Assembly: GCA_965223505.1 (NCBI GenBank)
Contig: CBDCWP010000043.1
Span: forward strand, 64,001 to 128,000
Source of the DNA: Planctomycetota bacterium
Lineage (GTDB): Bacteria > Planctomycetota > PLA2 > JAEUHO01
Direction: 5' to 3'
Length of the DNA: 64,000 nt
In this document: one piece after another, positions 1 through 64,000 of the stretch
Layout: each line of letters opens with the position of its first letter
Numbering within the stretch: position 1 is the first letter of the stretch
Notes under the pieces: generated by a model
The model's input: the letters and a program-made list of their open reading frames with translations, nothing else
Told to the model about the DNA's origin: nothing
The model's database searches: none
Translations under genes and position numbers: made by a program

Positions 1-2817
1 GTACGCAAGGCGCGCTCGAGCGGACTGCGCAACAAGCGGCTGCGCGCGGCAGTCGAAGAGACGCCTGCGTTGAAGCCGCTCGTTCGCGACATCGACATGA
101 TGGAGCAGCGGCTGTTCGCCGAAGACTACGTCGAAGCGCGCTTCGAGCGCGTGAAGGGCGTCTCCAACTCCAACGTGCTCGGCGGCAGCGTGCGCGAGCT
201 GCAGGTCGTCGTCGATCCCGAGCAGCTCGCGGCGCGTGGACTCACGATTCGACAGCTGCGGGCGGCGCTTCGCGAGCGCAACGCCGACGCGTCCGCCGGC
301 GACTTCTGGGAAGGCAAGCGGCGCTACGTCGTACGCACCCTCGGCCGGTTCCGCACGCCGCAGCAGGTCGAAGCGGTCCAGATCGCGGAGACGGACGGCG
401 GACCGGTCTACGTCCGCGACGTCGCGGAAGTCCGGATCGGCTTCAAGAAGCCGACGGGCATCGTGCGCAGCTTCGGCGAGACCGTGCTCGCGGTGAACTG
501 CCTGCGAGAGACCGGCGCGAACGTCATGGACGTCATGGAGGGCCTCTACGTCGCCGTCGACGAGCTCAACGCGGGCGTGCTCGCGGACAACGGCCTCCAG
601 ATCGACCAGGTCTACGACGAGACGGAGTACATCACGTCGGCCGTCGGCCTCGTGCGGCAGAACATCCTCATCGGCGGCACGTTGACGATCCTCGTCCTGC
701 TGCTGTTCCTGCGCAGCGCACGCAGCACGCTGGTGATCGCGCTCGCGATTCCGACCAGCATCATCGGGACGTTCCTGCTCTTGAACGCGATGGGCCGGTC
801 GCTGAACGTGATCAGTCTCGCGGGTTTGGCGTTCGCCGTCGGCATGTTGGTCGACAACGCCGTCGTGGTGTTGGAGAACATCTATCGCCACTATCAGGCG
901 GGCGCGCGGCGACTCGAGGCCGCCGTCAAGGGCACGCAGGAGGTGTGGGGCGCCGTCATCGCCTCCACGCTGACGACGCTGGCCGTGTTCCTTCCGATCC
1001 TGTTCGTCGAGGAGGAGGCCGGGCAGCTCTTCCGCGACATCGCGCTGGCCATCAGCTGCTCCGTCGCGCTGTCGCTCCTGATCTCCGTCACGGTCATTCC
1101 CGTCGCGACGGCGCGGATCCTGCCGCGTCACGGTCACGACGAGCGCGAGCCGTCGGCGTTCGCGCGCGCCATGCGCGGTCTGCTCTTGCCGTTCGACGAG
1201 TTGGCGGGCGCGTTCACCAGCCATGTCGAGAAGGCGCACGTCTGGCTACAGGCGGGCGTCGGGCGACAGCTCGTCGTACTCGTCGTCGTGGTGACGGCCG
1301 CGATCTGGGGCGCCTTCGCCCTGGCTCCCAAGACGGAGTACCTGCCGTCGGGCAACCGCAACCTGGCGATCGGGATCCTGCTGCCGCCGCCCGGACTCAA
1401 CCTCGATCAGCTGGTGGCGATGGGCGAGACCGTCGAGGAGCGCATCCGTCCCAACTGGGACGTGGACATCGACGACCAGCAGGCGCTCGACGAGCTCGAG
1501 GGTCCGGCGATCGAGCACTTCTTCTTCGTGGTGCGCGGGCGGTCGGTGTTCCTCGGCATGCGGGCGCACGATCCACTGCGCGCCGGCGAGCTGGTGCCGA
1601 CGATTCGCAAGGCGACGCGCGGGTTGCCTGCGACCTTCGGCATCGCGAAGCAAACCAGTCTCTTCGAGAGCGGGCTCGGCGCCGGTCGTACGGTGGACAT
1701 CGAGATCACCGGTCCCGATCTCGAGCAGCTCGTCGCGCTCGGCGGCCGCATCTTTGGCGCCTCGATGGGCGCCATGCCCGGGGCGCAGATTCGCCCCATT
1801 CCGAGTCTCGACCTGAGCAACCCCGAGGTGCACATTCGACCGCGGTGGGAACGCGCGGCGGAGCTGGGGTTCAGCGCCGTCGACCTGGGCTACGCGGTCA
1901 ACAGCCTCGTGGACGGCGCCTACGCCGGGGATTTCTACGAGCGCGGCGACAAGATCGACTTGACGCTCGTCGGCGAACCGGACCTCGCGAGCCGGCTGCA
2001 GGATCTCGAGTCGCTGCCGGTCGCCACGCCGGACGGCAGCTCGGTGCCGCTACGCGCGGTCGCCGACGTCGTGCTGGCGAGCGGGCCGGAGCAGATCAAC
2101 CGGCGCGAGCGCGAACGCACCATCACGATCCAGGTGAGCCCCGACGAGGCGATGCCGCTCGAAGAGGCGCTCGACATCATCGAGGGAGAGATCCTCGCGC
2201 CGCTTCGCCAGCAGAAGGTGTTGAAGCCGCCGTATCGCGCGCGACTCTCCGGCACGGCCGACAAGCTCAACGCCACGGTCGACGCGCTGGGGTTCAACCT
2301 GTTTCTCGCAGTCGTAATAACGTACCTGCTGATGGCGGCGCTGTTCGAGTCGTGGGTTCATCCGTTCGTGATCATGCTGAGTGTGCCGCTCGGCGCCGTC
2401 GGCGGGTTCCTCGGGCTCAGCCTGCTCAACTTGTTCGTGCTTCAAACGCTCGACACGTTGACGATGATCGGGTTCATCATCCTGATCGGAACGGTGGTCA
2501 ACAACGCCATCCTCATCGTCCACCAGAGTCTCGTCTACATGCGCGAGCAGGGCATGGCGACGAACGACGCCGTGCTGCGCAGCGTGCGCACGCGCATCCG
2601 GCCGATCTTCATGACGATGAGCACGACGACCTGCGGACTCTTGCCGCTCGTCTTGTTCCCTGGCGCAGGCAGCGAGCTGTACCGCGGCCTCGGTTCGATC
2701 TTGCTCGGCGGACTGGTCGTCTCGACCTTCTTCACGCTGCTGGTCGTGCCGACCGTCTTTCGGCTGATGCTCTCGCTGCAGCACGCGATCCTGCCTGCCG
2801 GCGACGAGACGGCGTAG
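1..2817 (+). CDS. RND efflux transporter permease (AcrB/AcrD/AcrF family), 5'-partial
   Basis: Frame is open from base 1. GMLVDNAVVVLENI and RIRPIFMT motifs, two TM bundles and large periplasmic loops. Confidence 0.93.
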   Translation, partial: VRKARSSGLRNKRLRAAVEETPALKPLVRDIDMMEQRLFAEDYVEARFERVKGVSNSNVLGGSVRELQVVVDPEQLAARGLTIRQLRAALRERNADASAGDFWEGKRRYVVRTLGRFRTPQQVEAVQIAETDGGPVYVRDVAEVRIGFKKPTGIVRSFGETVLAVNCLRETGANVMDVMEGLYVAVDELNAGVLADNGLQIDQVYDETEYITSAVGLVRQNILIGGTLTILVLLLFLRSARSTLVIALAIPTSIIGTFLLLNAMGRSLNVISLAGLAFAVGMLVDNAVVVLENIYRHYQAGARRLEAAVKGTQEVWGAVIASTLTTLAVFLPILFVEEEAGQLFRDIALAISCSVALSLLISVTVIPVATARILPRHGHDEREPSAFARAMRGLLLPFDELAGAFTSHVEKAHVWLQAGVGRQLVVLVVVVTAAIWGAFALAPKTEYLPSGNRNLAIGILLPPPGLNLDQLVAMGETVEERIRPNWDVDIDDQQALDELEGPAIEHFFFVVRGRSVFLGMRAHDPLRAGELVPTIRKATRGLPATFGIAKQTSLFESGLGAGRTVDIEITGPDLEQLVALGGRIFGASMGAMPGAQIRPIPSLDLSNPEVHIRPRWERAAELGFSAVDLGYAVNSLVDGAYAGDFYERGDKIDLTLVGEPDLASRLQDLESLPVATPDGSSVPLRAVADVVLASGPEQINRRERERTITIQVSPDEAMPLEEALDIIEGEILAPLRQQKVLKPPYRARLSGTADKLNATVDALGFNLFLAVVITYLLMAALFESWVHPFVIMLSVPLGAVGGFLGLSLLNLFVLQTLDTLTMIGFIILIGTVVNNAILIVHQSLVYMREQGMATNDAVLRSVRTRIRPIFMTMSTTTCGLLPLVLFPGAGSELYRGLGSILLGGLVVSTFFTLLVVPTVFRLMLSLQHAILPAGDETA

Positions 2818-2824
2818 AGTCCGC

Positions 2825-5800
2825 CTAGTTCGGCAGTCCCCACAGAACCCAGGCGGCCCAGTAGTAGGGGTGCGACCACTTCTTCTGCGCCTTGACGTGC
2901 GATTGCGCCTCGCGCAAGGCCTCGGCGGCGCTCAGTCCCTTGGATCCGTCCTTCGGATTCCAGAGCTCGTAGAACTTGATCATGAGCGCCATCGTCGCGT
3001 CGTCGTCCACCTTCCAGAGCGAGCAGAGGATGCGCGGCGCGCCCGCGTACATGAAGGAACGCGTCAGGCCGAGCATGCCCTCGCCGCGAACCTGCGTTCC
3101 CTGCGCCGTCTCACAGGCCGACAGCACCGCGAGGTCCGCGGGCATCTCCATGAAGAACACCTCGCGCGCCGTCAGGAAGCCGTCCGATAGCACCAGCGCA
3201 CACTTCGCCGGATCCGGGTCCAGGAGCCCATGGCAGGCCAGGTGGACCGCGCGCCAGCGCTCCTTCTTCGCGAGCGCCTTGCGCAGCTCGGCCTGCGTCG
3301 CCTGGGCGCCGAGCAGGATCTCGTCGCCGACGGCCTTGGCCTCCGGCCCCGTCGCCGGCAACCGGGCGAGCTTGCCGCTGTGCGCGCCGGATCGGCGAGC
3401 GGCAAAGACCTGCGTTTCGTGGGCTCCGATCTCGTCGTACACGGGGTCTCCGAGCGCGAGCACGCCCTTGCCGACGTCTTGGCTGTCGCGTACGAGAAAC
3501 GAATGCGTGCTGCCCGAGGGGGTGAGGGCTACCGGATGGTCGAAGAGCATCGCGAACGGCAGGTTGCAGAGCAGGTAGTCCGGCGAGATGAGCACCTTCT
3601 TCGTCGTCTTCGGCAGCGCCAGGGGCGCGACGATGAGCCCCTTGGCCTTCGCCAGCACCTTCGAAGCGTCGGTCTTCGGATCCGAGACGCTGACCAACGC
3701 GTTCGACACGCGCCAGAGATCGTCGGAGTTGCCGAGCTCGACGACCTTCGCGTCCTTCGACGTGAGGACGATGGCGAGCGTCTCGCTCGGCCCGACGCCG
3801 TAGATCACGAACGACGTATCCGGGTCGAGCACACCCTGTAGCTCTTCCAGCGTCGCGGCGCTGGGATAGAAGAGCGTCGTCGTCCTGCGACTCGCTTCCC
3901 GTTGGATCTTCGCCGTGACCTCCGCGAGGCGTGCTTGCGCCGCCTCCAGCGCGACCGCCGCGGCTCGGATCTTCTTCAGATTCCCGTCTTCGACGGCTCG
4001 CCGATACTGACCTTGGAGCGCCGACTCCTTCAGCTCCGCCTCACGCTCCGCGCGGCGCAGCCCCTCGGGCAAGTCTTCCCATCGCAAGACGTGACGCCCA
4101 CCGAGCAGTTCCAGCAGCGCACCCGCACGACCGCTCTCGAGAAAGGCCAGTGCCTCCGCCGTGTCGCCCATCCGCGTCGCTGCCAGCGCGCCGTAGTGGA
4201 AGAGCGTGCTGTAGTTCTCGCGGACGCTCGCCGCGTCACGGGCGCCCAGGCCGCCCAGCAGGTGTTCGACCTCCGCGCGCGCCTCGCGAGCCCGGAACAC
4301 GGCCGATGCGTTGTCATCGTCCTTGAGGTGGACCCACGTCAGAAGTCTCAGGACCCAGACGAGCAGGGAGCGTACTCGCAGGCGCCGGGCCTCCCGCTCG
4401 CACTGCTTCAGCTTCTCGATGCCCTTCGCGCGCTCGCCCTGCTCGATCAACACGTTGCCGATCGCACCGATGCAACGCGCTGCGAGGGCGCGATCCTTGA
4501 TCTCCTCCGCGAGGGCGTGGGCGCGCCGGTAGTACTCGATCGATTTGTCATGCTCGCCCTGCACCAAGTATGCGCGAGCCATGTTCGAAAGCGTGACCGC
4601 CTCGAGGTCATTCAACTCGAACACGGCGGCTTGCGCGAGGGCGGCGTTGTAGTACTCCATCGCGCCGTCGAAGTCCTCGAGATCTGCTCGCAGGAGCCCG
4701 AGCGCGGAGATGGCCCGCGCGGCGCCATCGGGCCTACCGCCGGACTTCATCTTCGCCAGCGCCTGCTCCGTGTAGACGAGCGCCCGGGAGCTGTTGCCGA
4801 CGCGCCAGTAGACGCCGGCGAGGTTCAGGAGGCCCTTGGCGATGTACTCCTCGTGACCGATCGCGCGCGCTTCCGCCAGTCCGATCTCGTGGTGGCGAAT
4901 CGCTTCCGCGTACATGCCCAGCGAGTCGTAGACGTTGCCCATGTTGATGTGCGTGCCCGCCCACTCGCCGCGGTTCCCGCTCTTCTTCCACAGTGGAAGC
5001 ACGCGCTCGTAGTTCTCGAGCGCCCGCTGGAAGTTCCCGAAGTGGTAGTTCGACAGGCCGAGGTGGTGCAGGGCGACCGTGACACCCGGCTCGTGACCGA
5101 CCTTGTTGAACAGCCGAAGCGCGCGTTCGTAGTATCCGATCGCCTCGACCCACCGCGTCTCGGACCGCGCGAGCATGGCCGCTTCCGTCAACGCGGCTCC
5201 GACGCCGAGCGTGAAGCCGATCGCCTCCCACGCCTCGACGGCGCGCTCGAACAGAGCCGTTGCCTTCGCCGAGTTGCCGAGCTTGGCCTCGAACCGACCC
5301 GCGAACGCGAAGCAGAGTCCCGCCTGCCTGAGCCACCCGAACGACGCCGCGCCCTCGGCCGCCGCCGTGTACGCCTCCGCCGCGTCCGCGGGCCGGTCCT
5401 GCATCTGCCGGATCATGCCTTCCTGGTGCGCGAGCATCACACCCGTGACCCGGTTCGTGGGTGCGCGCGGAAGGGGCAGCTCGGCGATGGCCTCATCCGG
5501 CTTGCGGGACACGAGCGCCTGCTTCGCGCGCACGAGCGCGTTGTACGCCTCCTGACTCTCGTTCTCGCCGTTCATCGACTCGACGTACTCGACCAGCCTC
5601 TCGGTCGCGGGCCGCCGTCCGACCTTGGCGAAGCGGACCGCCGCGTCGTGCTCCCCACGGCGGCACAGCTCGCTCACGACGACCCAGGGATCGGGGGCGT
5701 CGCTCTTGGCGAGCGCCTCGAGCGCCGCATCGTCACCCTCGGCGATCGCGGCGAGGACCTTCTCTGCGGCAGTGAACGCGCCGTCGTTTCGTTCGGCCTG

Positions 5801-5851
5801 CGCCGCGACGCAGACGACGCACAACAAGACGAATGCGACACCGCGGCGCAT
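2825..5851 (-). CDS. Secreted TPR + CHAT (caspase-like) domain protein
   Basis: Signal peptide, many TPR repeats, catalytic HLACHG and LSACET motifs, SLWKVDD, terminal HPYYWAAWVLWG. Confidence 0.92.
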   Translation of the reverse strand: MRRGVAFVLLCVVCVAAQAERNDGAFTAAEKVLAAIAEGDDAALEALAKSDAPDPWVVVSELCRRGEHDAAVRFAKVGRRPATERLVEYVESMNGENESQEAYNALVRAKQALVSRKPDEAIAELPLPRAPTNRVTGVMLAHQEGMIRQMQDRPADAAEAYTAAAEGAASFGWLRQAGLCFAFAGRFEAKLGNSAKATALFERAVEAWEAIGFTLGVGAALTEAAMLARSETRWVEAIGYYERALRLFNKVGHEPGVTVALHHLGLSNYHFGNFQRALENYERVLPLWKKSGNRGEWAGTHINMGNVYDSLGMYAEAIRHHEIGLAEARAIGHEEYIAKGLLNLAGVYWRVGNSSRALVYTEQALAKMKSGGRPDGAARAISALGLLRADLEDFDGAMEYYNAALAQAAVFELNDLEAVTLSNMARAYLVQGEHDKSIEYYRRAHALAEEIKDRALAARCIGAIGNVLIEQGERAKGIEKLKQCEREARRLRVRSLLVWVLRLLTWVHLKDDDNASAVFRAREARAEVEHLLGGLGARDAASVRENYSTLFHYGALAATRMGDTAEALAFLESGRAGALLELLGGRHVLRWEDLPEGLRRAEREAELKESALQGQYRRAVEDGNLKKIRAAAVALEAAQARLAEVTAKIQREASRRTTTLFYPSAATLEELQGVLDPDTSFVIYGVGPSETLAIVLTSKDAKVVELGNSDDLWRVSNALVSVSDPKTDASKVLAKAKGLIVAPLALPKTTKKVLISPDYLLCNLPFAMLFDHPVALTPSGSTHSFLVRDSQDVGKGVLALGDPVYDEIGAHETQVFAARRSGAHSGKLARLPATGPEAKAVGDEILLGAQATQAELRKALAKKERWRAVHLACHGLLDPDPAKCALVLSDGFLTAREVFFMEMPADLAVLSACETAQGTQVRGEGMLGLTRSFMYAGAPRILCSLWKVDDDATMALMIKFYELWNPKDGSKGLSAAEALREAQSHVKAQKKWSHPYYWAAWVLWGLPN

Positions 5852-6051
5852 GGCCCCCTCCAGCTACCTGCAAGGCAGGCACGAATGGTAGCGCGCTGGG
5901 CGCAGCGCGGGAACGGCGCCAACGCGCCTCCGGTCGATGTAGGCGAAGTCGCGGCGGCGACGTTCACGCCTGCGCGTGACGGCCTCGGAAACTGTTCGCC
6001 GCGACGACACGGTGAAGCGCGTCGAACGACCCGGTCTCGGCGGCGTGAGCG

Positions 6052-7278
6052 TTACGGGTTGAACTCGACGGCGCCGATGTCCGCGTTCCCGTCGCCGAAC
6101 CGGCTCTCGAGCCGTTGATCGACGAACATCGGCAAGCCGCTCTCGTCCAGGCACTGGTCGTGTGGAACCGCGTTGTTGACGAAGCTGCCGAGCAGCGGCA
6201 TCCGTGAGTGTGTCGGGTAGCTGGCAACCTCGAGCGGACCGAGCAACGCGCCGAGCGGCATCGCCGCACTGCCCACCATGTTGCCGTTGACGCCGTGCGA
6301 GATCGGCCCGAGACCGCCGATGCCGATCAGGTTGTATGCGCTCGTCGTGCTCCACGCGATGGACGCGTTCAAGTCCGGCCCCGGCGAGACGTTGTCGGCG
6401 ATGATCGTCTGACGGATCGCCATTTCGCCCAGGTCGCCGTTCGAGTCGAGGTAGAGGCCGCCGCCGCCGTCCATGGCCTCGTTCGCGGTGAGCGTGCAGC
6501 CGTACAGGCCCAGGTCGCACCCGCCGGCCGTCGCCAGCGCGCAGATGCCGCCGCCGATGTCATCGGCCGTTCCCGCCGTCGCGTGGTTGCCGTGCAACGT
6601 CGAGCTGCGCGCGATCAGCGCGCCGCCGGCTGCCATGATTCCGCCTCCGGGCCCCCCCGTCGTCCAGTTGAACGTGAAGGACGAGTTGGTGACGAGCGTG
6701 TCGCAGGTCAACAGGTACAGACCGCCGCCATGCCCTCCGTTGCAGCCGGAGACGTTACAGCGGTCGAGCCGCAGCGTCGCGCCCGCCGCGTGAAGGCCTC
6801 CCCCTGTCAGCCCCGCTTCGGCGCCGACGATTTGAACGCGCGACAGGACGACATGCGCGTCGACGCCCACGAAGATCGCGCCACCCACGCCGGGCGTGTC
6901 GCAGCCGATCAGGCGCAGGCCCTCGAGGCGGGCGAAGACGCTGCCGATGAAGAACGCGCGGTCGAACCCGTCGAGGAAGATCTCGGTCTCCACGCCTTCG
7001 GCGCCGCCGCTGATCCGGACCGGTTTGTCGATCATGATCTGCGACTGCAGGCTCACCAGGCCGCCGACGATACCCGGCGCGAACGTCACCTGCGCGCCGG
7101 GGAGCGCGTCGGCCACCACCTGACGGAGCGATCCCGGACCGTCGTTGGCCAGCGTGGTGACCTGCACGAACTCCGTGATCGGCGGACCGCCGTCGGCAGC
7201 CGGCGCGAACCCGCCGCCGCTCGAACCACAGGCGCACAACACGAGACCGAGAAGGCACATCGAGATCCGGGGGTACAC
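6052..7278 (-). CDS. Lipoprotein with Gly-rich beta-helix repeats and choice-of-anchor Q-like C-terminus
   Basis: Lipobox LCAC, DGPGSLRQ, repeated GGG(L/I) motifs, C-terminal DQR...DIGAVE. Confidence 0.75.
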   Translation of the reverse strand: MYPRISMCLLGLVLCACGSSGGGFAPAADGGPPITEFVQVTTLANDGPGSLRQVVADALPGAQVTFAPGIVGGLVSLQSQIMIDKPVRISGGAEGVETEIFLDGFDRAFFIGSVFARLEGLRLIGCDTPGVGGAIFVGVDAHVVLSRVQIVGAEAGLTGGGLHAAGATLRLDRCNVSGCNGGHGGGLYLLTCDTLVTNSSFTFNWTTGGPGGGIMAAGGALIARSSTLHGNHATAGTADDIGGGICALATAGGCDLGLYGCTLTANEAMDGGGGLYLDSNGDLGEMAIRQTIIADNVSPGPDLNASIAWSTTSAYNLIGIGGLGPISHGVNGNMVGSAAMPLGALLGPLEVASYPTHSRMPLLGSFVNNAVPHDQCLDESGLPMFVDQRLESRFGDGNADIGAVEFNP

Positions 7279-7312
7279 GGCGAAGACTCCTTCGGTTGTG
7301 GAGTAGTCGTCG

Positions 7313-9289
7313 CTATGTGCCCGAATTGTCGCCTGCTCGCGGATTCGTGGATCCGGCGACGCGCCTCAGGCTCCAGCCGACCGCCCATGCGCCGGCGGCC
7401 ACGAGCGCGAGCTTCCACCAAGCGTCGCCGAGCGAACCGAGGAGCAGGTCGCCGGTGCCGAACAGTACGCCGAAGATCAAGGCGAGGCCGCCGGCGATGC
7501 CGACGAAGACGGGGGTCAACGGGTCGCGCGGCGCGGGGTCGTCGATGAGCGCGTGCACCGGTCCCCACCAGCCGATCGGCCGGACCTTGCGATAGAACGC
7601 CGTGAGCCCGGCCGGGTCGGGGCGCCGCATCACGATCACCGAGATCAGCGCGCACGTCAGCGAGAAGAGCACGACGACGATCAGACGACCCGGCGCGGAG
7701 ATCTCACCGCCTGACGAGAGCGGTCCCAGCTGCCAGTCGATGTCCGCGAACGTCACGACGATCGAGCACAAGCCCGACGCGACCATGGCGGTGATCTCGG
7801 TCGCGGCCCGAATGCGCCACCACAACCAGCGCAGCACGTACACGGGACCGACGCCGGACAGGAACGCGAGGAAGAAGAGGAAGAGGTCGCCGATCGAGTC
7901 CATCACGAGCGTCAAGGCGCCGGCGACCGTGATGACGGCGAAGGCCGTGACCCGCGCGACACGCACGTAGTGGCGGTCGCCCTTTCCTCGGTTGAAGAAA
8001 CGACGGTAGAGGTCGTTCACGAAGAACGCCGAGGCGAGATTGACGTGCGTGTCGATCGTCGACATGAACGCCGCGAGCAAGGACGCGGCAACCAGGCCCA
8101 GCAGCCCGATGGGCAGGAAGTGCGTCATCATCACGACGTACGCCTTCTCGGAGTCGCTGCGCGCGATCATCTGGGCCTCTTCGACGCGCTCGCCGACGTC
8201 CACGCGGGGCTCCGCGCGCCAGTCGTCGACGTCCGAGGTGAGCGGAACGAGCGCGTCCTCGCCCGACGTCGTGCGGATCGACATCGCCTCCTCGTCGATG
8301 CCCACCACCTCGCCTGCCGCGGGTGCGCGCACCTCGATGTGCGGGAGCACGACGAGCGACGCCAACGCGACGATGATCCACGGCCAGGGCCGGACCGCGT
8401 AGTGCAGGATGTTGAACCACAGGTATGCCAGAAGCCCGTGGCGTTCGTCGCGTGTGGCGGAGATGCGTTGCACCGCGACACTGCTGCCGTCGATGCTCTC
8501 GACCGCCCACCACGAGACGCCGAGATACACCGCGAACGCGGCGAAGCTCATGGTCCAGAACGACGCGTCGAACACGCCGCCCTCGCCGTGGGCGGGGATC
8601 ATGCGGATCGTGTCGGCGGTGAAGCTGCCGCCCGCGGCGATCGCGTCGGAGAGGCCGTCATGTCCGCCCACGGCCGACCACGCCAGATAGGCGAGGACGA
8701 ACGCGCCGACCAAGGCCATCGCGAACTGGACGAGGTCCGTGATGACGACGCCCCACATCCCCGACAACGCCGAGTAGCTGACCGCGAGCAGGGCCGCGAT
8801 GCCGACGCCCGCCTCCTTGGGGAAGTCGAAGAGCACCTCGAGGATCTTCACCGCGGCGAGCATGACCCAGCAGAGGATGACGGTGTTGGTCACCCCCGCG
8901 TGCAAGACCCCGAGCGTCGCGCGCAGTGCCTGCGCGCCCTTTCCGCCGTAGCGCAGCTCGGCCACCTCGGCCTTGGTCATCACCTCGCCGCGGCGCCACC
9001 AGCGTGCGAAGAGGAACGTGCCGAACATGCCGCTCAGCGCGAAGCACCACCACGCCCAGTTCATCCAGATGCCGTGGTCGCGCACCCAGCCGGTGATCAC
9101 CAGCGGCGTGTCGGCGGCGAAGCTCGTCGCGACCATCGAGGTTCCGGCGATCCACCACGGCAGGCTGCGGCCGGTGAGGAAGAACTGATCGACGCTCTTG
9201 CTCGCCCGCTTCGAGAGGACCAGCCCGATCGTCAGGGCCAGGCCCAGGTAGGCGAAGATCACGAGCCAGTCGACGACATGGAGCTTCAA
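7313..9289 (-). CDS. Sodium:solute symporter (SSS) family protein
   Basis: FFLTGRSLPWW, SMVATSFAADTPL, AAFMSTIDT motifs. TTG start with GGAGAGG upstream. Confidence 0.92.
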   Translation of the reverse strand: MKLHVVDWLVIFAYLGLALTIGLVLSKRASKSVDQFFLTGRSLPWWIAGTSMVATSFAADTPLVITGWVRDHGIWMNWAWWCFALSGMFGTFLFARWWRRGEVMTKAEVAELRYGGKGAQALRATLGVLHAGVTNTVILCWVMLAAVKILEVLFDFPKEAGVGIAALLAVSYSALSGMWGVVITDLVQFAMALVGAFVLAYLAWSAVGGHDGLSDAIAAGGSFTADTIRMIPAHGEGGVFDASFWTMSFAAFAVYLGVSWWAVESIDGSSVAVQRISATRDERHGLLAYLWFNILHYAVRPWPWIIVALASLVVLPHIEVRAPAAGEVVGIDEEAMSIRTTSGEDALVPLTSDVDDWRAEPRVDVGERVEEAQMIARSDSEKAYVVMMTHFLPIGLLGLVAASLLAAFMSTIDTHVNLASAFFVNDLYRRFFNRGKGDRHYVRVARVTAFAVITVAGALTLVMDSIGDLFLFFLAFLSGVGPVYVLRWLWWRIRAATEITAMVASGLCSIVVTFADIDWQLGPLSSGGEISAPGRLIVVVLFSLTCALISVIVMRRPDPAGLTAFYRKVRPIGWWGPVHALIDDPAPRDPLTPVFVGIAGGLALIFGVLFGTGDLLLGSLGDAWWKLALVAAGAWAVGWSLRRVAGSTNPRAGDNSGT

Positions 9290-9330
9290 CGGCTGCCTCT
9301 CCGGTTCCGCGGCGGGATCGCCCTGCCGGG

Positions 9331-9512
9331 CTAGGGTGTGTCGGAAAGCTCTCCGTCGCGAGGTCGGGGAGACCGAAGCGAGTCGAGGCTCGGACGAGCG
9401 GTTCTCGCCGGAGGCGGGCTCTGTGCCCGCTGAGGACGGGGTTCCGAGTTCGAGCCCGACGGAGCGAGAGAATCGCCGACCGCAGCAGGACGAGTTTCCA
9501 GACAGACCCTAG
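9331..9512. mobile_element. Putative MITE / fold-back element with terminal inverted repeats and CTAG ends
   Basis: Left end CTAGGGTGTGTC-GGAAA versus reverse complement of right end CTAGGGTCTGTCTGGAAA. Imperfect complementarity continues inward. No transposase. Confidence 0.6.
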
Positions 9513-9563
9513 GATGCGGGACCCCGGGGACGCCGCGCAAACGGGCCCGCAGTGGAGACATCG

Positions 9564-10829
9564 ATGTCGGTCCTTCGCAATGCCAGTGTGGCGCTTTGCC
9601 TGCTCGCGATCGCAGCGGCATGCGGCGAGTCGCCGGCCGGGAAGCAGCCCACGTCTTCGATCGAGCTGAACGCGGACACGTTTGCGGCCCTCCGCGACCA
9701 GATCCAACCGTCCGAGGCCGAGCGTGCGTGGCAGCAGATCGACTGGTATCCGTCCTACGCGGAGGGTCTGCAGGCGGCGTCGGTGCAGCAGAAGCCCGTG
9801 CTCCTGTGGGTGATGAACGGCCACCCGCTCGGCTGTACCTGAAACAACGGTGTCGCGGGCCGGCGGTCCGTGTGGTCGAACCCGGACGTGATCGAAACGG
9901 CGAAGCCGTTCGTGGCGGTCACCGACGAAGTCTGGCGACTGCAGCGCGGCACGGACGCGGAGTGCCGCCACTTTCAGAAGATGGCCGACCAGGGCCACTA
10001 CCGGGCCAAGGGCGGCACGCGCCAGGGCATCTACGTCCTCACGGCGAACGGAACGTTCCTCGCATCGGTCAACGCGCTCGACGCGGCGAAGGTGCTCGAG
10101 ACCATGGAGCAGGGACTCGCCGCGTGGGAAGAGACGTCCGCGGACGCGCGCACGCTCCCCGACGACTGGGACCTCCCGCGCCGCCGCTGGGAGTCGAGCT
10201 ATCCCGAGGACGGTCTGGTGCTGCGTACCCTCAACGCCGACCTCGGGCCGAACGCGGATCGCAAGCGTCTCAATCGCGACCACGTCTGGTTCACGGTCGG
10301 GGAGGCGCGTGGCTGGCTCGGTGCGGATCCGGCTGTCGGCGACGTCCACGAGGTCACGAAGACGATCGTCGAACGGCTCGCGCAGTTTCATCTCGTCGAC
10401 AACGTGCGCGGCCAGACGCTGCCGTTCGCGGCGGAAGAGACCGCGGGGTCCAGGATCACGACGACGGTGCGCTCGCGCGACGGCGACGTCGTGGCGTTCG
10501 GGATCGAGGGAACGACGACCGCGGAGACCGACGGCACGTGGAAGTTGGGCAAGAGCGACTGGACGCCCAAGGAGGCGTTCCCGCGCCGCGTCACGACGAA
10601 GCTGCTCGGCTCCGGCCGCTACGACCTGTCGTCGCGGCGCTTCACGGCGTTCGAGCTGGTCGCGGTGGGGGAGCGCGAGGGGCGGACGAACCTGAACGGG
10701 CGGCGCGACGACGACGTCGGGCCCGCCCCGATCGGGTTCTACTTCGAGCTCGCGCCGGATCGACCGGCGGAGCGCGTCGCGCCCGCGTTCGTCGACATCT
10801 ACGCGGACTGGGTCGTTGACCCGCGCTGA
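9564..10829 (+). CDS. Putative selenoprotein: SelN-like thioredoxin-fold lipoprotein with C-T-U motif (UGA 9840-9842 = Sec93), 421 aa
   Basis: ORFs 9552-9842 and 9870-10829 are in the same frame and separated only by TGA. Readthrough gives KPVLLWVMNGHPLGCT-U-NNGVAGRRSVWSNPDV. Lipobox IAAAC, GGAG RBS before ATG 9564, hairpin downstream of the UGA. Confidence 0.8.
9854..9872 (+). promoter_or_regulatory. Candidate bacterial SECIS hairpin
   Basis: CGCGGGCC-GGC-GGTCCGTG: 8-bp stem with two G-U pairs. G-initiated loop starts 19 nt after the UGA. Confidence 0.6.
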
Positions 10830-11583
10830 CGACGCGCCGACGCCGCGGCGATACGCGTGCCCCAAGCTGGCGGCGCCGCTGCGGCTGACGGGACGCATGG
10901 ACGACCCGCAGTGGGAGCGCGTCCCGTGGACGGAGGACTTCGTCGACATCGAGGGCGACCGCAAGCCCACGCCGCGTCATCGCACGCGCGCCAAGATGTG
11001 CTGGGACGACACCTACTTCTACGTGGCCGCCCGGCTCGACGACCCGCACGTCTTCGCGACGCTGACCGAGAAGAACGCCGTCATCTTCCACGACCCCGAC
11101 TTCGAGATCTTCATCGACCCCGACGGCGACACGCGCCACTACTACGAGTTCGAGATCAACGCGCTCGGCACGATCTGGGAGCTGTACCTGGAGAAGACCT
11201 ACCGCGACGGCGGGCCTGTGCACGAGGGGTACAACCTCGACGGACTGCGGAGCGCGGTGCACGTCGACGGGACGATCAACGACCCGTCGGACGTCGACGG
11301 GGGCTGGTCCGTCGAGGTCGCGATCCCGTGGGAGGCGCTGCGCCTGTTCGCGCGCGAGATGCCCTGCCCGCCCGAGCCGGGCGACGAATGGCGTGTGAAC
11401 TTCTCACGCGTTCATTGGCGCTTCGAGATCGTCGACGGCGCGTATCGCAGGTTTCCGCGCGAGTCGCATCCCGAGGACAACTGGGTGTGGTCCCCCCAAG
11501 GGGTCGTCGACATGCACCGGCCAACGACCTGGGGCTACGTCACCTTCGAGGATCCTGGCGGCGTCAGTGGCGTAGGTGAATGA
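10816..11583 (+). CDS. Carbohydrate-binding family 9-like (DOMON-like) protein
   Basis: DFEIFIDPDGD, YYEFEINALGT, WSVEVAIPW, WRVNFSR, WVWSPQG motifs. Overlaps the upstream stop. Confidence 0.85.
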   Translation: MTRADDAPTPRRYACPKLAAPLRLTGRMDDPQWERVPWTEDFVDIEGDRKPTPRHRTRAKMCWDDTYFYVAARLDDPHVFATLTEKNAVIFHDPDFEIFIDPDGDTRHYYEFEINALGTIWELYLEKTYRDGGPVHEGYNLDGLRSAVHVDGTINDPSDVDGGWSVEVAIPWEALRLFAREMPCPPEPGDEWRVNFSRVHWRFEIVDGAYRRFPRESHPEDNWVWSPQGVVDMHRPTTWGYVTFEDPGGVSGVGE

Positions 11584-11750
11584 TCGTCGCGAGGACGAAG
11601 AAGAGCGCCGCGAAGCCGCCGCAGAAGACGATCGCCAGGCCAAGTCGCGTGCCGGTTCCGAAGATGAGCAGGAACAGAGCGACGAGCAGCAGCAGGAATC
11701 CGAGTCCGAAGAACGTGAAGCGGATTGCCTCTCGCCGCCTGCTCCGACAT
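11564..11750 (-). pseudogene. Small two-TM membrane protein with an apparent frameshift just after the start
   Basis: AGGAG + ATG (11750) gives MSEQA, but the hydrophobic FTFFGLGFLLLLVALFLL...FAALFFVLATII lies in the +1 frame. Confidence 0.45.
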
Positions 11751-11888
11751 CGACTCCTCTTCGTGTGGAGGAGTGTGACCGATTCCCACGGCGCCGTGCG
11801 CGGGTACCCCCTCGCGGCAACCGGCCCCTTCACGCTAGCATTCGTTTGTTGATGAACCTGCGTGCGCGTTTGGATTGGGGGAACCGCG

Positions 11889-13112
11889 ATGGCAAAGAGC
11901 TTCAGCGCTGCCGAATGGAACAAGGTCAACACCGAGCTTCGACGGAACCCGAGCAAGTACGGGATTCCGGCTCGTGTCTACGGCTCCGTCGTCATGGCGT
12001 CCTTCAACATCCGCAAGCTCGGCGCCGAGGCCGGCCGGGACGACCGCACCTGGCGCTTTCTCGGCAACGTATGCCGCAACTTCGATCTCATCGCGGTGCA
12101 GGAGATCCTCGAGGACCTGACCGGGCTCGAGCGGCTGCGCAAGGAGATCGGCAAGGGCGGAGTGGACTACCACGTCATCGTGTCGGACGTGACGGGCGTC
12201 TTCCCCGGTGACAAGGGCAACCCCGAACGTCTCGCATTCCTCTATCGCCCCTCGGTGATCGAGCGCGGCAACATCGTCTCGGACCTGACCTTCGACCGCA
12301 CCAAGGTGCTGCAGCTGCTCGACGCCGACCTCGACGCCTTCCACAAGGGCATCCGCGACCACCGCAAGGCGGTCAAGGAGTGGGAGAAGGAGAAGGTGAG
12401 GCGCAAGGCCGCGGGGAGGCGCGCGCCGGCCAAGCCCAAGCTCGTGTTGCCCTTCCTCGGGTTCATCCGGCAGCCGTACGCCGTGAGCTTCAAGGTCGTC
12501 GGCATGCCGGGGACGAGGCCCTATGCGTTTCTCGCGGTCAACGCGCACCTCGTGTGGGGGAGCGGCGAGGAGATCGAGCGCGACCGCGAGTTCCAAGCGC
12601 TCATGGAGTGGATCCGGTCGCGTGAAGCCGGCACCGACGGGACGAGCTACCCCGGCGTCATCCTGTTGGGCGACTTGAATCTGGATTTCGACAAGACGCT
12701 TTCCGACTTCGAGAAGATCGCGCCGTTCCTGAAACCGTTCGAGAACAAGAAGGGCGAGCCGATCCAGGTCCGCTTTCCCTTCCTCGTCAAGCACCGGAAC
12801 CAGCCCGGGGTGTTTCGGACGAACGCGCGCGCCAACCAGACCTACGACCAGATCGGGTTCTTCTTCCGGGAAAACCAGATGGCGCGGCACGTCATGGAGA
12901 CCATTGCGGATCCGCAGCTGTCACGCATCGGCGAGCACGAGCGCGGCCCCGACTACGGCATGTTCAACTTCGTGGAGCTCTTCAGTCAGGCGCTTCACGG
13001 CAAGCCGTTCGCGCAGCTTCCGGGGTCGAAGCGAAAGGCGTTCTACGCCCTCTTCGAGCACAACGTCAGCGATCACATGCCGCTCTGGGTGCGCGTTCCG
13101 CTGCCCGACTGA
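11889..13112 (+). CDS. Endonuclease/exonuclease/phosphatase (DNase I-like) family protein
   Basis: SFNI, AVQEI, ILLGDLN, YDQI, SDHMP catalytic motifs. Confidence 0.88.
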   Translation: MAKSFSAAEWNKVNTELRRNPSKYGIPARVYGSVVMASFNIRKLGAEAGRDDRTWRFLGNVCRNFDLIAVQEILEDLTGLERLRKEIGKGGVDYHVIVSDVTGVFPGDKGNPERLAFLYRPSVIERGNIVSDLTFDRTKVLQLLDADLDAFHKGIRDHRKAVKEWEKEKVRRKAAGRRAPAKPKLVLPFLGFIRQPYAVSFKVVGMPGTRPYAFLAVNAHLVWGSGEEIERDREFQALMEWIRSREAGTDGTSYPGVILLGDLNLDFDKTLSDFEKIAPFLKPFENKKGEPIQVRFPFLVKHRNQPGVFRTNARANQTYDQIGFFFRENQMARHVMETIADPQLSRIGEHERGPDYGMFNFVELFSQALHGKPFAQLPGSKRKAFYALFEHNVSDHMPLWVRVPLPD

Positions 13113-13117
13113 CGCTG

Positions 13118-14485
13118 CTAGCCGTTCGAACGCGTCGTCTGGGTGAGATAGTCGACGAGGTCGATCTTGCTCAGCAGCCCGAGCAGGCAGCCGTCGTCGT
13201 CGACGACCAGCGCGACGTAGCCGTCGGCGAACAGCCGCGTCAGGCACGCCGCGTCGTCGTCTACGTGGACCGTCTGCACGTTGCGCAGCATGACCTCCGC
13301 GACCGACGTCTCGAGCGTCGCGTGTCCGTCGACGAGCCGCGAGAGCAAGTCGCCCTCGGTGACGATGCCGGCCAGGCGTCCCGACTCGAGCACCGGCAGC
13401 TGGCTGATGCCGTGCTCCTTCATGCGGCGGACGGCGGTCTCGAGCGTGTCGCTGCCTTGCGCCGTGACGACGTCGCGCTGGGGAAGCGCGCGCAGCAGCT
13501 CGCCGAGCGATTGGGCCGCGAGCCGCTCTTCCTCGAACCCGTTCTCGCGCATCCAGCGGTCGTCGACGAACTTCGTCATGTAGTTGCGCACCGAGTCGGG
13601 CAGGAGCGTCACGATGCGCTTGTCGGGGCCGTACTTCTTCGCGATCTCGACCGCGGCCCACACCGCCGAACCGCACGACCCGCCGACGAGCAGTCCTTCC
13701 TGCCGGATCAGACGCCTTGCCATCTGGAACGAGTCCCGGTCGTTGGACTTGAGCCACTCGTCGACCAGGTCCACGTCGAGCACGTCGGGGATGAAGTCGT
13801 AGCCGATGCCTTCGACCTTGTACGGTCCGATCTCGCCCGGCCCCGCGAGGATCGAGCCCACGGGATCGACGCCGATGATCTTGCAGTCCGGCGCGCCTTC
13901 CTTCACCCGCTTCGCCGCGCCCGTCAGCGTGCCGCCGGTGCCGGCCGTCAAGACGAGGTAGTCGAGGCGGCCGTCGGTCTGTTCCAGGATCTCCTGCCCC
14001 GTGCCCTCGAAGTGCGCGAGCGGATTGTCGGGGTTGCCGTACTGATCGAGGATGTGCGCGTTCGGGAGGATCTCTTCCAGCTGCTTGGCCACGCCGATGT
14101 GGCTCTCCGGCGAGTCGAACGCCGCCTCGGTCGGCGTGCGAATGATCTCCGCGCCCAGCGCTTCGAGGATGACCTGCTTCTCGCGACTCATCTTCTCGGG
14201 CATCGTAATGATCATCCGATAGCCCTTGATCGCCGCGGCCAGGGCCATGCCGATGCCCGTGTTGCCCGACGTCGGCTCGATCAGCGTGTCGCCGGGATTG
14301 ATCCGGCCGCTCTTCTCCGCCTCTTCGACCATGCGCCGGCCGATGCGGTCCTTGACCGAGCCGCCGGGGCTCACGAACTCGCACTTGGCGAGGATCTCGC
14401 ACCCGGTCTCCCGGCCGATGCGGTTGAGGCGCACCATCGGTGTGTTCCCGATGGCCTCCAGGATGGTTCCGAGGATGTGACCCAT
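13118..14485 (-). CDS. cbs: Cystathionine beta-synthase (PLP domain + C-terminal CBS pair)
   Basis: PGGSVKDR, EPTSGNTG, GTGGT, YKVEGIGYDFIP, DSVRNYMTKF, CBS domains. AAGGAG RBS before ATG 14485. Confidence 0.92.
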   Translation of the reverse strand: MGHILGTILEAIGNTPMVRLNRIGRETGCEILAKCEFVSPGGSVKDRIGRRMVEEAEKSGRINPGDTLIEPTSGNTGIGMALAAAIKGYRMIITMPEKMSREKQVILEALGAEIIRTPTEAAFDSPESHIGVAKQLEEILPNAHILDQYGNPDNPLAHFEGTGQEILEQTDGRLDYLVLTAGTGGTLTGAAKRVKEGAPDCKIIGVDPVGSILAGPGEIGPYKVEGIGYDFIPDVLDVDLVDEWLKSNDRDSFQMARRLIRQEGLLVGGSCGSAVWAAVEIAKKYGPDKRIVTLLPDSVRNYMTKFVDDRWMRENGFEEERLAAQSLGELLRALPQRDVVTAQGSDTLETAVRRMKEHGISQLPVLESGRLAGIVTEGDLLSRLVDGHATLETSVAEVMLRNVQTVHVDDDAACLTRLFADGYVALVVDDDGCLLGLLSKIDLVDYLTQTTRSNG

Positions 14486-14719
14486 GGGTGCTCCTTGCGG
14501 GGGCCGGAAGGTACCACCTCGCCCTTCGATGGTCGGTTTCGCGCCACGCCGGAATCCGGCCCGCGGCCTACCGGGGATCCGCACGGGGCGGTAGCCGATC
14601 CGCGATTTTCGTCCCGATTCGGCCCAATCGGCAGGATTCGAAATTGCGCGACGCCTTCGATTGGAGGTCGCGTGAGCTAGAATCCCGGCTCAGGGCATGC
14701 GCCCCTGGGAGTACCCGCT

Positions 14720-15742
14720 ATGCGTATCTGCACACTTCTCGGCGCAACCGCGCTCGCGTTCCTTCTCGCCACGACGGCTTGGTCCGAAGGCGGCATCGCC
14801 GTCGGCGAAGAGGCCCCCGACTTCGAGGGCGGTGACGTCCTCAACTCCGAGCCGATCAAGGTCGGCGACCTGAAGGGACGGTTGATCCTGCTGGAGCTCT
14901 TCAGCACGACCTGAGGTCCGTGCAAGACTCAGGTCGGGCACCTGAACGAGCTTCACGAAACGTACGATGGCAAGGGACTCACGGTTCTCTCGGTGACCGG
15001 TGAGGACAGGGACCGAGTCGAGCCCTTCGTCGAGGAGTTCGGCGCGAACTTTCCCATCATGTGCCAGGCACAGTCGGGCGCGTACTCGACGGGCGGCGTT
15101 CCGTCCGCGTACCTGATCGGCGCCGACGGCACCGTCGTATGGCAAGGCCATCCGGGCAATCTCCAGGATTCCGAGATCGAAGGACATCTGAAGGACGTCA
15201 AGAAAGCCGACCGCGTGAGCACGTGGGCCTTCACGATCGTCAAGCAGCTGCCGCCGGTTCCGGACAAGCTCAAGGGCGTCAAGAAGAGCCTCGAGAAGAT
15301 GAAGTTCGGCGCCGCGCTCAAGACCGTGGAAGCGGCGCTTCCGAAGCTCGAAGGCGAAGATCTCGAGGCCGGCGAGGCGATCCGCGACTGGATCGCCGGC
15401 AACGGGAAGACCAGCATGGACAAAGCCGCCACGCTCGTGCGCGAGAACAAGATCTACGACGCGTTCCTCGTGTACGAGGGTGTCGAGGACCGCTTCAAGG
15501 GACACCAGCTCGGCAAGGACGCGAAGGCCGCCGCCAAGGAGCTCAAGAGCGGCAAGGAAACCGGTCTCGAGATCAAGGCATCCGAGAAGCTCATCAAGGC
15601 CAAGAAGGAAATGCGCGGCGAAAAGAAGTTCGAAGACCAGCTCAAGTGCTTGAAGCCGGTTCTCTCGAAGAAGTACGCCGAGACCGCAGCCGGCAAGGAA
15701 GCGGCCAAGATGGCCGAGGACATCGAGGCGAAGCTCAAGTAG
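14720..15742 (+). CDS. Putative selenoprotein: exported TlpA/redoxin-family thiol-disulfide oxidoreductase with U-G-P-C motif (UGA 14912-14914 = Sec65) and Lys-rich helical C-terminal extension, 340 aa
   Basis: ORFs 14720-14914 and 14993-15742 are in frame. Readthrough gives VGEEAPDF...LKGRLILLELFSTT-U-GPCKTQVGHLNELHETYDGKGLTVLSV...GVPSAYLIGADGTVVWQG. The TGA occupies the first Cys of CxxC. Signal peptide present. Confidence 0.9.
14929..14945 (+). promoter_or_regulatory. Candidate bacterial SECIS hairpin
   Basis: TCAGGT-CGGGC-ACCTGA: perfect 6-bp stem. Loop starts 20 nt after the UGA with G at its second position. Confidence 0.68.
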
Positions 15743-15873
15743 CCCGCCTTCCGAGAGCGTCCAGAGCATCCGGCAAGCAGCAGGCCTGGGCGGGTCTACG
15801 AACGGACCCCGTCACCAAAGTAGTTGCCTCCTTGCGCAGGGTCGGCTCCCACCGCTACGCTCGCGGTTTGGAG

Positions 15874-18108
15874 ATGACCTTGATGTATGTGACGAAGTTG
15901 CGCGTGTGGACGCTGGCGGTCATCGCGGTCGTCTGCGTCTCGTCCACCGCGGTGCGCGCGGAAGAGGCGACGCCGAAGGCGGAATTCGAGAAAGCGCTCC
16001 GGGTCGCCAAGCGGATGCTCCAGAACGAGCGTCCGAAGTCCGGGATGAGGATCCTGAAGAAGGCGCTCGAGACGCACGCCCGCAAGGACTACGTCTACGC
16101 CCGCAAGGCCGACATCGAAGACGTCATCCGCCAGCTGGCGTTCGGGACCGAGAACAAGCTGCCGAAGCCGGAGGACGTCGTTGCCGGCAAGCTGCTGAAG
16201 TACACGCCGAAGACCGGCAAGATCCACATCCAGTACGACAAGCAGGCTGCCCTGAAGGACTTCGAGAAGGAAGGCCCCTTGATGCTGTTCCCGGGCCACT
16301 TCAAAGGGCCCTTCTACTTCAAGGTCCAGGGCGCCCGCTACCCCGGCCGAGCGGAAGACTCGCCGATGATCATCATCGGCCAGGTCGAGCACCCGGAGAC
16401 GGGCAAGCTCCAGATCTGGCAGTACCTCTGCGGCATTCCCGAGTACCGCAAGGGCGGCAGCGTCTATTGGCTGCCCGCCCAGCTCATCCATCACGACGGG
16501 GAAGAGAAGCACGTGGTCTGGGACGACGAGCAGTGTCCCGCGTCCATCGGCCGCTGGTACACGATCTCGGTGGAGGTCGATGAGAGGTCGCACGATCTGA
16601 GCGTCAATTCGACGCACGTCGGCAGCGGAAGGAAGCCCGCGGGGGTCTACGGGCTGTGCGGCTTCGAGGCCCGGAGTTGGCAATCCGTCGAGATCAAGGG
16701 AACCGTCGAACCCGCGTGGATCCAGGCCAAGATCGACGCGATCGTCCAGAAGGAGCTCGCGGAGTTCGAGAAGACGTTCGATCGAGCCAAGTACCTTCCC
16801 GGCTGGCTGTTGAAAGCGCCGACACCACCCAAGACGCCGGCGCCTTCTTCGGGGCCGACCTTCGAGAGCACCGGCTATCCGAAGGACGTCACACAGGTGC
16901 AGGCCCGGAAGCTCGATCGGGTGCGCATGATGATCGAGATGGGCCAGTATGAGAAGGCGCTGGTCGAGATCGAAAAGCCGCGGCGCGAGTCCTATCCGTC
17001 CTCTGCCTGTTTCTATCTGTCCGCGCGGGCGCGGATGGAGCTCAATCAGATGAACCAGGCGCTCGCGGATCTGAACCGCTGCTTGAGGAAGGCGCCCGAG
17101 TTCGTCGAGGGCAAGCTCGTCAAGGGCACACTGCTGTGCAAGCTCGGTGACGTACAGGAAGCCGCGACGATGTTGAACAGCGTGCTCGATGCGCGGAAGT
17201 CGGACCCGCGCACGTACGAGGTCGCCGCGTTGTCGATGCTGATCGCGGGCCGTCCCGCGGAGGCGAAGGAGATCACCCAGCGTGCCGCAGGCGCGTCCGT
17301 GCGTTCGGCCGGTCTCGATCGGCTCAACAAGGTGCTCGTGCGCATCGTGAACGGCCCGGACTGGACGAAGTCCTGGAGCGAGAAGACGGCAAACTATCAG
17401 GTCTGCACGGACATCGACCGAAACACGGCGAAGAAGGCCGCGAAGGTGCTCGAAGAGGCCTACGCGATGTTCAACAAGGACCTCAAGAAGATCGAGCGCG
17501 ATCGTACGCGCAAGTTCAAGGTCTACCTCTTCAAGGGGCAGGCGGGGTTCCTCGCCTACCAGGAGGACCTCGCCGGCTTGTCGGGCAAGCCGTCGGAGAA
17601 CGCGGCCGGGATGTACAACACGCTTCTCAAGCAGCTGCTGATCTGGAACCTCCCCGAGCGCGAGGAGATGATGCGTACGGTGCGGCACGAGGGCTTTCAT
17701 CAGTATCTCGACCGCTACATGCCCAACGCCGCCGTGTGGTTCAACGAGGGGCTGGCGGAGTACTACGAGAACGCCAAGAAGGTGCGCGGCACCTGGACCG
17801 GCGGCCACGTGCACCACGCCTACCTGCGCATGCTGAAGAAGAAGCCGCCGCGGCCGCTCGAGGAGTTCCTCTACATCTCACCGCGGAAGTTCTACGAAGA
17901 AGGGCTCGACAACTACGCGCAGTCGTGGGCCTTCGTTCACATGCTGCGCAAGGGCGACGCGGCCCATCGCGCGTTGTTCGAGCGCTTCATGGACGCCTTC
18001 CAGGAGCACTCTTCGTTCGACGCCATGAAGAAGGTGTTGGCGGACGTCGACCTGAAGGAGCTCGACCAAGAGCTCGCCTCCTACTTGCAGGACCTTCGGG
18101 ACGACTAG
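15874..18108 (+). CDS. Secreted TPR + DUF1570-like (gluzincin metallopeptidase) protein
   Basis: Signal peptide, TPR region, HEGFH...WFNEGLAEYY, YAQSWAFVH. The ORF-track part upstream of 15874 is a shadow of the preceding gene. Confidence 0.8.
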   Translation: MTLMYVTKLRVWTLAVIAVVCVSSTAVRAEEATPKAEFEKALRVAKRMLQNERPKSGMRILKKALETHARKDYVYARKADIEDVIRQLAFGTENKLPKPEDVVAGKLLKYTPKTGKIHIQYDKQAALKDFEKEGPLMLFPGHFKGPFYFKVQGARYPGRAEDSPMIIIGQVEHPETGKLQIWQYLCGIPEYRKGGSVYWLPAQLIHHDGEEKHVVWDDEQCPASIGRWYTISVEVDERSHDLSVNSTHVGSGRKPAGVYGLCGFEARSWQSVEIKGTVEPAWIQAKIDAIVQKELAEFEKTFDRAKYLPGWLLKAPTPPKTPAPSSGPTFESTGYPKDVTQVQARKLDRVRMMIEMGQYEKALVEIEKPRRESYPSSACFYLSARARMELNQMNQALADLNRCLRKAPEFVEGKLVKGTLLCKLGDVQEAATMLNSVLDARKSDPRTYEVAALSMLIAGRPAEAKEITQRAAGASVRSAGLDRLNKVLVRIVNGPDWTKSWSEKTANYQVCTDIDRNTAKKAAKVLEEAYAMFNKDLKKIERDRTRKFKVYLFKGQAGFLAYQEDLAGLSGKPSENAAGMYNTLLKQLLIWNLPEREEMMRTVRHEGFHQYLDRYMPNAAVWFNEGLAEYYENAKKVRGTWTGGHVHHAYLRMLKKKPPRPLEEFLYISPRKFYEEGLDNYAQSWAFVHMLRKGDAAHRALFERFMDAFQEHSSFDAMKKVLADVDLKELDQELASYLQDLRDD

Positions 18109-18123
18109 CGCGTCGATACGAAA

Positions 18124-18152
18124 GCGGCGCGCCTCCGCTGAGAGCGCGCCGC
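18124..18152. terminator. GC-rich hairpin after the DUF1570-like gene
   Basis: GCGGCGCGC...GCGCGCCGC 9-bp inverted repeat. No U-tract. Confidence 0.4.
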
Positions 18153-18163
18153 GGACTCGAACG

Positions 18164-18304
18164 ATGCTGCGCTCAGTGGACGGCGCGAAGGGCGTCGACG
18201 CGGCGACGGCGTTGCAGCGTGCCCAAGCGCACGTTCGAGCGCAGAAGGCGTGGGCGCACCCGTACTACTGGGCCGCCTGGGTGTTGTTGGGCGCGTCTTC
18301 GTAG
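18164..18304 (+). pseudogene. Orphan C-terminal fragment of a CHAT-domain gene (46 aa)
   Basis: MLRSVDGAKGVDAATALQRAQAHVRAQKAWAHPYYWAAWVLLGASS aligns with the tail of 2825-5851 (DGSKGLSAAEALREAQSHVKAQKKWSHPYYWAAWVLWG). Confidence 0.8.
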
Positions 18305-18311
18305 CGAACCG

Positions 18312-20510
18312 CTACTTGTCGTCCGGGGTCGTCAGCTCGACCTCCGCCGACGACACCGACGACGTATCGATCGCGCCGAGCACGACGCGCTTGCCTTCGC
18401 TGAGGATCGAGAGCTCGATCGTTCCCCGCGGGAGGCCGGCGAAGGCGAACGTCCCGAGCCGGACCGGCGCCGTCCACTCGATGCCGCGATGGCGTTCGTC
18501 CGTGGACGTCGCCCGGATCAGGCTCGCGTACCCCTTCAGCGAACCCGAGACGCGCACTCCGCGTTCGACGTGCAGGTCGACGTCGGCGCCTCGGCCGGCG
18601 ACGGCGCGAACCGGCGGTCCCGACGGGTGGAAGGCCGAGTCCTGGCCGCCGGCGCGGAGACGAAACCTGTACGGACCGAGCATCGTGAAGGAGAAGCGAC
18701 CCTCGCGGTCGGTCGTGACCATCTCGACGGTGCCGAGCGCGTCGGCCGGCGCGTCGATCGCCTCGGCCAGCACCGGAATGCCGTAGAGAACGGCCGATGC
18801 GTCGAGTCCGTGAACCTGCCCGTGAAGCGAGTGCGAGCGCTGAAGCGTCAGCGTCACGGCCTCGCCGCCGGGCGCGGTGTTCTCGGCAAACGCGTCGAGG
18901 AAGCCTTCGATCTGCGTCTGAACGGTGTAGGTCCTGCGCTGATCCACCAGCCCGAACGTGTAGCGTCCGTTGCCGAGGAGTTCCGCGGATCGAGCGGACG
19001 GATCGTGATCGCTCGTGAGCCACACGCCGCTCCCCACGGAGACCGGCGTGCCGTCTTCATCCGCCAAGGTCACGTCCAGTCGCCGTCCGCGCGGCATCGT
19101 CAGCACGACCGCGTCGCCCACGGCGACGCGCGCGCTAGCGTTCGCGAAGCCCTCGTCGAGGCGTTCACCGGGCTGCGCCGCGTGCGCGCCCGCAAGGACG
19201 TACTCGCCGTCCTTCGGGACACCGACGAAGCGAAAGCGCCCCTCTTCGTCCAGCGTCGTCGTGCGGCGGTAGACCCGGCGGCTCTCCGCGGAATGCGCGT
19301 GAACCTCGATGTTTCCGGTCACGGCGTTCCCGAGGTCGTCGACGACGCGCCCCTCGATGACCGCGCCCGTTCGCACGGCGAGCTGCAATCCGTGCGAACC
19401 GCTCTCGACGCCGGTCCAGGAGTGCGGCAGAAGCACGGCGCCTTCGCCGTTCTCCCGCTGGTTCCTCGCATGGACGACGCGCAGGATGTACCGCGCCTTG
19501 TTCAGCCCGCGAAGGACGAATCGTCCGCCGCCATCCGTGCGGGTCGTGATCTCGGACGCACCCAGCGGGCGACCGATCTCGCGGGCCCCGATCAGGATGC
19601 CGGCGACCGGTGCGGCGTGCGTTGCCGGAAGCAGCCTGCCCGAGATCCCGTCCGCGTGTGCGACGACATCGCCGGGCGCCGGATCGACCTCCGTGTTCGC
19701 ATTCGCCCCGTCGGGTTCGCCCGACGGCACGGCCCGTCCGGCAAGACCGGGCGTCGCGCGATCCGTTCCGGCCAACGTCGTCGCGCCGTCCTCGGTCGTC
19801 GTCGAGTGCGTTGTCGTCGTGTCGTCGCCGGATCGCGCGAAGCTCAGCACACCGAATCCGACCGCGACGGTCACGGCCGCCGCCGCCACGACCTTGAGCG
19901 CGCCGCCGTTCGACGCGAACCAGCCTTGCGCCGCCGTCGCGCCGGTCGCGGTCGCCGTCTCGAAGACCCCGTGCGGCAGCAGCAGCGGTGTCAGCGCCGC
20001 CATCCACGCGCTGCGGCCCCCTTCGTGATTGCGGTCCAGCCGCTCGCGCAGCTTGGCGCGCGCGCGGGCCAGCCGCGACTTCACGGTCTCGATCGACACG
20101 CCCTGGGTCTCCGCGATCGAGCTAAGCGAACGACCCCCGACGTAGCGGAACAGCACCGTGCTGCGATACGGCTCGGACAGCGAGAGCACGGCGTGGGTGA
20201 CGCGCTCGTGCGTCTCGGCGCGTTGGGCGAGCTGCTCGGCGGTCGCCTCTTCGAATGCGGGCTCATCGAGCGGCGCGCTCCGCACCTTGCGCGCGCGGCT
20301 CTTGTCGTACGCGACGTTGCGCATCACCGTCGCCAGCCAGCCGCGGATCGAACGCCGGTGCCGCGGCGGCTTCCGGAGCGCGCGCAGCCAGACCTCTTGT
20401 TCGAGGTCGTCCGCACGGCTCTCGTCGCGGACGAGCTCGCGCGCGAGTCGCTTCAGCCAGCTGCGGTGCTGCAGCAGCTCGTCGAACGGAACCGGTGTGG
20501 CGTCAGCCAT
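18312..20510 (-). CDS. ECF sigma-70 factor fused to a TM helix and carboxypeptidase-regulatory-like beta domains
   Basis: RADDLEQEVW, GWLATV, region 4 TVKSRLARAR, hydrophobic VVAAAAVTVAVGFGVL, repeated TD.GRF beta-sandwich motifs. Confidence 0.85.
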   Translation of the reverse strand: MADATPVPFDELLQHRSWLKRLARELVRDESRADDLEQEVWLRALRKPPRHRRSIRGWLATVMRNVAYDKSRARKVRSAPLDEPAFEEATAEQLAQRAETHERVTHAVLSLSEPYRSTVLFRYVGGRSLSSIAETQGVSIETVKSRLARARAKLRERLDRNHEGGRSAWMAALTPLLLPHGVFETATATGATAAQGWFASNGGALKVVAAAAVTVAVGFGVLSFARSGDDTTTTHSTTTEDGATTLAGTDRATPGLAGRAVPSGEPDGANANTEVDPAPGDVVAHADGISGRLLPATHAAPVAGILIGAREIGRPLGASEITTRTDGGGRFVLRGLNKARYILRVVHARNQRENGEGAVLLPHSWTGVESGSHGLQLAVRTGAVIEGRVVDDLGNAVTGNIEVHAHSAESRRVYRRTTTLDEEGRFRFVGVPKDGEYVLAGAHAAQPGERLDEGFANASARVAVGDAVVLTMPRGRRLDVTLADEDGTPVSVGSGVWLTSDHDPSARSAELLGNGRYTFGLVDQRRTYTVQTQIEGFLDAFAENTAPGGEAVTLTLQRSHSLHGQVHGLDASAVLYGIPVLAEAIDAPADALGTVEMVTTDREGRFSFTMLGPYRFRLRAGGQDSAFHPSGPPVRAVAGRGADVDLHVERGVRVSGSLKGYASLIRATSTDERHRGIEWTAPVRLGTFAFAGLPRGTIELSILSEGKRVVLGAIDTSSVSSAEVELTTPDDK

Positions 20511-20551
20511 GACTGTTCAAGTATGCACGGAACCGGATCGCCGGTCGGCGA

Positions 20552-21838
20552 TCAAGACCGATACAGACCGAGCTTCGTCTCCCGCGGCGTGTGGCCCTTG
20601 AAGAGCGACTTCGACGGATGCAGCTTCAGGTGGTCGTACAGCACCTCGCGGAACACGTCGCGGAAGTCGGTCGTGACCTTCAGATCGCGCTGGTTCGCCG
20701 ACAGATCCCAGTCGCCGTACACCCTCTTGCCGGCGATCTTCCCGCCGATCAGATACATGTTGCTGCCGTGGCCGTGATCGGTGCCGAAGTTGCCGTTCTC
20801 GCGGTTCGTGCGGCCGAACTCGGTCATCAGCATGAGGGTGACGTTGTTCTTCATGCCGTCGATGTCGCGCATGAACGTCTCGCACGCGAGCCCCATCTGC
20901 GTGAGCATGACGCGGATGCGGTCCTGCTCGGACGCCCCGCCCTCTTCGATGTGATGGTCCCAACCATTCCAGTCGATGGCGATGCACTGCACGCCCTGGC
21001 CCGACTTGAGCACGCGCGCGGCGAGCTTGAGCTGCTGCCCGAGCCGGCCGGCGCCGGCGGGGTACGCCGTGACCTTGCCGCGCTCCTTCGTCTCGAGGAT
21101 CTCCTCGAGCTTGCGCAGCGTTTCGATGGTCGTTCGACCGTTCTGGGTCAGCTCGTCCTCGTCGGGGCGGTTCTCCGTCATGCCCGGCCGCTTCATCGAC
21201 GGCGGGCTGCCGTACACCTCGTCGAACAGGTCGAGCACATCCTCCTCACCCCGGCGGCGTCCGCCTCTGAGCATCTGATCCGGCACTGCGAGCACCGGGT
21301 ACTTCCCCCTCATCGAGCGTGGCAGCCGGCCCTGCATGGCGACTGCCCGGAATTCGCCTTCGGCGCCGTCCGGACCGGACGTCGCCGACAGGAATCGGTT
21401 GAGCCATCCGTCGCGCACCGACTTGTCGCCCGGCGCGCCGTACTCCATGAAGTCCTGGCAGTCGAAGTGACTGCGTGACGGATGGTGCATGCCGACGTTG
21501 ACGATCGGCGCCAGGAGGCCCTTGTCCCACAGCGTCTTGAAGCCCGTCAGCCCGGGGTTCAAGCCGAAGCGTCCGTCGAGGTCGATGGCCCCGTTCTCCT
21601 CGTTCGGCGGCGGCACCGCGATGTTCGGACGCATGTCGTAGTACTTGCCCTCGGTGTAGGGCACGAGCGTGTTCAGCGCGTCCTGCCCGCCCCGCAGGAA
21701 CACCGCGACGACGGCCGGCTTCACCGCGATCTCCCGTTCGGGCGCAGCGGCGGCTCGCTTGGCCAGCGCGCCGTAGAACGTCATGCCGGCCAGTCCGGCG
21801 GCGCCTGCCGCCAACAGCTCACGACGGGTGGATGCCAT
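20552..21838 (-). CDS. DUF1501 domain protein (Tat-type signal)
   Basis: GAGGAG RBS, MASTRRELL, FLRGGQDALN, RSHFD, GWDHH, TEFGRT, GTDHG motifs. Confidence 0.9.
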   Translation of the reverse strand: MASTRRELLAAGAAGLAGMTFYGALAKRAAAAPEREIAVKPAVVAVFLRGGQDALNTLVPYTEGKYYDMRPNIAVPPPNEENGAIDLDGRFGLNPGLTGFKTLWDKGLLAPIVNVGMHHPSRSHFDCQDFMEYGAPGDKSVRDGWLNRFLSATSGPDGAEGEFRAVAMQGRLPRSMRGKYPVLAVPDQMLRGGRRRGEEDVLDLFDEVYGSPPSMKRPGMTENRPDEDELTQNGRTTIETLRKLEEILETKERGKVTAYPAGAGRLGQQLKLAARVLKSGQGVQCIAIDWNGWDHHIEEGGASEQDRIRVMLTQMGLACETFMRDIDGMKNNVTLMLMTEFGRTNRENGNFGTDHGHGSNMYLIGGKIAGKRVYGDWDLSANQRDLKVTTDFRDVFREVLYDHLKLHPSKSLFKGHTPRETKLGLYRS

Positions 21839-21861
21839 GTGAATCTCCTCTTGCGTAGCGT

Positions 21862-23503
21862 CTACTGGCGCTGGAACTCGGGCGAGCCCAGCAACAGCGT
21901 GACGAGCACGCTCAGCTCCTTGCGCAGCTCGTTCGGCCGCATCTTTCGGTACGTGGCGCCGAGCTTCGCGAGACGCTTGCGGAAGTGCGCGAGCGTCAGG
22001 GAGCCCGGGGGTTGGTTGGCGAAGACCGATTCGATCAACAGCGACTCCCAGGTGTCGGGCGTCTGCCGCGCGTGGTCCAGAATGCCGCTCTGCGACACGC
22101 GCACCCCGGCGACCCGGTCGAAGAGCAGGTCGTACGCCAGCCGCCAGCGGACGGCCAGCACGCCGGGATCGATCCAATCGGCGGCGAGGTCGCTGTAGCC
22201 GGTCGGGTCCTCGCACGAGTAGATCGGCTGCTGCATGTCCGTGAGCCGTTCGAGCAGCATGCCCGCGTCCTTGACGTCGGCGTCGGCGACGCGCAGGCAG
22301 CTGATGACGAACTCGAACGGGGTCTTCGACTTCGAGAGCACGGCTTCCCTCGCGTAGAAGTCGTCGTGCAGCAGGATGGCGCGGGTCACCTCTTTGAGGT
22401 CGCCTTTGGTCTTGGCCCACACCTTGACCACGTCGGCGACGAGCTTGGATGTCGGCTCGTCCCTTGGCCAGGTAGCGCGCCATCTTGCTCACCACGAACT
22501 CCCGCGTGTTCTTGTGCCGCGCGAGATGACGAACGGCGTCTTCGCCCTCTTCGATGCCACCGCTCTTGAACGTGCGCCGCATGACGCGCTTCGAACCCTG
22601 CGCGTGGTAGTTCCCGCGGAAGAGGAACCGGCCGTCCTGGATCGACCAGCCCGTGAGCAGCAGCGAGAGCTGGATGACGTCGTTCTGGTCGTAGCCGTTG
22701 TCGACGCCGACGGTGTGAAGCTCCATGAGCTCGCGGGCGTAGTTTTCGTTCAGACCGTTCGTTCGATCTTCGTCGCGGCCTTGCAGGACACGCTGCCCAC
22801 GCGCCAGCGGCGCCTGGGACACGTGGTTGTCGAGATAGAAGAGCATCGCCGGGTGCTTCGCCGTCGCCATGAGGAACGTCTCGAAGTCGCCGAAGACGTG
22901 CTTGCGGAGCACTTCGCGTTCCCAGTCGGCGATGTGGTACCGAACGGCGCCCTTGTTGACGTCGACGTTGAAGTGATTGCGCCAGAAGTCGACCATGACC
23001 TCCTGGAGCTGACGTTCGCTGTAGACCGCGCGCAAGATGACGGCGCGTGGAATCTCGCGCCGCGCAAGGTCCTGGATGCGATTGATCTCGCGTTGGCGCA
23101 TGCGCGCGAGCGCGACGCGGTCCTCGCCTTCGCCGGGGGGCCGGACGGGCGGCACGTCTTCGCGCAGCATCCGGATGAAGTCGGCCCCGTCGAGCTTGAG
23201 GCTCTCGAACGACGCGAGGCGCTGGTCGACGACCGGATCGGGAATGCGCGACGGCTTGAGCTGGCGGTCGATCCAGCCTTCGATGCCCAGCTCGCGCACC
23301 TCGGCGACGTCCCGGGGACGCGGGCCGAACGTGGCCCGGCGCAGGAGGTGGCGGATGCGCGCCTCGGAGCCCCGATCCGACGTGACCGTGCCGTCCGCGG
23401 CTGCGCGGCGGGCGCCGACTGCGACCGCCGTAAGTCCGGCTGCGACAAGCGGTAGGGCCCTGCGCCCGCGCGTGCTCGGGGATGTCCCGTCCTCGGTGTT
23501 CAC
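21862..23503 (-). pseudogene. DUF1800 domain protein with a +1 frameshift at 22461-22463
   Basis: HLLRRATFG, DFWRNHFNV, YLDN, NENYARELMELHT, then a frame switch. Removing one G from AAGGGAC restores YLAKDEPTSKLVADVVKVW...GSPEFQRQ. Confidence 0.85.
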
Positions 23504-23526
23504 ACAAGAGAAACGGACGAGGCGAC

Positions 23527-23556
23527 CCCGCGGGTGCAGCGAACTGCACCCGCGGG
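23527..23556 (-). terminator. Perfect 13-bp hairpin with UUCG loop downstream of the NmrA-like gene
   Basis: CCCGCGGGTGCAG-CGAA-CTGCACCCGCGGG on the + strand. Confidence 0.6.
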
Positions 23557-23570
23557 CAGGGGCGGGCGTG

Positions 23571-24476
23571 CTAGCGGGCCGGCGGCAGCACGAAGGCGCC
23601 CGCGAACGCCTCGCGATGGGCACGCACGAACGACGCCAGCGACTGCGCGGGCGCGCCGGTCACGCGCTCCACCGTATCGGTCCGGACGTCGAAGACGCCG
23701 TCCTTGTGGTCCTGGGCGACGTGCTCGAGGTGCGCGACGAGGTACGCCGGCAGGCCCTTGCGGCGAAGGACCCCGCCCCACATGTCGATGGGCAGCTCCA
23801 CGTACTCGACGGCCGAGCCGGTCTCCGCCGTCAGCACCTGCGTCATCTCCGCGATCGTCAGGTTGTCGGGGCCGGTCAGGACGAGTCGCTCGCCGAGGTA
23901 GGGTCCGGGGTTCTCGAGCAACGCGACGACGACCCGCGCGATGTCGGACGCCGCCACGGGAGCGTGCCGTTCGTCCCCGTACGGCAGGTACAGCTTGCCT
24001 TCGCTCGCGATGCTCTCCACCCCGAACATCAGCAGGTTCTCGGCGAAGTACGTCGGACGGATGTGGATCGCGCCGACGCCGGCCCAGTCGAACACGTTCT
24101 CGGAAAGCCAGTGGGCCCTGGTGAGCGGGCTCGGAGCGTCGTCGCGCGAGGTCAGCTGCGACATGTTCACGACGGCGTCGACGCCGGCCTCCTTGGCCGC
24201 CACGGCGAAGATCGCCGACGCGTCCACCAGCCGGTCGCCCTGGGGCGGATAGCAGAAGTAGGCGCGACGAACGCCTTGCATGGCATCGCGAATCGAAGCG
24301 AGGTCGGTGAAGTTGCCGACGACGATCTCGGCGCCGCGTTCGGCGAGTCGCTCGGAGCGTTCGTCGTGCTGGCGCACCATGGCGCGGACGGGGAAGCCGC
24401 GCTCGAGCAGCTGCGCGACGACCAACGCACCGGTCTTGCCTGCGGCGCCGGAAACGAGAATCGGGGGGTTCGACAT
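23571..24476 (-). CDS. NmrA-like NAD(P)-binding protein
   Basis: ILVSGAAGKTG Rossmann motif, IRPTYFAEN. AAGGAG RBS. Confidence 0.9.
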   Translation of the reverse strand: MSNPPILVSGAAGKTGALVVAQLLERGFPVRAMVRQHDERSERLAERGAEIVVGNFTDLASIRDAMQGVRRAYFCYPPQGDRLVDASAIFAVAAKEAGVDAVVNMSQLTSRDDAPSPLTRAHWLSENVFDWAGVGAIHIRPTYFAENLLMFGVESIASEGKLYLPYGDERHAPVAASDIARVVVALLENPGPYLGERLVLTGPDNLTIAEMTQVLTAETGSAVEYVELPIDMWGGVLRRKGLPAYLVAHLEHVAQDHKDGVFDVRTDTVERVTGAPAQSLASFVRAHREAFAGAFVLPPAR

Positions 24477-24489
24477 GGGAGACTCCTTT

Positions 24490-24503
24490 GTTGTATATAC
24501 AAC
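24490..24503. promoter_or_regulatory. Palindromic operator GTTGTATATACAAC (copy 1, upstream of the NmrA-like gene)
   Basis: Perfect 14-bp palindrome, identical to 25018-25031. Confidence 0.8.
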
Positions 24504-24541
24504 TAGAATGAGAAAAAAGGGGATTGATGAAAGGGGGGAGG

Positions 24542-25003
24542 TCAGACGTCGCTGCCGCGGCGCCAAGCTGCGTTTGCTGCCTCGCTCACGGCCTTCGTGC
24601 CTTGCGTCCCGAGCAGCGCGCGCGCCTCGGACTGCGCCTTGCGCCACGCGGGGCCCGCCTTCTCGAGCAGCCTCCGGCCCTTGGCCAGGAGCGAGAGTTG
24701 CTGTTGGTTGCCGGACGCCGCTTGGCGGGCGGCGAGCCAGCCCTGCTTGCGCATGCGCTCGACGGTGCGGCTCATCGTCGACTTCTCGATGTTCAGGAGC
24801 GACGCGACGGCGCCGGGCGCGATGGGGCCGCGGCGCGCGATGACGGCGAGGATGCTCATCTGGCCGGCCGTGAGCCCGACCGGGGCGAGCGCCTTGTTGT
24901 AGATGCCCGTGATCGTGCGGCTCAGCACCCGCGTACGCAGCGCGATGCAGCCGGCGCTCATCTCCGCCGCAAGCTTCTCGATGTCGGGGGGCCTGCCTGT
25001 CAT
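24542..25003 (-). CDS. MarR family transcriptional regulator
   Basis: CIALRTRVLSRTITGIYNKALAPVGLTAGQMSIL, wHTH EKSTMSRTVERMRKQGWL. Confidence 0.9.
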   Translation of the reverse strand: MTGRPPDIEKLAAEMSAGCIALRTRVLSRTITGIYNKALAPVGLTAGQMSILAVIARRGPIAPGAVASLLNIEKSTMSRTVERMRKQGWLAARQAASGNQQQLSLLAKGRRLLEKAGPAWRKAQSEARALLGTQGTKAVSEAANAAWRRGSDV

Positions 25004-25017
25004 GGTTGCCTCGTAGT

Positions 25018-25031
25018 GTTGTATATACAAC
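25018..25031. promoter_or_regulatory. Palindromic operator GTTGTATATACAAC (copy 2, upstream of the MarR gene)
   Basis: Perfect 14-bp palindrome 14 nt upstream of the MarR start. Confidence 0.8.
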
Positions 25032-25150
25032 TGATGCGTCCCGAGGCGAGGGGGTTTCCGGTTTTCGAGAATTCGTGCCCGCGTTCCCGTGGGCGCGGCG
25101 TCCAGCGCGTGCGTGGTACCCTGCGCGGCCCGCACGGCAGGTGGCCATCG

Positions 25151-26632
25151 ATGTTTGCAAGACCGCTTCGCAGAACGGCTTGGGTGCTGGTCGCGCTGTG
25201 CGCCGGCGCCGTGCCGGCCGGCGCCGAAGAGGACCTCGACGCGCGCTGGCAACGCCTGCGCAAGGCGTCCATGGAGCGCGTTCACGAGCTCATCGCCTGG
25301 TGTGGGACGAAGAAGCTGTTCGGCTGCCGGGCCGACGCTTGCGAAGGGGTCCTGACGATCGCGCCCGACGACCCGATCGCCCGCAAGTGGCTCAAGTACA
25401 GGCGCGCCAACGACGGCACGTGGTACCGCAAGGGAAAGTGGACGCGCCCGCGGAATCTCTCGAAAGGGCAGGACAAGTTCGAACAGCGCCGCGAGGAGCT
25501 CGGCGAGTGGTATCTCAGAGAAGCTGCGCCGATCTTGGACGAAGCCGAGGAAGAGGGGGCATTCCGCCTGCGCGCCAAGCTCATCGCCACCGCGTTGGCC
25601 GTCGATCCGGAGAGTGCGACCTTCAGGGACTGGAATCACGAGGTGCGCGACGGGGACGAGTGGATCCTGCTCGAGACCCGGAACGCCCGCACGCGCCGCA
25701 AGGGACTCAAGGAGACCGCCGAGAAAGCGATCGAGGCCGTGCCCAAGCCCTCCTGGGTCGCGGCGCGAGTCGAGGACAAGATCGGCGGAGTCAAGTGGTC
25801 CGCGGTTCTCGCGGTCCCCCGGGTACGGGTTCTCGGAACGCCACCGAGCGCCGAGCTCGCGGAGACTCTTCGTTTCGTCGACGCTTCGTGGCCGGTGGTC
25901 GAGTACGCGGTCGGGCTCCGCGCGCCCGGCTACGGAGCCTCCGGCAAGTATGCCGAAGCGGTGACGATCTACTCGTTCGACAGTGTTCTGGAGGGTAATC
26001 GCTTCTATGCGAAGCAGCCCGGCGTCACTGCGCGCGACGTCGAATTCACAGCGGAAACATGTGGGTCCTGGCTGCCGGGCCGCGATGCGGCAATGGCCAA
26101 GGCCGAAGATGAGGCGACGAGACACGAGGCGGCCACGACGCAGGTCGTCAGCCACCACCTCGCCCGCCTCTTGGGCTTGGGCGTTCGCCACGCGTGGATC
26201 GCGGAAGGAATGGGGATCTACCTGACGTGGCAGATCACTGGCACGCGCATGCTGTATAGCGTCAACGACGTCGAGTCGAAGTATGCGGAGAAGGACAAGC
26301 CGATTCCGGAGTACGAAGAGCGCATGAGCGACGGCAAGGCGAGCTGGCTAGCGCTGGGGCGTGCGCTGCTCAAGAGCGAAGACAAGCCGGAAGTCCACCT
26401 CATGACGGGCAAGAACTTCAACGACCTCACGAAACCCGAGGTGCTGTATGCGTACTGCGTGTCCGCCTATGTCGTCGAGGGGTGGCCGGAGAAGGCCGCA
26501 GCGTTCCTGCGCGAGGCCGGCGGCCGCGACGGCAACGACCTCGACCTCGTCTGTCTGAAGGCCCTGGGGTTCGACGCGGCCACGTTCGAAGCGCGGCTGC
26601 TGCGTTGGCTTCGCGAGACCCGGCGGCTATGA
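25151..26632 (+). CDS. Secreted hypothetical protein, possibly a degenerate gluzincin/peptidase MA-like fold
   Basis: Signal peptide. AWIAEGMGIYL resembles the W..EG.A.Y motif but no intact HExxH precedes it. Confidence 0.65.
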   Translation: MFARPLRRTAWVLVALCAGAVPAGAEEDLDARWQRLRKASMERVHELIAWCGTKKLFGCRADACEGVLTIAPDDPIARKWLKYRRANDGTWYRKGKWTRPRNLSKGQDKFEQRREELGEWYLREAAPILDEAEEEGAFRLRAKLIATALAVDPESATFRDWNHEVRDGDEWILLETRNARTRRKGLKETAEKAIEAVPKPSWVAARVEDKIGGVKWSAVLAVPRVRVLGTPPSAELAETLRFVDASWPVVEYAVGLRAPGYGASGKYAEAVTIYSFDSVLEGNRFYAKQPGVTARDVEFTAETCGSWLPGRDAAMAKAEDEATRHEAATTQVVSHHLARLLGLGVRHAWIAEGMGIYLTWQITGTRMLYSVNDVESKYAEKDKPIPEYEERMSDGKASWLALGRALLKSEDKPEVHLMTGKNFNDLTKPEVLYAYCVSAYVVEGWPEKAAAFLREAGGRDGNDLDLVCLKALGFDAATFEARLLRWLRETRRL

Positions 26633-26657
26633 GCCGGCGTCGCCGGCACGATCTGTC

Positions 26658-27986
26658 CTAGCTGCCCGAAGGCGGCGCTCCGGCCGAGCACGCCGGGGGA
26701 ACGTTTGCGGCGCAGGTGCCGCCAGGTGCCACGCCGGCATCGAGCGTCGAGCGGTTCCACGGCGCCTTGGCGAGCAGCAGCCCCATCCCGCACCAGTCCG
26801 TGACGCCCGCGAAGATCTGGCCGGCGCCGATGAACGCGGCCATCGCGATGAAGGCCGGATGCACGAAGAGGCTCAGCGCGACGCCCGTGAGAACCAGCGA
26901 TCCGGCAACGATCCGCACCTGCCGCTCGAGCGACATGCGCTCGCCGGTCTGCAGCGTCTGGCCGCCGGCGGATCGATACGCCTCGATGCCGCCCTCGATC
27001 ACGCTCGTGCCCGCGATGCCCAACTCGCTCAACAGCTTTTGCGCCATCGCCGCGCGGCTGCCCGTGCGGCAGATGATGAGACGCGGCGCCGGCGTCGCCC
27101 TCACCTCGTCCGCGCGAGCCTTGATCTGATCCAACGGAACGAGGCGTGAGCCCTCGACGCGTTCGCTCTCGAACTCCATGCCCGTGCGTACGTCGATCAC
27201 GCTGCTCGCGCCGCCGTCGTTGACCAGTGCAGTCGTCTCGGCTGCCGAGATGCGCTCGGGAATGTCGACACCGTTGCGGTTGAGCTCGAGCAAAGCGTCC
27301 ATGTTGGCGGGACGCGGCGGCTTGTTGGCGCTGAGCTGAGCGGCGAACGTGGCGCGATCGTCGATCGCAAGCCACGGGTTCGAGGCGCGCTCCTCGCCGA
27401 TCGTGCTCTCGATCCGGCCCTCGTAGTCGTGCCCAGGGTAGAGGATCGTCTCGTCCGGCAGGTCCTGCAGGATCGCGTGAATCGAGTCGAAGAGCTGCCC
27501 GGCGTCGCCGCCGAGGAAGTCCGTGCGCGCGACGCCGCCGATGAACAGCGTGTCGCCGGCGAACAACACGCCTTCGCTGAGCAACACGATGTGGTCGGGC
27601 GTGTGGCCCGGCGCGTGACGCACCGTCACGGCCGTGTCGCCCAGGTGCAGCGCCTCGCCGTCGGCAGGGTGGCGCGCCACGCCGACGTGCTGCGCGAGCT
27701 CGTGGGCGATCCGCGTCGAGCCGAAGCGTTCGGCGACCGCGCCTGCGCCGGACGGATGGTCGGCATGGGTGTGCGTGTCGACGACGTAGGGCAGGGTCCA
27801 GCCCTCGGCCTCGACGCGCGCGATGACGTCGTCGACGAGGTCGAGGTGGACGTCGATTGCGAGCGCCTGCTTGCTGGCCGGATCCGCGGCGAGATAGGTG
27901 CGGCAGCCCTGGGGGTGGGCGAGCGCGGCGATCCGAAGCGCGCCGACGGCCTTGGCGGGCTCCGGCTTCAGGGTCGTGGTGGTCAT
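26658..27986 (-). CDS. MBL-fold persulfide dioxygenase-like domain fused to rhodanese and YgaP/DUF2892 membrane domain
   Basis: THTHADH, PGHT, GDTLF, PGHDY; rhodanese loop CRTGSRA; ERQVRIVAG...WCGMGLLLAKAPWN. Confidence 0.88.
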   Translation of the reverse strand: MTTTTLKPEPAKAVGALRIAALAHPQGCRTYLAADPASKQALAIDVHLDLVDDVIARVEAEGWTLPYVVDTHTHADHPSGAGAVAERFGSTRIAHELAQHVGVARHPADGEALHLGDTAVTVRHAPGHTPDHIVLLSEGVLFAGDTLFIGGVARTDFLGGDAGQLFDSIHAILQDLPDETILYPGHDYEGRIESTIGEERASNPWLAIDDRATFAAQLSANKPPRPANMDALLELNRNGVDIPERISAAETTALVNDGGASSVIDVRTGMEFESERVEGSRLVPLDQIKARADEVRATPAPRLIICRTGSRAAMAQKLLSELGIAGTSVIEGGIEAYRSAGGQTLQTGERMSLERQVRIVAGSLVLTGVALSLFVHPAFIAMAAFIGAGQIFAGVTDWCGMGLLLAKAPWNRSTLDAGVAPGGTCAANVPPACSAGAPPSGS

Positions 27987-28010
27987 CTGTCGTCTCTCCC
28001 GATGTGATCC

Positions 28011-28044
28011 CTTGTATTTATGAACATTTGCTCATATAGTCAAG
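28011..28044. promoter_or_regulatory. Promoter/operator between the MBL-rhodanese gene and the ArsR gene
   Basis: Imperfect palindrome CTTGTATTTATGAACA-TT-TGCTCATATAGTCAAG containing TTGTAT-17nt-TATAGT, 6 nt before ATG 28047. Confidence 0.7.
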
Positions 28045-28046
28045 AA

Positions 28047-28394
28047 ATGACCCAGCGAGCGACCAAGGCCGGCGGACTCCCTGACGTGCTGCTGGGGGAG
28101 GTGGCCCGGCGGTTCCAGGCCCTCTCGTCGGTGAGCCGCTTGAAGATCGTGAACGCCCTGATGGGCGGGCCCCTGGCCATGTCGGCGCTGCAGGCGGCCA
28201 CCGGGTTGGAGCAGAGCAACCTCTCGCGGCAGGTCGCCGAGCTCGAGCGGGCGGGCTGCGTGGCGCGGACTCGCGACGGACGCCGGGTGACCGTCGAGAT
28301 CGCGGACCCGACCCTCGAAGCGCTCTGCCACCTCGTGTGCGGCTCGCTGAAGGAGCGCGCCGAGGCCTCCCAGGCCCGCTACCGAGCGCTCTGA
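28047..28394 (+). CDS. ArsR/SmtB family regulator
   Basis: FQALS...RLKIV, QSNLSRQVAELERAG, RDGRRV, C-terminal LCHLVC. Confidence 0.88.
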   Translation: MTQRATKAGGLPDVLLGEVARRFQALSSVSRLKIVNALMGGPLAMSALQAATGLEQSNLSRQVAELERAGCVARTRDGRRVTVEIADPTLEALCHLVCGSLKERAEASQARYRAL

Positions 28395-28422
28395 CGATTC
28401 CGGCGGACAGTGTGCTTTCGGC

Positions 28423-28460
28423 TTGACCCGCGGATAATATGTGACTAAAAGGTCACATAT
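28423..28460 (+). promoter_or_regulatory. Promoter with overlapping operator ATATGTGAC-N6-GTCACATAT
   Basis: TTGACC at 28423. Perfect 9-bp inverted repeat 28437-28460 overlaps the ATG at 28459. Confidence 0.75.
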
Positions 28461-28824
28461 GAACGCAACGCGCCGATCCCCGTCCCGTCCCTCGCGTCCA
28501 ACGGCACGTGATCGCGAAGACCTCGTCTGGAAGGCCCTCGCGCATCCGCACCGAAGGCGCATCCTCGATCTGCTGCGCAAGCGCGCGCGCACGACGGGGG
28601 AGCTGGCCGCCGCGTTCGACGAGTCACGTTTCGCGACGATGAAGCACTTGCGTCTGCTGGAAGACGCCAAGCTCGTCGTCGTCCAGCGCCGCGGCCGCGA
28701 GCGTTGGAACCTGCTCAATCCCGCGCCGATTCGATCCATCTACCGGCGCTGGATTCGACCGTTCGAGGAGGAGAGTGCCGATTGGCTGCTCCGCATCAAG
28801 GACTTCGCAGAGGAGAAGAAATGA
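28459..28824 (+). CDS. ArsR family regulator (SRPBCC-associated)
   Basis: VWKALAHPHRRRILDLL, SRFATMKHLRLLEDAKLV, RGRERWN. Confidence 0.9.
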   Translation: MNATRRSPSRPSRPTARDREDLVWKALAHPHRRRILDLLRKRARTTGELAAAFDESRFATMKHLRLLEDAKLVVVQRRGRERWNLLNPAPIRSIYRRWIRPFEEESADWLLRIKDFAEEKK

Positions 28825-29318
28825 CCAAGCCCGTACAAGTGATCGAACACGTTCAGGAAATCGAGATCGACGCGACGCCCGACAAAGTGTGGCACGCGCT
28901 CACACACGAAACGCATCGTTGGTGGCACCCCGGATTCTTCACGAGCGAGCAAGCCATCGGCTATCACATCGAGCCGAAGCTCGGCGGCCGCGTGTACGAA
29001 GACTGGGGCGACGGCCAGGGACAGATCTGGTACACGGTGACCGGCCTCTCCACCGGCAAGCACATCCAGCTGGCGGGAGACATGGACGCCAACTACGGAC
29101 CCGCGCGCATTCAGACGACATTCCGGATTCAACCCCGTGACGGCGGGTGCACCTTGCGCCTCGAGGAGTGCCTGGTCGGGCGCGTCGACGAGTCGACGAG
29201 CAAGAGCCTGGGCGGCGGTTGGCAGACGCTGCTCGGCGGTTGTCTGAAGGTGTTCGCCGAGACCGATGCGCCGCCGGCAGAGTGGCCGGAGGTCGCGGCG
29301 TGCGGCGCGGCCTCCTGA
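28821..29318 (+). CDS. SRPBCC/AHSA1 domain protein
   Basis: IEIDATPDKVWHALT, EPKLGGR, C-terminal GWQTLL helix. AGGAG RBS and ATGA overlap. Confidence 0.85.
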   Translation: MTKPVQVIEHVQEIEIDATPDKVWHALTHETHRWWHPGFFTSEQAIGYHIEPKLGGRVYEDWGDGQGQIWYTVTGLSTGKHIQLAGDMDANYGPARIQTTFRIQPRDGGCTLRLEECLVGRVDESTSKSLGGGWQTLLGGCLKVFAETDAPPAEWPEVAACGAAS

Positions 29319-29369
29319 ATCGCGCGTCTTCTTGAAATGCGCGCGCCTCGACCGGCAAGGTAGGGATGG

Positions 29370-31955
29370 ATGACGACGCAGACGGCACAGCTCTGGGGCG
29401 CGTGGATCGAACGCAGCGACGAGGTCGCGTTCGAGAAGCTGGTGCGCCCCGAGCTGCCCGCCGTCTACCACCTCGCGCAGCGCATGGGGCTCGCTCGCGC
29501 CGACGCGGAAGACGTCGTGCAAGACGCGCTGACGGACCTCGCACAGACGCGAACGCGCAAGCCCGGCGAGGTGGGCGTCGGCGCCTGGCTCATGCGCGCC
29601 GTGCGCATGAAGTCCCTGATGAACCGCCGCAGCCGCGCGCGGCGCGCACGCCACGAGAAGGCGCACCCGCTGCACGGCGTGTCGGCGAACGCGCCGCGGC
29701 TCGACCTGCAAGAAGAGGTCGAGCGCGCGTTGGACCAGCTCGAAGACGACGACCGCCAGGTCCTGGTCTTCCGCTTTCTCTACGACCTCGACTATCGCGA
29801 GATCGCCTACGTGCTCGGCGTCTCCGAGAACGCGTGCCGCATTCGCGTTCATCGAGCGTCTTCGCGTCTGCGCGACCGCATCGGTCACAAGGCGCCGGCC
29901 TTGCTCGCGGCCATCCCGCTACCGGACCTGCCGACGGCCGCCAACGTCATTGCGTCGGCGACCCAGGCCGGCGCTGCGGCGGCCGGAACGGGCAGCAGCA
30001 TCATTGGAGGGTTGATCGTGAACACCGGAATGAAGATGGCCGCGTCCGCCGTCGCGGCCGCCGCGCTCACCGCCGGGGGCTTCTTCGCGTTCCAGGACGA
30101 CGAACCGATCGAGCCGGTCCCGGGCACGTACGAGGTCTCCGGCAGCGAGGACGGTCAGGGCGTGAACGTCCGTCCCCGCCTCGAGCCGAACACCATGGTC
30201 GAGGGCGCCTACGAGACGACCTCGGCGCCGACCAGCGGTGACGGCGTCATCACCGGCAGCGTGACGACGAGCGACGGTCAGCCCGTCGAGGGTGTCGTCG
30301 TCGTCGCGGAGCCCGTCCCGACCGGCAGCCGCTGGTCGCCGTTCGAAGCACCGGAGGTGCCCGACATCGACGAGGCCGCCGCGCAAGCTGCCGAGGAGAC
30401 GCGCCGCCGTCTGCTCGCGACCCGCAGAGCGACGAGTGATGCGAACGGACGCTTCGAGCTCTCCGCGCTCGCCGACCTCGGCTTCTCGATTCGCGCCTTC
30501 GCGCAGGGCTACCGCGTGAGCGCGCCGCGCGGACAGAAGACGTGGGGCGTGCGCCCCGGCGGAACACTGGACTTCGTCGCGAAGGCCGTTTGCGAGGTCG
30601 ACGTCCGCATTCTCACCGCGGACGGCTCGCCGCCGAGCGAGGCCGGCGTGATCCGCGCGCGAACCGAAGAGCGACTTCAACGCTCCGGCATGAGCGTCTG
30701 GACCGCCGACGCGTCGAAGCTGTATCTCGAGCCCGGGACGTGGTGGATCCAGGGCGTCAGCGACCGCGACAAGCGCAACGCGTCGAAACCGCAGAAGATC
30801 ACGCTCGAAGCGGGACAGGGCACGGTGGAGCTCGTCCTCCGGCTCGAGGACCGCCCGGGGATCCGCGCGCGGGTTCTCGGCGCCGCGGACCTCGACCCGA
30901 CCGGCATGCAGGTGTGGATCCTCCGGTTCGAGGGCCGCGAGCCGCCCTTCTCGCAGGTCGGGAGCCATCCCGATCTCCTGCGCGAGAGTCGGCCCGGCAA
31001 GGACGGAACGTACCTCTTCAGCGACCTCGAGCGCGGGAGCTATGTCGTGACGGTGGTCCTCGGTCGGGGGGAGCCGTTCGGGTCGACGGTCGTCGCGGTG
31101 AACGACCGCACAGTCGATGCCGACGTCGTGCTCGATCCGATCGACCGCAAGAAGTACGTGCTGCTGCGCGTCCTCGACGAGAACGGGCTCGCGCCGGCAC
31201 CGCGTGACATCCGCCTCTCGACCTCGTACGCAGGCGAGAGAACCACGGTCGGCGGAGGCGGCTCGTTCATTCGGCGCACGGACGGGAGTTGGTGGGTCGC
31301 GCACAGTCCGATGACCCCGGAGCCTTCGGAGGGCAAGGACGGTACGTACCGCATCACCGTCTCGACGGAGGCGCACGGCGAGATCGAGCGGATCTACGAC
31401 CCGCTGGCGGAGCGCGAGATCGAGATCCGCCTCGCGGCGCCGCCGAGCCTCACGGTGAACCTCACGGGGCTCGGAGAGCTGGAGGGGCGCGTGAACGTGA
31501 CGCTGCGCGGCAGCGTTCCCGACAATCACATGTCGGGCGGCGGTGCGCGCGGAAAGATGCTCGGCGCCACGTACACGTTCGAGAAGGTCCAGCCCGGCGA
31601 TCACATCCTGACGCTGCAGCTGATCGAAGGCGATCCGCCGAAGACGACGTTCATCAACGTCGCGATGCGCAAGGTCACGCTGACCCACGGGGACAACGTC
31701 GTCGATTGGACCCTGCCGACGCTGCACACGCTGCGCGTCGAACACGGCGATCCGGAGGCGTCGATCCGGTTCGGCCTGAAGTGCACGAGCGATGCGTGGG
31801 GCTGGTACCACCAGTTCGCGAACGGCGAGAAGGGCGAAGCGGCCGAGTACAGGTACGTGCCGCCCGGCGACTACGTGCTCGAGGGGTCCTACAAAGGGGA
31901 AACGCGCAGGATCAAGGTCAACATCCCTGCGCAGGCGGTCGTTCGACTCGACTGA
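29370..31955 (+). CDS. ECF sigma-70 factor fused to a TM helix and carboxypeptidase-regulatory-like domains
   Basis: DAEDVVQDA, AWL, YREIAYVLGVS...RVHRA, hydrophobic segment, GSVTTSDGQPVEGVVV and SDANGRFEL repeats. Confidence 0.87.
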   Translation: MTTQTAQLWGAWIERSDEVAFEKLVRPELPAVYHLAQRMGLARADAEDVVQDALTDLAQTRTRKPGEVGVGAWLMRAVRMKSLMNRRSRARRARHEKAHPLHGVSANAPRLDLQEEVERALDQLEDDDRQVLVFRFLYDLDYREIAYVLGVSENACRIRVHRASSRLRDRIGHKAPALLAAIPLPDLPTAANVIASATQAGAAAAGTGSSIIGGLIVNTGMKMAASAVAAAALTAGGFFAFQDDEPIEPVPGTYEVSGSEDGQGVNVRPRLEPNTMVEGAYETTSAPTSGDGVITGSVTTSDGQPVEGVVVVAEPVPTGSRWSPFEAPEVPDIDEAAAQAAEETRRRLLATRRATSDANGRFELSALADLGFSIRAFAQGYRVSAPRGQKTWGVRPGGTLDFVAKAVCEVDVRILTADGSPPSEAGVIRARTEERLQRSGMSVWTADASKLYLEPGTWWIQGVSDRDKRNASKPQKITLEAGQGTVELVLRLEDRPGIRARVLGAADLDPTGMQVWILRFEGREPPFSQVGSHPDLLRESRPGKDGTYLFSDLERGSYVVTVVLGRGEPFGSTVVAVNDRTVDADVVLDPIDRKKYVLLRVLDENGLAPAPRDIRLSTSYAGERTTVGGGGSFIRRTDGSWWVAHSPMTPEPSEGKDGTYRITVSTEAHGEIERIYDPLAEREIEIRLAAPPSLTVNLTGLGELEGRVNVTLRGSVPDNHMSGGGARGKMLGATYTFEKVQPGDHILTLQLIEGDPPKTTFINVAMRKVTLTHGDNVVDWTLPTLHTLRVEHGDPEASIRFGLKCTSDAWGWYHQFANGEKGEAAEYRYVPPGDYVLEGSYKGETRRIKVNIPAQAVVRLD

Positions 31956-32043
31956 CCCCATCCCCGACGGCGCTCATCTGGACAGCCGGGATCGCACCCG
32001 GATCCTGGGTGTGCCGTCCCGCGGGCCGACCTAGGATCCAAGC

Positions 32044-33423
32044 ATGCGTCGGCTCCTGCTGTACCGCGTCGTCCTCCTCGCAACGGCCCTGACGGTGGCG
32101 TTGTGCTGGCGCATGGACGCGCGCGCCGACGAGCAGCCATCGGAGACAGCCGCCGAACGCGGCTACCGCCATCTGATCGACACGCCCTTCGTGCCCATGG
32201 GGTTCGATCAGGAGGTCTTCGACAACGTGTGGCGGGTGTGGCCGGAAGCGCTGCGTGCAGAGGCCGAGAAGGCGACGCCGGAGGAGCGCCGCCGCATGGC
32301 GTTCGAGCGCTACGGCCTCACGGCCCGTCCCGGCGACGACTCCGGACGTCCGCTGCAGTTCGTCGTCGGCGAAGACGGCGGCTGGCACACCAACTGTCTC
32401 TCCTGCCACGGCGGCCAGGTGAACGGCGTCGTCATGCCGGGGTTGCCCAACGCGCACCTCGCGTTGCAGACGATCGTCGACGACGTGCGCGCCGCGAAGC
32501 AGGCGATCGGCCGCAAGCTGAAGCCCGCCGACTTCGCCTCCGCGATGATCCCGTTCGGGAAGACCGTGGGGACGACCAACGCGGTCGTATTCAGCTTCGC
32601 GCTGCTGCAGTTCCGCGACCTCGATCTGAACGTGATTCAGCCGAAGGAGAAGCTCTACCTTCCGCATCACGACCTCGACGCGCCGCCGTGGTGGCATTAT
32701 CGCAAGCGCTCGCATCTCTACATCGACGGGTCCGGCAAGCGCGGTCATCGCAGCCTCATGCAGTTCTTGCTCGTCCCCATGAACGGGCGGGAGCAGGTGC
32801 TCGCGTTCGAGCCCGCTTTCAAGGACATCGAGAAGTACATCGAGTCCCTGCGGCCGCCGTCGTATCCGTTCGAGATCGACAGCGCGCTGGCCGCACGCGG
32901 CGCGGCCGTGTTTCGCAAGCACTGCGCGGGTTGTCACGGGACGTACGGCAAGGACGGTGCCTACCCGAACCGCCTCGTGCCGATCGACAAGGTCGGCACG
33001 GACCGCGTCCGTCTCGACGCGATCACCAAGGAGCAGCGCACGCTGTACGCGAAGAGCTGGCTGACCGGCTACGACCCCGACGGCGTTCGCGTCGATCCGG
33101 GCGGCTACGTCGCGCCGTCGCTCGACGGCATCTGGGCCTCCGCCCCCTACTTCCACAACGGCGCCGTGCCGACGCTGTGGCACGTGCTGCATTCGAAGGC
33201 GCGCCCAGCGGTCTGGCGACGCCACCCGTCGGACTACGACCCGGAGCGCGTCGGCTTGCGCTTCGACCAAGCCGAGCGCGTGCCCGCCACCGACGACGAG
33301 CACGAACGCCGGCGCTGGTTCGACACGACGCTGAAGGGCAAGTCGGCCGCCGGACACACGTTCCCGGACCGTCTCACCGACGAGCAGCGCAGCGCCGTCC
33401 TCGAGTACCTCAAGACGCTGTAG
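32044..33423 (+). CDS. Secreted di-heme c-type cytochrome (RoxA/MauG-like)
   Basis: CLSCH and CAGCH; YVAPSLDGIWASAPYFHNGAVPTL; GHTF...LEYLKTL. Confidence 0.85.
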   Translation: MRRLLLYRVVLLATALTVALCWRMDARADEQPSETAAERGYRHLIDTPFVPMGFDQEVFDNVWRVWPEALRAEAEKATPEERRRMAFERYGLTARPGDDSGRPLQFVVGEDGGWHTNCLSCHGGQVNGVVMPGLPNAHLALQTIVDDVRAAKQAIGRKLKPADFASAMIPFGKTVGTTNAVVFSFALLQFRDLDLNVIQPKEKLYLPHHDLDAPPWWHYRKRSHLYIDGSGKRGHRSLMQFLLVPMNGREQVLAFEPAFKDIEKYIESLRPPSYPFEIDSALAARGAAVFRKHCAGCHGTYGKDGAYPNRLVPIDKVGTDRVRLDAITKEQRTLYAKSWLTGYDPDGVRVDPGGYVAPSLDGIWASAPYFHNGAVPTLWHVLHSKARPAVWRRHPSDYDPERVGLRFDQAERVPATDDEHERRRWFDTTLKGKSAAGHTFPDRLTDEQRSAVLEYLKTL

Positions 33424-33601
33424 TCAGTTCGCCAACATGTCGCGTTCGATCTTGACGTTGAACGTGCCCTTGATCGTCGTGCCCTTCTCGCTCTTGAAGT
33501 CGATCGATCCGCAGACCCGCGTCGGCGTCGACACCCGTCGATGGTCTCCTCTTCGCTCCGCCAGGCGACCCCATCCGATGCGCACCCGCGCCGACGAGCC
33601 T

Positions 33602-34552
33602 CTACGGCAGAAGCGCGCCGCGCGGATACAGCCAGCCCGGCGCGGTGTTCTCGAGCGTCGCGAAGAACAGCGCGGACGTGGCCACGACGAACAGAAACGT
33701 CCCGGCCACGCAGAGCACGGCGAGCGGTCCGCGCGGGCGGAGGCGGAACGTCAGCGCGACGGCGATGCCGTGAATCAGAAAGAACGCGATCTGGTAGCCC
33801 TGCACGCGCTGCACGAGGATGAAGGCCATGTACTCGTGTAGCACGCCGTTCACCGTGAAGGTCAGCAGCGTCGCGCGCAGCGGCGCCCGGCGGCCTCCGG
33901 CCTGGCGGAAGACGTTCTCGTACAGGAAGCGTCCGCCCGGTCGATTGTAGCGACGCCAGAAGTCCGCCGGTGAGACGGAGAGGATGGGGTGACGGCTGAA
34001 CGTCATCACGTGCACGCCGAGCAGCCGGTGCAGCGCGCACAAGAAAGCCATGCCGCCGTCGAACGCGATGCCGTAGGCGGCCAGGACTCTCACGGTGTGA
34101 TCGAGCCAGGGCGAGACATCGACCAGGTTCCAGTCGCTCGCGTGATGGAGGATCCAGACGCCGGCCGCGATCTCGACGGCGCCGCGAAGGAGCATGCGAA
34201 CGTTCGTGGCGAGCGGTCGGGGCTCCTCGTTGACATGCCGGCGCAAGACGAGAATGAACGGCATCGGAAGAAACCGCAGCCAGGCGTGAAACGGCTGCGT
34301 GGACCACCAGTGGGCGCCGACATGGAAGTCGCGCACCTTCAGGACCAGGATCAAGCTCACGCACGCGACGAAGAGGAACGGGCCGAAGGGGTCGCGCGGC
34401 TGCAGCCAGGGGAGGAGAAACAGGCCGGCCGCGAACGCGGTGAGCAAGAGTCCGCGCCCGCCCGCGTCCCATCGGCGCGCCGGCCACAGCGCTGCCGCCC
34501 CGGCGAGGGCAGCCAGCCAGAGGAGCGCGGCGTGGAGGATGGCGTCGAGCAC
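33602..34552 (-). CDS. MBOAT / wax-synthase-like membrane acyltransferase
   Basis: Multi-TM; PILSVSPADFWRRYN, GVLHEY, FFLIHG. Confidence 0.78.
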   Translation of the reverse strand: MLDAILHAALLWLAALAGAAALWPARRWDAGGRGLLLTAFAAGLFLLPWLQPRDPFGPFLFVACVSLILVLKVRDFHVGAHWWSTQPFHAWLRFLPMPFILVLRRHVNEEPRPLATNVRMLLRGAVEIAAGVWILHHASDWNLVDVSPWLDHTVRVLAAYGIAFDGGMAFLCALHRLLGVHVMTFSRHPILSVSPADFWRRYNRPGGRFLYENVFRQAGGRRAPLRATLLTFTVNGVLHEYMAFILVQRVQGYQIAFFLIHGIAVALTFRLRPRGPLAVLCVAGTFLFVVATSALFFATLENTAPGWLYPRGALLP

Positions 34553-34578
34553 GGGGCTCCTTTGTAGGATTCCGGCGT

Positions 34579-35214
34579 ATGCGCGCCAACCGGAACCTGA
34601 TCCTCGTGACGGTGACGTTCGTCGTCGCCATCGTCGTCTCGGGGATCAAGCCCGTGGAGCGCGGTACGTGGTGGCTCGAGGTCGCCCCGATTGCGATCGT
34701 GCTCCCCGTACTCTGGTTTACTGCAAGGCGATTTCCACTGACGTCGCTCCTCTACGCCTTGATCGCCGTGCACGGCGTAGTGCTCGCCTACGGCGGTCAC
34801 TACACCTACGAGCGCACCCCGCTCGGCGATTGGGCGCAGGAGGCGTTCGGCTTCGCCCGCAACCACTACGACCGCTTCGGGCACTTCATGCAGGGCTTCG
34901 TACCGGCGATCGCAGCGCGCGAGGTGTTGCTGCGCACGTCGCCGCTTCGGCCCGGGGGCTGGCTCTTCTTCTTGGTGCTCTGCGTGTGCGTCGCGATCAG
35001 CGCGTTCTACGAGCTTGTGGAGTTCGCGGCCTACCTGATCTCCGGTGAGAGCGCGGAGTCGTTCCTCGGTACGCAAGGCGACGTGTGGGACGCGCACTGG
35101 GACATCACGTTCGCGCTGGTCGGATGCGTCGTGGCGTTGTCGGCGCTCGGCCGGTTCCACGACCGGCATCTCGCGAACCACCTCGAGCAACTCGAAGCCG
35201 GCGCATCGCAATGA
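34579..35214 (+). CDS. DUF2238 (YjdF-like) membrane protein
   Basis: TWWLEV, GGHYTYE, RNHYDRFGHF, FLGTQGDVWDAHWD. Confidence 0.88.
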   Translation: MRANRNLILVTVTFVVAIVVSGIKPVERGTWWLEVAPIAIVLPVLWFTARRFPLTSLLYALIAVHGVVLAYGGHYTYERTPLGDWAQEAFGFARNHYDRFGHFMQGFVPAIAAREVLLRTSPLRPGGWLFFLVLCVCVAISAFYELVEFAAYLISGESAESFLGTQGDVWDAHWDITFALVGCVVALSALGRFHDRHLANHLEQLEAGASQ

Positions 35215-36413
35215 ACACCGCAGCGCAGCGTACGAACGCCGCGACGGTGTTCCTGGTCTTCCTACGCCTCGGCCTGACGTCGTTCGGTGGCCCCATCGCG
35301 CACCTGGGGTACTTCCGCGAGGAATTCGTCACGCGGCGCCGCTGGCTCACCGAGCGGAGCTACGCCGAGCTCGTGGCCCTGTGCCAGTTCCTGCCCGGGC
35401 CCGCGAGCAGCCAGGTGGGTCTGTCCATCGGTCTCACGCGCGCGGGTTTTCGCGGTGCGCTGGCCGCGTGGACGGGCTTCACGCTGCCGTCCGCCGTCGC
35501 CCTGCTCCTGTTCGCGATCGGCGTCTCGGCTTGGGGGGACGGCATGCCCGCCGGCGTGCTGCACGGGCTGAAGGTCGTTGCCGTCGCCGTCGTTGCGAAG
35601 GCGGTCTGGGGCATGGCCAGGAGTCTGTGCACCGACGCGCCGCGCGTCTTGATCGCGGCCGTGTCGGCGGGCGCCGTGCTCTTGCTGCAGGCGGCGTGGG
35701 GCCAAATCGCGGTGATCGCGGCGGCGGCCGTCGTCGGACGCCTGCTGTTCAAGCCCGCAGAAGACGGTGAGCACGACCCACTGCCGATCTCGGTCCGGCG
35801 TCGGACGGGTGCGGTGCTCTTGACCGTCTTCTTCGCGCTGCTGGTCGGTCTCCCGATCCTCGCGCAGGCCTGGCCGAACCAGACGGTCACGGTATTCGAC
35901 GCGTTCTACCGCGCGGGTTCGCTCGTCTTCGGAGGCGGGCACGTCGTCCTGCCGTTGCTGCAGTCCGAGGTCGTTCCGCCAGGCTGGGTGACGAACGACA
36001 CGTTCCTCGCGGGCTACGGCGCCGCGCAAGCCGTCCCGGGTCCGCTGTTCACGTTCTCCGCCTTCCTCGGCGGCTCGATGAGCAGTCCGCCCACGGGATG
36101 GCTCGGCGGTCTCGTCTGTCTCCTGGCGATCTTCCTGCCTTCTTTCCTGTTGGTTGGCGGTACGCTTCCGTTCTGGGAGCAGCTGCGGCGCAACGCCCGC
36201 ACACGTGCCGCGCTCGCAGGCGTCAACGCCGCCGTCGTGGGCTTGCTGCTCGCCGCGCTCTATCGCCCCGTGTTGACCAGCGCGATCTTCGACCTCGCGG
36301 ATCTCGGCCTGGCGGTGCTCGCGTTCGTCGCGCTTACCTACGCGAAGCTGCCGGCGTGGCTGGTGGTCATCGCGACCGGCGCGGCGGGGTGGTTGCTGAG
36401 CGTCGTTCTTTGA
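35211..36413 (+). CDS. chrA: Chromate efflux transporter (CHR family)
   Basis: GLTSFGGPIAHLG, QFLPGPASSQ, VFGGGHVVLP, AVPGP. Confidence 0.92.
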   Translation: MNTAAQRTNAATVFLVFLRLGLTSFGGPIAHLGYFREEFVTRRRWLTERSYAELVALCQFLPGPASSQVGLSIGLTRAGFRGALAAWTGFTLPSAVALLLFAIGVSAWGDGMPAGVLHGLKVVAVAVVAKAVWGMARSLCTDAPRVLIAAVSAGAVLLLQAAWGQIAVIAAAAVVGRLLFKPAEDGEHDPLPISVRRRTGAVLLTVFFALLVGLPILAQAWPNQTVTVFDAFYRAGSLVFGGGHVVLPLLQSEVVPPGWVTNDTFLAGYGAAQAVPGPLFTFSAFLGGSMSSPPTGWLGGLVCLLAIFLPSFLLVGGTLPFWEQLRRNARTRAALAGVNAAVVGLLLAALYRPVLTSAIFDLADLGLAVLAFVALTYAKLPAWLVVIATGAAGWLLSVVL

Positions 36414-36491
36414 CCCGTCGACGCACGGCTGAAACTCCGGCGGTCGCAAGGCGTCGTGCTTTCCGGCACACACACGCAACGGAGGGCCTCG

Positions 36492-37094
36492 ATGGGCTAC
36501 TCGACCGACATCGCGTTCACGCCGGCGGTCAAGGCGACGCAAGCAAGGAACGGCTCACGGGAGCTCTACGCCAACTACGAGAAGAACCGGGAATGGCGCG
36601 GCATGGTCACGCCGGATCTCGCGGCGTTCGTCACCCAGGCGGACATGTTCTATATGGGGACCGCCAGCAGCGAGGGGCAGCCCTACATCCAGTACAAGGG
36701 TGGCCCACGAGGCTTCTTGCGCGTCATCGACGAGAAGACGCTCGGTTTCGCCGACTTCAGCGGCAACCGGCAGTACATCTCGCAGGGCAATCTGTCCGAG
36801 AACGGCAAGGCGTTCATCTTCCTCATGGACTATGTGGGTTGCAAACGGGTCAAGATCTGGGGCACGGCTCGCATCGTCGAGGACGATCCGGCGCTCATGG
36901 CGAAGCTCGAAGATCCGGCCTACGAAGCTCGCGTCGAACGCGGTGTTCTGTTCACGATCGAGGCGTGGGACACGAACTGTCCGAAGCACATCCACCGGCG
37001 TCTACCCGCCGACGAGGTGGAGCCGGTCATCGAGGGACTTCGCCGGCGCGTCGCTGAGCTCGAGTCGAAGCTGGCGTCGGCGCGCTCCGCGTAA
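36492..37094 (+). CDS. Pyridoxamine 5'-phosphate oxidase family FMN-binding protein
   Basis: IAFTPAVKATQ, PYIQYKGGPRGFL, ADFSGNRQYIS, WDTNCPKHI. GGAGG RBS. Confidence 0.88.
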   Translation: MGYSTDIAFTPAVKATQARNGSRELYANYEKNREWRGMVTPDLAAFVTQADMFYMGTASSEGQPYIQYKGGPRGFLRVIDEKTLGFADFSGNRQYISQGNLSENGKAFIFLMDYVGCKRVKIWGTARIVEDDPALMAKLEDPAYEARVERGVLFTIEAWDTNCPKHIHRRLPADEVEPVIEGLRRRVAELESKLASARSA

Positions 37095-37176
37095 GAATTG
37101 CGTAGTCGGCGCTCGAGCGCACCATTGGTTACCGCACCGTAGATCGCGGATGCTCGAACACGAACGGAGAACGGCC

Positions 37177-37611
37177 GTGGACGGACAGGTGATCGTCGAG
37201 ACGACGGAGACCGACGGCTTCACCAACGAGGTGAAGGCCGGAGCTCACGCGCTCGCGGCGGACGAGCCGACGTCGGTCGGCGGCGCCGATGAGGGACCGA
37301 ACCCGTACGAGTATCTACTGGCTGCACTGGGCGCGTGCACGTCGATGACGCTGCGCATGTACGCGAAGCGCAAGGGGTGGTCGCTCGACCACGTCGAGGT
37401 GAAGCTTCGTCACGGGCGTATTCATGCGAAGGACTGCGAGGACTGCGCGAGCGACAAGGGGCTCGTCGACGAGATCTTCACCGAGGTGCGGGTCGAGGGA
37501 GATCTCGACGAGGAGCAGCAAGCGCGGCTCATGGAGATCGCCGAGCGCTGCCCCGTTCACAAGACGCTGACCACCGAGACCAAGATCCGCATGTCCCGCG
37601 GCGGAAGCTAG
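37177..37611 (+). CDS. OsmC family protein
   Basis: ADEP...GPNPYEYLLAALGACTSMTL, AERCPVHKTL. Alternative start at 37150. Confidence 0.9.
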   Translation: MDGQVIVETTETDGFTNEVKAGAHALAADEPTSVGGADEGPNPYEYLLAALGACTSMTLRMYAKRKGWSLDHVEVKLRHGRIHAKDCEDCASDKGLVDEIFTEVRVEGDLDEEQQARLMEIAERCPVHKTLTTETKIRMSRGGS

Positions 37612-37769
37612 CGCCGGCGAGCCCTTGGTGGCATGCCGGCCGTAGACCCCCATTTGTAGCGGCTTCGGCGCTCCGCAGCTTTTCTCGAAATCACCTGTCC
37701 CCGGGCGCGGTGGCCCGGGAGTTCTTCCCCCATGGACCGGCGGGTGCCGGGACCGCAAGGAGAAGCAAA

Positions 37770-38525
37770 GTGATTTCCAAGAACAACCTGTTCGCAGCGG
37801 CCCTCTGCGCGGCCCTGCTCCTGATCGTGCCCGGCTGCAACGACGAATCCAGCTCCGCGCAGGCCGGCGAGAAGACCGATGCGCCCAAGGACGGCCGCAT
37901 CGCGTTCGACGTCGCCTTCGTCACGCACCTCGACATGGACCTGCCCGAGCAGGACGTGTACATCGAGCGCGAACCGGGCTCGAAGAAGGTCTACCGCGTC
38001 ACCAAGGGCGACAACGACATGAACGCGCCGCTCTACAAGACGGCCGTCGCGGTCAAGCACGACCCCTTCGATCCGAAGGCCGTGGGACCGCATCCCAAGG
38101 GCGAGAAGCTCGGCATCACGCTCGGCCAGTGGCTGCGCCACAAGGGCACCGGCACGTACAAGTACGAGAACGGCACCGGCTACCTGAACCTGAAGTTCAG
38201 CGGGCTCGTCCCGAATGGCGTCTACACCATGTGGCACGCGTTCATGTCGATGCCGCCGACGATTCCGTTCTCCGGCGCTCTCGACATGCCGCTGGGCGCC
38301 CGTGACGGCTCCGAGAGCGTGTTCACCGCCGACGAGAACGGCAACGCCGAGTTCGTACACTCGTTCAAGCCCGGCTTGCAGATGTCGGACCTCTGGACGA
38401 CGTCGCTGCTCGCCATCGCCTACCACTCCGACGGCAAGACCTACGGCGGGATCCCGGGCGAGTTCGGCCTGAACGTGCACGTCCCGCTCTTCATCATGCT
38501 GCCCAAGCGCGCGGGCCTCGAGTAG
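37770..38525 (+). CDS. Hypothetical lipoprotein
   Basis: AAGGAG RBS, GTG start, lipobox IVPGC, typical codon usage. Confidence 0.75.
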   Translation: MISKNNLFAAALCAALLLIVPGCNDESSSAQAGEKTDAPKDGRIAFDVAFVTHLDMDLPEQDVYIEREPGSKKVYRVTKGDNDMNAPLYKTAVAVKHDPFDPKAVGPHPKGEKLGITLGQWLRHKGTGTYKYENGTGYLNLKFSGLVPNGVYTMWHAFMSMPPTIPFSGALDMPLGARDGSESVFTADENGNAEFVHSFKPGLQMSDLWTTSLLAIAYHSDGKTYGGIPGEFGLNVHVPLFIMLPKRAGLE

Positions 38526-38539
38526 CGCGCACTTCGTTC

Positions 38540-38567
38540 GCGCGGCGGCCCAAGCGGGTCGCCGCGC
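38540..38567 (+). terminator. Intercistronic 12-bp hairpin
   Basis: GCGCGGCGGCCC-AAGC-GGGTCGCCGCGC. Confidence 0.5.
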
Positions 38568-38593
38568 ACAACCGTTTTCGCAGGGAGGCCGTC

Positions 38594-40066
38594 ATGCGCC
38601 TTTTGCTCGCCGTCATCGCATTCATCATCACGTCGGTCCTGGTGCCGCTCACCGGGCTCGCATTGCCCGAGACGCCGGAGCCCGTCACCGACGCGGACTT
38701 CTACGAGAACGGCGCACCGTCCGAGGCGAAGGTCGAGCTCGGCCGGATGTTGTTCTTCGACAAGGTGCTCAGCGGCAACCGCAACATCTCGTGCGCGACC
38801 TGTCACCACCCCGACCACGCCTCGGGTGACGCCGTCGCCCTGGGCTTCGGCGAGGGTGCGCAGGGCCTGGGCGGCGATCGCCGCCCGGGCACGACGCTCG
38901 CAGAGACCATTCACGAGCGGGTCCCGCGCAACGCGCCGGCGTTGTTCAACGTGGGCACCCACGAGCACGAGCGCCTGTTCCACGACGGGCGCGTCGAGAC
39001 GGACGAGAAGGGCTACTACGAAGGCGGCTTCATCACGCCCGCCAAGTGGAAGCTCCCCGGCGGTCTGGACAACGTCCTCGCGGCGCAGGCCATGTTCCCG
39101 GTGACCTCGCCGATCGAGATGGCCGGTCAGAAGGGCGAGAACGAGATCGCCGACGCGAAGTCGTTGAACAACGCCGCAGGTCCCGGCGGCGTCTGGGACC
39201 TGCTCGGCAAGCGGCTGCAAGCCATCCCCGAGTACGTCGAGCTGTTTCGGCGCGCCTTCCCCGACAAGGTGGAGACGAAGAGCGACATCACGTACGTGCT
39301 CGCGGCGAACGCCATCGCCGCGTTCGAGACGGTTGCGTTCCGCGCCGACCGGAGCCCCTTCGACCTGTATCTGCGGGGCGAAGGCGAGCTCTCACCACGC
39401 GCACGAGCCGGCATGGACCTCTTCTACGGCAAGGCCGGCTGCGGTGACTGTCACACCGGAAAGTTCCAGACGGACCACGAGTTCCACGGCATCGCGATGC
39501 CGCAGATCGGTCCCGGCAAGGGCGACGGCCGCGACGGCACGTACTGGCGCGCCACCGGCGTGCAGGCGTTCGTCGAGGACTTCGGTCGCGGCCGCGTCAC
39601 CGTACGGCAGGAAGACAACTACCGATTCCGCACGCCATCGCTTCGCAACGTCGAGCTCACCGGTCCGTGGGGCCACGACGGCGCTTACGCGACGCTGGAA
39701 GACGTGGTTCGCCACCACCTCGACCCGGTGCGCTCGCTCGAGCGCTACGAGCTGCCGAAGGGCCTGCTTCCTCCGATCGACCGCGTCGCCGAGCTGACGG
39801 CGACGGGTGACACGATCGAGCACGAGTTCCTGAGCGCGACGCGCTTCCAGGGGTTCCTGAAGCGCGACACCTGGGTGCAGGGCAACGAGAAGCTGCGCGC
39901 GAAGATCGCCGATGCGAACGAGCTGGACCCGGTCGAGCTCACCGACGCCGAAGTCGAAGCGCTGATCGCGTTCCTGAAGAGCCTGACCGATCCGCGCTCG
40001 CGCGATCTGCGCTCTCAGGTCCCCGCACGCGTGCCGAGCGGCCTGCCGGTCGAGGACGAGGAGTAA
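38594..40066 (+). CDS. Di-heme cytochrome c peroxidase / MauG family protein
   Basis: LGRMLFFD...SCATCH, RNAPAL, CGDCH, FRTPSLRNV...PWGHDG. Confidence 0.92.
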   Translation: MRLLLAVIAFIITSVLVPLTGLALPETPEPVTDADFYENGAPSEAKVELGRMLFFDKVLSGNRNISCATCHHPDHASGDAVALGFGEGAQGLGGDRRPGTTLAETIHERVPRNAPALFNVGTHEHERLFHDGRVETDEKGYYEGGFITPAKWKLPGGLDNVLAAQAMFPVTSPIEMAGQKGENEIADAKSLNNAAGPGGVWDLLGKRLQAIPEYVELFRRAFPDKVETKSDITYVLAANAIAAFETVAFRADRSPFDLYLRGEGELSPRARAGMDLFYGKAGCGDCHTGKFQTDHEFHGIAMPQIGPGKGDGRDGTYWRATGVQAFVEDFGRGRVTVRQEDNYRFRTPSLRNVELTGPWGHDGAYATLEDVVRHHLDPVRSLERYELPKGLLPPIDRVAELTATGDTIEHEFLSATRFQGFLKRDTWVQGNEKLRAKIADANELDPVELTDAEVEALIAFLKSLTDPRSRDLRSQVPARVPSGLPVEDEE

Positions 40067-40068
40067 CC

Positions 40069-40809
40069 ATGAACGACCTCGTTCGCACACTGGATCGTCG
40101 CCTCACCGGTTGGCTGGATCGCAACGCCGTGCACGCCCTGCGGGTCGCCATGGGCGTCGTGTTCCTGTGGCTCGGGGCGCTCAAGTTCGTCCCGGGGATG
40201 TCCCCGGCCGAGGGGCTCATCGAGCGAACGGTCGACTGGATCGTGGATCCGGCCTGGTTCCAGCCGGTCCTGGCCGCGTGGGAGAGCGCGATCGGGCTCG
40301 CGCTCGTTGTCAATCGCTTCCGGCGCCTGACGCTGCTGCTGCTGTTCGCCCACATGGCCGGGACGTTCATGCCGTGGATCGCGTGCCCGGAGCTCGTCTG
40401 GACCCAATTCCCGTTCGGATGGACGCTCGAGGGCCAGTACATCCTCAAGAACCTCGTTCTGATCGCGGGCGGGCTCACGATCGCTTCGCGCCTCCCGCGA
40501 ACCGCGAACCGGCTATCCTTGACGGCGTGGGAACGCACACCGACCCCGACCTCACCGCGCTACAAGCCGCGGGCGAAACCGATGCCGAACGCAAGGCGCG
40601 GCTTGGCGATCTTCTCGAGAGGCATCGAGGACGTCTCCTACGGATGGTTCAGCTCCGAATGGATCCGGCCCTCCGGGCGCGGCTCGGTGCGTCGGATGTC
40701 CTACAAGAGGCCTACCTCGAGATCGCCGAGCGTATCGACGACTACCTCGACAACCCACGCATGCCATTCTTCGTTTGGATCCGCTTCATCACGGCGCAAC
40801 GCCTCCTGA
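40069..40809 (+). CDS. DoxX/YkgB-like membrane protein; true end probably near 40520
   Basis: LRVAMGVVFLWLGALKF, TLEGQYILKNLVL. The tail beyond about 40500 overlaps the sigma gene. Confidence 0.75.
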   Translation: MNDLVRTLDRRLTGWLDRNAVHALRVAMGVVFLWLGALKFVPGMSPAEGLIERTVDWIVDPAWFQPVLAAWESAIGLALVVNRFRRLTLLLLFAHMAGTFMPWIACPELVWTQFPFGWTLEGQYILKNLVLIAGGLTIASRLPRTANRLSLTAWERTPTPTSPRYKPRAKPMPNARRGLAIFSRGIEDVSYGWFSSEWIRPSGRGSVRRMSYKRPTSRSPSVSTTTSTTHACHSSFGSASSRRNAS

Positions 40810-41177
40810 AGCTGTACCGCTTTCACGTCGGCGCGCAGAAGCGCGACGCGAGGCGCGAGGTCGCGCACGGGGCCGCCGGCCCCGCGGCGACCTCGATCGC
40901 CCTGGTGGATCACCTCATGGCCTCCGGAATCACTCCCAGCGTCGTCGCCGCCGAAGGGGAGCTGCGCGCACGTCTCATGGAGGCGCTCGAGGAGATGAAC
41001 GAGCTCGACCGGGAGGTGCTCGTCCTGCGCCACTTCGAAGAGATGAGCAACGTCGAAGCGGCGAAGGCGCTCGACATCGAGACGAACACCGCCAGCAAGC
41101 GCTACGTACGCGCCCTCCAGCGGCTCGCACAGGTGCTCAAGAACGCCGGCGCCGACCCGGGCTCGATCATCTCTTGA
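40527..41177 (+). CDS. Planctomycete-type ECF sigma-70 factor
   Basis: RLLRMVQLRMDPALRARLGASDVLQEA, HVGAQKRDARRE, DREVLVLRHFEEMSN, SKRYVRAL. Confidence 0.9.
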   Translation: MGTHTDPDLTALQAAGETDAERKARLGDLLERHRGRLLRMVQLRMDPALRARLGASDVLQEAYLEIAERIDDYLDNPRMPFFVWIRFITAQRLLKLYRFHVGAQKRDARREVAHGAAGPAATSIALVDHLMASGITPSVVAAEGELRARLMEALEEMNELDREVLVLRHFEEMSNVEAAKALDIETNTASKRYVRALQRLAQVLKNAGADPGSIIS

Positions 41178-44100
41178 ATACCGGCACGTTCTCCATCGCG
41201 CGCTCGCGTTGATCGTCCGTCATCGAATCGAGCAGCGCGTCGGTTTCGCATCGCGCCGCTTCGATCAAGGCATCTTCCTTCGTGCGGCGTGCCAGCGTCG
41301 CCGCGGCGCGCAACCTGAGGAGGGCCGGCATGTTCGCGCCGTGTTTCTCGAGCTCCAGCCGCGCATGCAGGAGGCTCTCCCCGGGAAGCAGCTCCAGCCA
41401 GAAACGGCACAACGCCGCGATGCCGGGCATGCCGCCCGGCTCCGCCAGGCGTCGTACGTCATCGAGCAGTGTTCGCGCGCGCTCCTCGTTGCCCTGGTGC
41501 GCGTGCAGCGCGCCGAGCTGGAGGTCGTCGATCAGGCTCAGATACCGGATGGTCTCGCGGCTTTCGTCGGCCAAGCCCTCCAGGGCCGCGATCGCCTCCT
41601 CGAAGCGATCCTGCGTCTCGTGCATCAGGCCGGCCGCCCAACGCAGGGAGTGGCCCACCCGCCGCATCTGCGTCTCCTCCGCGAACGGCAGCGCCTGCTC
41701 GAGGACAGCGGCCGCTTCGTCGCATCCGCCCGTCCAGCTGTGAACGCTCGCTAGCGCGACGGCGCGGCGCACCTGGAGCACCGGGGTGGGCATCTCGTCG
41801 ATCAGCACGCCCGCTTCGTGCAGCGTTTTCAGCGCGTCGGCGAACTTGCCCTGCTGGACGTAGATCTCGCCCAGCGACAGCACCGAGCGAGCGTGGATCT
41901 CGCCGTACTCGAGCGACCCCGCAACGGAGCGCGCATGACGCGCCTGTTCGGCGGCGGCCTCGAAGTCGCCGGTGAACGGAATCGCCTGTGCGAGATTGAC
42001 GGACGTGATGGTCTCGGTGCGCGTCTGACCAAGCTCGTGGGCGATCTCGAGCACGTTGCGGAACAGCCTCACACCGTCGCCGATGCGGCACTCGTGAAAG
42101 GCGATGGTCGCCAGCGAGCTCAGCGCGGCGTTCTCGAGGTCGCGTTCGCCGTAGACGTGGGCGATCGAAACCGAGCGATCCAGCAGCGCTCTTCCTTCGG
42201 TCAGATTCCCCGCATCCACCTCGAAGGCGCCGGCGAAGAACGACAGGATGCCGACCGCGTTCGACTCCCCGAGCGCCTCCGCGTACTCCAGACCCTGTCG
42301 GGCGGCCTCGCGCGCCTCGTCGAGGCGTCCCATGTCGCGCAGCAGCCTCGAACGCTGGCCGTGAAGCTCAGCCGTCAGCTGTGCGTCGCCCAGCGCTTCG
42401 CAGTCGTGCAAGACGTTCTCGACGCGCGCGAACGCCGACTCGATCTCACCGGTCTCGCGTTCGCAGTCCACGAGCTGCACCAGGACCCGCATCGCGAGGT
42501 GTGCGTCCGGGATCGATTGCGCGGCCGCGTACGCCTTCTCGAAGTACGCCAGCGCGTCGGCCGGCGAGCCGTGCGCGACGAGCGCGGTGCCATGAGCCAA
42601 GAGCACGTTGGCACGCACACTCGGGGGCACGCGGTCCTCGAACGCCTCGATGCATTCCGCGATCTCGACGGAGCGTCGCGACTCGTGATTTCGCGTCGTG
42701 TACGCGAGCGCATCGATCGCGTACGGAATGGCACGCGCGGCGTCTTCCCCGCGCAGGTGGTGCCGCGTGATCGCGAACGCGACGTGTCCCGGCACGGGCT
42801 CGTTCTCTTCCAGCCGCGACTCCATTGCGTCGCCGAGTGCGGTGTGGTATGCCGCCCGAAGCGCGGGCGGCAGATCGTCGTGCAGCTGCTCCTGCACCAG
42901 CCGCTGGCGGAAGCGGTAGCGGTCGGCGACGGCTTCGAGCAGCCGGTGCTCGCGATCGAGCGCATGCAGCATGCGTAGGCCTTTCAGCCTCGGGATCTGC
43001 GCCGCCGTGATCACGAGGTCCGGGTCGAAGAGGTCGCCGCTACACGCCGCGGCCGAGAGCAGCTCGCGCGCGTCCGGCGGCAACGCAGCGACGCGTGCGT
43101 CGAGCAACGCGCCCAGCGAGTCCGGAATCCCGGGGCGTGTTCCCACGGTCGTCGCGCCGGCGGTCGTCCGTTCCAGCTCGCGGCACAGCTCGATCAGGAA
43201 GTGCGGATTGCCGCCGGATCGCCGAACGAGATCGCGGACGGCGTTGGCGTCGGACGTGACGCCCTGGATCACGTGCTGGACGAGCGCGAAGGCCGACTCG
43301 CGGTCGAGCGGGGGGAGCATCATGCGCGTCGTGTCTTCGATCCGCGCGAGCCCCTCTGCGAGCGCCGGGTGGAGCGGGGTCCGCGTTGTCGCCAGAAGCA
43401 GGACCGGCGTGCGGGCGATCCCCCGCGCGAGCTCGAGGAACGCCTGCGTGCCGTTCTCCGAGAGGTAGTGCAGATCCTCCATCACGACGATCAGGCCCTC
43501 GTCACGCGCCAGGTCTTCGAGCAGACGCGCGTAGGCGCGGTCGCGTGTGGCCGAGGGAAGCCCGAGTGCCCCCTCCTCTTCACCCCGCAAGTGCGTCAGC
43601 ACGGCGTCCACGAGCTCGTCGTTCGAGCCGACGGCGTCGCGCACGCGGGACTCGAGCGCGTTGCAGCCGATGTGTTCCGTGAGCGCCGCCGCGAACGGGG
43701 CGGCCGCGCCCGGCGCATGCGTACCCGCGCGCTCGACGAAGAGGACCGGCGGCAGCGTCCCGCGCTGGTGCCCGCGTCCGAGCCACGCGGAAACGAGATG
43801 ACTCTTGCCGATGCCCGGATCGCCCTCGATCACGAACGGTCCGCCGACGCCGTCGCGTGACGACTGCGCGGCGTCGTCGAGCCGCTCGAAGGCGTCCCGG
43901 CGTCCAAAGGTCTCGAGCGCGTGCTTGCGCCTTCGTGCCGCGGGGCCCAGCTCGCGGCGATCTGCGTGCGAACGCCACCACGCCGACGACTCTCCCTCGG
44001 TGAGCAGCGTGGCGACGGTCTCGGCGTCCGGGGGCCGCTTGCGCGGATCGATCGAGATCAGCGAGCGCACGAGCGCGTCGAGGAACGGGCTGGCGTGCGG

Positions 44101-44997
44101 CGCGTCGTCGAGCAACGAGATCTCGCTCTCCGGCTTGCGCAGGATCGGTATGCGTCCTGTCGCCGGATCCGCGTGCGCGTTGCGCGCGGTCATGAGCTCG
44201 AACAGCAGGAGTCCCAGCGCGTACAGATCGGCGGCCGGCGTGACGTCGTCGCCGCTGATCTGTTCGGGTGCCGCGTACAGCAGCGAACCGACGAACTCGC
44301 CGGTCGCCGTCAAGCGCATGGCGTCCTCTTGCAGCGCCGCGACACCCAGGTCCATGAGCTTGACCGTCTCGTTTTCCGTGATGACGACGTTCTCGGGCTT
44401 GATGTCGCGGTGCACCATGCCGGCCGCGTGGATCGCGGCCAGGCCCCGCGCGACGTTCGCCCCGATGACGCGGCACAATCGCTCCGACAGCGGCGAGACT
44501 TCGTCCAGGAGCTCGCGCAGGTTCTGCCCTTCGACGAACTCGAGCGCGAGGTACGGCGTCTCGATGCCGTCCTGCTCGGCGATGCCGGAGCCCAGCGTGC
44601 GCACGACTCGCGGCGAGTCGAGACGCACGCCCGCCTCGACCTCGCGAAAGAAGCGTGCCAGGTAGCCCGGTCGCTGAACGAGGTGCGGATGCACCACCTT
44701 GAGCGCGACCCGCTCGCCCGAGGCGTCGAGGGCCTCGTAGACGCGGCCCATGCCGCCGCGGCCCAGCTCGCGCACGATGCGATAGGGGCCGATGGCGTCT
44801 CCCGCCCGCTCGTCCCCGCTTCCAGAGGAGCTCTTCATGCCCTCCATGACCGCGAGCACCGGAAAGAGCTCGCGAATCGCGTCGGCCAGCGCCGGATGGC
44901 GCCGGGCGTACTCTTCGACCTGCACCGGCTCGCCCCGGCGGATGCGATCGACGTACTGCTCCGCGAGCTGGTCGAGTTCGGCCGACGTACCATCCAT
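41167..44997 (-). CDS. Ser/Thr protein kinase + AAA/STAND ATPase + TPR protein
   Basis: N-terminal RRGEPVQVEEYARRHP, LGRGGMG, VALK, HRDIKPEN, DLG, Walker A GDPGIGKS, Walker B VMEDLH, GGNPHF, TPR tail. Confidence 0.9.
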   Translation of the reverse strand: MDGTSAELDQLAEQYVDRIRRGEPVQVEEYARRHPALADAIRELFPVLAVMEGMKSSSGSGDERAGDAIGPYRIVRELGRGGMGRVYEALDASGERVALKVVHPHLVQRPGYLARFFREVEAGVRLDSPRVVRTLGSGIAEQDGIETPYLALEFVEGQNLRELLDEVSPLSERLCRVIGANVARGLAAIHAAGMVHRDIKPENVVITENETVKLMDLGVAALQEDAMRLTATGEFVGSLLYAAPEQISGDDVTPAADLYALGLLLFELMTARNAHADPATGRIPILRKPESEISLLDDAPHASPFLDALVRSLISIDPRKRPPDAETVATLLTEGESSAWWRSHADRRELGPAARRRKHALETFGRRDAFERLDDAAQSSRDGVGGPFVIEGDPGIGKSHLVSAWLGRGHQRGTLPPVLFVERAGTHAPGAAAPFAAALTEHIGCNALESRVRDAVGSNDELVDAVLTHLRGEEEGALGLPSATRDRAYARLLEDLARDEGLIVVMEDLHYLSENGTQAFLELARGIARTPVLLLATTRTPLHPALAEGLARIEDTTRMMLPPLDRESAFALVQHVIQGVTSDANAVRDLVRRSGGNPHFLIELCRELERTTAGATTVGTRPGIPDSLGALLDARVAALPPDARELLSAAACSGDLFDPDLVITAAQIPRLKGLRMLHALDREHRLLEAVADRYRFRQRLVQEQLHDDLPPALRAAYHTALGDAMESRLEENEPVPGHVAFAITRHHLRGEDAARAIPYAIDALAYTTRNHESRRSVEIAECIEAFEDRVPPSVRANVLLAHGTALVAHGSPADALAYFEKAYAAAQSIPDAHLAMRVLVQLVDCERETGEIESAFARVENVLHDCEALGDAQLTAELHGQRSRLLRDMGRLDEAREAARQGLEYAEALGESNAVGILSFFAGAFEVDAGNLTEGRALLDRSVSIAHVYGERDLENAALSSLATIAFHECRIGDGVRLFRNVLEIAHELGQTRTETITSVNLAQAIPFTGDFEAAAEQARHARSVAGSLEYGEIHARSVLSLGEIYVQQGKFADALKTLHEAGVLIDEMPTPVLQVRRAVALASVHSWTGGCDEAAAVLEQALPFAEETQMRRVGHSLRWAAGLMHETQDRFEEAIAALEGLADESRETIRYLSLIDDLQLGALHAHQGNEERARTLLDDVRRLAEPGGMPGIAALCRFWLELLPGESLLHARLELEKHGANMPALLRLRAAATLARRTKEDALIEAARCETDALLDSMTDDQRERAMENVPVFKR

Positions 44998-45066
44998 CGT
45001 CAGCGGACGATACACGGCGGCGCAATCCGCCGTCGAGGCCGTTACGATCCCCTGTGTGGAGGGTGA

Positions 45067-45555
45067 ATGAAGACGCTCCTGGTGCTGCGCCACGCGAAGT
45101 CGAGCTGGAAGCACGTGGGCCTGACGGACCACGACCGGCCGCTCAACAAGCGCGGGAAACGGGATGCGCCCCGGATGGGCGCGCTCATGGCCGACGAGGA
45201 CATCGTTCCCGATCTCATCCTCAGCTCGACCGCCAAACGCGCGCGAACCACGGCGCGCCGCGCCGCCGCGGCCGCGGGCTACGAGGGCGAGATCGAGCTG
45301 CGCGAAGATCTGTATCACGCCGCGCCGAGCGACTACATCGACGCCGTCGCGGCGGTCTCCGAGGCCGTCCAGCGGGTGATGGTCGTGGGGCACAACCCCG
45401 GCATGGAGTCGCTCGTCGAGGTGCTCACCGGGCACGTCGGTCACTTTCCGACCGCGGCGCTGGCGTGGATCGAGCTCGACATCGACGAGTGGCCGCGCAT
45501 CTACGACGGCGGCGGGCGCCTCGTGCAGCTCTGGCGGCCGCGCGAGCTGCACTGA
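45067..45555 (+). CDS. sixA: SixA-like histidine phosphatase
   Basis: LRHAKS, DHDRPLNKRG, VVGHNPG. GGAGG RBS. Confidence 0.88.
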   Translation: MKTLLVLRHAKSSWKHVGLTDHDRPLNKRGKRDAPRMGALMADEDIVPDLILSSTAKRARTTARRAAAAAGYEGEIELREDLYHAAPSDYIDAVAAVSEAVQRVMVVGHNPGMESLVEVLTGHVGHFPTAALAWIELDIDEWPRIYDGGGRLVQLWRPRELH

Positions 45556-45560
45556 CGGCG

Positions 45561-48500
45561 CTACTTCGGCGGCGACCAGACCGGCAAGCGGCTGGGCGTG
45601 AACGGCGCGCCGCTCTGCTCGACCGTGGTCTCGAACGCGACCAGCGCGTCGATCAACGCGCGTACGTCGGCCAGGACCCGCGCGAACATCGGTTCCGTCT
45701 TCGCCAGCATGTCGCGCTGCGTCTTCGTTGGTGCGGACGTAACGCGCAACCCGCTACCGGCAAGGTCGTTCGCCCACTCCTGAATGCTCCTGGGACTACC
45801 GGTACTGCGCGACCGCAGGGTCCGATCGCCCGTCAACAGCGTCTTGATCCGCGTGAGCTCGTCTTGGAGGTCTTCCAGCGCCTTGATCTGGGCGTCCTCC
45901 GTCGCCGGCGTGTCGATCAACGCCTTGCGCAGGTGGTCGATGCGCGTCTGCGCCTCGCCGATCACGCGCACCGTCCCCGATGCCGCGCGCTGCAAGCCCG
46001 CCGCCCTGCGCTGGAACGCCAGCGCCGCGGCCTTGTCGTCGGCCGGAAACGTCGCGAGCTCCAAGGGGACGACGTCGAATGTCTGCGGCGCCGCGAGCGG
46101 CGTGACGATCCCGTCCACCAGCTTCACCAGCTCGACGGCGTAGGTGCCCGGCAGCGCCAGCGGGCCGATCGGAGCGCGGCGCCACGGTGACCCGTTCGGG
46201 TCGGGGCCGATGCGCGTCGGCTGCACCGAGGGGTACCGCAGATTCCACGCGACACGGTGGAAGCCGCGGTTGCGCGATCCCTTCACGCGTTGCACGACCG
46301 CGCCGGTGTCGTCGCGCACGATCAAGAACACCGCCGGCTCCTTCTCGGCGTCCTCCGCACGCAGCTCCTCGTACGTCGGATAAGGCGAGTTCTCGCCCTT
46401 CTTGCGCGCCTCCTTCTCGCGCTTGCGGCGCTCTTCCTTGCGCGAGCGCAGCTTGTCCTCGAGGTAGTACGTGAAGACGGCGCCGAACTCGGGATTGGGC
46501 GCCGCGTAGTAGCTCGCGCCTTGTGAGCCCTTGCCGTTGTTGCCGCCGAGGCGGCTACGCTCGACGTACTGAAGCGCGTCCTTGACGGGGAAGAGCGCGT
46601 CCTCGCTCTCCAGCATCTCGCGGGTCACGTGCCGGAGCGGCGTGTAGTCGTCGAGGATGTAGAAGCCGCGGCCGAACGTGCCGAGCACGAGGTCGTTCTC
46701 GCGCCGTTGGATCGCCATGTCCCGCACCGCGATCGTCGGCACACCGGCCTTCAGCCGCACCCAGTGACCGCCGCCGTCGATGCTGAAATAGACGCCGAAC
46801 TCGGTGCCGGCGAACAACAGATCCGGCTTCACGTGATCCTGCAGGATCGACAACACGACGTCGCGCTTCGGGAGGTTGCTCGCGATCGACGTCCAGGTCT
46901 TGCCGCGATCGGTGCTCTTGAACAGGTACGGCGTGAAGTCGCCTTGCTTGTGGTTGTCGAACGCCGCGTACACGGTGTCGCCGTCGGTGGGGGAGGCGGT
47001 CAGGCAGCTCACGTACGTGAGCTCGGGCACGCCCTCGAACGACTCGATCTTGCGCCACGTCGTCCCTCCGTCCTCGGTGATCTGCACCAGGCCGTCGTCC
47101 GTGCCGACGTACAGCAGGTTCTCGACGATCGGCGACTCGTCGAGCGACACGCAGTTGCCGTATTGCGAGGTCGAGTTGTCCTTCGCGACGGCATCGACGC
47201 TTTGGATCTTGCCCATGACTTCGAGCTGGTTCCGGTCGAGGTTGCGGGTCAGCTCTCCGCTCACGAGACGCCAGCTGTTGCCGCGGTCGTCCGACCGGAA
47301 CAGCTTGTTCGCCGCGAAGTACAGTCGCTTGTGGTCGTGCTCGCTCAGGATGAACGGGCTGTCCCAGTTCCAACGCAGCGGCGGGTCCCCGGGATCCTCG
47401 CGCGGCTTGATGTCGACGCGCTCGCCGCTTCGACGGTCGTGTCGCACGAGGCCGCCGTACTGCCATTGGCTGTAGACGATGTTCGGGTCGTGTGGATCGA
47501 CGCGCGTCTCGTAGCCGTCGCCGCCTACGGTGATGAACCAGTCGGCGTTGGTGATGCCGGCGCGGTCGGTCGTGCGATGCGGACCGCCCTGCGAGTTGTT
47601 GTCCTGGGTGCCGCCGTACACGTAATAGAAGGGCCGCGAGTCGTCGACGCTCACGCGATAGAACTGCGTCACCGGCAGATTCGTCTTGAAGTGCCAGTTC
47701 TTGGCGAGATCCCAGCTCTCGTACACGCCGCCGTCGCTGCCGACGAGCAGGTGGTCGGTGTCGTCCGGGTCGATCCACAGCGCGTGGTCGTCGACGTGGC
47801 GGTTCTTCCGGGGCACGCGTTGAAACGTCTTGCCGCCGTCGTTCGTGACCTGAAGGAACGTCTGCAGCGCGTACACCCGGTCGACGTTCACGGGATCGCA
47901 GACGATCTCGTTGTAGTACTGCGCGCCCGGCGGTACGTAGCTTCCCGGCTTGGTCCAGGTCTCGCCCCGATTGTCGCTGCGGAAGAAGCCGCTCTTGCCC
48001 ATCGCCGCTTCGACGACGGCGTAGACGACGTCCGGGTTCGCCGGTGAGACGGCGAGCCCGATGCGGCCCTTGTCGACGCCAGGCAGTCCCTTCTCGATCT
48101 TGCGCCAGGTCGCGCCCGCGTCTTCGGACTTGTAAATCGTCGACTCCGGGCCGCCGTTGATCAGCGTCCAGGTGTGACGCCGGCGCTGGTAGGACGACGC
48201 GTACAGGACGTCCGGATTGCGCGGATCGATGTGCACCTCGTTGATGCCCGTCTCGTCGCTCACGTGCAGGATGCGCGTCCAGGTCGCGCCGCCGTCGGTC
48301 GTCTTGTAGAGCCCTCGGTCGCCCCCCGACCGCCACAGCGGGCCCTGCGACGCGACGTACACCGTGTTCGAGTCGCGCGGATCGACCGTGATCATCCCGA
48401 TGTGCTCGGACTCCGGCAGGCCCATGTTCTTCCAGCTTCGACCGCCGTCGCGCGAACGGTAGACCCCGTCGCCGAACGAGACGCTGCGTTGCGAGTTGTT

Positions 48501-48878
48501 CTCTCCGGTGCCGACCCAGATCACCGACGAGTTTTTCGGGTCCATCGTCACGCAGCCGATCGAGTACGAGCCCTCCTTGTCGAAGACCGGCTCGAAGGTC
48601 GTGCCGTTGTTGGTCGTCTTCCACACGCCTCCGGAGCACACCGCGACGAAGTACGTGCTTGGCCGTTTCGGGTCCACGGCGAAGTCCCCGATCCGACCCG
48701 ACATGAGCGCCGGACCGATCGAGCGGAACTTCAACCCCGTGAAATTGGCGGCGCTGAGGACCTTTTCGGGCTTCTCGTTCTTCTCTTCCTCCTCGTCGGC
48801 CTCGTCCTCCGCGCGGACGGCCGGCGCGGCGAGTAGGAGGCAAACGAGGAACCAGAGGGCGAGTCGTAGATTGCGCAT
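45561..48878 (-). CDS. Secreted VPS10/BNR-repeat glycosyl hydrolase-like beta-propeller protein
   Basis: RSIGPALMSGRI, many S/TxDxGxTW Asp-box repeats, signal peptide. Confidence 0.9.
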   Translation of the reverse strand: MRNLRLALWFLVCLLLAAPAVRAEDEADEEEEKNEKPEKVLSAANFTGLKFRSIGPALMSGRIGDFAVDPKRPSTYFVAVCSGGVWKTTNNGTTFEPVFDKEGSYSIGCVTMDPKNSSVIWVGTGENNSQRSVSFGDGVYRSRDGGRSWKNMGLPESEHIGMITVDPRDSNTVYVASQGPLWRSGGDRGLYKTTDGGATWTRILHVSDETGINEVHIDPRNPDVLYASSYQRRRHTWTLINGGPESTIYKSEDAGATWRKIEKGLPGVDKGRIGLAVSPANPDVVYAVVEAAMGKSGFFRSDNRGETWTKPGSYVPPGAQYYNEIVCDPVNVDRVYALQTFLQVTNDGGKTFQRVPRKNRHVDDHALWIDPDDTDHLLVGSDGGVYESWDLAKNWHFKTNLPVTQFYRVSVDDSRPFYYVYGGTQDNNSQGGPHRTTDRAGITNADWFITVGGDGYETRVDPHDPNIVYSQWQYGGLVRHDRRSGERVDIKPREDPGDPPLRWNWDSPFILSEHDHKRLYFAANKLFRSDDRGNSWRLVSGELTRNLDRNQLEVMGKIQSVDAVAKDNSTSQYGNCVSLDESPIVENLLYVGTDDGLVQITEDGGTTWRKIESFEGVPELTYVSCLTASPTDGDTVYAAFDNHKQGDFTPYLFKSTDRGKTWTSIASNLPKRDVVLSILQDHVKPDLLFAGTEFGVYFSIDGGGHWVRLKAGVPTIAVRDMAIQRRENDLVLGTFGRGFYILDDYTPLRHVTREMLESEDALFPVKDALQYVERSRLGGNNGKGSQGASYYAAPNPEFGAVFTYYLEDKLRSRKEERRKREKEARKKGENSPYPTYEELRAEDAEKEPAVFLIVRDDTGAVVQRVKGSRNRGFHRVAWNLRYPSVQPTRIGPDPNGSPWRRAPIGPLALPGTYAVELVKLVDGIVTPLAAPQTFDVVPLELATFPADDKAAALAFQRRAAGLQRAASGTVRVIGEAQTRIDHLRKALIDTPATEDAQIKALEDLQDELTRIKTLLTGDRTLRSRSTGSPRSIQEWANDLAGSGLRVTSAPTKTQRDMLAKTEPMFARVLADVRALIDALVAFETTVEQSGAPFTPSRLPVWSPPK

Positions 48879-49368
48879 GCGGGGGAGGGTAGCAGGTCGC
48901 CTCGCTCCCGTTGACCCTCCAAGGCCGAACCCGGCTTCCCGAGGCCGGGTGGAGCCCGCGTGACGTCTGGAGCGTCACAGGGGTCTCTCACTCGAGACGA
49001 ATTCGATGTGTGCCAATCCGCCGCGGTCGATCTACACGAAGCTGCCGCGCCGATTCTGCTTCCGCCGGACGCATCACGCGCCGCGCTTCCTGCACGCGAC
49101 GCGCGATCGCAGGCTGCGTCGAACACTCTCGGATCCGGTGACGGACTGGTTCGTCCTCGAACTGTAGACCCAAATCCAACATGCGAGGTTGCCGTTGGAG
49201 CGACACATCTCGAGGACGCCGTCGTTCGGATCGGTCCACCGATGCGTGCAAGCAGACTCGTTCGAGAGACTTCACGGCGATGCTCCTCCGGAACCGAATG
49301 TCTGAACTTCCGTGCCGGTGCGCGATCTCGATTGAGATGGGGCTGGTCCCGTCGGTTATCTTGCGTCG

Positions 49369-50244
49369 ATGCGTACCACCTTGCTGGTTCTGATTCTGTG
49401 CGTGGCGGCACATGCCGAGGAGACGCTCCAGGCGAAGGACGCGAAGATCGAGAAGGTCGCCGGAGGGTTCCGGTTCACCGAAGGGCCGGCCGCGGACGAA
49501 GACGGCAACGTCTACTTCAGCGACATCCCGAATCAGTGCATCCACCGGCTGGACGTCGCGTCGGGCAAGGTGACGGTGTGGAGCGACGACTCAGGTCGCT
49601 CGAACGGACTGATGTTCGACGCCAAGGGACGCCTGCACGCTTGTGAGGGCGGACGCAGACGACTCGTGCGCTACGAAGGCAAGAAGGCCCACGTCCTGGC
49701 CGAGCGCTGGAACGAAAAGCGGCTCAACAGCCCGAACGATCTCGCGATCGACGACAAGGGCGGCGTCTACTTCACGGACCCGCGCTACGGGAAGCAGGAC
49801 GGGCGTGAGATCGACATCGAGGCCGTCTATTACGCGGCCGCCGACGGCAAGGTGACGCAGGTGATCACGGAGGTGACCAAGCCGAACGGCATTCTCCTTT
49901 CGAAGGACAAGAAGACGCTGTACGTCGCGGCGAGCGGCGCCAAGCGGATCCGGTCGTACCCCGTCGAGGCCCCGGGCAAGCTCGGCAAGGGCGTCGAGTT
50001 CGCCGCGTTGGACACGGCGCCGGGCGGCCCCGACGGCATGACGCTCGACGAGCAAGGCAACGTCTACGCCGCCGGCCAGGGCGCGATCTGGATCTGGGAC
50101 AAGACCGGCAAGCGCCTGGCCCGCATCGAGTTTCCAGAGTCGCCCGCCAACTGCGCCTTCGGCGGCAAGGACCGCAAGACGCTGTACGTGACGGCGCGCA
50201 CGTCCTTGTACCGCCTGGAGATGAACGTTCGAGGTGCGCGCTGA
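49369..50244 (+). CDS. SMP-30/gluconolactonase family protein
   Basis: FTEGP, SNGL, NSPND, FTDP, PNGI, PDGM, ANCAFGG. Confidence 0.92.
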   Translation: MRTTLLVLILCVAAHAEETLQAKDAKIEKVAGGFRFTEGPAADEDGNVYFSDIPNQCIHRLDVASGKVTVWSDDSGRSNGLMFDAKGRLHACEGGRRRLVRYEGKKAHVLAERWNEKRLNSPNDLAIDDKGGVYFTDPRYGKQDGREIDIEAVYYAAADGKVTQVITEVTKPNGILLSKDKKTLYVAASGAKRIRSYPVEAPGKLGKGVEFAALDTAPGGPDGMTLDEQGNVYAAGQGAIWIWDKTGKRLARIEFPESPANCAFGGKDRKTLYVTARTSLYRLEMNVRGAR

Positions 50245-50401
50245 GCCGGCGCCGCGCGCCCGCGCCGACCCAACCCCTTGCTCGGAACGAACATGCGTCG
50301 TTTCCGCATCGTGAGGCGGCTGCGCCCGTCCGTTGCACGGGGTCTCCGGCTACATCTACCATTGCGTCCCGGTGGGTGGGGGCGGCTTGACGGAAGGCGA
50401 G

Positions 50402-52912
50402 ATGGACGACACCGGACGCCCCGACGAGATCGCGTTCGAGGGTGCGCTCTTGCGCGAGCGCTACCAGGTCGAGTCGAGGCTCGGCCGCGGGGGCATGGCC
50501 ACCATCTACAGCTGCACGGACACCGAGCTCGGGCGCAAGGCCGTCGTCAAGGTGCCGTTGGCCGGCTTCATGAAGCTCGACGGGTTCAAGGAGCGGTTCG
50601 AGCTCGAGGTCAAGGGCCTGATCGACATCGAGCACCCGCACGTGGTGTCGATCTACGCGCGCGGTGAGCATCACGGCATTCCCTACTTCATCAGCCAGTT
50701 CCTTCCGGGCGGCAGCCTCGAGGACCGGATCAAGGAGGAGAGCAAGACCTCCGGCCGCATGAACCCCAAGGACGTGCTCACCTGGTTGCCGCACGTCGCC
50801 GACGCGCTCGACTTCATGCATTCCAAGGGCATCGTTCATCGAGACGTCAAGCCGGGGAACATCCTGTTCGACGACCACGGCAACGTATTCCTCTCCGACT
50901 TCGGGGTCGCCAAGGCCCTCGGGACCCAGGACACGGAGCTCACGGCTGCCGGCATGGCGATCGGCTCGATCGAGTACATGCCGCCGGAGCAGGCGATCAA
51001 CGAGAACATCGGTCCGAACTCGGACCAGTACGCGCTGGGCGTGACCCTCTTCGAGTGCCTCTCCGGCACGCTGCCCTACAAAGCGGACAACCCGGTCGAC
51101 CTGCTCATCCAGAAGAAGAACGCGGTCGCCCCGACGCTGCAAGACCAGCACGGTGTCCCGAGGGAGATTTCCGACGTCGTCGCCCGCGCTCTCTCGATCG
51201 ATCCGGAGGATCGATTCGAGTCGTGCGCCGCACTCGTTGCTGCGCTCGAGGTGGCCGTGTGGTCGGTCGACCCCACGCCGGGCATGCGAACGCCGCCCGG
51301 TCGCGCCGCGGAGGTGCCGCTCAAGCACACGCTCGGTGGATCCCTGGACTTCACCGGGCTCACACTGCTCGGCCACTACAAGGTCGGCGCGCGCATCGGT
51401 GCGGGCGGGATGGGAAGCGTCTACCTCGCGATCGACACGGACCTCGGCAAGAACGTGGTCATCAAGGTGCCGCACGTTCGTTTCCTCGCGGAGAAGGGCT
51501 TCCGCGATCGTTTCGAGCGCGAGGTGAAGCAGCTGCTGCGCATCGAGCATCCCTCGATCGTGCGCGTGCTCGCGCGCGGTGAGCACCAGAAGGTGCCCTT
51601 CTACGTCTTGCAGTACATGAAGCGCGGGTCACTGCGCGAGAGAATGAAGAAGGCCGGCAAGATGTCGGTCGAGGACGTACTGCCGTGGTTCGGCGCGACC
51701 GCGAAGGCGCTGGACTTCCTGCACTCCCGCAACCTGATCCACCGCGACGTGAAGCCCGGCAACATCCTGTTCGACGAATACGATCACGCCTACCTGTCGG
51801 ACTTCGGGATCGCGAAGGCCACCGAAGACACGAAAGTCACGCAGTCCAACACCGGCGTCGGTTCGCCGCGGTACATGGCGCCCGAGCAGACAGGCGAGAA
51901 CTTCGAGGGCACCGCCGATCAGTACGCGCTCGCCATCACCGTGTTCGAGGCGTTGACCGGTCGGATGCCGTTCGAAGACGGCACCGCGATGGAGATCATG
52001 CTGCGGAAGATGCAGGAGAGACCGCCGTCGCTGACGACGGTCCTGCCGGGGCTTCCGCAGGGCGCGGCGGACGCGGTGAGCCGAGCCTTGTCGGGCGAAG
52101 CCGACGAGCGCTTCCCGACGTGCCGCGCCTTCTATCTGGCGTTCAAGCGCGCGCTCAGAGAGGCCCCCGCGGTTGCCGCGCTGCCGGAAGCGCCCGTCGC
52201 GACCGCGACGCGTCAATCCGCGCCGCTCGTGCCCGCCTCGGTTGCAGCGCCTGCACCGGCTGCCCCCCAGGTCGAGCATCCGCCTCGAGCGCGCTCGCCC
52301 GAGCGCGCGCCGTCCACGCCGCCGTCGGTCCGAGCGCAGCCGGCGGCGCTCTGGCAGCCGACGTTCATCCTGGGGTTCGTCGGCGTCTGGCTTCTCGCGC
52401 GCCTCGCGCCGTTCGCGCGGTTCCTCGCGCCGCACGATCCGACGGGCGGCATGTCGTTCGACATCTGGGTCGTGCTCTGGGTGTTCGCGCCGTCGGCGTT
52501 CATCATCGCCGTCGGTCACGGGTGGCTGTTTCAACGGCGCGGCGTGACCGCGGCGTGGGCCTGGGTGACCGGGACGTTGATCGGCGCGGCCGTCGCGGGC
52601 GTCGTCCTGCTGCTCTACGGCCGCGTCGCCGCGCTGACGTGGCATCCGCTCGGGATGGTCACCGGCGCCTTGTTCGGCGCGTCCCTCGGCGTTTGCCAGT
52701 GGCTTGCGCTCGGGACGCGCCTGCGCCGCGCGCATCGCTGGATCCTGCCGACGCTGTTGGGCGCCGCGGCCGCCGGCGCGCTGCTCGAATTTGCCGGGGG
52801 GCGAGGCGCGCAGGTCGACTTCCTCCTCGTGCTCGCATCGGCCGTGCTCATGGCGGCAGTGCAGCTCTTGGCGCTTCGGCCGATGACGGCGGGTCGCAGA
52901 GGCGGCGCATGA
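50402..52912 (+). CDS. Membrane protein with two tandem Ser/Thr kinase domains
   Basis: Two full sets of GxGGM / VVK-VIK / HRDVKPGN / DFG / YMxPEQ, Pro-Ala linker, about 6 C-terminal TMs. Confidence 0.9.
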   Translation: MDDTGRPDEIAFEGALLRERYQVESRLGRGGMATIYSCTDTELGRKAVVKVPLAGFMKLDGFKERFELEVKGLIDIEHPHVVSIYARGEHHGIPYFISQFLPGGSLEDRIKEESKTSGRMNPKDVLTWLPHVADALDFMHSKGIVHRDVKPGNILFDDHGNVFLSDFGVAKALGTQDTELTAAGMAIGSIEYMPPEQAINENIGPNSDQYALGVTLFECLSGTLPYKADNPVDLLIQKKNAVAPTLQDQHGVPREISDVVARALSIDPEDRFESCAALVAALEVAVWSVDPTPGMRTPPGRAAEVPLKHTLGGSLDFTGLTLLGHYKVGARIGAGGMGSVYLAIDTDLGKNVVIKVPHVRFLAEKGFRDRFEREVKQLLRIEHPSIVRVLARGEHQKVPFYVLQYMKRGSLRERMKKAGKMSVEDVLPWFGATAKALDFLHSRNLIHRDVKPGNILFDEYDHAYLSDFGIAKATEDTKVTQSNTGVGSPRYMAPEQTGENFEGTADQYALAITVFEALTGRMPFEDGTAMEIMLRKMQERPPSLTTVLPGLPQGAADAVSRALSGEADERFPTCRAFYLAFKRALREAPAVAALPEAPVATATRQSAPLVPASVAAPAPAAPQVEHPPRARSPERAPSTPPSVRAQPAALWQPTFILGFVGVWLLARLAPFARFLAPHDPTGGMSFDIWVVLWVFAPSAFIIAVGHGWLFQRRGVTAAWAWVTGTLIGAAVAGVVLLLYGRVAALTWHPLGMVTGALFGASLGVCQWLALGTRLRRAHRWILPTLLGAAAAGALLEFAGGRGAQVDFLLVLASAVLMAAVQLLALRPMTAGRRGGA

Positions 52913-55900
52913 CGACGTCCACCACCGTGCTGGGCGACCGCTACGAGCTCAAGCGACGCCTCTATTCGGAAGGCAACCAGGCCGCGTACGAGGCCCGCGA
53001 TCGAGTTCGCTCCGACGAGGTCGTCGTATTCCTCGTGCCGCCGGCGAAGAAGCTCAACGCGGACACGGACCAGGCCGTGCGGGCCGACATCGAGCGTGCG
53101 TTCGATGTCGCGTCTCCGAACCTGATCCCGCTGCTCGACCTTCGCGAGGTCGGCGATCACCGCTTCCTCGTCATGCCGAAGCCCCGTGGAACGAACGCGT
53201 GGACGCGCATCACGCAAAAGAAGAAGGCCGGCGCGCGGATGGGCGTCGAGCAGGTTCTGCGTGCCGCCGACGATCTCGTCGCCGCGGCCGAGGCGGCGCA
53301 CGCGCGCGACCTGACGCTGGGATTCTCGCCGAAACAGGTCTGGATCGAGGACGACGGCAGCGCACGGGTTCAGTTCTACTGGATCGACCGCGTCAACCTC
53401 GACGGCGGGGGGCCGGAGCGCTTTCAGACCGCCGGCGCCGAGGGCGGGTACTTCCAGGCGCCCGAGCTCGCCGAAGGCGCCGAGGGTGCGACGCCGGCCG
53501 CCGATCAGTTCTTCATCTGCGCGGTGTTGTACGGGTTGCTGACGGGCCAGGTGCCCGGCGGCAAGCTCGAGCCGATTCGCAGGAGCCGCGCGGACGTGCC
53601 GGCGCCGATGGCCGACGCGATCGAGCGCGGCCTTGCGCAGGCGCCCGCGCGCCGGCACCCCGATCTTCGCGCGTTTCGACGCGCGGTGCACCGGCGCAGC
53701 GCCGGCGTCGGATATCTCGTCCCGCTCTTGCTGGTGTTGCTGTCGCTCTGGGCCGGACGCGCGGTGTTCCTGGGCGGCGCGGACGTGTCGTCCTGGGCGT
53801 TCGAGGACGACGTCGCCGCCCGGCGCGACGCGGAGTACGGCAAGTTGCGTCCCTCGGTCGAGCCCGTGCCCGCAGCCGACGAGGCCGCCGTCCGACGCTT
53901 CGCCGGGCACTATGACAGCTTCGAAGAGCATGAGCTCTGGCTGCGACCGGACGGTTCGTTCCTCCTGGACGACCACGCCAGTGACGCGCCGCGGCACGTG
54001 CGCGGTTTGTGGTGGCCGGACCCGTCGAGCGACGACGCGCTCGTCCTCATGCCCGTGGCCCACGGCGCGACGCGTCCTGCGCCGATCGAGGTCAGCGTCG
54101 AGAACGGGCGGTTGCTTGTCGCGGAGGCGGGCACCGTTCAGTGGATGACCAAGGTCGGATGGCCGTCCGAGTCCGGAGCGTATGCCCCCTTGCTCCAGGT
54201 CGATGCGCCGCTCGCCGGCGCGGTCGTGACGGAACGGAAGATCCGCGTCGTAGGCCGGGTCGCCGTCACCGGCGTTCAGGTACGAATCGGGAACGAGCCT
54301 GCTCCGGTGGTGCGAACGACCTTCGACAAGATCATCGACGTCTCCGAACGCGGCGACGTCGAGGTCGTCGTCAGCGCCCGCGCGAAGGACGGGTTCGAAC
54401 AGACGATCACGCGCGTCGTCCGTGTCGACGACGGGGTTCCGGAGATCGACGTGACCGCGACGCTGGAGGAGACGGACGGTGTCTGGAACCTCGACGTCAA
54501 GGGGACGTGCGTGGACGACGGCGCGGTCGTCGCGCTGAGCGTCAACGAGGAGCCGGTGAAGATCGGCGCCGACGGGACGTTCGGATACGCGCGGCGGGGC
54601 GTCGATGCGCACGCGCACGCGTTCGTCGAGATCGTCGCCGTCGATGACGCCGGCCGCGCGGCCCGCCGCCTGGTTTGGCCCTCGATCTCGGCCGTCACCG
54701 CTGCGACGCTGGCGCCGGCGTTCGAAGCGCTTCGCGCGGCGCTCGCGGCGGGCAAGACGGGAGAGGCCGAAGACCTCTTGCGCGCGATCCGGGACCAGGG
54801 CGGCCTCATCGAGGAGCTGAGGCCCGAGACCCTCGAGCCCGTGGTGCGGCAGGGACGCGAGCCGCGCATCACGTTCGACGACTATCCCGATCCGAAGCGG
54901 GGCCGGTACTTCGTCGACGACGGCACGATGCAGATTCGGCTTCGCGGAACCGTCGAGTGGTTCGGCGCCGGCGACGTGTTCGAGATCATGGGCAAGCGCA
55001 TCGACATCGACGCGGGCGGCCGTTTCGACGGTGTGATTCAGCTGCCAAGGCTCGGTCCCAATCCCATTCCCGTACGCGTGCTGCGCGAAGGGGAACCGGC
55101 GGCCGAGCGTCCGATCGAGGTGTGGCTCGCCGATGGAGACGGCGAGGTCCCGAAGTGGACGGGCGTTCCCGTGAGCGAGGCGCAGCGCAAGGCGTCTGCC
55201 CAGTTCGGTCTTCCGATCGGCCGCACGAACGACCTCGGCATGCACTTCGCGTTGATTCCGCCCGGCACGCTGCGGCGCGAGACGAAAGACGGCCAGCGCT
55301 TCGGCGTGAAGATCACGCGGCCGTACTACATGCAGGTCGGCGAGGTCAGCCGCCGTCAGTTCAATCGTTACATCAGCCGGCGCCTGCCCACGACGTACGA
55401 GGCGAAGAGCGGCGAGCTCCCGTTGGGCGACGACCGTCATCCGGCGATGGACGTCTCTCGGGACGAGTGCATCGAGTTCGCCCGTCGGCTGAGCGCCGAT
55501 CAGGGCGGGACCTACCGTCTTCCGACGGAGGCGGAGTGGGAGCTGGCAGCGCGTGCAGGTGACACGACCGGCAACACCTACTGGGACCGCGACGCGTCGC
55601 AGCTCGAGCGCCATGCCAACTTTGCCGACCAGTCCATTCGACGTCTGCTGTCGGGCTGGCCGGCCGAGCGACTTTCTTCCGGCAACGACGGCGCGCCGGG
55701 CACCTGGCCCGCCGACTTCGGAGCCGCCAATCGGTTCGGGCTCAAGAACATGCTCGGCAACGCGTCCGAGTGGGTGGCCGACTTCTACGACCACTACGAC
55801 CCGTTCGACGACGAGGACCCCACAGGTCCCGCCGTGGGCAAGCACGGCGTCAATCGGGGCGGCAGCTTCCGAAGCCATCCGCGCGGGCACGGCTTCGCGA

Positions 55901-55977
55901 AGCGATTCGGCTTCGCCGTGCACGAGCGTCGTCCCTACGTCGGGTTCCGGCTCGTCCTCGAATCGGAGGTGCGCTGA
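52909..55977 (+). CDS. Pseudokinase + TM + Ig-like repeats + FGE-sulfatase (SUMF1) domain protein
   Basis: ATGA overlap; degenerate kinase (LGDRYEL, APE, ADQF); YRLPTEAEWELAARAG, NRFGLKNMLGNASEW, RGGS, GFRL. Confidence 0.85.
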   Translation: MTTSTTVLGDRYELKRRLYSEGNQAAYEARDRVRSDEVVVFLVPPAKKLNADTDQAVRADIERAFDVASPNLIPLLDLREVGDHRFLVMPKPRGTNAWTRITQKKKAGARMGVEQVLRAADDLVAAAEAAHARDLTLGFSPKQVWIEDDGSARVQFYWIDRVNLDGGGPERFQTAGAEGGYFQAPELAEGAEGATPAADQFFICAVLYGLLTGQVPGGKLEPIRRSRADVPAPMADAIERGLAQAPARRHPDLRAFRRAVHRRSAGVGYLVPLLLVLLSLWAGRAVFLGGADVSSWAFEDDVAARRDAEYGKLRPSVEPVPAADEAAVRRFAGHYDSFEEHELWLRPDGSFLLDDHASDAPRHVRGLWWPDPSSDDALVLMPVAHGATRPAPIEVSVENGRLLVAEAGTVQWMTKVGWPSESGAYAPLLQVDAPLAGAVVTERKIRVVGRVAVTGVQVRIGNEPAPVVRTTFDKIIDVSERGDVEVVVSARAKDGFEQTITRVVRVDDGVPEIDVTATLEETDGVWNLDVKGTCVDDGAVVALSVNEEPVKIGADGTFGYARRGVDAHAHAFVEIVAVDDAGRAARRLVWPSISAVTAATLAPAFEALRAALAAGKTGEAEDLLRAIRDQGGLIEELRPETLEPVVRQGREPRITFDDYPDPKRGRYFVDDGTMQIRLRGTVEWFGAGDVFEIMGKRIDIDAGGRFDGVIQLPRLGPNPIPVRVLREGEPAAERPIEVWLADGDGEVPKWTGVPVSEAQRKASAQFGLPIGRTNDLGMHFALIPPGTLRRETKDGQRFGVKITRPYYMQVGEVSRRQFNRYISRRLPTTYEAKSGELPLGDDRHPAMDVSRDECIEFARRLSADQGGTYRLPTEAEWELAARAGDTTGNTYWDRDASQLERHANFADQSIRRLLSGWPAERLSSGNDGAPGTWPADFGAANRFGLKNMLGNASEWVADFYDHYDPFDDEDPTGPAVGKHGVNRGGSFRSHPRGHGFAKRFGFAVHERRPYVGFRLVLESEVR

Positions 55978-58736
55978 TGGACGTCGCGCAAGCCTTCGAG
56001 GTCTTGGGACTGGAGATCGACGCCACGACCGAAGAGGTCGAGCGCACGTACCGGCAGATCCGCAAGCCGCTCCTCAAGCAGCTCAACCGCCATGACGAGG
56101 GGGAGGCGCCGGAGGGCCTGGTCAAGCTGCTCGACAACGTCGAGACGGCGTTCCGCGTGATTACCGCGACCCCACGGACTCCGGTGCCGACGCAGCCCGG
56201 CGGACGGGCCAGGAGCAAGAGCACGGGGCGCGTGACCGGCCTGCAGCCCGGCGTCGTGATCGGCGATCGCTACGAGGTGCGCGCTCACGTCTCGCATCGG
56301 CCGGAAGGCGACACGTACCGTGTGACCGACCGGGTGCGCGGTGTCGACGTGGCGCTGAAGGTCGTCGACGCCGGACTCATGCGCGACCCCCGGATCCGCA
56401 CACGCTTCGTCAAGGGACTGCTGGCTGCAAGCCGGATGAACCACCCCAACCTGGCTCGTGTGCTCGACATCGTGCGCCTGCAGCACACGCTGGTCGTCAT
56501 TCAGGAGCTGCCGAACGGCGACAACCTCTGGGACCTCATGTACGGGCCCGAAGCGCTTCGCGAGCGCCTGACGCAGGATCTCGTCCTCGGGATCACCGAG
56601 CAGGCGGCGCACGCGCTCGCCTATCTGCACGGGGAGATGGCGCATGGGACGTTGCGGCCGGAGAGCATCTGGGTCGACGACGACGGCCGCGTGCAGATCA
56701 GCGACTTCGGTCTGGCGGGGCTCCAAGCGCCGCTGCGCGAACGGCGCTTGAGTCGCGCGAAGCTGGGAACCGTCTACTGGGCCCCCGAGCAGTACCGCGA
56801 CGACATCCGGGTGAGTCCGCGCTCCGACCAGTACGCGTTGTCTCTGATCCTCTACGAGATTCTCAGCGGCAAGCCGTCCGTCGGTCGCACGGTCGGGATC
56901 CGCACCTTCCGGCGCGACTACCCCAAGCGCTTCACCGCCGCGATCGAACGCGGACTGTCGTCGAAGGCGCCGCAGCGATTCGGCGACATGGATGCGTTCG
57001 GGCAGGCCGCGCTCTCCACGTACGAGACCGAGCAACCCGAGGTCTCGAGCGTCGCCATCGGCTCGATCATCTTGCCTGCCCTGGTGTTGTTCGGCCTCTT
57101 CATCGGGTTCGTCGCGTCGCCGTTGGGGACGCAGGCGTCCGACGCGATCAGCGACGTCGTTCGCCGCTGGCATGTCGCCGAGGAAGACGAGAAGCGGGCG
57201 CACCTCGATCTGCGCCGGCTGCGCGACATCGGCAACCGGCTCGACAAGCGTCGCGCGTCGCTTTCGCAAGTCAGCCAAGACGAGCTGCGGCGGCTGCGCA
57301 GCGTGGTGGCGCGCAACGATCTCGACGCGGAGCGTCGCGCGACCGCGCGCCACGACCTGACCCAGATCGTGAAGCAACTCGTGGACACCTCTCGCCGCAG
57401 ATCGCACGAAGCGTTCGAACGCACCACAGCCGCGCTCGATGCGTTTCAGGAGTTGGGCGAGGCCGTGGCGCGGACGGACGAGACCGGCGATGCCGCGACG
57501 GACCTGTCGTCCGCGACGCTGGAAGAGCGCAACGAGAAGGTCATCGAGCTCGTGTATCGGCAGGCCGGCGCCGCGCGGCGCAAGGCGCTCTGGCGCGAGC
57601 AGCGTCGGGAGCTCTTCGCGCAGCCGTCGTTCGCCAAGGCGTATCGAGCGCTGCTCGAAGCGGACGCCGCGCTGGAGATCGGGGACGAGACGACGACCGG
57701 GCAGGCGTACGACGTCGCGGCCGTCGAGCTCACCGCGGTGGCCGAGAGCGTCGAAGCGGCCGTCGAAGCCGTCATGTCGTTCGATCCGTTCGAAGCGGCG
57801 CCGGGCGCCGCGACGCGCTTGGACGCCGTCGATTGCAGGAAGTGCCTCGAAGCGTGGCTCGGGGATCCGACCACATGGACCGACGACGAGGCGCTGGCCC
57901 GAATGCTCAAGGACCTGTGGGCGGAGGGCGTCGACGACGCCGAGGCGCGCGCGCTCGTGAGCAAGGCCGGGTACTGGGTGCTGGAGATGTCGGTCGGCGC
58001 GACGGTGCTCGGCGTCGGCGGAACGTGGGACGACGACACGGGGGCGAGGCGCCTTCACGTGACGGTGGTCAACGGTGTGGCCCTGGCCGAGCGCATCGGG
58101 GTCCCCGCGCAGCATGGCGATCAGCGGCCGGGGTTGCGCGATTTGCTCGCCGCGCTCGCCGCGGTGCCGCGGGATGCGCGCGCTTTGTGGACAAGGCGGT
58201 CGTCGAGCCTGACACCCTTGCCGAAGCCGGCGTTCGACGAGACCCACGAGACGTTGCAGTCGGGGACGCTCGACGTACGTGGCGCATTGGCGACCTCTGC
58301 GAGCGCGTGTTGCGTGCTCGTCGACAAGCGCCGGGTCGAACCCGCGGACGAGCGATTCGAGATCCCGGTTCGCGTCCCCGGCGACGTGCTGTCGACCTGG
58401 ATCCGCGCCCATGCGGCCCGGGGTCTGCGGTCCGGACCTGCGACCTGGATGCGTGTGCGGACCGACGGGTTGAAACCCCGCGTCGCGCCACTGTACCCAG
58501 CGCCCGGCCACCCGGTCGATGCCGGGAGCACGGTCGAGGTGCGGTTGCTCGTCTACGACTCGAATCTCCAGACGACGGAGATCGCAGGCAGGCAGCACAC
58601 GCTCCGCAAGGGCGAGGTGCACGTGATCCTCCACACGGTGACCGCGCCGGACCAGGACGAGCTCGAAATTCCCGTCCGCGCCGTCGATGCCGCGGGCAAC
58701 GAACGGGTGGTCACGTTCACCTGGCCCGTAAAGTGA
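55977..58736 (+). CDS. J-domain-like + degenerate Ser/Thr kinase + TM + extracellular domain protein
   Basis: TGATG coupling; AFEVLGL...EVERTYR without HPD; VALK, HGTLRPES in place of HRD, DFG, YWAPEQ. Confidence 0.82.
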   Translation: MDVAQAFEVLGLEIDATTEEVERTYRQIRKPLLKQLNRHDEGEAPEGLVKLLDNVETAFRVITATPRTPVPTQPGGRARSKSTGRVTGLQPGVVIGDRYEVRAHVSHRPEGDTYRVTDRVRGVDVALKVVDAGLMRDPRIRTRFVKGLLAASRMNHPNLARVLDIVRLQHTLVVIQELPNGDNLWDLMYGPEALRERLTQDLVLGITEQAAHALAYLHGEMAHGTLRPESIWVDDDGRVQISDFGLAGLQAPLRERRLSRAKLGTVYWAPEQYRDDIRVSPRSDQYALSLILYEILSGKPSVGRTVGIRTFRRDYPKRFTAAIERGLSSKAPQRFGDMDAFGQAALSTYETEQPEVSSVAIGSIILPALVLFGLFIGFVASPLGTQASDAISDVVRRWHVAEEDEKRAHLDLRRLRDIGNRLDKRRASLSQVSQDELRRLRSVVARNDLDAERRATARHDLTQIVKQLVDTSRRRSHEAFERTTAALDAFQELGEAVARTDETGDAATDLSSATLEERNEKVIELVYRQAGAARRKALWREQRRELFAQPSFAKAYRALLEADAALEIGDETTTGQAYDVAAVELTAVAESVEAAVEAVMSFDPFEAAPGAATRLDAVDCRKCLEAWLGDPTTWTDDEALARMLKDLWAEGVDDAEARALVSKAGYWVLEMSVGATVLGVGGTWDDDTGARRLHVTVVNGVALAERIGVPAQHGDQRPGLRDLLAALAAVPRDARALWTRRSSSLTPLPKPAFDETHETLQSGTLDVRGALATSASACCVLVDKRRVEPADERFEIPVRVPGDVLSTWIRAHAARGLRSGPATWMRVRTDGLKPRVAPLYPAPGHPVDAGSTVEVRLLVYDSNLQTTEIAGRQHTLRKGEVHVILHTVTAPDQDELEIPVRAVDAAGNERVVTFTWPVK

Positions 58737-58740
58737 ATCG

Positions 58741-59082
58741 TTACTTCACGACGCGCAGGTACTTGAGCCCGTAGATGAAGAAGGCGACGGCGATGACGCC
58801 GAGCAGGATCTTCCCGGCGGTCGCCAAGAACAGACTCTCGATCACGTCTTCGAGGCTGATGATCGCGTCGCGCTGTCCGAGGAACAGCGCGCCGATCAGC
58901 GAGACGGCGAGGACGATGAACAGCAGACCGCGGACGGCTTCCGCGAAGCGCACGCCCGCCGAGGTCCGCCGGGCGGGCGGCGCGGTCTTTCCGGCCTTCG
59001 CGTACGCCTTGATCCGCTTGGCCTCGAGCTTCGCCTCGGTCTTGAGCAGCTTCTTCTCGCGCTTGGCCTGTTTGTCGCCCAC
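58741..59082 (-). CDS. Small two-TM hypothetical protein
   Basis: Lys-rich N-terminus followed by two hydrophobic helices. GTG start inferred. Confidence 0.65.
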   Translation of the reverse strand: MGDKQAKREKKLLKTEAKLEAKRIKAYAKAGKTAPPARRTSAGVRFAEAVRGLLFIVLAVSLIGALFLGQRDAIISLEDVIESLFLATAGKILLGVIAVAFFIYGLKYLRVVK

Positions 59083-59126
59083 GGCGACACGGTACCGTCT
59101 CGTGGAGGTTTCGCGTAGCTCCCGCG

Positions 59127-59537
59127 CTACGCGTCGCGGCTGTGGGATCCGTCGCAGAACGGGGCGTTGCCGGTGCGGCCGCAGCGGCACAGCGCCATCT
59201 TCGCCGCTTCCTTCAAGACCTCGCCGGACGGCGTACGGACGACGCACGGGCCGTCGACCATGAGCGGGCCGTTGTCCAGCACGGTGACGGTCACGTTCGC
59301 CGCGCTCGCACCTTCCGCTCGTGTGTCCTCGCTCTCTTGGATTCTCAGCGCCTCGGTCGGGCACTTGGCAACGACCGCGCGCACGTCGTCCGCGGAGGCG
59401 TTGTCGGGCTGGATCCACGGGCGCGCATCGACGTCGAACACGCCGGGCAGGCCCCGAACGCACTCGCCGGCATGAATGCAGGCCTCCCTGTCGTAGGTGA
59501 CGACGACGTCCTCGCCGCGGTAGGTCTTTCTGCCCAT
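59127..59537 (-). CDS. Divergent 4Fe-4S (YjdI-like) + CDGSH iron-sulfur domain protein
   Basis: CIHAGECVRGLPGVF...CPTEAL and LCRCG...PFCDGSH. GAGGAG RBS. Confidence 0.92.
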   Translation of the reverse strand: MGRKTYRGEDVVVTYDREACIHAGECVRGLPGVFDVDARPWIQPDNASADDVRAVVAKCPTEALRIQESEDTRAEGASAANVTVTVLDNGPLMVDGPCVVRTPSGEVLKEAAKMALCRCGRTGNAPFCDGSHSRDA

Positions 59538-59701
59538 GGGTGTCTCCTCGGGATCACGCGCGCAACAGTACCGAATGCGGCGCGGGGCGCGGTCGAAGAC
59601 CTGGACAGCGGCCCGCTGGCGCCGCAGTCACACCGCGTCGTAGACTGTGTGTCGCTGATACGCCCTACCGGCTACCCGCTGAATCAAGAAGGGAGGGCTA
59701 G

Positions 59702-59902
59702 ATGCGCTGCATGAAGTGCCACGAGCACGCGACGTTCCAGCAAACGGTCTTCAAGGGCACGATGCCGACGACCGTCAAGTTGTGCAACGCCTGCGCGGAC
59801 AAGGTCGACGTGAGGTTTCACCTTGAACGCATCCACGCCGCCGACAACCACGACGCGAAGAACGCCGCCGTAGGCAACTTCCTGGACGCCATCGAGGCGT
59901 AG
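59702..59902 (+). CDS. Small CxxC...CxxC zinc-ribbon protein
   Basis: MRCMKC...LCNACA. GGAGG RBS. Confidence 0.7.
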   Translation: MRCMKCHEHATFQQTVFKGTMPTTVKLCNACADKVDVRFHLERIHAADNHDAKNAAVGNFLDAIEA

Positions 59903-60102
59903 GGGGCCAGACCGCACCCGCAGACTGAGCTCGTTCCCGCCGGAACGGGGCGCGGCGAACGTATGGTCCCCTGGCGCCGTGCCGCACTGCGGTTCGCCGG
60001 AGAACATGAAGTGGCCGGCCGCCGCGTAGGCGGAGACTGCGTCGAAGTCCGCACGGTCGAGCGACGTCTCGCTCGGCACGATCGGTGTGGTATCCCGCAC
60101 GC

Positions 60103-61143
60103 ATGGGCAACCGGGTGAACCCGCAGACGGACGGCCGTTTCGCGTCGCTGCGCAACCTGATCGGCGACACGCCGCTGATCGAGATGGAGTGCACCTTCCG
60201 CGGCAGGCCGTACAGCGTGTACGCGAAGCACGAGATCGGGAACTTCACCGGCAGCACCAAGGACCGCATGGCGCTGCACATCATGGAGGCCGCGTACGAA
60301 CGCCGCGAGGTCGAGCCCGGCCACGTCGTGGCGGAGGCGACCAGCGGCAACACCGGGATCTCGTTTGCGGCGCTCGGCCGGGCGCTGGGCCACCCCGTGC
60401 GCATCTACATGCCGGACTGGATGAGCCGCGAGCGCGTCCTCGTGATTCAGGCGCTCGGGGCCGAGGTCGTGCCGGTGTCCGTCGAGCAGGGCGGATTCCT
60501 CGGCTCCATAGCCCTCGCCGACGCCTTCGCCGAAGAGTCGGACCACGTGTTCCGCCCGCAACAGTTCGACAGCGCCGCCAACGTGGAAACGCACTACCGG
60601 ACGACGGGCCCGGAGATCCTCGGGCAGCTTGGAGCCGTCGGGAAGCAGCCGACGGCGTTCGTCGCGGGCGTCGGAACGGGCGGCACCGTGATGGGCGTCG
60701 GCGCGTACCTGCGTGAGCACGTGCCGGGCATCCGCATCCATCCGTTGGAGCCCGCGAACTCGCCGACGCTTCGAACCGGCACGCGGGTGGGGAAACACCG
60801 CATTCAGGGCATCAGCGACGAGTTCGTGCCGTCGCTCGTCGATCTCGACGAGCTCGATCACATCGTGGACGCGTGGGACGGCGACGCGATTCTCACGGCG
60901 CAGCGCATTGCGTCGGAGCTGGGGTTCGGCGTCGGGATCAGCTCGGGCGCGAACCTGCTGGGGGCGTTGCAGGTGGCCGCGGAGCAGGGAAGGGACTCCG
61001 TGGTCGCGACGGTGTTTCTCGACTCGAACAAGAAGTACTTGAGCACGGCGCTCTGCGCCGAGGAGCCGATGCGGGACGACTACCTCGTCGGCGAGATCGA
61101 GTTCGGCCGCTGCCGCGTGCTGCCGCGATGGAGTCGAAGCTAG
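60103..61143 (+). CDS. PLP-dependent cysteine synthase family protein
   Basis: IGDTPL, TGSTKDR, EATSGNTG, GVGTGGT, HRIQGI, GISSGAN. Confidence 0.9.
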   Translation: MGNRVNPQTDGRFASLRNLIGDTPLIEMECTFRGRPYSVYAKHEIGNFTGSTKDRMALHIMEAAYERREVEPGHVVAEATSGNTGISFAALGRALGHPVRIYMPDWMSRERVLVIQALGAEVVPVSVEQGGFLGSIALADAFAEESDHVFRPQQFDSAANVETHYRTTGPEILGQLGAVGKQPTAFVAGVGTGGTVMGVGAYLREHVPGIRIHPLEPANSPTLRTGTRVGKHRIQGISDEFVPSLVDLDELDHIVDAWDGDAILTAQRIASELGFGVGISSGANLLGALQVAAEQGRDSVVATVFLDSNKKYLSTALCAEEPMRDDYLVGEIEFGRCRVLPRWSRS

Positions 61144-63365
61144 CCCTCGTCGTCGGGCCAGGCTTCGTCGAAGAGCTTCCCCACGAACTGCTCCAGTGCC
61201 TGAGCAACCGTATGGACTCGTCGCTTGCCTTCCGGCGAGTCGGCTTGCAGTTCCCCGATCGACTCGATCCATGCCTTGACGACGTTCTGCTTGGAGGCGG
61301 CCCTCGGGACCGACATCGCGCGATCGCGCTCGATGAGCGCGGCGACGTCGGCGCGCACGTCCGGAGTATCGAGAGACGCCTCCACGAGAGCGAGCCCCGG
61401 CCTCGTCATCGACTTCGCGTCAGGGAAAATCTCCGGTCGGCTCCTGACAATTGCACGAAGGGACCAGAGCACGGGAATTGACCTGGTACTCCTCTTCACC
61501 GCCGCCATCGATTCTCGGTCTGTTGATCCCAGGATCTCGTTGATTCTCGCCAACCACTCCTTCTTGCCAAGGGTCGGTTCACGACGATCGAGCCTCAGTT
61601 GTCCCCCCGTTCGAGTCTTGTGCGCGCGGGCGGACGTGGGAAGACCGGTGGCCCGATCGATCCGCATGACGGCTCGCTGAGAACTCAGGACGATCTGGTT
61701 TCTCCCTTCATCGATGTGAACGCGTTTCTTCGCGAAGAAACTCCCGTCGAGCCACGTCACGGCATCGCCCGGTCCCACACCCAATCCCCATCGGTACTCC
61801 ACCATGTCGTACTCGCTTTCGTCGACTACGAGACTGAGCAGGGTGCGTTGCCGACGATGCCGTACGCGTTTCATTCCGAGTTGGTCGCAAAGCGCGTCGG
61901 CGGCCGGTTGCAGGACTTCCAGCACCTCGTTGAGCGCCTCCGCTCCCGGCATCACGTCCGAGTCGCCGCTTCCAAGTCCAACCGTGAGCGCTCCGTTCGT
62001 CACGAACCAGAAGTCCGTTTGAATGCCGGCTGAGCGCCACGTTTGCAGTGCGCCGTACAACGGGCCCTGACGGAAGAACTCCGTCACGCCGATCATGGGC
62101 GTGGCTTCGGTGTCGAGTCCCTTCGTCATGATCACGTCGTAGGCGACATGAAGGTCGCGCAGTGATTCGAGGCGCCGCAGAAGCGACTTGCGAATCTCCT
62201 CCGGCACACCCCGGGTCGGCCGCTCGGCCGCGACGACGGGCCAGGCTTCGTCGAAGTATCTCTCCGCATGGTCGCGAAGCACCATCGCGATCTCGTGGCC
62301 GGCGACGCGCTCGAACTCGAAGAACTCGTATCCCGCGGACTCGCGTATCGTCGTCAGGGGGCTGACCCAACACTGGACGATCCGTTCTCGCGCGATCTCC
62401 CGTGAGGGCGCCAGCTCACGCTCCTGCCGAACGAGGGCCGTCACGTCCGCGCGTGCTTCTTCGGTCCTGAGCGCGGCGTTGCCGAGTCGACGCGCGGCCT
62501 CCCGGAGCCGCTCCCCATCTCCCAGGAACTGTGTGTAGACCTGACGGATGGCGGCCAGCCCGCTTCGTATCGACATGACGCGATGCAGACGTTCCGTGGG
62601 CCGCTGGTCTACCTCCGGACCGCCTCGGCTCGTCAGGATCGATCGGATCTTCAGGGGCCACATTCTCGCCGGGAGCTTCGCAGCGGTTCGCACGATGTGA
62701 AGTCGCTCGCCGGTTCCCTCTGCGTGCGCAGTCGCTGAGATCAGTAGGCCGGTACTACGTTGGATCTTCATCTCGGCCCGACCGGAGGAAAGCACGACCA
62801 GATCGGCGCTCTCGTGGACGCGAACGGCTTTTCTCTTGAAGAGACTCTCCTCGAGCCAATATGCGGGACCCTCTGCGTAGGTCGCCAGCGAGAAGAGGAA
62901 CTCGATGTCACCGTGGGGCGACTCGTCGACCCCCACCCGCAGACCCGTCTGATGGCGGCCGACCTCGACGTTCAGATTCCACTCACGTGCGAGCCCGTGG
63001 ACTGCGGCGTTCACGTTCTCGAGAATCGCATTGAGAGCAGCCGTCCCCGGCTGCACGTCGTACACGTCGCCCTGACGCACAGCGACCATGGTCGTTCCAT
63101 CGGACACGAACCAGACGTCGTCTGGCAATCCGTCGACCTTCCGGTACATCCCGGTAACCGCTCCCTCACGATAGACTTCGATCAACCCGCTCGTGTGGGA
63201 TGCAGTCGTACTTTCGCCGGGGTCTCGCGTGAAGGCGTATGCCGCGTGAACGCGGTCCAGCCCGTTGAATCGCTCGAGGAGTTCCTTTCGCACCGACTCG
63301 CTCGCGTCGTGTCTAGAGGCTTTGTCGAAGTTGCTGTTGGCGAGCCTGCGAATCGATGCCTCCAT
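61140..63365 (-). CDS. Hypothetical protein with two tandem repeats of roughly 350-380 aa; probably the 3' part of a frameshifted longer gene
   Basis: Internal duplication: WFVSDG/WFVTNG, PGTAALNAIL/PGAEALNEVL, VDES, RSTGL/RATGL, FDEAWP twice. Confidence 0.7.
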   Translation of the reverse strand: MEASIRRLANSNFDKASRHDASESVRKELLERFNGLDRVHAAYAFTRDPGESTTASHTSGLIEVYREGAVTGMYRKVDGLPDDVWFVSDGTTMVAVRQGDVYDVQPGTAALNAILENVNAAVHGLAREWNLNVEVGRHQTGLRVGVDESPHGDIEFLFSLATYAEGPAYWLEESLFKRKAVRVHESADLVVLSSGRAEMKIQRSTGLLISATAHAEGTGERLHIVRTAAKLPARMWPLKIRSILTSRGGPEVDQRPTERLHRVMSIRSGLAAIRQVYTQFLGDGERLREAARRLGNAALRTEEARADVTALVRQERELAPSREIARERIVQCWVSPLTTIRESAGYEFFEFERVAGHEIAMVLRDHAERYFDEAWPVVAAERPTRGVPEEIRKSLLRRLESLRDLHVAYDVIMTKGLDTEATPMIGVTEFFRQGPLYGALQTWRSAGIQTDFWFVTNGALTVGLGSGDSDVMPGAEALNEVLEVLQPAADALCDQLGMKRVRHRRQRTLLSLVVDESEYDMVEYRWGLGVGPGDAVTWLDGSFFAKKRVHIDEGRNQIVLSSQRAVMRIDRATGLPTSARAHKTRTGGQLRLDRREPTLGKKEWLARINEILGSTDRESMAAVKRSTRSIPVLWSLRAIVRSRPEIFPDAKSMTRPGLALVEASLDTPDVRADVAALIERDRAMSVPRAASKQNVVKAWIESIGELQADSPEGKRRVHTVAQALEQFVGKLFDEAWPDDEG

Positions 63366-63396
63366 CGCGGCGTAGATCCGACCGCGTATCTGCTCG

Positions 63397-64000
63397 TCAC
63401 CACCAAACTGACCGCCGTACTCTCATCAATGATTCCATGGGCTGGACCCATGCATCGACCACGGTCGATCGCACCAGTTCGATCGAAGGAGACAGCACAC
63501 GATCTTCCTCGATGATCGAAGCGACATCCTCGCTCGCACCGTCGGAATTGAGAGTGACGGATAAGAGCGCTTCCGCGGCGTCCGCAAGACGAAGTGCGTC
63601 GTCGAAAACCTCGGTTGACTCACGAACAATGGCCATGAGCATCTCGAAGACCAGACTGACGCGCACGAGTCGACCCTTGAGACGAAGGCGCTGTGCGGCG
63701 TCAGGGCTGGCGAGGACGGCCCGAATCACCTGAGGCCACGTGTCCGGCCCGAGCTCCGGTTCTCCGCGCGTAATTTCCACCTCGTGTCCGGCGGAGTCTG
63801 ATCCGCGGGCCGACAAGAGCAGTCCGGTGGAGCGCTCGATCTCCACGTTCGACTCGTTCGTCCTCAAGATCACGCGATCGCGACCTTCGTCGATGTTCAT
63901 GGCGTGGCTGGAAAAGCGGTCTCGCCAGAGCCAGGAGGCGGGTGCGTCGAATACCAGGTGTATGCCAGCGTCGATGCCCCATGCGCTATCACTGCCAGCG
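63397..64000 (-). CDS. 5'-partial ORF carrying a further copy of the same repeat
   Basis: Frame is open to the window end. PASWL...IDEGRDRVIL...IERSTGLLLSARG...VVDAWVQP matches the repeats in 61140-63365. Confidence 0.65.
   Translation of the reverse strand, partial: AGSDSAWGIDAGIHLVFDAPASWLWRDRFSSHAMNIDEGRDRVILRTNESNVEIERSTGLLLSARGSDSAGHEVEITRGEPELGPDTWPQVIRAVLASPDAAQRLRLKGRLVRVSLVFEMLMAIVRESTEVFDDALRLADAAEALLSVTLNSDGASEDVASIIEEDRVLSPSIELVRSTVVDAWVQPMESLMRVRRSVWW

Follow-up and report, generated by a model that had tools for sequence, protein, structure and literature searches.

The analysed window is a 64-kb stretch of DNA from a Planctomycetota bacterium, and the locus of interest is a single forward-strand gene with an in-frame TGA (Table 1). 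By sequence inspection, the start codon ATG lies at 9564-9566. The open reading frame runs from it into ...GHPLGCT and then meets a TGA at 9840-9842, which directly follows the codons TGT (9834-9836) and ACC (9837-9839). The frame 3' of this TGA remains open for 328 further codons, up to a second TGA at 10827-10829, and the whole product has 421 residues. The preliminary description had reported this interrupted frame, and translation of the region confirmed it. Both sides of the internal TGA have a coding-type GC3 (0.82 and 0.91). TGA is also used as an ordinary stop in the window, including the end of this gene.

Table 1. Features of the predicted selenoprotein gene (positions in the window).
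Feature	Position	Strand	Basis or remark
Shine-Dalgarno-like GGAG	9554..9557	+	6 nt 5' of the ATG; seen directly in the sequence
Whole selenoprotein gene	9564..10829	+	421 codons plus terminal TGA; internal UGA (predicted Sec) is codon 93; translated with TGA=U
Predicted signal peptide ending in lipobox-like A-A-A-C (Cys20)	9564..9623	+	Sequence; N-termini of relatives
Predicted thioredoxin-fold domain, residues ~51-195	9714..10148	+	Spans the UGA; AF2, VIA-align, Foldseek
Putative active-site triplet Cys91-Thr92-Sec93 (TGT ACC TGA)	9834..9842	+	Invariance in the alignment; loop position in the model
SECIS-type hairpin (candidate)	9854..9872	+	Arms 9854-9861/9865-9872, loop 9862-9864; pair counts, synonymous-site constraint, local stability peak
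Predicted C-terminal domain, residues 200-421, beta-rich	10161..10826	+	AF2 of the domain alone, pLDDT 94.8

The internal TGA is widely conserved. In 123 of 130 homologous stretches, TGA stands at the position corresponding to codon 93; TAA or TAG, which the preliminary description had counted as evidence against a selenoprotein, occurs there in none of the 130. A single in-frame TGA within a whole-span match was found in 139 of the 150 genome matches listed, across 401 genomes of the phylum. The flanking residues (MNGHPLGCT-U-[N/G]NG) are nearly invariant. One in-frame stop in a metagenome-type assembly could be a sequencing or assembly error, or the lesion of a pseudogene. However, the TGA recurs at the same codon in many genomes, the GC3 is of coding type on both sides, and contigs assembled from four public sequencing runs show no difference at the TGA (the runs cover two samples of one study, and one may be the source assembly itself). 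There is next to no chance that an error or lesion explains the codon.

Eleven uninterrupted full-length homologues were found, and six of them have Cys at the Sec position. Four contain C-x-C at the site (GCTC, CDC, CNC, and CNC), and two have a single Cys (STC and QAC); the remaining five have Ser, Ala, Arg or Asp. Across all homologue comparisons, the non-redox residues at this position were Ser, Ala, Arg, Asp, and Val, which suggests that not every family member is redox-active. The Sec machinery, whose absence had also been named as evidence against the proposal, was identified in the genome search: tRNA-Sec (69.2 bits), SelB (335.7), SelA (507.2), and SelD (338.1) each scored above the curated cut-off. 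The conserved TGA, the Cys homologues, and the Sec machinery all agree with the earlier claim of a single gene that is read through, with Sec as residue 93. Decoding of the UGA as a predicted selenocysteine is well supported, and a probability of about 85% is given to the gene encoding one exported selenoprotein of 421 residues.

Gene callers read the locus differently. In their reading, a 92-residue lipoprotein would end at a true TGA stop, and a separate cytoplasmic protein of 319-329 residues would start from GTG 9870 or nearby. The called products begin just 3' of the UGA, such as the 319-aa P0002 and hundreds of 305-340-aa relatives in the database, and the use of TGA as a stop elsewhere in the window is compatible with two genes. 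However, the TGA and the frame are retained in relatives down to ~30% identity without replacement by TAA or TAG, and the uninterrupted Cys forms exist as single proteins. The RNA 3' of the TGA, the N-terminal segment, and the predicted fold, which are described below, also argue against two genes, and this arrangement is considered very improbable.

A GC-rich hairpin was confirmed at the position given in the preliminary description. It has 8 bp and a GGC loop (-12.2 kcal/mol in a 25-nt context); its stem starts 11 nt and its loop lies 19 nt downstream of the UGA. The single-sequence fold of the 86-nt context was not unusually stable for this DNA of 68% G+C (z = -0.51; 62 of 200 shuffles equally stable), so the hairpin is judged beyond chance by comparison with relatives. 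The RNAalifold consensus of 112 sequences retained only 3 pairs (-0.43 kcal/mol), and a 7-pair helix (alignment columns 18-24:30-36) was named and tested after this consensus proved small. In that helix, 83.4% of the cells are paired, compared with 78.7 +/- 0.6% in shuffles that ignore the kinship among sequences (0 of 500 reached the observed value) and 32-47% in slid controls. Double-sided changes were observed in six of the seven pairs, amounting to 47 cells against 17.5 +/- 3.4 in the shuffles. The compensatory changes anticipated for a SECIS element were thus seen, together with a constraint on synonymous sites. Of 101 sequences, 97 use GGC as the Gly codon at +6 after the UGA, and the Arg codon at +8 has a third-base G in 83 of 83. 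The GC3 of codons +5 to +9 amounts to 0.52-1.00 in 28 low-GC relatives, compared with 0.04-0.32 in most neighbouring codons. Stability of 25-nt windows peaks at +9 to +15 (-8.7 to -8.9 kcal/mol), and most other windows have about -2.4 to -5 kcal/mol. The synonymous-site constraint 3' of the TGA is a further point against a true stop at this codon.

The apical loop contains an invariant G (alignment column 26). Conservation of the hairpin is largely confounded with that of the amino acids G-R-R-S-V. In distant paralogues, the hairpin appears in another register, as judged by eye from the alignment. An Rfam scan of the whole window found no family at the gathering score. Like the E. coli fdhF-type SECIS, the hairpin lies directly 3' of the UGA inside the open reading frame, and the minimal fdhF element is reported to have the same 11-nt distance from the UGA to the stem. 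However, the stem here is short (7-8 bp) with a loop of 3-5 nt (CGGCG/GGC), and no bulged U was identified in it. The hairpin is likely the signal for recoding of the UGA; SelB carrying Sec-tRNA(Sec) would bind it, and Sec would be inserted.

In the N-terminal sequence (MSVLRNASVALCLLAIAAAC/GES), Cys20 (9621-9623) comes after a hydrophobic core. The residues A-A-A-C after this core fit only loosely to the lipobox expression [LVI][ASTVI][GAS]C, which was used as an own heuristic, with no dedicated predictor, for the counts given here. By these counts, a hydrophobic segment is present at the N-terminus of 109 of 112 relatives; 36 of 112 have a strict lipobox, and others have plain signal peptides. 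Since nearly all relatives carry signal peptides or lipoboxes, the protein is expected to be extracytoplasmic, and as a lipobox-like Cys closes its own predicted signal peptide, it is probably a lipoprotein. The membrane-anchored periplasmic protein of the preliminary description is therefore upheld as exported and probably lipid-anchored. A separate downstream protein would be without the signal peptide borne by these relatives, which is a point against two genes.

The read-through product was modelled by AlphaFold (AF2) with high confidence (pLDDT 91.8, pTM 0.88). The model contains a strand before the UGA (79-84) and a helix after it (95-102), and C91-T92-U93 is located in the loop between them, at the canonical place of the active site. 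In this model, the thioredoxin fold is complete only when the UGA is read through; the parts of the chain encoded before and after the TGA both contribute to it, which two separate genes would not explain. A VIA-align comparison gave 3f9u_B as the best match (Z 12.3, rmsd 3.1, 124 residues aligned), with 16 chains at Z >= 8, including AGR3 (3ph9_B, Z 10.9), 2ju5 (9.9), 2dlx (8.8), and 1vrs (8.7). The best Foldseek match of the thioredoxin-fold search had an E-value of 7.3e-4 and a probability of 1.00. The thioredoxin-like pattern around a CxU site, which had been seen by eye, is thus borne out by the structural model.

The Thioredoxin_7 family (PF13899) scored 13.9 bits, far below its gathering score of 27 (E = 0.061), and matched 5 of 27 family members with a best E of 0.063. 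Searches of PDB sequences, whether with this protein alone or with a profile, returned chance-level rows only. The Thioredoxin_7/DsbD-gamma/DsbH/AGR-ERp18 group (PF13899; 3f9u, 2ju5, 1vrs, 3ph9) shares the fold of residues ~51-195, export, and a redox site in the loop from the first strand to the first helix. The alignment with AGR3 also showed a common N-terminal signature (W..-EGL--A----KP-LL). In contrast to the CxxC/CxxS motif of this group, which is not present here, the site is C-T-U with one intervening residue. The active-site loop (GHPLGCTUNNG) is longer, and the present family has an additional beta-rich domain of 220 residues that the group lacks.

This C-terminal domain had been described as large and uncharacterised, which agrees with the confident beta-rich model obtained here. 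Its best VIA-align match was NspA (Z 6.4, rmsd 5.0), accompanied by other generic beta-barrels, and Foldseek returned nothing at E <= 1e-3. On the basis of the model, the domain appears to have no clear solved structural relative; the fold is not claimed to be new.

The preliminary description had named the protein SelN-like. Specific homology of this bacterial protein to eukaryotic selenoprotein N (SelN) could be considered, as both proteins have Sec in a thioredoxin-like region, a membrane tether, and an extracytoplasmic or luminal location; UAS-type (2dlx) and AGR-type (3ph9_B) thioredoxin folds are also among the structural neighbours. However, the SelN site is S-C-U-G with adjacent Cys and Sec (PMC12839072), compared with G-C-T-U here. 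According to the same source, SelN contains an EF-hand and is held in the membrane by a type II anchor, whereas the present protein has a cleavable signal or lipobox. Pfam searches of the window protein and 27 members found no EF-hand at E <= 1 and no SelN-type family. Judged by names, SelN was absent from the 120 sequence homologues listed and from the PDB sequence and fold searches. A specific relationship to SelN is considered improbable, and the label was not retained.

The earlier suggestion of a little-described bacterial family was supported by database searches. About 2,900 representative clusters at 50% identity were found in a profile search, and no model of Pfam or NCBIfam (release 20.0, June 2026) covers them. 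Several Sec-containing thioredoxin folds have been catalogued: Trx7/PDZ NF041199 (CxxU), VPGUxxT NF041382/3, and thioredoxin-like Sec.1 PF13192 (CxU). These are similar in that Sec lies in a thioredoxin-like site, the SECIS is within the coding region, and the genes are mis-split. However, none of these models matched here: PF13192 was unmatched by the window protein and 27 members, and the sole NCBIfam match was NF041382 in 1 of 27 members, where it scored 11.9 bits and the cut-off is 350. No equal architecture or motif appears in the parts of Table 1 considered from a 2026 survey that lists 119 families of prokaryotic selenoproteins (PMC13188914). A literature search for DUF5550 found nothing. 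This is a large and little-described bacterial selenoprotein family, which is widely split in two by gene callers.

In database proteins, the module is fused to various exported enzymes, including a kinase with Kelch repeats, an FGE-sulfatase with planctomycete cytochrome domains, a PQQ propeller, an M28 peptidase, and an EEP phosphatase. A Rosetta-stone link from the EEP fusion (P0209) to the EEP gene of the window was rejected, as the two have no similarity. Gene neighbourhoods were compared at 110 loci, and no conserved neighbour was found that would indicate a substrate or reductant. The commonest non-overlapping clusters occur in only 15, 14, and 13 loci; one is a Por_Secre_tail protein, and the other two are unannotated ORFs, which probably overlie the upstream symporter gene in other frames. 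The downstream ORF (coding frame 10816/10898-11583) is a CBM9-like gene, common to only 6 of the 110 loci, all close relatives.

The function of the protein may be of redox type. From the DSSP assignment of the model and spacing arguments, Sec93 would be placed at the N-terminal end of helix 95-102, the position of the attacking cysteine in thioredoxins. There, it might be the nucleophile in a thiol/selenol oxidoreductase that works outside the cytoplasm, and Cys91, which lies two residues before it, would resolve the intermediate through an intramolecular selenylsulfide (C-x-U ring). The C-terminal domain might provide the site for a substrate or partner, and the redox centre would be recycled by an external reductant. 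One Sec form (L068, A-A-G-U) has no Cys at -2, which speaks against an obligatory Cys91-Sec93 pair.

The same residues could have another role in a genuine selenoprotein. His87, Cys91, and Sec93 might bind a metal or metalloid (such as Cu, Hg, Zn or As) in a periplasmic chaperone or detoxifier. Alignment A1 shows no variation at His87, Cys91, Thr92 or position 93. His87 is replaced by Asn or Asp in the C-x-C forms, so His and Sec co-vary. Several of the bacterial selenoproteins catalogued in the parts considered of Table 1 of PMC13188914 are metal-binding proteins. However, no metal-binding domain was matched in Pfam or NCBIfam, the fold and the position of the site are typical of thiol oxidoreductases, and no conserved metal-resistance genes were found nearby. 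Metal binding is regarded as unlikely, and the thiol/selenol oxidoreductase is the reading followed here.

A broader proposal can be made for the family, although only tentatively, as it is rather doubtful. The family might represent an almost obligately Sec-dependent extracytoplasmic redox module, a portable periplasmic 'selenoredoxin'. It would combine an undescribed Cys-x-Sec selenylsulfide centre, an invariant His four residues before the Cys, and a beta-rich domain without a solved relative. If true, Planctomycetota and Marinimicrobia would have a redox relay or catalyst of a new class, beyond a variant of Dsb/Trx. Most bacterial selenoprotein families consist mainly of Cys forms. In contrast, nearly every member of the present family has Sec and Cys forms are rare, which points to chemistry that requires selenium.

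The family does not provide the hoped-for bacterial model of human SelN. Thousands of its database entries are truncated 'hypothetical proteins' that have lost the active site and the signal peptide. Structural and enzymological studies could take the C-x-U spacing and the unassigned second domain as a concrete target. Since its members are common among Planctomycetota and Marinimicrobia, the family also bears on estimates of microbial selenium demand.

The gene at 9564..10829 is a real selenoprotein gene that has been mis-split by gene callers, and it belongs to a large family. Its reading frame begins MSVLRNASVALCLLAIAAAC..., runs to ...LLWVMNGHPLGCT, and meets an internal TGA at codon 93. 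Beyond this TGA the frame goes on as NNGVAGRRSVWSNPDV... for 328 codons, giving a full product of 421 residues. The sequence thus agrees with the preliminary description, which proposed an ORF with an in-frame TGA and 328 further open codons. The TGA is not an error; four public runs, taken from two samples of one study, yielded contigs that cover it with no difference (one of the runs may be the source of the assembly). Further downstream, the Pfam profile matched an AhpC/TSA-type ORF only from profile position 40, at ORF residue 2; therefore, the N-terminal part of that ORF is missing.

Features of the selenoprotein gene and its surroundings
Feature	Position	Strand	Remark
GGAG upstream of ATG	9554-9557	+	read from sequence
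Start codon ATG	9564	+	read from sequence
Internal TGA, codon 93	9840-9842	+	
Hairpin, 8 bp, GGC loop 9862-9864	9854-9872	+	-12.2 kcal/mol in 25-nt context
Terminal TGA	10827-10829	+	
CBM9-like gene (PF06452)	10816/10898-11583	+	51.6 bits; starts at or just past the end of the selenoprotein gene
Rejected ORF	10857-11579		different frame from the CBM9-like gene; probably not a gene
AhpC/TSA-type ORF	14915-15739	+	region 14720-15742

A word-indexed search identified 627 homologues of the protein. Nearly all of the best 120 have 283-351 residues and about 67-77% query coverage, spanning the post-TGA part only; therefore, gene callers cut the relatives likewise. A six-frame search reading through stops in 401 same-phylum genomes found matches in 128 genomes, with at least one in-frame TGA in 139 of the 150 matches listed. 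The codon aligned to codon 93 was TGA in 123, TGT in 2, TCG in 2, and TCA, GAC, and GTC in 1 each of 130 homologous stretches, which comprised the 30 best loci of the phylum sample, 20 weaker matches chosen on purpose (stop-free ones among them), and 80 loci from species-representative genomes, the latter picked by the peptide patterns MNGHPLGC and [ACV][ATV]DE[VT]WRLQ and biased to the main group. The 401-genome sample is free of that bias. Two-gene homologues with TAA or TAG stops had been named beforehand as evidence against a selenoprotein; none of the 130 stretches has either codon there. The motif MNGHPLGCT-U-[N/G]NG around Sec is nearly invariant, and an alignment of 27 sequences shows no variation at W61, P78, W82, M84-L89, C91, T92, position 93, N95, G96, or R100.

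Some genomes contain several TGA-bearing paralogues (up to 4 matches per genome among those listed). Three paralogous loci share one contig, where two of the three are neighbours (L065, L066, and L067; G108:C42), and two others are about 9 kb apart (L063 and L064; G157:C1), each with the TGA. The database protein P0102 (404 residues, 90% query coverage) has Trp at the Sec position (ACVW), a residue compatible with gene calling in which TGA is read as Trp. The collection of species-representative genomes contains 430 stretches that encode relatives. By title, the best 80 of these belong to Planctomycetota (Pirellulaceae, Gemmataceae, Phycisphaerae, Bythopirellula, Mariniblastus) and to Marinimicrobia/Neomarinimicrobiota MAGs, with one labelled Saprospirales and one Luminiphilus; these two labels may be binning errors.

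An exhaustive search by profile yielded 2,938 representative clusters with E <= 1e-3, of which 1,797 reach 1e-10 and 489 reach 1e-30. Of the top 150, most begin no more than a few residues past the Sec position. Among 11 full-length stop-free members, four have C-x-C (GCTC, CDC, CNC, CNC), two carry just one Cys, in place of Sec (STC, QAC), and the remaining five show Ser, Ala, Arg, or Asp instead. The family therefore displays the Sec/Cys pairing to be expected of selenoproteins. The preliminary description had proposed comparing Cys and TGA at position 93; Cys accounts for 6 of the 11, and some members have lost the redox site. In the C-x-C forms (database proteins P0213, P0158, P0243, and P0252), Asn or Asp replaces His87, which is invariant in the Sec forms (GNP/GDP vs GHP); the single-Cys forms retain His. 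It is possible, judging from these sequences, that His and Sec co-vary. One locus, L068 (G320:C321:4950-6750), reads A-A-G-U, with Sec and no Cys at -2; another on the same contig, 5 kb away (L049), reads G-T-G-D and has no redox residue.

The 8-bp hairpin noticed earlier was found in the sequence, its stem starting 11 nt past the UGA. Taken alone, it is unremarkable for 68% G+C DNA (z = -0.51 for the 86-nt fold), and the Rfam scan of the window gave no match; therefore, the case rests on comparison with relatives. For this, a gap-free alignment was made of 112 distinct stretches, each of 66 nt and spanning the TGA. RNAalifold, unaided, retained only three pairs. The helix tested by name (columns 18-24 with 30-36; window 9854-9860 with 9866-9872) has standard pairs in 83.4% of cells, against 78.7 +/- 0.6 in shuffles (0/500 reach the observed value); sliding the partners by 1-3 columns gave 32-47%. 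The SECIS covariation proposed earlier was also detected: two-sided changes occur in six of the seven pairs (47 cells), against 17.5 +/- 3.4 in shuffles that ignore relatedness (0/500 reach it). Since the shuffles ignore relatedness and the amino acids over the helix (G-R-R-S-V) are themselves conserved, synonymous sites were examined. Counting codons downstream of the TGA, Gly codon +6 is GGC in 97/101 sequences, with a third-base entropy of 0.27 bits vs 1.50-1.97 at three other conserved nearby Gly codons, and G ends Arg codon +8 in 83/83. GC3 at codons +5 to +9 is 0.56, 1.00, 0.86, 1.00, and 0.52 in the 28 relatives whose flanks are low in GC3, against 0.04-0.32 for the majority of the neighbouring codons.

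A 25-nt sliding fold was deepest at +9 to +15 from the TGA (mean -8.7 to -8.9 kcal/mol), most windows elsewhere lying at about -2.4 to -5 kcal/mol, and the core pairs fall within the minimum-energy fold in 85/112 sequences. A second, weaker stability peak precedes the UGA (window ~9816-9840); the 25 nt from -24 average -7.1 kcal/mol and are the most stable stretch in 17/112 sequences. In the distant paralogues L057-L059 and L068, alignment rows read by eye place a hairpin in a different register. The loop G at column 26 is invariant; in this, as in its 11-nt spacing, the hairpin resembles the minimal SECIS of E. coli fdhF. Absence of the Sec machinery, which would have spoken against recoding, is contradicted by the window's genome (92% complete), where tRNA-Sec (69.2 bits), SelB (335.7), SelA (507.2), and SelD (338.1) all exceed curated cut-offs. 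The selD match (G000:C8:38315-39232, outside the window) lies directly downstream of selA on the same contig and contains one in-frame TGA; thus, SelD itself is probably a selenoprotein. SelB/SECIS-dependent Sec insertion at codon 93 is well supported.

The AlphaFold2 model, run with the 27-sequence alignment, has a pLDDT of 91.8 and a pTM of 0.88, with disorder confined to residues 1-23. Residues ~51-195 form a thioredoxin fold, as the preliminary description had supposed. The best VIA-align chain is 3f9u_B (Z 12.3, rmsd 3.1, 124 residues aligned), the C-terminal domain of an exported cytochrome c biogenesis-related protein; others are a Thermus thioredoxin (Z 11.1), AGR3 (Z 10.9), DsbH (Z 9.9), and DsbD-gamma (Z 8.7). 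Foldseek concurs (best E-value 7.3e-4). Strand 79-84 precedes the UGA and helix 95-102 comes after it; therefore, the thioredoxin domain is present only in the read-through product. C91-T92-U93, the proposed C-x-U redox site, lies in the loop that holds CxxC in thioredoxins. The thioredoxin-fold active site is well supported, and from the spacing to the conserved S-DP-V segment we infer that Sec93 stands in place of the attacking N-terminal Cys. Pfam gave only a sub-threshold Thioredoxin_7 match (13.9 bits vs 27), and NCBIfam only noise-level VPGUxxT (11.9 bits vs 350) in 1/27 members.

The large uncharacterised C-terminal domain described earlier was also recovered: residues 200-421, folded alone, form a beta-rich domain (pLDDT 94.8). 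No convincing solved relative was found (best Z 6.4, generic beta-barrels; nothing at E <= 1e-3 in Foldseek), and no claim of newness is made for this fold. A heuristic found a hydrophobic signal segment at 109/112 N-termini and a strict lipobox in 36, so export of the family is well supported. Of the proposed membrane-anchored lipoprotein, the signal segment stands, and a lipid anchor is probable for the window's copy (A-A-A-C). Four loci (L083, L087, L102, and L118) have ~202-209 residues before the Sec codon vs ~80-100 otherwise, with an extra segment of ~120 residues following the signal peptide.

The SelN-like label could not be upheld. According to PMC12839072, SelN combines an S-C-U-G site with an EF-hand and a membrane anchor of type II, all absent from this protein; no search linked the two, and kinship is not supported, although a remote relationship is conceivable. 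A 2026 review (PMC13188914) gives a table of 119 selenoprotein families from prokaryotes, each with its domain identifiers; the families with C-x-U include rhodanese form 3, UshA-like, ferredoxin-thioredoxin reductase, and thioredoxin-like Sec.1 (PF13192). Models of these C-x-U families did not match the protein in Pfam and NCBIfam scans, a comparison that covers families with models in those two databases and not those defined solely by CDD or PANTHER identifiers. The consulted passages of the GOS paper (PMC2398784) list no such family. Within this scope, the family appears in no catalogue checked. It is of the same general kind as known exported thioredoxin-fold selenoproteins with an in-ORF SECIS, but is set apart by its C-x-U site, near-universal Sec, unassigned second domain, and lack of supported SelN kinship.

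Among 110 loci, no gene neighbours were broadly conserved, the commonest clusters occurring in at most 15; the downstream CBM9-like gene is common to 6/110, all close relatives. Long database proteins (P0169, P0209, P0230, P0151, P0115, and P0158) join the module to other exported domains (PQQ propeller, EEP with LamG, FGE-sulfatase with planctomycete cytochrome/PSD, Ser/Thr kinase with Kelch repeats, M28 peptidase, and SecDF head); these joins, known from database gene models, are either true fusions or merged/read-through gene calls.

A strict Cys91-Sec93 pair is opposed by the A-A-G-U Sec form of L068 and by the single-Cys forms. It is possible that His87, Cys91, and Sec93 bind a metal, a role favoured by the replacement of His87 with Asn/Asp in the C-x-C forms. 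We infer a redox function for the protein, in which Sec93 would act as the nucleophile, Cys91 would resolve the intermediate as a selenylsulfide, and the second domain might carry the substrate or partner.

Follow-up and report, generated by a model that had tools for sequence, protein, structure and literature searches.

A predicted exported selenoprotein with a ResA/TlpA-type redoxin domain and a TPR-like helical tail in a Planctomycetota bacterium

Within the window, the 64,000-nucleotide stretch of Planctomycetota DNA analyzed here, positions 14720–15742 of the forward strand carry a single 340-codon frame that contains one in-frame TGA (14912–14914) and closes with TAG at 15740–15742. From the ATG at 14720 an ORF of 64 codons runs up to the TGA, beyond which the same frame continues through GGT CCG TGC (Gly-Pro-Cys) to the TAG, exactly as an earlier note on this DNA had described. 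That note also held that gene callers would split the gene, and they do: calling ORFs with translation table 11 returns one ORF of 64 residues up to the TGA and another of 249 residues from a GTG at 14993. The protein databases mirror this division, holding the 249-residue form and similar N-terminally truncated forms that start after the TGA. All of the Sec forms that we found in public protein collections are truncated in this way, are labeled ‘hypothetical protein’, and have lost both the signal sequence and the active site. Scanning for promoters and terminators yielded nothing promoter-like; the single terminator-like site lies on the opposite strand, and shuffled sequences gave more.

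We read 14720–15742 as one gene, whose product is very probably a ResA/TlpA-type thiol-disulfide oxidoreductase that is exported and uses selenocysteine as the attacking residue of a predicted U65-G-P-C68 motif (14912–14923). The earlier note had proposed that the UGA encodes Sec65, the nucleophile of a UxxC motif; the codons found at this column in homologues, the conservation of the downstream frame and the Sec machinery of the genome all favor that assignment.

Two partly overlapping sets of homologous genes were compared at the TGA column. The first comprised 21 gene copies from relatives, with TGA in 18 and TGC in three; the second, 31 copies from 30 loci gathered with a peptide pattern that excluded the site itself, had TGA in every copy. 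As 12 copies of the second set duplicate the first, the sets combine to 40 distinct genes from Planctomycetota genomes, of which 37 carry TGA and three (loci L026, L028 and L032) carry TGC, the two outcomes that the Sec reading had predicted for this column. Near-full-length matches, 44 in 41 genomes, contained a single in-frame TGA in 38 cases and none in six, and full-length homologues share the layout of the gene described here. The cultured strain Rohdeia mirabilis Pla163 carries one homologue (locus L057), with its TGA at 4124. Sequence on both flanks of the TGA is conserved as protein among the 21 aligned homologues. A tree built from 33 Sec and three Cys proteins (36 in all) nests the Cys forms within Sec clades, and two changes are needed to account for them; the active site appears to have held selenocysteine ancestrally, with cysteine taking its place at least twice.

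A stop codon within a recognizable gene might instead mark a nonsense pseudogene, here a TlpA-like gene broken by a TGC-to-TGA mutation or by an assembly error. The two codons are one base apart and Cys forms do exist, both at the three TGC loci and as the single, full-length proteins P0068–P0072. The same TGA nevertheless recurs in homologous genes that span several families of the phylum, the frame contains no further stop or frameshift, and the decay of the downstream frame that would mark a pseudogene is absent from relatives. Contigs assembled from three runs on two samples also carry the same TGA with no differences between them. We consider a broken gene vanishingly improbable.

The placement of the conserved residues bears on a second alternative, that the locus makes two products: a secreted peptide of 64 residues that stops at the TGA, and a 249-residue protein initiated at GTG 14993. 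These are exactly the two ORFs called under table 11, and the larger has its counterparts in the databases. Yet the interval between the TGA and GTG 14993, the first downstream start, contains the residues that are best conserved in the family (G66, P67, C68, Q71, V72, H74 and L75), and among the 21 homologues P67, C68, Q71, H74 and L75 are invariant and G66 nearly so. Division at this point would also break the thioredoxin fold within its active-site helix, and the larger product would have no signal sequence, whereas each of the Cys-form homologues is one full-length protein. Separate products are thus extremely improbable, and we retain the reading of a single selenoprotein gene.

The genome encodes the complete apparatus for selenocysteine insertion. 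We identified selA (SelA match, 9.2e-131), selB (SelB wing domain match, 1.1e-14), selD (SelD match, 7.9e-101; this gene itself contains an in-frame TGA) and a tRNA-Sec, the selC product, with anticodon TCA (69.2 bits), so that the four genes named in the earlier note as a check on its proposal are all present in the same genome. Read-through of the UGA by other means, whether TGA has been reassigned throughout the lineage or is read as Cys or Trp by near-cognate decoding, would likewise keep the frame open. Against this, TGA is the commonest stop of long open frames in the genome (of 1726 that reach 600 codons or more, 864 end with it), and homologues of the redoxin-tail gene themselves terminate at TGA. 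The presence of the full Sec machinery and the position of the codon, in a redox-active Cys column that is typical for selenocysteine, also argue against decoding as anything other than Sec, which we judge to be very improbable.

Bacterial SECIS elements, by the criteria of the bSECISearch literature, place an apical loop about 16–37 nt from the UGA with a G in the loop. Immediately downstream of codon 65 lies a SECIS-like hairpin (14929–14945, forward strand) with a 6-bp stem in which TCAGGT (14929–14934) pairs exactly with ACCTGA (14940–14945) around the loop CGGGC (14935–14939). The loop begins 21 nt past the UGA, with 20 nt in between, so that the perfect hairpin and the spacing given in the earlier note are both exact, and the distance is canonical for a SECIS. 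Elsewhere in the genome, the three further UGA genes have hairpins of 6–7 bp with loops at +22 to +30.

The hairpin is for the most part imposed by the protein, through the conserved peptide QVGHL. When synonymous codons were substituted with the peptide kept, 10.5% of 1000 controls had a stem at least as long, and the hairpin alone is therefore not beyond chance. Across the family, the summed stem length of 197 exceeded that of synonymous controls (165.7 ± 5.0) and was reached in none of 300 simulations, while six of the 34 Sec sequences had stems shorter than nearly all of their own controls. Folding energies did not distinguish the element: the 76-nt fold around the UGA was no more stable than shuffled sequences (z = −0.60), and its minimum free energy structure pairs the UGA itself in a different stem. 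For the 45 nt past the UGA, minimum free energies were no better than those of synonymous-codon controls in the 34 Sec sequences (mean z +0.08), the three Cys sequences giving −1.05 in the same test. Covariation support for the hairpin is weak, with only one pair in the family alignment changed on both sides (UA in 10, CG in 4, unpaired in 20) and a covariation score reached by 38 of 500 shuffles. Rfam models searched against 14000–16500 (E ≤ 10) produced three weak matches, all unrelated and none resembling a SECIS.

Six close orthologues have a shifted hairpin in which one pair is kept as C-G, G-C or U-A. Between close orthologues, the hairpin has slid by one codon and still lies within the same conserved peptide. 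The shifted hairpin was also tried as a family-wide structure and rejected, as 42% of cells were paired, no better than in slid controls.

The N-terminal portion of the protein has the features of an exported redoxin. Residues 1–22 (MRICTLLGATALAFLLATTAWS, 14720–14785) resemble a signal peptide, with a cleavage site placed by eye, and all 21 aligned homologues begin with one or more basic residues followed by a hydrophobic stretch; the segment has low pLDDT. Judged by eye from this N-terminus, the protein is likely to be exported. Residues 28–148 (14801–15163) form a thioredoxin-fold, ResA/TlpA-like redoxin domain that matches Pfam AhpC-TSA (PF00578; 1.2e-14, 54.8 bits against a cut-off of 26) and Redoxin (PF08534; 5.1e-09, 36.5 bits against 26.6), with a weak match to GSHPx. 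The best match in the PDB is ResA (4nmu, 7.4e-20), and Foldseek aligns the domain to ResA structures with TM-scores (target) of 0.76–0.83. In the AF2 model of the protein (pLDDT 89.7), a helix spanning residues 66–85 begins directly after U65, which aligns with the first Cys of the ResA CxxC. The thioredoxin fold and the GVPSAYLI loop that the earlier note had recognized are present; the Pro of this loop is codon 128 (15101–15103), occupies the cis-Pro position, aligns with the LPTSFLI loop of 4nmu and is invariant in the 21 homologues. We take Pro128 to be in the cis conformation from what is general in the family. The protein shares with ResA, TlpA and CcmG(DsbE) (4nmu, 1st9, 1jfu) its fold, a redox motif placed where helix 1 begins, a cis-Pro loop and an N-terminal segment for export or anchoring, but it differs from them in having Sec for the first Cys and an added helical tail of 175 residues. 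Invariant Gln71 aligns with a Glu of 4nmu three residues past the second Cys.

The tail itself (residues 166–340, 15215–15739), described in the earlier note as a Lys/Glu-rich helical extension of about 190 residues, is indeed rich in Lys, Glu and Ala and predicted to be all-helical over the C-terminal 175–190 residues or so. Modeled alone in AF2 it gives nine helices with pLDDT 92.7, and the weak matches it has are of the TPR type. It matched no Pfam family at E ≤ 10, its profile matches were weak (CpoB, 0.0029; YbgF, 0.042), and Foldseek returned nothing from the PDB at E ≤ 0.001, BamD appearing at a weak 0.09. The best VIA-align score, with the P58IPK TPR (Z 7.8), lies within the range common for helical repeats. 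Similarly weak fold matches were obtained with YbbN (3qou; E 0.48, TM 0.26) and with a Salmonella Trx-TPR protein (3qdn; E 1.2). With E ≤ 1e-10 as the threshold, a profile built on the tail matched 364 cluster representatives. Certain genomes contain two or three copies, and among the relatives with the tail there are some in which the site reads SxxC or NxxC or lacks Cys altogether.

These matches raise the question of whether a selenoprotein of this architecture would be a peroxiredoxin-like peroxidase, or a CnoX/YbbN-like Trx-TPR holdase (‘chaperedoxin’), and not a disulfide reductase of the ResA/TlpA type. AhpC-TSA is the best Pfam family and GSHPx is also hit, the tail is TPR-like with YbbN and 3qdn among its weak fold matches, and relatives with altered or missing cysteines suggest a function that can survive the loss of redox activity. 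The motif sits, however, at the thioredoxin CxxC position and not at the peroxidatic position of peroxiredoxins, the top sequence and structure matches are to ResA, TlpA and DsbE, and the YbbN match is not significant. We therefore regard a peroxidase or holdase as unlikely, though the least improbable of the alternatives. CnoX resembles the present protein in its order of domains, a thioredoxin fold first and TPR-like helices after it. CnoX resides in the cytoplasm, and the first Cys is missing from its motif; the protein described here has a signal-like N-terminus and UxxC, and its fold matches to CnoX/YbbN fall short of significance.

Selenoproteins of the general kind have been described before. 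Peroxiredoxin-like or thiol:disulfide oxidoreductase selenoproteins with UxxC have been listed since 2004–2005 (PMC1088965, PMC2398784, PMC9312934, PMC13188914), and the Prx-like thiol:disulfide oxidoreductase or Prx-like 1 family, a predicted family of bacterial selenoproteins, is defined there by PF00578 together with UxxC or UxxU (PMC9312934, PMC1088965). Our protein belongs to this family by that definition: it matches PF00578, carries a thioredoxin-like UxxC with Sec in first position, and has Cys homologues, as those accounts describe (PMC1088965, PMC2398784, PMC9312934, PMC13188914). It differs in the TPR-like tail, which the family descriptions in these sources do not mention (PMC1088965, PMC2398784, PMC9312934, PMC13188914), although other fusions of Prx-like selenoproteins were reported from the GOS data (PMC2398784). 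Within the phylum, Table S9 of PMC4807772 lists planctomycete candidates for thiol-disulfide isomerase-like thioredoxin selenoproteins, which are alike in the kind of protein, in being split by TGA into two adjacent genes and in having a closest named homologue with Cys; the likeness is one of description, and the table reports no SECIS.

Among curated NCBIfam models, ResA-like or thioredoxin-like selenoproteins of similar overall length are represented by NF041054 (‘ResA-like WAxxUGC motif-containing protein’), NF041382 (VPGUxxT), NF040769 (SelL-related) and NF053656 (TUGYCR). The protein reached the curated cut-off of none of the NCBIfam models. It scored 82.9 bits against the 170 required for ResA (NF002854), and 31.8 bits against the 300 required for NF041054, of which it is not a member; the latter match covers profile positions 68–221 of 354, the redoxin core only, and the best E-value among 21 homologues was 2e-13. 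The earlier suggestion that the architecture may be undescribed accordingly stands for the helical tail, for which there is no curated model, and falls for the UxxC thioredoxin-fold or Prx-like part, which has long been listed and of which split planctomycete candidates have been tabulated (PMC1088965, PMC4807772). What is new is only narrowly so: a TPR-like tail that defines a large family, attached to a UxxC redoxin selenoprotein of a kind already known.

In the mechanism that we propose, the hairpin at 14929–14945 would recruit SelB with Sec-tRNA(Sec), such that selenocysteine is inserted at codon 65 in place of termination, and the signal sequence would direct the protein across the cytoplasmic membrane. 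Outside, the U65 selenolate would attack a substrate disulfide and C68 would resolve the mixed selenenylsulfide. The oxidized U-C pair would probably be re-reduced through a membrane electron carrier of the CcdA/DsbD type; the genome contains two DsbD_TM/CcdA homologues. The TPR-like tail would most likely dock a substrate or partner protein. Gene neighborhoods gave little guidance: the four neighbors in the window, searched by tblastn against 49 loci, gave one weak match, and among 48 flanking ORFs at 10 loci, scanned with Pfam, no partner was shared. As there is no conserved gene neighbor, any substrate or reductant named here is a guess. Proteins of about 840 residues with PD40 and TPR domains adjoin the gene at loci L038 and L043.

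Taken as a family, the redoxin with a TPR-like tail may constitute a distinct, large and uncurated group within the Planctomycetota, its tail serving as a substrate-docking module and its members acting as periplasmic ‘seleno-chaperedoxins’ or client-specific reductases, with the active site turned in some branches into SxxC, NxxC or a redox-dead motif. We offer this family reading tentatively, as plausible but with somewhat less than even odds of being right. In either role they would be something other than generic copies of TlpA; client-specific reductases might serve, for example, in the maturation of cytochromes or copper centres.

The finding leaves unchanged what is known of selenocysteine encoding and of UxxC redoxin function. 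Its consequences concern the inventory of the phylum: as the Sec forms are truncated in databases, current tallies of selenoproteins and redox proteins in Planctomycetota are too low, and hundreds of gene calls would be corrected by a curated model that flags Sec. The finding also gives the phylum, in which redox processes of the envelope are poorly known, a predicted exported, Sec-dependent disulfide reductase with a putative protein-binding tail.

The reading frame that opens with ATG at 14720 on the forward strand reaches an in-frame TGA at 14912-14914 (codon 65), continues directly into GGT CCG TGC, and meets no other stop before TAG at 15740-15742. Direct reading of the sequence, ORF listing and translation with TGA as U all returned this layout, as described in the earlier note. 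Translation table 11 divides the gene into a 64-aa ORF and a 249-aa ORF starting at GTG 14993, the split that had been anticipated for standard gene callers.

We used a six-frame search of this genome and 40 relatives to determine what other bacteria carry at the TGA position, and obtained homologue matches in 40 of the 41 genomes. Among the matches listed, at least 44 were nearly full-span, 38 with exactly one in-frame TGA (one of these with an additional TAG at its end) and 6 without; 57 weaker matches lie outside this count. In 21 gene copies aligned from 20 loci, the same column held TGA in 18 and TGC in 3 (L026, L028 and L032), always followed directly by G/V-P-C. Scanning another collection for a peptide motif downstream of the site, a design without bias towards TGA, yielded 30 loci, in Planctomycetota assemblies and in the cultured Rohdeia mirabilis Pla163. 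All 31 gene copies of these loci had TGA at the column; 29 were located by the pattern, two that it missed (L040, U-K-P-C; L059, U-R-P-C) were read separately, and 12 of all 31 were already in the first set. The distinct homologous genes therefore number 40, 37 with TGA and 3 with TGC (Cys); TGA or Cys at this column is what the earlier note proposed to look for. In a maximum-likelihood phylogeny covering 36 distinct proteins (midpoint root only; two contig-truncated proteins omitted), the three Cys forms branched at two places within Sec-bearing clades.

The two ORFs called under table 11 could be taken for two separate genes, but this reading makes non-coding the stretch between the TGA and GTG 14993, in which the homologue alignment shows G66, P67, C68, Q71, V72, H74 and L75 to be invariant or nearly so. 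Upstream of the TGA, G29, A32, N42, G53 and E59 are similarly conserved. Residues are thus kept on both flanks, contradicting the decay of the downstream frame that would have marked a nonsense pseudogene. Reassignment of TGA in this genome is ruled out as well: TGA terminates 864 of 1726 open frames of at least 600 codons and is also the terminal stop of several homologues of the gene.

The machinery for selenocysteine insertion named in the earlier note was found in the same genome. It encodes SelA, a SelB-specific wing domain within a 662-codon frame, and SelD, whose gene directly follows selA (contig C8, 37088-39232, outside the window). The tRNA-Sec gene (69.2 bits; anticodon TCA by ARAGORN) lies on the same contig as the selenoprotein gene, at C43:10939-11033, about 53 kb ahead of the start of the window. 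Because selD has one in-frame TGA of its own, within G-A-G-G-U-A-A-K, and a 7-bp hairpin with its loop from +22 nt, the selenophosphate synthetase is itself a predicted selenoprotein. Contigs from three public runs (two samples, one study), one of which may be the source of the GCA_965223505.1 assembly, span the TGA of the window gene with 0 differences. Other contigs of these runs match window 14912-14946 alone (35 nt covering the UGA and hairpin, 2 differences), and their codons upstream of the TGA differ and would read E-F-F-A-Y-W; related Sec-redoxin genes with a near-identical UGA/hairpin stretch seem to occur in other members of the community.

The SECIS is the weakest link in the selenocysteine case, and the evidence for it is mixed. 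The perfect hairpin TCAGGT / CGGGC / ACCTGA at 14929-14945, noted earlier, is present, its loop separated from the UGA by 20 nt, the position expected of a SECIS. We compared the longest perfect stem whose loop starts 13-28 nt past the UGA with controls encoding the same peptide in drawn synonymous codons. In 34 distinct Sec sequences the mean stem was 5.79 bp vs 4.88 bp in controls; the summed length, 197 vs 165.7 +/- 5.0, was reached by 0 of 300 simulations, a comparison in which relatedness of the sequences overstates their independence. The three Cys forms gave 4.0 bp vs 3.79 bp. The 6-bp stem of the window was matched or beaten by 10.5% of its synonymous controls, six distant members had stems shorter than almost all of theirs, and the stem core CAGGT...ACCTG is a coding outcome of the conserved peptide Q-V-x-H-L. 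Minimum free energy over the 45 nt past the UGA was no better than in synonymous controls (mean z +0.08), Rfam had no match at the hairpin, and the family alignment held both-side changes at pair 18-34 only (UA 10, CG 4, unpaired 20), with a score reached by 38 of 500 shuffles.

Six of the eight closest orthologues (L016-L021) carry the hairpin 3-4 bases further upstream, with a 6-7-bp stem and a GGT loop (AGGTC in L016) starting 17-18 nt past the UGA. One of its pairs varies among the six (three C-G, two G-C, one U-A) and joins a non-synonymous middle base to the synonymous third position of a Gly codon. The window and L015 share the other register, a 5-nt loop from +21; comparison over window 14924-14945 shows the two registers of this clade to be mutually exclusive and both inside the same conserved peptide. 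As a family-wide structure, the shifted hairpin is unsupported on the family alignment. Three other UGA genes inspected in this genome, selD and two thioredoxin-fold paralogues, carry hairpins of 6-7 bp. The paralogues lie outside the window at C10:185174-186127 (minus strand; TGA at the redox motif, T-T-U-G-P-C; 44% identical to the selenoprotein) and C34:163907-164230 (plus strand; P-R-U-P-A-C), with loops at +22 and +30, respectively. Given this mixed evidence, we consider the window hairpin a probable, not a demonstrated, SelB site.

The readthrough protein matches the Pfam families AhpC-TSA (residues 28-141; 1.2e-14, 54.8 bits against a cut-off of 26) and Redoxin (residues 28-148). By sequence, its nearest solved structures are those of ResA-type thiol-disulfide oxidoreductases (4nmu, 7.4e-20; 1st9, B. 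subtilis ResA, 6.2e-14), with TlpA 1jfu at 2.3e-05; the first Cys of CxxC in these structures aligns with U65. An AlphaFold model built on the 21-homologue alignment had a mean pLDDT of 89.7, and its N-terminal half superposed on ResA with TM(target) 0.76-0.83. In NCBIfam the protein fell under every curated cut-off, as did all 21 homologues: the ResA model scored 82.9 bits vs 170, and NF041054, the ResA-like selenoprotein model, 31.8 bits vs 300 through the redoxin core alone. Three residues past the second CxxC Cys, 4nmu has Glu, whereas the selenoprotein has the invariant Gln71. As E80 of ResA tunes cysteine pKa values, the replacement would, speculatively, fit a site with an already ionised nucleophile.

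Residues 1-22 (basic start, hydrophobic core, A-W-S end) look by eye like a signal peptide, and a basic and hydrophobic N-terminal segment is visible in 21 of 21 aligned homologues. Extracytoplasmic ResA/TlpA proteins are usually reduced by DsbD_TM/CcdA-type proteins, and the genome encodes two of the latter; from family knowledge, these may re-reduce the selenoprotein. In the mechanism we propose, Sec would be inserted at codon 65 in a SelB-dependent manner and the protein exported after synthesis; U65 would attack substrate disulfides, C68 would resolve the mixed intermediate, CcdA/DsbD would re-reduce the U65-C68 pair, and the C-terminal tail would dock the substrate.

That tail, residues 166-340, matched no Pfam family at E <= 10. 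Folded alone it gave a confident model of nine helices (pLDDT 92.7), with no Foldseek match at E <= 0.001; the best rows were TPR-type, namely BamD (0.09), YbgF, YfgM and the thioredoxin-TPR protein YbbN (0.48). A Foldseek-independent aligner returned the TPR protein P58IPK (Z 7.8, unremarkable for helical repeats by the aligner's own notes), and the tail profile matched CpoB TPR (E 0.0029) and YbgF (0.042) over about 35 residues. We conclude that residues 166-340 form a degenerate TPR-like repeat domain that probably serves in protein binding.

Database cluster representatives matched by the profile of the tail number 1733 at E <= 0.001, of which 364 reach 1e-10 and 28 reach 1e-30. Among the best 150, 78 were ORFs of 223-284 residues starting just past the active-site position, many of them having the V or M of "(V/M)GHLN.L" as first residue, a pattern that gene calls restarting past a TGA should produce. 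Another 21 were full-length and carried CxxC at the distance expected, 30 were fragments, and 21 were of full-length size without the CxxC pattern; 19 of these last were inspected, several being SxxC, NxxC or Cys-less at the site and a few having other architectures. Full-length proteins with the same tail whose active-site position shows NxxC or SxxC, or lacks cysteine, include P0099, P0104, P0114, P0118, P0123 and P0180, so the redoxin-plus-tail family has probably redox-inactive members. Among longer proteins, a search recovered five full-length forms (329-333 residues), all W-C-G-P-C and labelled at source as thiol-disulfide isomerase/thioredoxin or peroxiredoxin; in a near-length search, the strong matches P0002-P0056 (203-282 aa) each span just 59-79% of the query.

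Neighbouring genes in the window encode, on the opposite strand, a PLP enzyme with CBS domains; downstream, at 15874-18105, a TPR/DUF1570 protein; and, at 18312-20510 on the minus strand, an unusual 732-residue sigma-factor fusion, with ECF sigma-70 regions 2 and 4 at its N-terminus followed by a long extension bearing a CarboxypepD_reg-like domain. None is conserved beside the homologues, so the selenoprotein gene looks free-standing. A 1015-codon ORF (15061-18108, plus strand) overlapping it out of frame is probably a high-G+C artefact; the true gene there likely starts at ATG 15874 and encodes the TPR/DUF1570 protein, 744 residues with a hydrophobic N-terminus. Proteins of about 840 residues with a PD40 beta-propeller and TPRs adjoin homologues at two loci (L038:1345-3867, L038:5108-7648 and L043:1320-3845); in the window, too, the downstream neighbour is a TPR protein, a resemblance that may be chance.

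Passages of prokaryotic selenoprotein reviews (PMC13188914, PMC9312934) describe a "Prx-like thiol:disulfide oxidoreductase" family combining PF00578 with UxxC/UxxU, alongside thiol:disulfide interchange, DsbA-like, thioredoxin-like and UGC-containing TlpA families. Those of the Sargasso Sea study report a Prx-like family with a thioredoxin-like UXXC motif (PMC1088965), and those of the GOS study 225 "Prx-like 1" UxxC sequences and domain fusions of Prx-like selenoproteins (PMC2398784). Two "thiol-disulfide isomerase-like thioredoxin" selenoprotein candidates, each annotated as two genes, appear in a table of a planctomycete genome paper (Table S9, PMC4807772). The earlier suggestion that the architecture may be undescribed therefore does not extend to UxxC Prx-like selenoproteins, which are long known; it stands for the TPR-like tail, of which a full-text literature search found no description at the level of passages, which is not proof of absence. 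The gene is real, conserved and mis-annotated, and encodes a selenoprotein of a well-known kind with an ordinary mechanism; mild novelty lies in its TPR-like tail, by which a large, uncurated family of Planctomycetota is defined.
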